Part shown: in pieces, positions 1 to 8,266 of the stretch
How positions within the stretch are numbered: position 1 is the stretch's first letter
Layout of the letters: the number at the start of each line of letters is the position of its first letter
From: a virus
Lineage: Duplodnaviria > Heunggongvirae > Uroviricota > Caudoviricetes
Length of the DNA: 8,266 nucleotides
Direction: 5' to 3' (one strand)
Virus record (IMG/VR): IMGVR_UViG_2740892234_000014
Notes under the pieces: model-generated
The model's database searches: none
The model's input: only the letters and a program-made list of their open reading frames with translations
What the model was told of the DNA's origin: nothing
Position numbers and translations under genes: made by a program

Positions 1-1020
1 CTACTTGCTAACCACGAGCGGCAAATCCAGTGTTGGTGTGATTTTTGTTTTACGATCGTAAATCAACACCTGATTTTCTGTTTTATGCCCGCTGAAAATT
101 TGTTTGTCGCGACTGCTGCCTTCGTAATCTGAGATCCCCTTGGCTTTTATGTCGTGAAAATTGCACCCGAACGGAACGCCAACTTTTTGCTCGGCTGCGC
201 GTTTAGCCTGATTCCACCAGTTATTCAGCGTTTTAGCTATGACTTTCCCGCCTTTGGTTGTATTGATCACATATTCGCATGTACAGGAAGATACATTTCG
301 GGCTAACTGGATCGCTGTACGTAATCGCGGTGACCATTCCTTGATTTGTTTGGTGCCGGTTTTGTTTTGCTCAATGTAGATCCCTTTATCCATAATATCC
401 TGCCATTTCAACTCAAGCACATCACCGAGTCTTGCCGCACAGAGATAGGAAATCTCCATTGCAATGCGTAACTGTGGAATTGCTTCCGCATATATCGCCG
501 CATACTGTTCATCGGTGATGTAAACAGTGCGGGCTTTAAGAGAGAATTTTCTGACTCCTTTGCATGGGTTATTCTTCACATACCCACGCTCATATCCCCA
601 CCCGTATACTCGACTCAGGCTTGCCAGTTCATGATTTGCCTGGGTCTTGCTCTCAAGCCCTCGTTTATCCATGAAAATTCTTACCTGCTCAGTTTTGACA
701 TTATCAGCAAGCACTTTTCCGAATACCATCAGCAACGCCTTCTGATGTTGTCGATAATCTTTTTGGGTTCGGGGGGCCAGTTCTGTAAATGCAGGGGAGT
801 CCATAAACATGTGCCATAATTTAGCTACGGTCATTATGTTGTGGAGTTTTGCTTTTTCCAGTTCATAATTTTGCCAGACTTTAGCTACGCTGGTTTTCCG
901 CACTCTTCCTAGCCCTATAGTTCTTGTACTTCCTTCTGGTTTCCACACGTAACTGTAACCATTCGATCTAACCCGCGGTGGCAGTACATTATCTTTTTTA
1001 TTTTTTCTTGGTCTTCCCAT
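1..1020 (-). CDS. int: Tyrosine recombinase / phage integrase, lambda Int family (module A), 339 aa
   Basis: Complete ORF with ATG at 1018-1020 and TAG at 1-3. N-terminus MGRPRKNKKDNVLPP..NGYSY resembles the lambda Int arm-binding N-terminus (from memory). Box I Arg (AARLGD), KTG Lys, GHK His and the Tyr in LIYDRK are present; the second Arg of HxxR is Lys (HDIK). The upstream excisionase-like ORF overlaps it. Confidence 0.9.
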   Translation of the reverse strand: MGRPRKNKKDNVLPPRVRSNGYSYVWKPEGSTRTIGLGRVRKTSVAKVWQNYELEKAKLHNIMTVAKLWHMFMDSPAFTELAPRTQKDYRQHQKALLMVFGKVLADNVKTEQVRIFMDKRGLESKTQANHELASLSRVYGWGYERGYVKNNPCKGVRKFSLKARTVYITDEQYAAIYAEAIPQLRIAMEISYLCAARLGDVLELKWQDIMDKGIYIEQNKTGTKQIKEWSPRLRTAIQLARNVSSCTCEYVINTTKGGKVIAKTLNNWWNQAKRAAEQKVGVPFGCNFHDIKAKGISDYEGSSRDKQIFSGHKTENQVLIYDRKTKITPTLDLPLVVSK

Positions 1021-1240
1021 TATTCAGCGCCTCAAAATCGGGTTCAGCAGAAACCAGTTCAGATGTTTTTGGCATCGTTGTCAGTCCGTGTGGAATATCC
1101 CTGCGTAGAACTATTGGTTCGTTTTTAGGACCGATTACAAATGGGATGCCGTGCAGTCTTAACTGGTGTTGCTGTTTTGTGTATCGCTCGTATTTCGTGA
1201 TCTCTTTAATCTCTGCTGGAGATAGAGTTAATTCGTACAT
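998..1240 (-). CDS. Small excisionase-like / directionality-factor candidate (module A), 80 aa
   Basis: ATG at 1238-1240. The 3' end overlaps the int start by 23 nt, the classic xis-int arrangement. Small basic protein. Assigned by position and size, not by strong motif similarity. Confidence 0.5.
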   Translation of the reverse strand: MYELTLSPAEIKEITKYERYTKQQHQLRLHGIPFVIGPKNEPIVLRRDIPHGLTTMPKTSELVSAEPDFEALNNGKTKKK

Positions 1241-1298
1241 GTGGTCACGTGCCTTTACAGCATGACCGCCGCCACTGTAGCTGGTGGGCGGCGATATG

Positions 1299-1345
1299 GG
1301 TTGAACATTAAAAATCAGCCTGACTCGGGATCAGTTTTTGCCAGA
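1299..1345. repeat. 47-bp direct repeat, copy 1 (GGTTGAACATTAAAAATCAGCCTGACTCGGGATCAGTTTTTGCCAGA)
   Basis: Identical by eye to 3776-3822. Ends exactly at the first N10 gap. Confidence 0.9.
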
Positions 1346-1355
1346 NNNNNNNNNN
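1346..1355. other. Assembly gap (N10)
   Basis: Run of exactly 10 N. Confidence 0.95.
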
Positions 1356-1403
1356 TAAGGCGGGACACTTTCAGGATTTTGAATTTATTCAATTTTTTCC
1401 TTT

Positions 1404-1435
1404 CTCCAAAATCTCTCCAAAACTTTTCCCCAAAA
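1404..1435. promoter_or_regulatory. Three phased (C/T)CCAAAA A-tract units at 11-13 bp spacing, possible bend or arm-type binding region
   Basis: CTCCAAAA at 1404-1411 and 1415-1422, CCCCAAAA at 1428-1435, in an AT-rich non-coding stretch at the left end of module B. Confidence 0.25.
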
Positions 1436-1562
1436 CAGGACCACGCATTTTACAGCATTTTTATACATGGGTGAGCTTACTAGGACAGAAAAGTATTCCA
1501 GTTTGTTTACCCATATCGCTTTCCGAATGAGATTTTTGATGTGATTTCTTCGTGTTGAAAAA

Positions 1563-1575
1563 CCACATAATGTGG
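1563..1575. promoter_or_regulatory. 13-bp perfect palindrome CCACATAATGTGG (candidate operator) next to TTGAAA -35-like hexamer (1555-1560)
   Basis: Perfect inverted repeat read directly from the sequence, about 65 bp upstream of the small ORF start at 1642. No tool-based promoter prediction. Confidence 0.3.
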
Positions 1576-1641
1576 TATTAGAATTAGCTATCAAGATTCA
1601 CTTTGAATCCGTTTTGAATCCCATTGAACTCAGGAGTGACT

Positions 1642-1845
1642 ATGAAGCGTAAAAGTGTGGCTTTGTTACAAGCCATTGGCTCGGTTATAGCCCTGAGCCC
1701 GACGGTCGTTTCAGCAAATGGCATGCCAGCGAATCCAGTTTCCGCTTTGCGTCAGGATGCTGCGGCTATCAGAGGCGATTTCCAAAAAGCAATGGTATCC
1801 GTTAACGTTGAAAAGCTGAACAATGCCAGATCAAAAAGAAAGTGA
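1642..1845 (+). CDS. Hypothetical small protein (67 aa) with signal-peptide-like N-terminus (MKRKSVALLQAIGSVIALSPTVVSA|NG)
   Basis: ATG at 1642 preceded by AGGAG (1632-1636) at 5-nt spacing. The track ORF begins at an upstream TTG at 1624. TGA at 1843-1845. Overlaps the next ORF start by 23 nt. Confidence 0.4.
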   Translation: MKRKSVALLQAIGSVIALSPTVVSANGMPANPVSALRQDAAAIRGDFQKAMVSVNVEKLNNARSKRK

Positions 1846-2290
1846 GAACACCAAACTCACTTGTGAAGAACAAAAGGATAATGAACTGGTTTCTCGAGTA
1901 ATCGAAAATCCAGAGGTCTTAAACAGGGTTTTGGATAGTCCGCAGGTGCGGGCTATTGTTTGCCAGCATTTTCAGGGGCCTGTTCCGCCACCTTCAATGC
2001 TTAAAAAGTATGATCAACTGGTGCCTGGGCTTGCAAATCGACTTGTTGAGTTGACCGAAAAAGAGCAGGCTCATCGCCATAAAACAGTGGCTGATAGCAT
2101 TGATATTGCCAGAGATGGTCAAACAAAGGCTTTTTGGTTGGCAATATTGATCATCTTAGCTGCCACTGTCTTTGGCGTCATGGGGGAGACAGTTCTTGCC
2201 GGAACTCTCGTTTCAATAGATCTTGTTGCATTGGTTACGGCATTTATTGTTGGAAAACATTATTCTAAGCAGGAACCTGATCAAGATTAG
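1823..2290 (+). CDS. DUF2335-like predicted membrane protein (155 aa): soluble N-domain with PPP and HRH motifs plus two C-terminal TM helices
   Basis: ATG at 1823. Hydrophobic segments AFWLAILIILAATVFGVMG and LAGTLVSIDLVALVTAFIVG. The pattern ..PPPSMLKKY..EKEQAHRH.. matches my recollection of the DUF2335 family. Followed immediately by a terminator hairpin. Confidence 0.55.
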   Translation: MPDQKESENTKLTCEEQKDNELVSRVIENPEVLNRVLDSPQVRAIVCQHFQGPVPPPSMLKKYDQLVPGLANRLVELTEKEQAHRHKTVADSIDIARDGQTKAFWLAILIILAATVFGVMGETVLAGTLVSIDLVALVTAFIVGKHYSKQEPDQD

Positions 2291-2296
2291 TCTCCG

Positions 2297-2321
2297 AACC
2301 CCGGTTGATGCCGGGGTTTTT
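2297..2321 (+). terminator. Rho-independent terminator (AACCCCGG-TTGATG-CCGGGGTT + T-run)
   Basis: 8-bp perfect stem, 6-nt loop and T tract 7 nt after the stop of the 1823-2290 ORF. Confidence 0.6.
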
Positions 2322-2366
2322 ACACTAGCAAAGCAATATCAACATTTTTCAGCTGCATTTATTTCG

Positions 2367-3485
2367 TCAAACAACCAATTTAACCCATTCCTGACCACGA
2401 GTATCGTTATAACGATCGGTGGTTGCCTGGACTTTATGTCCCAGTAATGTTTTTGTATCAATACCCTGCGTGCGGTACAGTCGTTCTGACAGGGAGCGTT
2501 GTTCATGAAATGTTGGCGGAGTTTTTCCTGCTGGTGGAGTTATCCCAGCCAGATCCCGTGCTTTGGCAAAGTAGTCGCTCAGGTTGTCTTTACTCATCGG
2601 CTTTGGTTGTTTCTGGTGCCGACTATGGATTAGATATGGACTTAATATTCTGTCTCGGCACCCATCAATAACTTCTTTTAACGTTATCCCAATGGCATCA
2701 CAGCGTAGTGTAAGCGGTAACGCCAGACGCATTCCGGTTTTTCCCTGGGTGATATGCAAGTGTTCGTTCCACACATCTGAAAAACGCATGTGGCAAATGT
2801 CATCACGGCGCTGACCAGTAACAATCGCAAGAAGCATTGCGTTACGGATAAAGTGTTTTTCAGGCGTTGCGTTGTAAATTTTTTGCCAGTCTTCCAGGGT
2901 GAGCCTGGCTCTAGTTACTTTAGGGATCGGTTTACGGGTAGCCTCCGGAGGATTCCATCCAGGAGGAACTTCCCCTGCATGCTGTGCTTCTTTATAAATA
3001 TCAACCCATAATCCACGATTTACTCTCGCTGTGCTGACCATGTCTTTATCCAGCCACTCATCCAGTATTAATGCAAAGTCTCTTACTTCCAGTTCTTTCA
3101 ATGGGTGGTTTCCCAGACGGGAAACCAGGTATGCAGCCATTCGGGCTTTTTCTTTGTGAGTTGTAGCTGCAATATCTCCATTTTTCAGTCGCGTGTCCTG
3201 TATTTTCAGATATCGATCAACCCATGCCTTTAATCTGATACCCCGACGCTTTGTTGCTGACGGACTTTCATCAATTTTGCGCATGAAATATTCAGCCTCT
3301 GCTGCAGCTATTCGCTGATTGGCTGTGGAAGCGATTTTTTCTGCCTTACCTTTGTCTGTTCCGAGCCCGTGAAATTTTCCAGTCACAGGGTTTTTATACT
3401 GGTAGTAAACTCTGCCAGTTCTGCGATCAAATTTTTCGTAAAGTCCGGCTACGTCAGTGCTGTTTTTTCGTGGCCTCGGTGACAT
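2367..3485 (-). CDS. int: Tyrosine recombinase / phage integrase, lambda Int family (module B), 372 aa
   Basis: ATG at 3483-3485 with AAGGAG RBS upstream; TGA at 2367-2369. C-terminus TFHEQRSLSERLY...LLGHK...DRYNDTRGQEW closely parallels lambda Int TFHELRSLSARLY...LLGHK...QYRDDRGREW (recalled). Box I TGQRRDD and KTG present. Confidence 0.92.
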   Translation of the reverse strand: MSPRPRKNSTDVAGLYEKFDRRTGRVYYQYKNPVTGKFHGLGTDKGKAEKIASTANQRIAAAEAEYFMRKIDESPSATKRRGIRLKAWVDRYLKIQDTRLKNGDIAATTHKEKARMAAYLVSRLGNHPLKELEVRDFALILDEWLDKDMVSTARVNRGLWVDIYKEAQHAGEVPPGWNPPEATRKPIPKVTRARLTLEDWQKIYNATPEKHFIRNAMLLAIVTGQRRDDICHMRFSDVWNEHLHITQGKTGMRLALPLTLRCDAIGITLKEVIDGCRDRILSPYLIHSRHQKQPKPMSKDNLSDYFAKARDLAGITPPAGKTPPTFHEQRSLSERLYRTQGIDTKTLLGHKVQATTDRYNDTRGQEWVKLVV

Positions 3486-3723
3486 GAGTTAAAATCTCCT
3501 TCAGTGCATCATCATCGCCAGTATGAATTTCCGGCGCAATTCCTGTTTCACCAGGTCCAACAAATACTGCTCGGCGATCTATCAGCCAACGCCCACGAAT
3601 TTTTTGTGGTCTTGGAACGATGTATCCTAGTTTTCCGTATTTCACCAGGGTAGTGTTTGTTATTGGGAGACTGAACCGTTTTGGCTTCCACTCATCGAGC
3701 GTTATCAGGTACTGTTCGCTCAT
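3454..3723 (-). CDS. xis: Excisionase (lambda Xis-like), module B, about 89 aa
   Basis: MSEQYLITLDEWKPKRFSL... parallels the lambda Xis opening MYLTLQEWNARQRRPRSL (recalled). Overlaps the int start by 32 nt. The track ORF 3454-3732 begins at GTG; the ATG at 3721-3723 is the likelier start. Confidence 0.7.
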   Translation of the reverse strand: MSEQYLITLDEWKPKRFSLPITNTTLVKYGKLGYIVPRPQKIRGRWLIDRRAVFVGPGETGIAPEIHTGDDDALKEILTHVTEATKKQH

Positions 3724-3775
3724 GGCTATCACTCCGGAACGCGCCAGTTGCAGAATACCAACGACAACTGGCGAC

Positions 3776-3822
3776 GGTTGAACATTAAAAATCAGCCTGA
3801 CTCGGGATCAGTTTTTGCCAGA
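3776..3822. repeat. 47-bp direct repeat, copy 2 (contains the stop codon of the exonuclease gene)
   Basis: Identical to 1299-1345. Flanks diverge immediately 5' of the repeat (A: ..GCGATATGG, B: ..CTGGCGAC). Confidence 0.9.
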
Positions 3823-4477
3823 TAGCTGAAACGTATTTTGCCTGATAACGGGCGTCATCAAGTGCATTATGGCGCTCACCTTCGAATGGGATAGCAGTTC
3901 TGGCATCGAAGTCTATGGCTTTCCCCAGCTCAACGATTGTGCGTACATCGCGATCGTTGTAGTAACGCCACGGGCAGGGGATCCCCTGCCGTTCGTATGA
4001 ACGGCGCAAAATCGTGTTGTCGAAGTTGGCTCCATTTCCCCAGACCTGAACAAAAAATTCACCGGAGTTTTCGTCGATAAATTCCCGCAATTGTAACAGT
4101 GCATCATCTAACGGGATTTCATCGGTCATAATGGCAGATTGCGCTTCGCGTGATTGCTTAAGCCACCATTTAATGGTGTCCCGATCAATGACTCCGCCAG
4201 CAGTTTCCAGATCAATAGTCTTACTAAATTCCGGTCCCATATCTCCGGTTTGCGGATCGAAAAATATTGCACCTATTGAGATGATCGGGGCATCAGGATT
4301 TTTTCCCATGGTTTCAAGGTCGATCATTAGATGGTTACACGTCCTGCTGGTGGATGTGATTTCTTGATGACCGTTCACCTTAATTGAGAGATCTGCCGTC
4401 TCGCCAGTTTCATTATCGCTATCGTGATGCTGATTGCCGCCAGTGTTCTCCTTGTGTGGATGTTCAGCGCCTTCCAT
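3785..4477 (-). CDS. DEDDh (DnaQ-like) 3'-5' exonuclease domain, C-terminal part of the large prophage gene; this copy is cut off from upstream coding sequence by an in-frame TAG
   Basis: Motifs Exo I MIDLETMG, Exo [11 protein letters not shown], Exo [12 protein letters not shown], resembling Rv2179c-type 3'-5' exonucleases. TAA at 3785-3787. Track start is ATG at 4477; an alternative start is the ATG at 4325-4327 (MIDLETMG). In-frame TAG at 4532-4534 where the variant copies have CAG. Confidence 0.8.
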
Positions 4478-4582
4478 TTCCTCCGGATCATCTTCCTGAA
4501 CTTCAACCTGATACTCTTCATCGAATGTTTCCTAGTATGTTGCGTCGCCCATCACCGCGCCACAATCAGGGCAGTTGCCGCC

Positions 4583-4592
4583 NNNNNNNNNN
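4583..4592. other. Assembly gap (N10)
   Basis: Run of exactly 10 N. Confidence 0.95.
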
Positions 4593-4868
4593 CGCAGTGC
4601 CTTCCATTTCCTCCGGATCATTTTCCTGAACTTCAGGCTGATTCTCTCCATCGAATATTTCCTGGTATGTTGCGTCACCCATCACCGCACCACAATCAGG
4701 GCAGTTGCCGCCACCGCTCTGACCGCAGGCGGTGCAGATCTTTTCCGGTTCCTGTTGCACTACTGGTTCAGGTTGTTTCGTTTCTGGCTCGTTTTGTTGC
4801 GTATTTGGGCTGTTTTGTTCCGCTTTCTGGTCGTTCTGTTCCGTTTCTTGCTGGTTCTGGTTCACAGA
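4593..4868 (-). CDS. Fragment (allelic variant) of large gene: Q/E-rich linker + C4 zinc ribbon ([16 protein letters not shown])
   Basis: Open minus-strand frame across the contig. Near-identical to 4424-4582 and 4879-5157 with scattered SNPs. Confidence 0.55.
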
Positions 4869-4878
4869 NNNNNNNNNN
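4869..4878. other. Assembly gap (N10)
   Basis: Run of exactly 10 N. Confidence 0.95.
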
Positions 4879-5287
4879 TGCAGTACCTTCCATTTCCTCC
4901 GGATCATTTTCCTGAACTTCAGGCTGATTCTCTTCATCGAATATTTCCTGGTATGTTGCGTCGCCCATCACCGCGCCACAATCAGGGCAGTTGCCGCCGC
5001 CGGTCTGACCGCAGGCGGTGCAGACTTTTTCCACTTCCTGTTGCGCCACTGGTTCAGGCTGTTTCGTTTCTGGCTCGTTTTGTAACGCATTTGGGCTGTT
5101 TTGTTCCGCTTTTTGGTAGTTCCGTTCCGATTCATGCTGGTTCTGGTTTACAGAATCGCGGGTCTGGATCCCCTTAACCCATTTCGGATCATTCGGGTCG
5201 CTAATCCCTGCAACAAATTCTCCGCGAGAGGCAGCAAGCAACTTATCGGCGTCAGGCTGGCTGATATTGGCTGCCTGCATAATTTTG
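4879..5287 (-). CDS. Fragment of large gene: ..[37 protein letters not shown].. + Q/E-rich linker + C4 zinc ribbon ([16 protein letters not shown]); continues in frame into the exonuclease domain
   Basis: Open minus-strand frame across the whole contig. Its 3' end (..DPEEMEGTA) matches the MEGAEHPH.. start of the 3785-4477 ORF. Confidence 0.6.
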
Positions 5288-5297
5288 NNNNNNNNNN
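5288..5297. other. Assembly gap (N10)
   Basis: Run of exactly 10 N. Confidence 0.95.
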
Positions 5298-5609
5298 TTC
5301 AATCCCCTTCACCCATTTCGGATCATTCGGGTCGCTAATCCCTGCAACAAATTCACCACGTGATGCGGCGAGCAACTGATTGGCGTCAGGCTGGCTGATA
5401 TTGGCTGCCTGCATAATTTTCTTTACTTCGTCAGCGGTAACTTTTACCGGTTCTGGTTGTTCAGAATTTTGTGCGGTATTTGCATTTTGCGGTAAGCCTG
5501 TGTATGTGCCATTTTTTCGGGCAAAATATTCTTCTTTTGTGATTTCAGTAGCCCCGGCAGCCAGCGCCTTATCCAGACCAGAAAGTTTGTTTGCGCGACC
5601 GTATTTTTC
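5298..5609 (-). CDS. Fragment of large gene (..[61 protein letters not shown]..)
   Basis: Open minus-strand frame. Overlaps in content with contigs 4879-5287, 5620-5790 and 5801-5883 (variants). Confidence 0.5.
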
Positions 5610-5619
5610 NNNNNNNNNN
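5610..5619. other. Assembly gap (N10)
   Basis: Run of exactly 10 N. Confidence 0.95.
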
Positions 5620-5790
5620 AACTTTTACTGACCCTGGTTGTGCGGTCGTGTCAGATGCACCAGTATTTTGTTGTGAACCTGAGTATGTACCGTTTTTGCG
5701 GGCGAAATATTCTTCTTTCGTGATTTCAGTAGCCCCAGCAGACAGCGCCTTATCCAGACCAGAAAGTTTGTTTGCGCGACCGTATTTTTC
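5620..5790 (-). CDS. Fragment (allelic variant) of large gene ([42 protein letters not shown]..)
   Basis: Open frame, translated by hand. Ends at the same junction (..GTATTTTTC) as contig 5298-5609. Confidence 0.5.
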
Positions 5791-5800
5791 NNNNNNNNNN
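5791..5800. other. Assembly gap (N10)
   Basis: Run of exactly 10 N. Confidence 0.95.
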
Positions 5801-5883
5801 TCAACAAATTCACCACGTGATACTGCAAGCAGTTCATCGGCGTCAGGCTGGCTGATATTGGCTGCCTGCATAATTTTGTTTAC

Positions 5884-5893
5884 NNNNNNNNNN
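5884..5893. other. Assembly gap (N10)
   Basis: Run of exactly 10 N. Confidence 0.95.
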
Positions 5894-6224
5894 GGCAGCC
5901 AGTGCCTTATCCAGACCAGAAAGTTTGTTTGCGCGACCGTATTTTTCGCCATCCTTGTCGGTGAAGAGGAAGTAGAACGGCCCCTCACGCTCTACAGATG
6001 GTTCGACTTCCACTTTGCATTCGGTTTTTTCGTTGTCCGGAATTGCCGTTTCCACTGCATCAGTTTCTGGTACTGGCGACGAGAGAGTGTCAGTTGCGCT
6101 CTGATTTGTTCCTTCATCTTCAAACACGCCCTTTGTAGTCAGGTATTCAGTAATGTATTTGTTCAGTGCCACAGGGTCTTTGTGAATGTCGATCGGACGT
6201 TCACGGACAAGGCCAAAAATAGTC
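5894..6224 (-). CDS. Fragment of large gene (TIFGLVRERPIDIHKDPVALNKYITEYLTTKGVFEDE..acidic TDAVET linker..[32 protein letters not shown])
   Basis: Open minus-strand frame across the contig. The track M at 6172 is a GTG codon inside the frame. Confidence 0.55.
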
Positions 6225-6234
6225 NNNNNNNNNN
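6225..6234. other. Assembly gap (N10)
   Basis: Run of exactly 10 N. Confidence 0.95.
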
Positions 6235-6454
6235 AGCTTCCGGCGCGGTTTCATTTTTTGGGATATCAGATACCTCAGTTTCCACTGCATCAGTTTGTGT
6301 TTCTGATGACTGGAGAACATCAACAGTGCCCAGGTCTGTTTCTTCATTCTCAAACACGCCCTTTGTCGTCAGGTATTCGCAGATATATTTGTTCAGTGCT
6401 ACGGGATCTTTGTGAATGTCGATCGGACGTTCACGGACAAGGCCAAAAATAGTC
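6235..6454 (-). CDS. Fragment (length-variant allele) of large gene (TIFGLVRERPIDIHKDPVALNKYICEYLTTKGVFENEETDLGTVDVLQSSETQTDAVETEVSDIPKNETAPEA)
   Basis: Hand translation of the reverse complement. Shares about 100 nt with the start of contig 5894-6224, then differs by indel-type divergence in the acidic linker. Confidence 0.5.
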
Positions 6455-6464
6455 NNNNNNNNNN
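6455..6464. other. Assembly gap (N10)
   Basis: Run of exactly 10 N. Confidence 0.95.
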
Positions 6465-6583
6465 ATATTCGCGACGAATGACTGCAGTGACAGGGGGGAT
6501 TTTTTCTGCTGAGTTTTCAGTGTGCTGTCGGTGGACTCTGGCGCGGGCGAGATCAACAACAGACGTGTATTTTCCGGTTTCCT

Positions 6584-6593
6584 NNNNNNNNNN
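6584..6593. other. Assembly gap (N10)
   Basis: Run of exactly 10 N. Confidence 0.95.
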
Positions 6594-6653
6594 ACTGTTG
6601 ATTGGCTCTGGCGCGGGCGAGATCAACAACAGACGTGTATTTTCCGGTTTCCT

Positions 6654-6663
6654 NNNNNNNNNN
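6654..6663. other. Assembly gap (N10)
   Basis: Run of exactly 10 N. Confidence 0.95.
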
Positions 6664-7178
6664 GTATTCGCGATGAATGGCAGCAATGACCGGGCTGATT
6701 TTTCCTGTTGAATTTTCAGTGTGCTGTTGATTGGTTCTGGCGCGGGCGAGATCAACAACAGACGTGTATTTTCCGGTTTCCTTGCGTTCACCTTCGCGAC
6801 GTTTTTTCCAGATGCGCATTTCTGCCTGAATTTCGGGCCATTTGGCACCAGGCTTACATTTATGCTTAACCCACCCGATGGCATGCAGCTTAAGCTCCGG
6901 ATACATGGCGTTAACTTCTGGCATTTTCATCAACGCTTCAACGATATGTCCGTCGAATGTTGCCATGTCTTCCTGCAACAATTCCTGTGCGCTAATAACC
7001 ATATCAACGGTGATGTTTTCACATGTGTCGAACTTAACCATGACAGCGTTCTGTACTTCAGGGGCCAGCTTGTCAAAAGCGACGTTCATCGGATCTGATT
7101 CAGTCTCAACCGGGACAAAGGAAGCAGCCCCCTCATCCCAGCGGTTTTCCTGCATATATTCAGCATCCCAGGAATCGA
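6664..7178 (-). CDS. Fragment of large gene (..DSWDAEYMQENRWDEGAASFVPVETESDPMNVAFDKLAPEVQNAVMVKFD...KLHAIGWVKHKCKPGAKWPEIQAEMRIWKKRREGERKETGKYTSVVDLARARTNQQ..)
   Basis: Open minus-strand frame across the contig. Its upper end (DSWDAEY) abuts the ..PALDS end of the N-terminal fragment at 7576-7797. No family recognised. Confidence 0.55.
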
Positions 7179-7188
7179 NNNNNNNNNN
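7179..7188. other. Assembly gap (N10)
   Basis: Run of exactly 10 N. Confidence 0.95.
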
Positions 7189-7279
7189 TGACGTTCATCG
7201 GATAGGATTCAGTCTCAACCGGGACAAAAGAAGCAGACTCCTCATCCCAGCGGTTTTCCTGCATATATTCAGCATCCCA

Positions 7280-7289
7280 NNNNNNNNNN
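7280..7289. other. Assembly gap (N10)
   Basis: Run of exactly 10 N. Confidence 0.95.
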
Positions 7290-7382
7290 AGCACCAGGAA
7301 TACATTTATGCTTAACCCACCCAATGGCGTGCAACTTAAGCTCCGGATACATGGCGTTAACTTCTGGCATTTTCATCAACGC

Positions 7383-7392
7383 NNNNNNNNNN
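7383..7392. other. Assembly gap (N10)
   Basis: Run of exactly 10 N. Confidence 0.95.
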
Positions 7393-7565
7393 GGGCAGGG
7401 CGGGGTATACCGGGTTTATCCTCGCAAACAAGAAATTTATAAGCGCAGTCCTGAGCAGCCGGATAATGTTCCAGGAATTGCCAGTGAAATTTTGCTCGAG
7501 CACGGCGTTCGTCGCCAGCTTCAATGGCAGTGGCTACAGCGACTGCACCTTCTTCCTTTATTGCC

Positions 7566-7575
7566 NNNNNNNNNN
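7566..7575. other. Assembly gap (N10)
   Basis: Run of exactly 10 N. Confidence 0.95.
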
Positions 7576-7797
7576 TGAATCGAGGGCAGGGCGGGGTATG
7601 CCAGGTTTATCCTCGCAGACAATAAATTTATAAGCGCAGTCCTGAGCAGCCGGATAATGTTCCAGGAATTGCCAGTGAAATTTTGCGCGGGCGCGACATT
7701 CATCACCGGCTTCAATGGCAGTGGCTACAGCGACTGCACCTTCTTCCTTTATTGCCTGTTCGTCCGGAATGGCGGCGCAAATAAAGACTTTACTCAT
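7576..7797 (-). CDS. N-terminal fragment of large prophage gene (MSKVFICAAIPDEQAIKEEGAVAVATAIEAGDECRARAKFHWQFLEHYPAAQDCAYKFIVCEDKPGIPRPALDS..), positionally equivalent to ydfE of the Qin dicB operon
   Basis: ATG at 7795-7797 with GAGG about 9 nt upstream. Immediately downstream (in transcription order) of the ydfD-like gene. Contig 7393-7565 is a SNP variant of the same segment. The ydfE assignment is from recalled K-12 gene order, not sequence identity. Confidence 0.55.
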
Positions 7798-7889
7798 TTT
7801 GTTTTACCTCATTACAGATTTAAGGGTGAACAAATCCCTGCCATTGCTGGCATATAAGAATGAAATCGGATGTTTATTACGGAACTGTT

Positions 7890-8081
7890 TTAAAGACCTG
7901 CCGGGATTTCGTTATTATCCTGGTGAATAACTTTATCGACCGGGTAACAGTTACCGGGAATTTTCTGTTCGGTTGCTGCAGTCACACACTCCTGCATTGT
8001 CCTGTGAACACTGACTGCAATATCAACTGGCTCTCCGGAAACAAGAAAAACTGTCAGAACAAGTGCAAATGCTGTATTCAT
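7890..8081 (-). CDS. ydfD: YdfD-like small membrane/lysis protein (63 aa; MNTAFALVLTVFLVSGEP...)
   Basis: ATG at 8079-8081 overlaps the dicB stop (ATGA overlap, translational coupling); TAA at 7890-7892. N-terminal hydrophobic helix. Length and sequence match my recollection of Qin-prophage YdfD. The track ORF extends to an upstream ATG at 8135, which is less likely. Confidence 0.7.
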   Translation of the reverse strand: MNTAFALVLTVFLVSGEPVDIAVSVHRTMQECVTAATEQKIPGNCYPVDKVIHQDNNEIPAGL

Positions 8082-8266
8082 TGCCAGCATCCTTTTTGTA
8101 TCGGACGTAAACGGGCCAGCATTGAAAGAATGCATATTTTATTTAATAGCTCCCGTTCGTGTTTTCTCTTGTTAATGGCATCTTCAGTAAATACAGGGTT
8201 ACTGATAGTGACACCAATTTCAAAACAACCTTCAGACGTATTAACGTTTGGTAATAACGTTTCCAT
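8078..8266 (-). CDS. dicB: DicB-like cell-division inhibitor (62 aa)
   Basis: METLLPNVNTSEGCFEIGVTISNPVFTEDAINKRK.ERELLNKICI.SMLARLR matches the recalled Qin DicB sequence over nearly its whole length. ATG at 8264-8266, TGA at 8078-8080. Confidence 0.8.
   Translation of the reverse strand: METLLPNVNTSEGCFEIGVTISNPVFTEDAINKRKHERELLNKICILSMLARLRPIQKGCWQ

Follow-up and report, generated by a model that had tools for sequence, protein, structure and literature searches.

Among described systems, those closest to the gene pair reported here are the PanAT toxin-antitoxins, which are bicistronic, overlapping and horizontally mobile pairs found on chromosomes and in prophages (Kurata et al. 2022, PMC8832971; Ernits et al. 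2023, PMC10440598). Among the PanT toxins, many are membrane proteins whose N-terminal region is charged and whose C-terminal part forms transmembrane (TM) helices; these toxins cause depolarisation of cells (PMC8832971). In multidomain PanA proteins the Panacea domain is accessory, and neutralisation is carried out by a fused domain that is found also as a stand-alone antitoxin (PMC10440598). Here, two genes within a window of 8,266 nucleotides of viral DNA (the whole stretch that was analysed) were examined: ORF1 (1642..1845, + strand; ATG at 1642, TGA at 1843-1845), encoding a protein of 67 residues, and ORF2 (1823..2290, + strand; ATG at 1823, stop codon at 2288-2290), encoding a DUF2335 protein of 155 residues. 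ORF1 is proposed to be the neutralising or regulatory, antitoxin-like partner of ORF2, a putative membrane effector of toxin-like character. The resemblance to PanAT lies in the overlapping bicistronic arrangement, in mobility and occurrence on chromosomes as well as in prophages, and in the charged cytoplasmic N-terminal region and C-terminal TM helices of the toxin or putative toxin; moreover, in PanAT the antitoxin touches the toxin immediately ahead of its TM segment, and ORF1 may bind ORF2 in a like manner. However, the ORF1 of the window is devoid of the Panacea (DUF4065; PF13274) domain, which was found only in the partners encoded at two cyanobacterial loci (L017 and L022), and the searchable text and supplements of the two papers list no PanT cluster under the name DUF2335 (PMC8832971, PMC10440598).

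The two reading frames overlap by 23 nucleotides, as the earlier note on this DNA had reported, and translational coupling is therefore likely. Homologues of ORF1 occur in Escherichia and Salmonella with identities down to 60%, and the wider family consists of two-helix proteins of ~65 residues with two motifs, corresponding to residues 7-20 and 33-52 of ORF1; the AlphaFold model of ORF1 (pLDDT 83.8) has helices at residues 2-18 and 32-66. Neither ORF1 nor typical members of its family matched any Pfam or NCBIfam model, and the family is one without prior annotation, absent from both collections. A full HMMER scan of 1.84 billion representative sequences gathered 265 clusters at 50% identity; a profile word-index search had gained few members, and the full scan was needed.

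The association of this family with DUF2335 was followed in species-representative genomes. At 38 DUF2335 loci, from Pseudomonas, Pantoea, Xenorhabdus, Morganella, Fusobacteriaceae, Bacteroidia, Cyanobacteria, Rickettsiales, Victivallales, Planctomycetes and others, both ORF1 motifs are found in the ORF that adjoins or overlaps the start of DUF2335. A profile to which these loci had contributed little matched 31 of the 38, in every case directly upstream of DUF2335, and had no matches elsewhere among 14,990 six-frame segments; with either profile of the small family, 36 of the 38 loci were matched, and across 36 loci the stop of the small gene and the start of DUF2335 typically overlap by 4-50 nt. 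A profile derived from the distant upstream ORFs matched ORF1 in turn (E = 2e-5), with no off-target matches. Judged from these comparisons, the partnership of ORF1 and DUF2335 is conserved far beyond chance or synteny. The two partners are not equally dependent on each other's company, DUF2335 being almost always accompanied by the small protein. In nine sampled contexts, the small protein was found with DUF2335 five times, with a one-TM protein of 54 residues once, with a protein of 270 residues after a gap of 121 nt once, and as an orphan twice. Similarly, E. coli strain A8 has kept ORF1 and lost DUF2335, and no E. coli genome carries DUF2335 alone. An asymmetry of this kind, with DUF2335 rarely alone and the small protein sometimes alone, is as would be expected of a toxin and its antitoxin. 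The 130 flanking ORFs match 124 different Pfam families, none of them more than twice, and no conserved third gene was found among them; given this lack of recurring neighbours, the module is regarded as autonomous.

ORF2 is a clear member of its family, matching PF10097 (DUF2335) at residues 55-89 with an E value of 1e-12 and 48.1 bits, against a curated cut-off of 25, and phrog_3996, annotated 'membrane protein', at 6.5e-43. The PPP (residues 55-57) and HRH (residues 84-86) motifs lie within FQGPVPPP and EKEQAHRH, and in the alignment they form part of the DUF2335 layout, in which two TM helices come after a GP-x-PPP ... EKEQ-x-HRH region. Hydrophobic segments at residues ~103-121 and ~124-144 (KD19 2.4 and 2.27) were modelled by AlphaFold as a confident helical hairpin (pLDDT ~85), the N-domain at residues 1-56 being of low confidence (pLDDT <50). 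The description of ORF2 in the earlier note as a DUF2335 protein with these two motifs and two C-terminal TM helices is therefore upheld as regards both family and topology. No solved structures were found by sequence, fold searches gave no significant match, and no DNA-binding, enzymatic or signalling domain was detected in ORF1 or ORF2. Literature searches on DUF2335, PF10097 and COG5346 gave nothing relevant, and no description of DUF2335 toxicity or of its neutralisation by a small protein. Where a 'DUF2335 phospholipase' is mentioned, the proteins meant are T6SS lipases of the Tle1 type; since Tle1 is a DUF2235 protein, the label looks like a slip for DUF2235.

Associations with established antitoxin domains were observed at homologous loci. 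In the two cyanobacterial loci, the protein upstream of DUF2335 consists of a SocA_Panacea domain (PF13274; 5e-20 and 3e-21) and then an ORF1-like module, which fits the published 'linear neutralisation' architecture (PMC10440598). The DUF2335 gene of the related prophage cassette L078 overlaps at its stop codon with a gene for a HigA-family antitoxin (TIGR02607, 97 bits), which occupies the slot that HigA takes after the toxin gene in higBA; however, the window has neither a HigB-like RNase nor a HigA gene, and this association was seen at the one locus, as the Panacea link was at two. A weaker HTH_3 gene lies 3' of DUF2335 in L083, and an HTH gene follows DUF2335 in only two of ~40 loci. Such toxin-antitoxin associations lend indirect support to the putative superinfection-exclusion or abortive-infection role that the earlier note had suggested.

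The layout is that of a type II toxin-antitoxin, namely an overlapping pair that is autonomous, patchy and mobile (3.9% of E. coli genomes; three prophage positions). The pair is tentatively read as a module of type II-like toxin-antitoxin or abortive-infection character, whose toxin is a membrane protein and which serves the prophage in defence or in its own maintenance, a reading to which we give somewhat less than an even chance; a toxin-antitoxin-like pair is nonetheless the most likely interpretation, and is preferred over a secreted peptide with its receptor. On this view, ORF2 is an inner-membrane protein in which a helical cytoplasmic N-domain leads via a long juxtamembrane helix (EKEQAHRH) into the two-TM hairpin, and ORF1 is a small helix-loop-helix protein held at a fixed ratio to ORF2 by the overlapping reading frames. 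In the mechanism that we infer, cytoplasmic ORF1 would bind ORF2 and restrain its membrane-active form; if ORF1 is lost or displaced, as might happen when a phage infects or when the element itself disappears, DUF2335 would be released, and toxicity might then follow from oligomerisation of the freed protein and depolarisation or permeabilisation of the membrane. A more far-reaching proposal, which we hold with less assurance and regard as possible, is that ORF1 and DUF2335 constitute an undescribed multi-phylum family of toxin-antitoxin or abortive-infection systems, in which a protein of ~65 residues neutralises a two-TM effector and doubles as a new Panacea-associated neutralising domain, and that the host would benefit because the moron protects lysogens of Shiga-toxigenic and other E. 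coli against other phages. DUF2335 is widespread and lacks a known function, and neither Pfam nor NCBIfam includes its small partner; the finding of an obligate, mobile module linked to antitoxin domains makes two 'hypothetical proteins' amenable to experimental test, and, should the toxin-antitoxin reading be true, a new type of membrane-acting toxin-antitoxin or defence could be added.

The genomic setting of the pair bears on the alternatives. In the window, 15 runs of 10 N join segments into a mosaic, of which 1356-4582 is the sole contiguous stretch of real genome; the int/xis genes at 1-1240 are therefore artefactual as neighbours and do not physically adjoin the pair. Divergence from the K-12 potB/potC sequence begins exactly at position 1356, and the host of the cassette is a lambdoid prophage inserted at potB/potC. 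Its attL-proximal arm (1356..1462, no strand) is common to cargo-less potB/potC prophages and, taken alone, has matches in 1635 of 5426 E. coli genomes; three 11-nt direct repeats at 1401-1435 within the arm may be arm-type Int sites. Alignment to a cargo-less O157 prophage stops at ~1463, and the left end of the cassette (1463..1554, + strand) was placed by this break and by the low GC content (36%) of the DNA 5' of the promoter. The cassette extends over ~1463-2330 and comprises its own promoter-like site, two genes and a terminator, the promoter and terminator being predictions from the sequence; in real genomes it is flanked by the attL arm on one side and the int stop codon on the other. 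The lambda-type integrase gene of the host prophage (2367..3485, - strand; Arm-DNA-bind_1 and Phage_integrase domains, and annotated by RefSeq) is convergent with the cassette, the excisionase gene (3454..3732, - strand) was recognised by Pfam Exc and phrog_629, and neither Rfam nor tRNA scans gave a match in this region. The pair is, as had been proposed, a self-contained cargo of two genes whose transcription runs opposite to that of int/xis, and direct comparison confirmed its moron position: ~900 nt separate the shared arm from the int stop codon here, whereas ~37 nt are found at the same site in related cargo-less potB/potC prophages, and window positions 1463-2330 are therefore a textbook moron.

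The cassette has a patchy distribution, being carried by 211 of 5426 complete E. coli genomes (3.9%), and both genes are annotated in RefSeq (WP_000824186.1 and WP_001113310.1). Since carriers include prophages of O26, O121, O103 and O111 E. coli, the cassette may influence how susceptible Shiga-toxigenic strains are to phages or how stable their prophages are. It is mobile among prophage accessory sites, having been found at the int-attL junction (here), 3' of tail-fibre genes (L077) and in the nin region (L078). Classical moron positions in three prophage backbones, an own promoter and terminator, and the PHROG class of ORF2 ('moron, auxiliary metabolic gene and host takeover') would all suit a non-toxic membrane complex for superinfection exclusion or another function of lysogenic conversion, in which ORF2 with ORF1 as its cytoplasmic subunit blocks phage DNA entry or some other step, or alters the envelope, without killing. 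Inner-membrane proteins expressed from prophages are typical exclusion factors, and the superinfection-exclusion and abortive-infection morons lambda RexAB, P22 SieA and HK97 gp15 are likewise membrane proteins that prophages express from accessory positions under transcription signals of their own. However, they have no sequence or fold similarity to the pair, and exclusion proteins usually belong to one phage lineage, whereas the pair is not phage-restricted but spans phyla, mostly among housekeeping genes outside prophages, with the small partner almost always present. Since an exclusion function would also leave the Panacea fusions and the HigA coupling unexplained, we consider it unlikely, albeit the strongest of the alternatives to a toxin-antitoxin-like pair.

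The flanks in distant loci contain many housekeeping genes and are not defence islands, and among the defence models of PADLOC-DB 2.0 there was no match for ORF1 and nothing significant for ORF2; the sole match of the latter, to PD-T4-6 at 15.6 bits, was judged to be noise. A widespread pair in such surroundings, lacking recurrent mobile-element or defence neighbours and with a small protein that occurs also without DUF2335, could represent a conserved membrane regulatory or stress module outside genetic conflict, for example a DUF2335 sensor with a small cytoplasmic modulator that was picked up incidentally by prophages. Presence in only 3.9% of E. coli genomes and movement of the cassette between prophage hot spots nevertheless argue against such a module, as do the antitoxin-domain associations and the lack of any DNA-binding, enzymatic or signalling domain in either protein, and we rate it as somewhat less likely again than exclusion.

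ORF1 had been described in the earlier note as a secreted-type small peptide. By inspection and hydropathy, the N-terminus of the Escherichia and Salmonella clade does resemble a signal peptide, with a charged n-region (MKRK), a hydrophobic stretch (KD19 1.79) and V-S-A at -3/-1, and these features would be consistent with a Sec-exported peptide, periplasmic or signalling, that acts together with ORF2. However, the stretch aligns to the family motif F/L-x-G-[MI]-G-S-[VI]-L-D-[LI]-x-P, which is non-hydrophobic in ~96% of the family representatives (median KD19 maximum 0.79; values of at least 1.6 in 5 of 126). It is also the most constrained part of ORF1, with a dN/dS of 0-0.02 at a dS of ~0.95, the gene as such being under purifying selection (dN/dS 0.16-0.30). 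Strong constraint is the opposite of usual signal-peptide evolution, and cleavage would strip the motif from the mature protein. Moreover, the ORF1-like module follows a cytoplasmic Panacea domain in the cyanobacterial proteins, and by model and hydropathy ORF2 would offer a partner outside the membrane a loop of only ~3 residues. The 'signal peptide' of ORF1 is instead a conserved family motif in a hydrophobic version, the motif being normally non-hydrophobic, such that the signal-peptide-like appearance stands and the secreted type does not; export of ORF1 is considered improbable. Were the enteric-clade protein nevertheless exported, as its KD19 of 1.79 might allow, the conserved helix 2 would come to lie opposite the ORF2 N-domain across the membrane, which would speak against the toxin-antitoxin reading. 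That ORF1 is a spurious ORF beside a real DUF2335 gene, for which only its small size and want of Pfam or NCBIfam matches speak, has next to no likelihood and is refuted by conservation, given the strong Shine-Dalgarno sequence, the purifying selection and the motif-bearing homologues in dozens of distant loci and 265 clusters; ORF1 is genuine and co-occurs with ORF2, as its homologues and the upstream profile matches indicate.

Every sequence feature of the pair and its surroundings that the earlier note listed is present where it was placed. The upstream region is AT-rich (36% GC versus 43-48% in coding parts) and contains a sigma-70-like promoter (1555..1584, + strand) with 10 of 12 consensus matches, made up of a -35 element TTGAAA (1555-1560), an 18-nt spacer and a -10 element TAGAAT (1579-1584); the TATTAGAAT -10 is kept in the divergent cassettes of L077 and L078. 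Within the spacer lies the perfect palindrome that had been reported as 13 bp long, but its true size is 15 bp (ACCACAT-A-ATGTGGT, 1562..1576, no strand), with the 13-mer inside it. When the 179-nt region was shuffled, a palindrome of this quality arose in 5.5% of cases (p ~0.055), which makes it only modestly unusual; it is partially conserved in L077 and absent from L078, and is regarded as a candidate operator. An operator shared across the prophage was rejected, there being no second copy within 25 kb of prophage. Since ORF1 has no DNA-binding domain recognisable by Pfam or NCBIfam, classical antitoxin autoregulation is not evident. The absence of the palindrome from L078, the housekeeping flanks of distant loci and the lack of a significant PADLOC match were counted against the toxin-antitoxin reading, as were the small number of loci with Panacea or HigA and the low model confidence for the ORF2 N-domain. 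Downstream of the promoter, the predicted 5' untranslated region holds a tandem direct repeat of TTTGAATCC, present twice (1602..1621, + strand). The strong ribosome-binding site of ORF1 was located as a Shine-Dalgarno AGGAG (1632..1636, + strand), 5 nt before the ATG, and is kept in L077 and L078. The cassette ends, as claimed, in a clean intrinsic terminator (2296..2321, + strand), consisting of a GC-rich hairpin at 2296-2319 (-20.7 kcal/mol, z = -3.9) and then TTTTT; a consensus scanner missed it because the stem runs into the T run. An equivalent hairpin is present 3' of the cassette in SK6988 and L077.

The earlier note described two overlapping ORFs with a palindrome upstream of them and a terminator behind them, and this observation is confirmed, since the ORFs, the overlap, a DUF2335 match, a promoter-like site, the palindrome and the terminator were all found. 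ORF1 extends on the + strand from an ATG at 1642 to a TGA at 1845 (67 aa), with AGGAG 5 nt upstream of its start, whilst ORF2, on the same strand, extends from an ATG at 1823 to a stop at 2290 (155 aa), leaving 23 nt common to the end of one gene and the start of the other. A sigma-70-like promoter is predicted upstream of the pair (TTGAAA, 1555-1560; TAGAAT, 1579-1584), its spacer being occupied by a 15-bp palindrome (1562-1576), and a GC-rich hairpin followed by TTTTT forms the downstream terminator (2296-2321; -20.7 kcal/mol, z = -3.9). For the palindrome, shuffling gives p ~0.055. It occurs as a single copy within 25 kb of prophage and, among the related cassettes checked, is not kept in the most divergent one.

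The protein encoded by ORF2 matches Pfam PF10097 (DUF2335; 48.1 bits, E 1e-12, cut-off 25) and also phrog_3996, described as 'membrane protein; moron'. Its two hydrophobic segments (residues ~103-121 and ~124-144) are modelled by AlphaFold as a confident helical hairpin, the first 56 residues being poorly modelled, and the positive-inside rule, applied to the flanking charges, suggests that both termini are cytoplasmic with a loop of ~3 residues outside. None of the defence-system models was matched by the pair, and a search of solved structures and predicted viral structures revealed no likeness to ORF1 or ORF2. The searchable literature contained nothing on DUF2335 function besides mentions of a 'DUF2335 phospholipase / Tle1-like' protein in papers on T6SS and T4SS (PMC6267618, 10.1101/2023.07.16.549128, PMC13600407). 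This description does not fit PF10097, a small two-TM protein, and the authors of these papers probably meant DUF2235.

In the window, 15 runs of exactly 10 N (1346-1355 and 14 more between 4583 and 7575) link separate segments into a mosaic, in which only 1356-4582 is one contiguous stretch by BLAST against a real genome, with 99.6% identity to E. coli E2865. An alternative int/xis module makes up segment 1-1345, of which the last 47 nt match the xis/exonuclease junction, and beyond 4583 the segments represent alternative alleles (84-100% identity) of a single exonuclease gene of the prophage. The int/xis genes to the left of the pair are therefore not its physical neighbours. This layout likewise accounts for the window's seeming repeats and tandem int genes, which are artefacts.

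In E2865 and many O26, O121, O103 and O111 strains, potD and potC are followed by the pair and then by int, xis and exonuclease, the host prophage being lambdoid and located at potB/potC. The K-12 potB/potC sequence is identical to that of the lysogen up to ...TTATTCA and diverges exactly at position 1356, hence everything from 1356 to the right is prophage DNA. Of 5426 complete E. coli genomes, 1635 contain the first 107 nt (1356-1462), beside the same integrase type, and only 211 contain both genes. Within the attL-proximal arm, which all prophages of this integrase type share, lie three tandem 11-nt direct repeats (TTTCTCCAAAA, TCTCTCCAAAA, TTTCCCCAAAA; 1401-1435), where integrase could plausibly bind as at arm-type sites. 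Between the shared arm and the int stop, a cargo-less O157 prophage has ~37 nt, whereas ~900 nt are inserted there in the window's prophage, and the proposed placement as prophage cargo is thus borne out. An insertion at this junction with a (predicted) promoter and terminator of its own, the cassette qualifies as a moron. The int-attL junction is a hot spot of variable cargo, for which four states were seen: empty; the pair alone; the pair with an ORF6N-domain gene (strain SK6988, locus L004, 4973-5530; 90% identity); and ORF1 with ORF6N but with DUF2335 deleted (strain A8, locus L094, 3043-3862). Related cassettes (59-77% protein identity) occupy other accessory positions in other prophages, lying after the tail-fibre genes at locus L077, where an equivalent terminator is present, and in the nin region at locus L078. 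A further locus, L095 (NZ_CP074792.1, 'plasmid p94_0962-1', 155 kb), holds potC, potD and cobB together with the prophage junction, and is probably a chromosomal fragment mis-assigned as a plasmid.

ORF1 is a real gene, a member of a large family that lacks annotation. Homologues with 60-99% identity are found in Escherichia, E. albertii and Salmonella, and dN/dS against three divergent copies is 0.16-0.30. In 38 DUF2335 loci taken from species-representative genomes of many phyla, the ORF abutting or overlapping the DUF2335 start nearly always carries motif 1, F/L-x-G-[MI]-G-S-[VI]-L-D-[LI]-x-P, and motif 2, S-D-x-E-A-[LI]-x-x-D-W-x-x-V-G-x-D-[LM]-x-x-A, to which ORF1 aligns as ALLQAIGSVIALSP and ALRQDAAAIRGDFQKA, respectively. 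A profile built solely from distant upstream ORFs retrieved the window's ORF1 at E 2e-5 from 14,990 six-frame segments with zero off-target matches. When 1.84 billion representatives were scanned in full with HMMER, 265 clusters matched at E <= 0.001, almost every one 55-80 aa long, and a profile of these database sequences matched the upstream ORF at 31 of the 38 loci, with no match elsewhere. Pfam and NCBIfam contain no model for the family, and its PHROG matches are solely to PHROGs of unknown function. AlphaFold (137-sequence alignment; mean pLDDT 83.8) models ORF1 as a helix (2-18), a loop and a second helix (32-66). Amongst family members, P0061 and P0072 have a duplicated motif 2; P0053 (731 aa) has 11 matched stretches, and P0155 combines a CsrA domain and HEAT repeats with a C-terminal match to the small-protein profile.

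The pair, then, exemplifies a two-gene module that is widespread and uncharacterised. Since the 130 flanking ORFs of 36 pairs comprise 124 different Pfam families, with no family in more than two loci, it is autonomous. Links to antitoxin domains come from three loci (L017, L022 and L078). The upstream protein of the cyanobacterial L017 and L022 begins with a SocA_Panacea domain (PF13274; E 5e-20 and 3e-21) and continues with an ORF1-like module. In multidomain PanA antitoxins, which carry Panacea, neutralisation proceeds via the fused domain, also found as a stand-alone antitoxin, with Panacea accessory (PMC10440598), and many of the toxins that PanA neutralises are cell-depolarising membrane proteins whose N-region is charged and whose TM helices are C-terminal (PMC8832971). 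At L078 the DUF2335 stop is overlapped by an antitoxin gene of the HigA family (TIGR02607, 97 bits, cut-off 47.7; 6467-6766). Beside it on the opposite strand (6891-8668) are a 226-aa gene and one encoding HTH and Peptidase_M78 domains (spr1629-like repressor/antitoxin), and this nin region may thus contain another toxin-antitoxin or defence pair.

Asymmetry marks the partnership: DUF2335 is nearly always accompanied by the small partner, whereas the small protein, in nine sampled contexts, was found with DUF2335 in five, with a 54-aa one-TM protein in one, ahead of a 270-aa protein after a 121-nt gap in another, and as an orphan in two; the sole degraded E. coli cassette retains ORF1 without DUF2335. 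At locus L081 (309-473) the family member P0058 is followed, with an overlap, not by DUF2335 but by the 54-aa single-TM protein, which has a C-x-x-C tail, a hint that the small protein also takes other membrane partners.

The autonomy, the Panacea and HigA links and the asymmetry fit a toxin-antitoxin-like or abortive-infection module, in which DUF2335 would be a putative membrane effector and ORF1 its putative neutraliser; this reading is tentative but has a reasonable chance of being correct. The module resembles membrane-toxin toxin-antitoxin or defence systems and would be a new variant among them. That the two proteins instead form a non-toxic exclusion complex is unlikely, and that they are a membrane regulatory pair unrelated to conflict is more doubtful still.

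Least probable is that ORF1 is a secreted peptide, as the earlier note had labelled it. Motif 1 is hydrophobic in the enteric clade (KD19 hydropathy 1.79), with MKRK before it and V-S-A after it, and the impression of a signal peptide is therefore understandable. However, the label is probably wrong and export unlikely, because the family-wide KD19 maximum has a median of 0.79, with just 5 of 126 representatives at 1.6 or more, constraint within ORF1 is strongest at residues 1-20 (dN/dS 0-0.02 at dS ~0.95), the module stands C-terminal to a cytoplasmic domain in the proteins of the two cyanobacterial loci, and ORF2 would expose only its short loop outside. An NCBI record names the 67-aa Salmonella homologue P0040 'cell wall metabolism sensor histidine kinase WalK', evidently a mis-annotation.

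Follow-up and report, generated by a model that had tools for sequence, protein, structure and literature searches.

Background

The nearest solved fold for the nuclease described here is that of T4 DexA (exonuclease A; PDB 8KEL/8KEN), a phage-encoded 3'-to-5' DNA exonuclease (PMC12153337). DexA has all five DEDDh residues in common with the C-terminal head of our protein and about 27% identity to it, but is a standalone enzyme of 227 aa with extra loops. Of the same domain family, and also from E. coli, is EcD (HREX), a standalone DexA homologue (GenBank HAK9828821.1) for which DNA exonuclease activity was demonstrated experimentally (PMC12153337). EcD is short and starts MIDTET; the domain described here begins with MIDLET and forms the head, at the C-terminus, of a protein of 823 aa. 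A further relative, Rv2179c or RNase AS of M. tuberculosis (PDB 4OKE, 6S0M), belongs to the same PF16473 family and displays the same DEDDh fold, but it is standalone and RNA-specific.

Other described systems resemble the rest of the protein. RecE, of the Rac prophage of K-12, occupies the same slot, last in the early-left operon and immediately ahead of xis-int, and is of similar size (866 aa, as against 823 aa here). It combines an N-terminal PF06630 domain with a C-terminal PD-(D/E)XK 5'-to-3' nuclease and is followed by recT; the present gene product, by contrast, has a YdfE-type N-terminus, a predicted 3'-to-5' head of the DEDDh type and no annealase neighbour. The ydfE pseudogene of the Qin prophage of K-12 lies in the same dicB-ydfD-ydfE operon, and its product is 87% identical to residues 1-256. 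Truncation by IS2E after about 256 homologous residues leaves it without mid module, tether and nuclease. Finally, sister proteins (for example P0247, P0251 and the 'putative exonuclease' of Pectobacterium phage ZF40) share both the YdfE-type N-terminus and the RecE-like mid module, but bear as C-terminal head an annealase of the Rad52/Rad22 family and no nuclease. The gene is already catalogued and its family annotated in databases; a search of the literature on the full-length protein found no biochemical or genetic data.

The gene in the window

The window, by which we mean the whole stretch of 8,266 nucleotides that was analysed (IMG/VR record IMGVR_UViG_2740892234_000014), is made of 16 contigs joined by spacers of 10 N, with the gene present in up to three alleles. 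This fragmented assembly contains, in several copies, a prophage gene that is very common in E. coli and that corresponds, in intact form, to the ydfE pseudogene of K-12. Its features, with contigs named S2 to S16 and residues numbered along the protein, are as follows.

2370-3485, minus strand: Int, lambda-type integrase (Pfam PF09003, PF00589)
3457-3732, minus strand: Exc, excisionase (Pfam PF07825)
3785-4582, minus strand: S2, 3' part of the gene, residues 559-823 and TAA (3785-3787)
3818-4333, minus strand: DEDDh 3'-5' exonuclease domain, Rv2179c/DexA-like (Pfam, DexA alignment, Foldseek)
4532-4534, minus strand: amber codon in S2, in-frame TAG for CAG (Gln575)
4593-4868, minus strand: S3, another allele of residues 507-596, with Cys4 motif at 4692-4736
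4879-5287, minus strand: S4, residues 463-596, RecE-like central segment, Q/E/P-rich linker and Cys4 motif at 4978-5022
5298-5883, minus strand: alleles S5 (5298-5609, residues 400-503), S6 (5620-5790, residues 400-456) and S7 (5801-5883, residues 461-487)
5894-6224, minus strand: S8, residues 308-416, last part of the conserved 'mid' module that RecE also has, acidic linker (a single TDAVET), small beta/alpha module 4
6235-6454, minus strand: S9, divergent allele of residues 308-379, 65% amino acid identity in the acidic linker, with its own single TDAVET
6465-6653, minus strand: allelic variants S10 (6465-6583, residues 205-243) and S11 (6594-6653, residues 205-223)
6664-7178, minus strand: S12, residues 73-243, last part of N-terminal module 1, then helical module 2 (YdfE-type region)
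7189-7382, minus strand: short allelic variants S13 (7189-7279, residues 75-104) and S14 (7290-7382, residues 153-182)
7393-7565, minus strand: S15, second allele of residues 15-71, 100% identical to the reference, frame open
7576-7797, minus strand: S16, gene start, residues 1-74 (97% identity, tblastn against the 823-aa reference)
7893-8135, minus strand: DUF1482/YdfD-like (Pfam PF07358, E=8e-25)
8081-8266, minus strand: DicB (Pfam PF05358, E=2e-37)

On the minus strand the gene runs from an ATG at 7797-7795, with a GAGG Shine-Dalgarno-like sequence about 9 nt 5' of it in S16, to a TAA at 3787-3785, and all its segments are open in the frame of the resolved 823-aa reference, the TAG of S2 excepted. 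S3 is 100% identical to DEDDh-type genes of complete genomes, and S6 and S7 agree with the allele of strain ECCWS199. An earlier note, made from the letters of the window, had seen here one continuous minus-strand frame. The two ends that it gave hold, but what lies between them is a series of N-joined contigs from which residues 244-307 are absent (tblastn with the 823-aa reference). Its view of one large multidomain prophage gene agrees with the single CDS of resolved haplotypes in complete genomes; these give 823 aa, however, and not the 900-1000 aa proposed. The repeated TDAVET motifs that it described prove to be an assembly artefact, each haplotype having one and the apparent repeat stemming from the allelic contigs S8 and S9. 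As for stop codons that would split the region in every copy, one is seen in a single copy of the window, that of S2, but the family at large is not so split.

A scaffold shared with RecE

AlphaFold2 models show four folded N-terminal modules (residues 1-100, 105-222, 245-340 and 388-432) with a pLDDT of 86 over residues 1-441, rising above 90 in the first two, and a confident domain at 640-820. Near-identical proteins bear precomputed PF27430 and PF27432 labels, from a newer Pfam release, in the YdfE-type N-terminal region. The linkers are disordered in the models, and the Cys4 motif lies in a tether, itself largely disordered, that is acidic and Q/E/P-rich and some 140 residues long; both linkers, as well as the C-x2-C-x7-C-x2-C arrangement of the motif (found in S3 and S4), had been correctly recognized beforehand. 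With dN/dS at 0.04-0.20 in the modules, against 0.4-0.76 in the linkers, the folded modules are under purifying selection. We would picture the whole as 'beads on a string', in which four N-terminal modules and a disordered tether lead to the DEDDh nuclease head at the C-terminus. Confidence in the models is low (pLDDT about 31-36) at the Cys4 motif, a putative zinc ribbon with two CxxC knuckles; among 60 long representatives of the family, only this protein type and K-12 RecE have it. It is confined to close E. coli relatives.

In BLASTP, residues 262-625 match residues 278-591 of RecE (39% identity, 2e-62), with about 80% identity over the last 150 residues, Cys4 motif included. As judged from such alignments, the gene product is a true RecE homologue over the non-catalytic middle region of RecE. 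The likeness stops there. The NCBIfam equivalog model for RecE, NF007259, scores 283.6 bits against a cutoff of 1269 and is matched only at positions 267-602 of 877. PF06630 (Exonuc_VIII), found in RecE at residues 2-178, is absent here, as is the PF12684-like PD-(D/E)XK domain present in RecE (Pfam reports PF16473 and PF00929 only); a probe made of RecE residues 600-866 gave no match to this architecture. No annealase is annotated in the early operon, xis lying directly 3' of the gene. 'Exonuclease VIII' is a misnomer because there is neither a PD-(D/E)XK domain nor a recT neighbour, and the caution that had been urged over the label 'exodeoxyribonuclease VIII' was well placed. The name is still in use in some sources.

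In related proteins the shared scaffold carries heads of the PD-(D/E)XK, DEDDh or Rad52 type, and its fusion to PD-(D/E)XK nucleases or to Rad52-type annealases ties it to DNA-end transactions.

The nuclease head

That the protein ends in a DEDDh exonuclease, and not in a PD-(D/E)XK nuclease, had been proposed from the letters, and it is upheld. Pfam PF16473 covers residues 642-813 with E=2.2e-67 (226.6 bits against a gathering cutoff of 27; profile positions 2-177 of 177). The five catalytic residues are intact in the window copy, D646 (4319-4321), E648 (4313-4315), D746 (4019-4021), H796 (3869-3871) and D801 (3854-3856), in columns invariant with D7, E9, D119, H186 and D191 of DexA. Foldseek places T4 DexA at the top (8KEN/8KEL, E=2e-9), REXO2, Orn and RNase AS following at 2e-5 to 1e-4, the match to Rv2179c being, at about 1e-4, much weaker than that to DexA. 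Many DEDDh enzymes score 1e-4 or better, and the head has the RNase-H-like DEDD fold. DexA is also the only PDB match to the head by sequence.

Genomic context and distribution

The gene sits in the ydfE slot and directly upstream of xis-int, as had been noted: the IS2E-cut K-12 homologue is in that place, and strain ECCWS199 has an intact 823-aa copy at the Qin locus, beside rspB. Complete genomes and a phage record show it as a single 823-aa CDS, in the order dicB, DUF1482/ydfD, gene, xis, int. It is present in about 4,700 of 5,426 complete E. coli genomes, at a median of two places per genome. No sigma-70-like promoter was found directly 5' of it, which is consistent with co-transcription with dicB.

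Function and alternative readings

With moderate confidence, we take the region to be the intact form of K-12 ydfE, an 823-aa protein of the early-left operon built on the RecE scaffold, with a DexA-like 3'-to-5' exonuclease head for DNA ends. Most likely, as far as likeness to known proteins can tell, it is an early-operon 3'-to-5' DNA exonuclease. It would be a product of the DicA-controlled early-left (dicB) operon of lambdoid prophages of the Qin/Sp type, and it has a head like that of T4 DexA where RecE has its PD-(D/E)XK one. This head would degrade DNA from its 3' ends in the 3'-to-5' direction, in a Mg2+-dependent manner, and the scaffold may target or organize it at DNA ends when the prophage is induced and grows lytically. 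The targeting role is something that we purely infer, because a search for structural relatives of the N-terminal modules returned no informative one. End processing, recombination-associated trimming or DNA scavenging are conceivable uses. The 3'-to-5' mode of resection does not yield the 3' tails used by classical phage recombination, and this polarity, together with the lack of a nearby annealase, means that a role in recombination is not obvious; the protein would hardly serve an annealase as RecE does, by resecting 5'-to-3'.

An alternative that we deem unlikely, while keeping it in sight, is that of an anti-phage or superinfection-exclusion nuclease of the HREX type, whose head would selectively degrade the 5hmC-modified DNA of incoming T-even phages and protect the lysogen. 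EcD does degrade T4 DNA and not unmodified DNA, and it protects E. coli from T4 (PMC12153337). DexA as nearest fold, an extremely widespread prophage-borne gene and a weak generic DEDDh match in PADLOC go in the same direction. Yet conservation in the head is not clear for the residues proposed as readers of 5hmC: W152 of DexA is aligned to Tyr, and D169 to a Phe with Asp at -1 and +1, while at D90, the tetramer-forming Asp whose loss is expected of an EcD-like enzyme, the alignments disagree (Ala with HMMER, Asp with MAFFT). The 120 closest homologues do not include EcD. The gene belongs, moreover, to a repressor-controlled early operon, without a promoter of its own, and the head is joined to a scaffold of the RecE type, on which sister proteins bear recombination heads. 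Quite improbable, in our opinion, is an exoribonuclease like Rv2179c, trimming the 3' ends of host or phage RNA in lytic growth. The family PF16473 was named after that enzyme, many copies are called '3'-5' exoribonuclease (domain-containing protein)' in RefSeq, and Orn, REXO2, ERI and RNase AS are further matches of the fold in the range given above; but the structure of the DNA exonuclease DexA matches better, by some four orders of magnitude, the head is joined to the scaffold of a DNA recombination nuclease, and the replacement heads of the sister proteins act on DNA.

There remains the state of the gene in this particular genome, where it might be a decaying remnant, with the head-bearing copy put out of action by a nonsense mutation and the remaining fragments functionless prophage debris. 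S2, the only contig with the nuclease domain, has the in-frame TAG at Gln575, unique to this assembly (none of the 5,426 complete E. coli genomes has that allele), residues 244-307 are missing, and pseudogene copies are common elsewhere: in K-12, in O145 strain 16003 (IS3 insertion), in PPompW (frameshift) and in S. flexneri. We nevertheless find such decay rather unlikely. The TAG is 49 nt away from a contig end and in a region of several alleles, where misassembly is likely; S3 and S4 read CAG at the same site, and the other segments are all open. The family is under purifying selection, with intact copies of 811-823 aa in E. coli, E. albertii and E. ruysiae, and an unplaced contig accounts most simply for the missing piece. 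The codon represents a private nonsense mutation or else an error of assembly. If it is real, the nuclease head would be uncoupled from its scaffold in the head-bearing copy, where the longest open reading frame past the amber codon spans 3785-4477 (230 aa).

A mosaic gene in allelic pieces

The window is made of 16 contigs with 10-N spacers between them, without contiguity, and its short pieces S3 to S15 (60-515 nt), which are 83-98% identical where they overlap one another, all fall on one minus-strand gene, at 3785-7797. When the resolved reference protein was compared with the contigs by tblastn, up to three alleles were found stacked over residues 205-596; the gene was covered for residues 1-243 and 308-823, and residues 244-307 matched nothing in any contig of the window. 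Reading the codons upheld the start (ATG at 7797) and the stop (TAA at 3785-3787) proposed in the earlier note. The single continuous frame drawn between them did not survive: besides the contig structure and the absent residues, S2, which holds the 3' part of the gene (3785-4582) and is the only contig with the nuclease domain, carries an in-frame TAG. The length put at 900-1000 aa comes down to 823 aa in the resolved gene, and the TDAVET motif occurs once per haplotype, its apparent repeat being the alleles S8 and S9; for the Cys4 motif, the linkers and the DEDDh domain its description holds. Plus-strand open reading frames in the region, 4575-5177 and 5591-6415 among them, were rejected: they cross N-spacers and low-complexity antisense sequence.

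In E. coli O145:H28 RM12581 the gene is one CDS of 2,472 nt (823 aa), labelled 'exonuclease' and flanked by DUF1482/dicB and xis/int. An equally intact copy stands in ECCWS199 at the Qin position adjoining rspB, downstream of ydfA, ydfB, dicB and ydfD, and the deposited prophage genome LC567839 has the identical order from dicA to int; beside none of these three copies was recT or another annealase gene found. The 3' part is present in 4,710 of the 5,426 complete E. coli genomes, a genome having it at two places in the median and at eight at most. Database entries for the gene are mostly 'partial', hence it routinely breaks short-read assemblies, the locus shattering because it is multi-copy and internally mosaic.

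Intact copies of 811-823 aa are found in E. ruysiae and E. albertii; one copy, from Shigella flexneri, is interrupted at codon 37. The folded modules and the C-terminal DEDDh domain (hereafter the head) have pairwise dN/dS values of 0.04-0.20, the linkers values of 0.4-0.76; we can therefore understand the long ORF as a selected gene with fast-evolving tethers. For a single gene pair, dS varies by segment from 0.03 to more than 0.7, which indicates intragenic recombination, and this fits the allelic fragmentation of the window.

Promoter and terminator scans round the gene gave nothing above chance, and it has no promoter signal of its own. The following features were observed in its surroundings:

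4-1020, minus strand: integrase of a second, different integration module, on contig S1 (1-1345)
1001-1240, minus strand: DUF4224 excisionase-like ORF of that module
1299-1345: last 47 nt of S1, repeated exactly at 3776-3822 (3' end of the gene)
1823-2287, plus strand: DUF2335 predicted membrane protein of 155 aa, just past the integrase flanking the gene and on the opposite strand
7839-7852, minus strand: weak terminator-like hairpin between DUF1482 and the gene start, which are 95 nt apart; not above chance expectation

The identity at the end of S1 implies that at least two prophages of the source genome share the 3' end of the gene and differ in int/xis. In RM12581 potC, not the DUF2335 gene, flanks the same integrase, so that the integration site or its flank differs between RM12581 and the window. 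Close copies of the gene (69-85% identity) in metagenome-assembled genomes of Veillonella parvula (L010) and of a soil 'Proteobacteria bacterium' (L014) are most likely binning contamination.

Relation to YdfE and RecE

The only match in the Pfam copy searched was PF16473, the Rv2179c-like 3'-5' exoribonuclease domain, at residues 642-813 (E=2.2e-67); near-identical proteins carry precomputed PF27430 and PF27432, which belong to a newer Pfam release, on their N-terminal half. K-12 YdfE, whose gene is cut by IS2E, shares 87% identity with residues 1-256: K-12 ydfE is a truncated remnant of the gene. In strain 16003 of E. coli O145:H28 an IS3-family insertion interrupts the gene (L001, 6386-9533; annotated as a pseudogene), and together the two insertions show that IS elements have repeatedly cost the gene its N-terminal half.

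RecE 278-591 can be aligned with residues 262-625 at 39% identity (2e-62), the last 150 residues of the alignment, CxxC-x7-CxxC included, being about 80% identical. This segment around the Cys4 motif, carried in the window by S3 and S4 (4593-5287), is thus close to Rac RecE (K-12 recE, L003, 3787-6387), and the rest of the shared region is far more diverged. Such a contrast within one alignment suggests a recent exchange between recE and the gene among E. coli prophages. The RecE domains PF06630 and PD-(D/E)XK are not present in the protein by Pfam, and the NCBIfam RecE equivalog cutoff of 1269 bits is not reached (284 bits, over model positions 267-602 only); the whole protein falls in phrog_2082, 'exonuclease'. 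The gene is therefore not exonuclease VIII, though it shares the non-catalytic region of RecE, and this settles the annotation question. The family, already in RefSeq, PHROGs and Pfam, is not in itself a new finding.

The DexA-like head and its possible role

AlphaFold2 gave residues 1-441 a mean pLDDT of 86, with confident modules at 1-100 (alpha/beta), 105-222 (helical), 245-340 (helical) and 388-432 (small beta/alpha) and disordered linkers between them. In the full-length model a helical pair at 458-482 is marginal, 500-636 is disordered, the Cys4 motif there having low confidence, and the DEDDh domain is confident at 640-820.

The identity and the domain assignments of the gene are firm; its substrate and biological role we infer. 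The best-supported reading is that of an early-operon 3'-to-5' DNA exonuclease whose DexA-like head is tethered to a scaffold of the RecE family and would act at the ends of DNA when the prophage is induced or grows lytically. T4 DexA is a 3'-5' DNA exonuclease (2025 paper, PMC12153337). It was the top Foldseek match of the head (8KEN/8KEL, 2e-9) and the sole match of a PDB search by sequence, the 8KEL sequence having been checked to be T4 exonuclease A; the five catalytic residues are invariant in DexA, in the window copy and in standalone enterobacterial homologues. No study of the protein was found in the literature under Rv2179c/prophage, ydfE/exonuclease, RecE/DEDDh or DexA/prophage defence.

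An RNase role is a rival that would accord with the name of the Pfam domain and with the next Foldseek matches (REXO2, Orn, 3'hExo, ERI, Cap18 and RNase AS, that is, Rv2179c), which come at about 2e-5 to 1e-4, behind DexA. A role in defence draws on EcD (HREX), a standalone E. coli homologue shown in PMC12153337 to degrade 5hmC DNA and to give protection from T4; this activity of a related domain makes a defence test worthwhile in a near-ubiquitous prophage gene. Against it, DexA W152 is aligned to Tyr in the head and D169 to Phe with Asp on either side, so that the proposed 5hmC-reading residues do not appear clearly conserved in the alignment. PADLOC gave a weak generic CRISPR-associated DEDDh match, nothing more. 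EcD is not the C-terminus of the gene, as its primers encode MIDTET. Neither the viral nor the genome collections yielded an exact match to these primers; since the reverse one includes an NdeI site together with in-frame stops, the EcD template was probably synthetic.

The remaining rival, decay of the copy in the source genome, has to be weighed on the TAG of S2. All other gene segments are open in the reference frame; at 4534-4532, where S2 has TAG, S3, S4 and complete genomes read CAG (Gln575), and the TAG allele was present in none of the 3,511 records matched by an 80-nt probe round the site (best match 79/80). Since 49 nt separate this codon from the end of the contig, it is a nonsense mutation private to this assembly or else an error of assembly.

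PMC12153337 puts the Escherichia 'bacterial DexA homologues' at about 1,200, prophages and multidomain forms being nowhere mentioned in the available parts of its main text and Table S3. Since about 87% of complete E. coli genomes carry the DEDDh domain in a prophage, many of the homologues reported there may correspond to the present gene, whole or in fragments.

One scaffold, several heads

Head swapping on the RecE scaffold, the mislabelling of Rad52-type heads as 'exonuclease' included, is the most interesting by-product of this analysis. Among 1.84 billion clustered proteins, a deep search with residues 1-441 returned only 192 representatives, and the 60 long ones were probed with domain segments of the protein and of RecE. 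A common mid region (261-460 here, about 201-450 in RecE) had two kinds of N-terminus, YdfE-type and PF06630-type, and two kinds of head, DEDDh and PD-(D/E)XK; each of the four possible pairings was seen. Among the 60, the Cys4 motif was found in the type of our protein only, and K-12 RecE has it too; as far as the sequences tell, it is not a family feature.

Twenty further representatives bear a third head, which had no match in single-sequence searches of Pfam, PDB and NCBIfam or by hhalign to RecT, and was marginal in a first hhalign to RAD52. Standalone homologues 40-43% identical to it (E ~1e-38) score above the Pfam Rad52_Rad22 gathering threshold (26-30 bits vs 20.3), and the family profile aligns with the human RAD52 core over 130 columns (hhalign P=1.9e-4; RAD52 sequence validated against 1H2I and 1KN0). 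By these profile matches, the third head is assigned to the Rad52/Rad22-family annealase type. A fourth type of C-terminal tail on this scaffold, of about 200-300 aa (phrog_26058; P0245, P0323, P0324, P0331, P0334, P0352, P0361, P0367, P0380 and P0385) had no Pfam, NCBIfam or PDB match.

The scaffold thus carries a nuclease of one or the other polarity, or else an annealase. It is conceivable, although we hold it to be somewhat less than probable, that a conserved mid module with one of two N-termini bears interchangeable DNA-end effector heads: 5'-to-3' PD-(D/E)XK as in RecE, 3'-to-5' DexA-type as in the gene here, Rad52-type annealase, and the fourth type. If so, the scaffold would do the same job under every head, namely targeting or assembly at DNA ends; Qin/Sp-type prophages would have in the DEDDh form a counterpart of RecE with inverted polarity and no need of an annealase; and the role of the RecE N-terminus could be approached directly through head swaps that have occurred in nature. 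The N-terminal ~560 residues of RecE are described as 'of unknown function' in a 2023 review of recombineering proteins, and efficient linear-linear recombination in direct cloning needs full-length RecE (PMC11611040); the same scaffold bearing opposite-polarity nucleases or an annealase points to head-swap and interaction experiments.

The Rad52-type head is present, on a scaffold of the same YdfE/RecE type, in about one third of the long relatives (P0247, P0251, P0252 and others), as well as in Pectobacterium phage ZF40 (H63, JQ177065.1 2921-3544). PHROG 7838 and many phage records name such proteins 'exonuclease', a label that looks like a carry-over from the RecE-like N-terminus.

Follow-up and report, generated by a model that had tools for sequence, protein, structure and literature searches.

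STEC short reads are hard to assemble, as is noted in PMC9278759. In short-read de Bruijn assemblies of multi-prophage STEC and EPEC, near-identical lambdoid prophages break or tangle the assembly, contigs end at repeat borders, and variant branches are left as short contigs with k-1 overlaps; the locus described here behaves likewise. The gene affected is a lambdoid-prophage exonuclease, which in complete genomes is an intact minus-strand gene of 2,472 nt (823 aa) in a locus of approximately 3.0 kb of DNA. Its intact form is the 823-aa exonuclease of phrog_2082 and the YdfE family, with a PF16473 exoribonuclease domain, and the gene order int-xis-exo-ydfD-dicB is alike in both.

RecE, the exodeoxyribonuclease VIII of the Rac prophage, occupies a like position in the early-left operon of lambdoid prophages. 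RecE carries a C-terminal 5′-3′ exonuclease.

The window analysed here is a stretch of 8,266 nt in which approximately 3.4 kb is drawn as a string of pieces of this exonuclease gene. This string is almost certainly an artefact of short-read draft assembly and not a biological structure.

Layout and redundancy of the window

The whole window contains 15 runs of exactly 10 N, which divide it into 16 pieces (c1 to c16), and a spacer of this fixed length is present at every junction between pieces. Fourteen of the runs fall within 4424–7797, where the initial annotation had correctly counted 15 N-separated pieces. Pairwise blastn comparisons revealed that adjoining pieces are ungapped 83–98% copies of the same gene stretches, and all gene pieces were placed, without gaps, on one 2,472-nt gene at a depth of 1 to 3. 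On a complete allele, the 3,234 bases of 4424–7797 other than N fall on only 1,642 distinct gene positions. The depth in this region likewise ranges from 1 to 3 and averages about 2, and stretches at depth 1 coincide with identical sequence. A depth of up to 3 means that at least three copies have been collapsed.

The four-cysteine stretch of the gene is covered by three variants, namely the end of c2, c3 (4593–4868, minus strand, gene nt 1519–1794) and c4 (4879–5287, minus strand, gene nt 1386–1794). Positions 4465–4582 match 4595–4712 at 91.5% and positions 4470–4582 match 4886–4998 at 94.7%, both ungapped, which bears out the initial annotation's threefold zinc-ribbon segment. The ungapped match between c3 and c4 (92.0% over 275 nt) extends past the limits of 4760 and 5050 given there.

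The remaining gene pieces are also on the minus strand. Pieces c5 (5298–5609, gene nt 1198–1509) and c6 (5620–5790, gene nt 1198–1368) match ungapped at 90.5% between 5484–5609 and 5665–5790, and are followed by c7 (5801–5883, gene nt 1381–1463). Pieces c8 (5894–6224, gene nt 921–1251) and c9 (6235–6454, gene nt 921–1140) precede the spacer at 6455–6464, which hides a real omission, gene nt 730–920 being absent. Beyond it lie c10 (6465–6583, gene nt 611–729), c11 (6594–6653, gene nt 611–670) and c12 (6664–7178, gene nt 215–729). Parts of c12 recur in c13 (7189–7279, gene nt 223–313) and c14 (7290–7382, gene nt 457–549), with 7081–7170 matching 7190–7279 at 94.4% and 6845–6936 matching 7291–7382 at 94.6%, ungapped in each case. 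Similarly, c15 (7393–7565, gene nt 42–214) matches 7584–7756 in the head of c16 (7576–7797, gene nt 1–222; ATG at 7795–7797) at 93.1%, ungapped. The proposal that consecutive contigs are near-identical and not contiguous was thus reproduced by pairwise alignment in every example given for it. The rest of c16 (7798–8266) is single-copy in the window and carries the ydfD/DUF1482 gene (7890–8081) and dicB (8078–8266), both on the minus strand.

Piece ends as probable graph nodes

Nine of the 15 right ends have exactly 48 nt in common with another piece, and at three further right ends the common tail is 47, 43 or 40 nt and not 48. At the left ends, any prefix common to two pieces is at most 16 nt long, and in most pairs the left end begins at a variant base (mismatch offset 0). 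Pieces c5 and c6 both end ..GTATTTTTC within an identical 48-nt tail, at the shared junctions (5609 and 5790) that the initial annotation had pointed out; c8 and c9 both end ..AAAAATAGTC, with a common 48-nt tail that borders a conserved block, and c10 and c11 both end ..GGTTTCCT. The end of c2 lies exactly 48 nt past a TAG variant at 4532–4534.

Fixed 48-nt tails and left ends at a variant base are the signature of de Bruijn nodes with k=49, and the earlier suggestion of assembly-graph bubbles therefore holds. Complete alleles thread through alternating pieces. In these alleles, the 48-mer that precedes c15 and c16 equals the final 48 nt of c12 and c13. Piece c12 in truth leads to c15, and c13 to c16; the drawn order is not adjacency. 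Piece c12 is unbroken at some branches, and together with the three tails of 47, 43 and 40 nt this indicates that the graph was post-processed in some way. As a rule for piece order, reference start, reference end and length were each tried, and none fits fully. An assembler name based on the one-sided k-1 convention was dropped as unsupported.

It is proposed that identical stretches of the prophage copies would collapse into one graph node, and that differing stretches would split the graph into parallel branches. All these nodes, from a de Bruijn graph of short reads with k=49, would then have been written in sequence with 10-N spacers, a later ordering step probably having set all nodes that map to the exonuclease gene side by side. 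The outcome is a record that is neither contiguous nor complete, with overlapping gene coordinates, two prophage arms joined and 191 nt absent.

The locus in complete genomes and other drafts

In the 15 best-matching complete genomes, 4,567 nt of the window fit into 2,985–3,027 nt, and the tandem layout is absent from these 15. Complete E. coli genomes with at least 80% of the 4,567 nt in one place number 3,247, with 1 to 9 places per genome (median 2). Every annotated complete locus that was fetched has a single 2,472-nt CDS, then ydfD and dicB. Two earlier conclusions hold: that the true locus is much shorter than drawn, and that ORF calls across the N runs are artefactual.

In a sister draft free of N (L009), the same yccA site carries one gene copy, split by the TAG. 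Other drafts break their contigs inside the exonuclease gene (L013, L014 and 12 similar places).

Eight complete loci were compared with the window in detail. All 25-mers of the window are found in them except those around two SNPs, and no single locus among the eight carries every piece at 100%. Pieces c4, c8, c12 and c6 reach only 98.8–99.4% against these complete alleles, so that this strain's exact alleles lie outside the eight-locus sample.

The exonuclease gene

Three complete alleles (L001, L003 and L006) match phrog_2082 from end to end (1–823/823), and in all three PF16473 (Rv2179c-like) is found at aa 641–813 with E-values of 1e-65 to 1e-68. In the window this domain lies in c2, at 3785–4477. 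Precomputed matches assign the N-terminal part to PF27430/PF27432 (YdfE_N and YdfE_C). The gene product is thus predicted from its sequence to be an 823-aa YdfE-type protein ending in an Rv2179c-like 3′-5′ exonuclease domain. The TAG at 4532–4534 in c2 is in frame and corresponds to codon 575 in one branch.

The gene copies are mutually 92–99% similar. The most divergent stretch is gene nt 921–1140 (c8 versus c9), with 52 mismatches in 220 nt. The 191 nt missing at the gap at 6455–6464 (gene nt 730–920; L001 6638–6828) are the gene's most conserved part, with three variable columns among the eight complete alleles; this block was probably the graph node common to the copies and either went to another place or was discarded. 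Alternation among the paralogues is sharp, the stretch of 76% identity adjoining the 191-nt block with its three variable sites. This omission, the fixed length of the 48-nt tails and a 47-nt identity between c1 and c2 (below) had all gone unremarked in the initial annotation.

Prophage copies behind the pieces

The first piece, c1 (1–1345, minus strand), is the left arm of a yccA-site lambdoid prophage and is 100% identical to yccA-site prophages. It contains an integrase gene (1–1020, 339 aa) and a DUF4224 excisionase-like gene (998–1240), both on the minus strand. Piece c2 (1356–4582, minus strand) is the left arm of a potC-site prophage, with 99.7% identity to O121 RM8352. It contains a small ORF (1642–1845) and a DUF2335 gene (1823–2290), both on the plus strand, an integrase gene (2367–3485) and an excisionase gene annotated as 270 nt (approximately 3454–3723; the mechanical ORF extends to 3732). 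The exonuclease gene is represented in c2 by its 3′-terminal 798 nt (3785–4582, minus strand), which include the Rv2179c-like domain.

Relative to L004, c2 begins 23 nt past the boundary of the potC CDS, and the last 47 nt of c1 (1299–1345) are identical to 3776–3822 in c2. In the complete genome NZ_CP148357.1, the yccA and potC prophage sites are 1.3 Mb apart. The spacer at 1346–1355, which leads from the yccA-site arm to the chromosome-proximal end of the potC-site prophage, is a false join of the same kind as the others, here between the integrase arms of two prophages. The redundancy reported for 4424–7797 is real, but the start given for the artefact was too late, as it begins at 1346.

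Among the gene pieces, c3, c7, c9, c11, c13 and c14 match the potC-site type at 100% (c3, c7, c11, c13 and c14 being 100% identical to the L001 allele), and c5, c10 and c15 match the ompW-site type at 100%. The yccA-site type is matched at 100% by c1. Piece c6 is 99.4% identical to L001, and c4 is 98.8% identical to yccA-site alleles. From these matches, the source E. coli appears to carry at least three lambdoid prophages (yccA-, potC- and ompW-site types), each with a copy of the exonuclease gene. The initial annotation was right to call for several paralogous copies, for which the 100% matches to three prophage copies speak; its term 'allelic' does not stand, as the copies are probably paralogues in different prophages of one genome.

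Source record and alternative explanations

The window is the end of the draft record CCQE01000059.1 (GCA_000752595.1), on the reverse strand; the record ends 89 nt beyond the window's c16 end. Scans of collections of genome, viral and metagenome contigs for the N-junction pattern and for a private 49-mer gave no match, which places the source outside these collections; the record was identified by an exact match to the 230-aa product that the private TAG creates. A literature search for GCA_000752595.1 found no paper. In the source record, c1 continues without N into yccA..helD. This 6.2-kb chromosomal backbone has no N run; within the 14.5-kb source locus, only the prophage part contains N runs.

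The backbone bears on the possibility that the variants come from a mixed sample, with more than one E. coli strain present or the culture contaminated. Graph bubbles look alike whatever the source of the variants, but diverged strains would be expected to give bubbles in the 6.2 kb after c1 too, and a strain mixture was rejected because this backbone is N-free. Furthermore, related complete genomes hold 3 to 8 copies of the exonuclease gene, and in 2013C-3264 and in Z1323HEC0393, both complete, several of the variants seen here are spread over different prophages of the one genome. Pieces c1 and c2 are the arms of prophages that occupy separate chromosomal sites. A mixed sample is thus very unlikely. 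Several prophages in one genome suffice, and of the two sources named in the initial annotation, a multi-prophage genome is retained and a mixed population is not needed.

A functional interpretation would be a real local array of partial copies for recombinational variation of the exonuclease or, in a weaker version, gene conversion between co-resident prophages that maintains alternating conserved and hypervariable blocks, with functional consequences; we regard this as very unlikely. A tandem array of silent cassettes or decayed segmental duplications, with each N10 a small unsequenced gap, can be set aside with near certainty on k-mer geometry and complete genomes: the drawn locus resembles cassettes, having partial, 83–98% similar copies in one orientation beside a full 5′ end, but every junction is an N10, and the piece boundaries fall precisely on variant bases and precisely 48 nt beyond the last of them, which is how k-mer graphs behave and not a biological trait. 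The sequences of pieces also recur without a mismatch in full-length genes of other prophages, and the locus is compact in the 15 best-matching complete genomes and a single gene copy in the N-free sister draft.

Significance for data use

With the string read as an assembly artefact, its significance is one of data hygiene only. The pseudo-tandem layout of the public record has already given fragmentary gene calls: a public gene-call collection holds ORFs of 79, 200, 109 and 123 aa on CCQE01000059.1 (a further call of 230 aa is due to the TAG and not to the layout). Spurious protein clusters can grow from such fragments, as can mistaken claims of repeats or of arrays of pseudogenes. Downstream scans should mask the window or substitute a single 2,472-nt gene model, and the same treatment is advised for N10-dense prophage stretches in similar drafts. 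For biology, the locus only repeats what is known, namely that several near-identical lambdoid prophages are present in STEC/EPEC-like E. coli.

Comparison with known systems

Unlike in usual STEC/EPEC drafts, where variant branches are discarded or kept separate, the branches here were strung together with N10 spacers in a single deposited record, and contigs as short as 60 nt were retained. The record thus displays a pseudo-tandem array as well as a chimera of two prophage arms. Compared with the intact phrog_2082 gene, the version in the window is redundant, lacks 191 nt and has the TAG at codon 575 in one branch. RecE (NF007259) has partial similarity to the window's exonuclease over aa 246–623, and the RecE name is used in some records; the score against the RecE equivalog model is 285 bits versus a cutoff of 1,269, so that the protein is not an equivalog. 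Unlike in RecE, the catalytic domain in the window's exonuclease family is of the Rv2179c-like/RNase_T type (PF16473, PF00929).

Redundant pieces of a single gene

Fifteen runs of exactly ten N cut the window into 16 pieces (c1–c16, numbered from left to right), and 14 of these runs fall within 4424–7797, where the initial annotation had correctly counted 15 pieces. An all-against-all blastn comparison of the pieces reproduced each of the matches quoted there, all ungapped. The end of c2, c3 and c4 show 91.5–94.7% mutual identity (c3 and c4, 92% across 275 nt), c4, c5 and c7 88–92%, c5 and c6 90.5%, c8 and c9 83%, c10, c11 and c12 87–98%, and c15 and c16 93%; c13 and c14 each match parts of c12 at ~94.5%. 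The common piece ends are genuine: c5 and c6 both terminate in ..GTATTTTTC, c8 and c9 in ..AAAAATAGTC, and c10 and c11 in ..GGTTTCCT.

Of 5,426 complete E. coli genomes searched by megablast with window 3700–8266 (4,567 bases), 4,801 contain the sequence, at 1 to 9 places per genome (median 2), and 3,247 have at least 80% of the query at a single place. In the 15 best-matching of these finished records the query collapses to only 2,985–3,027 bases, and in the annotated loci examined the gene order is always integrase, excisionase, one 2,472-nt (823-aa) CDS annotated as an exonuclease or 3′-5′ exoribonuclease domain protein, ydfD/DUF1482 and dicB. The locus is thus much shorter than drawn, as proposed.

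On the allele of L001, one of eight complete E. coli prophage loci compared (L001–L008), the pieces were placed, in gene nt from the ATG, as follows: c16 at 1–222, c15 at 42–214, c12 at 215–729, c13 at 223–313, c14 at 457–549, c10 at 611–729, c11 at 611–670, none at 730–920, c8 at 921–1251, c9 at 921–1140, c5 at 1198–1509, c6 at 1198–1368, c7 at 1381–1463, c4 at 1386–1794, c3 at 1519–1794 and c2 at 1675–2472. Tiling depth ranges from 0 to 3, and the 3,234 non-N bases of 4424–7797 cover only 1,642 distinct gene positions. ORFs across N runs, taken to be artefacts, show up in the mechanical ORF list as XXXX-containing products.

Assembly-graph signature and false joins

Nine of the 15 right-hand ends (c2, c5, c6, c8, c9, c10, c11, c14 and c15) finish in exactly 48 nt that another piece also ends with, and for three further ends the common tail is 47, 43 or 40 nt long. 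Among left ends no shared prefix exceeds 16 nt, and in most piece pairs the left end lies exactly at a mismatch. Piece c2 terminates exactly 48 nt past its private SNP at 4534. The ends have the look of k=49 de Bruijn graph nodes whose leading k-1 bases were left off. In complete alleles, c15 is preceded by the 48-mer that closes c12, and c16 by the 48-mer that closes c13; the true links are therefore c12 to c15 and c13 to c16, which cross the drawn order.

Positions 3776–3822 of c2 equal the last 47 nt of c1 (blastn), and the gap at 1346–1355 is a false join of the same kind as the other N10 gaps. In the source record c1, a yccA-site arm, continues N-free into yccA..helD. Piece c2 starts 23 nt past the potC CDS boundary, judged from L004, and is therefore the arm of a potC-site prophage. 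Since c1 and c2 derive from two prophage arms, the scaffold is chimeric as well as redundant.

The 191 nt of gene nt 730–920 are absent at 6455–6464. This is the gene's most conserved part (3 variable columns among the eight complete alleles), and its borders are the exact break points of both flanking piece sets. We infer a shared graph node that was put at another prophage or dropped.

The window lies in reverse complement within record CCQE01000059.1 (114,569 nt; GCA_000752595.1), ending 89 nt short of the record's end. Across the 14.5 kb of the record read, all 15 N10 runs lie within the window. Public gene calls on this record are fragments of 79, 200, 109, 123 and 230 aa.

Prophage origin of the pieces

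In a comparison with the eight complete loci, c3, c7, c9, c11, c13 and c14 match the potC-site allele L001 at 100% identity; so do c5, c10 and c15 the ompW-site allele L006, and c1 the integrase arm of the yccA-site prophages L003, L005 and L007. The best matches of c4 and c12 are exonuclease alleles of yccA-site prophages (98.8%); c8 matches yccA-site alleles at 99.4%, and L002, L006 and L008 equally well. All window 25-mers occur in at least one complete locus, except around two SNPs, and the path of complete alleles can be traced through alternating pieces. Single complete genomes hold several variants in separate prophages, at 0.30 and 1.61 Mb in Z1323HEC0393 and at the ompW and yccA sites in 2013C-3264. 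Because the pieces match different prophage alleles, and variants sit apart within single genomes, at least three gene copies would be required, in keeping with the paralogous copies originally proposed; related STEC and EPEC genomes carry 3 to 8.

The cause had been left as a multi-prophage genome or a mixed population. The former accounts for the variants in full, whereas a mixture of strains is very improbable: diverged strains would be expected to give backbone bubbles too, yet the 6.2 kb of backbone adjoining c1 holds zero N runs.

Between c8 and c9 there are 52 mismatches in 220 nt (gene nt 921–1140), in an acidic, linker-like protein segment that directly adjoins the conserved 191-nt block. 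Recombination between co-resident lambdoid prophages would give rise to such a sharp mosaic of paralogous copies.

The exonuclease gene, its TAG variant and neighbouring cargo

Complete alleles align with phrog_2082 (exonuclease) over the full length and carry PF16473 (Rv2179c-like 3′-5′ exoribonuclease domain) at aa 641–813, with precomputed YdfE_N and YdfE_C hits in the N-terminal part. The RecE equivalog was rejected (score 285 bits; cutoff 1,269). The four-cysteine motif initially termed a zinc ribbon is present in the translation. The gene holds nothing new.

Piece c2 has an in-frame TAG at 4532–4534 (minus strand, codon 575 of 823); c3 and c4 have CAG. The TAG leaves a 574-aa part of the gene and, from a restart, a 230-aa product (3785–4477). 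None of the complete E. coli genomes has the variant (best identity 99.3%). Gene calls on 20 NCBI draft contigs include an identical 230-aa product, and for this reason the TAG appears to be a true nonsense mutation specific to a lineage rather than a sequencing error. In the draft-assembly loci L009, L010 and L012–L014 the product belongs to yccA-site prophages, but in L011, which is the source record, it lies downstream of the potC-type integrase. Besides the TAG site, only base 5737 (c6) lies in 25-mers that none of the eight complete loci contains; either a private SNP or an error could account for this.

Two plus-strand genes occupy the stretch from the prophage end to the potC-type integrase: a small ORF (67 aa; 1642–1845), whose translation appears to open with a signal peptide, and a gene for a DUF2335 membrane protein (1823–2290). 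By eye, a terminator-like stem-loop and T run follow at ~2297–2325. O121, O26 and other genomes conserve this cargo pair in the same position.

Consequences for public records

The initial observation is confirmed, and its interpretation, with some refinement, is supported: the feature arose in assembly and scaffolding and is an artefact rather than biology. In practice this is a warning that CCQE01000059.1 and its ORFs are unreliable in this region.

Besides full-length phrog_2082, the protein of L003:7308-9779 is matched by PHROGs families that each span just a fragment of it: phrog_31653 (81 aa), phrog_8783 (114 aa), phrog_5943 (257 aa) and phrog_14078 (264 aa). Truncated or fragmentary gene calls, as seen on CCQE01000059.1, may lie behind some of these families. 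The contigs of L013 (GCA_014571295.1) and L014 (GCA_015511445.1) likewise stop inside the exonuclease gene, ~700 nt from the stop codon, and 12 further draft places are similar; the same repeat breaks many short-read assemblies.
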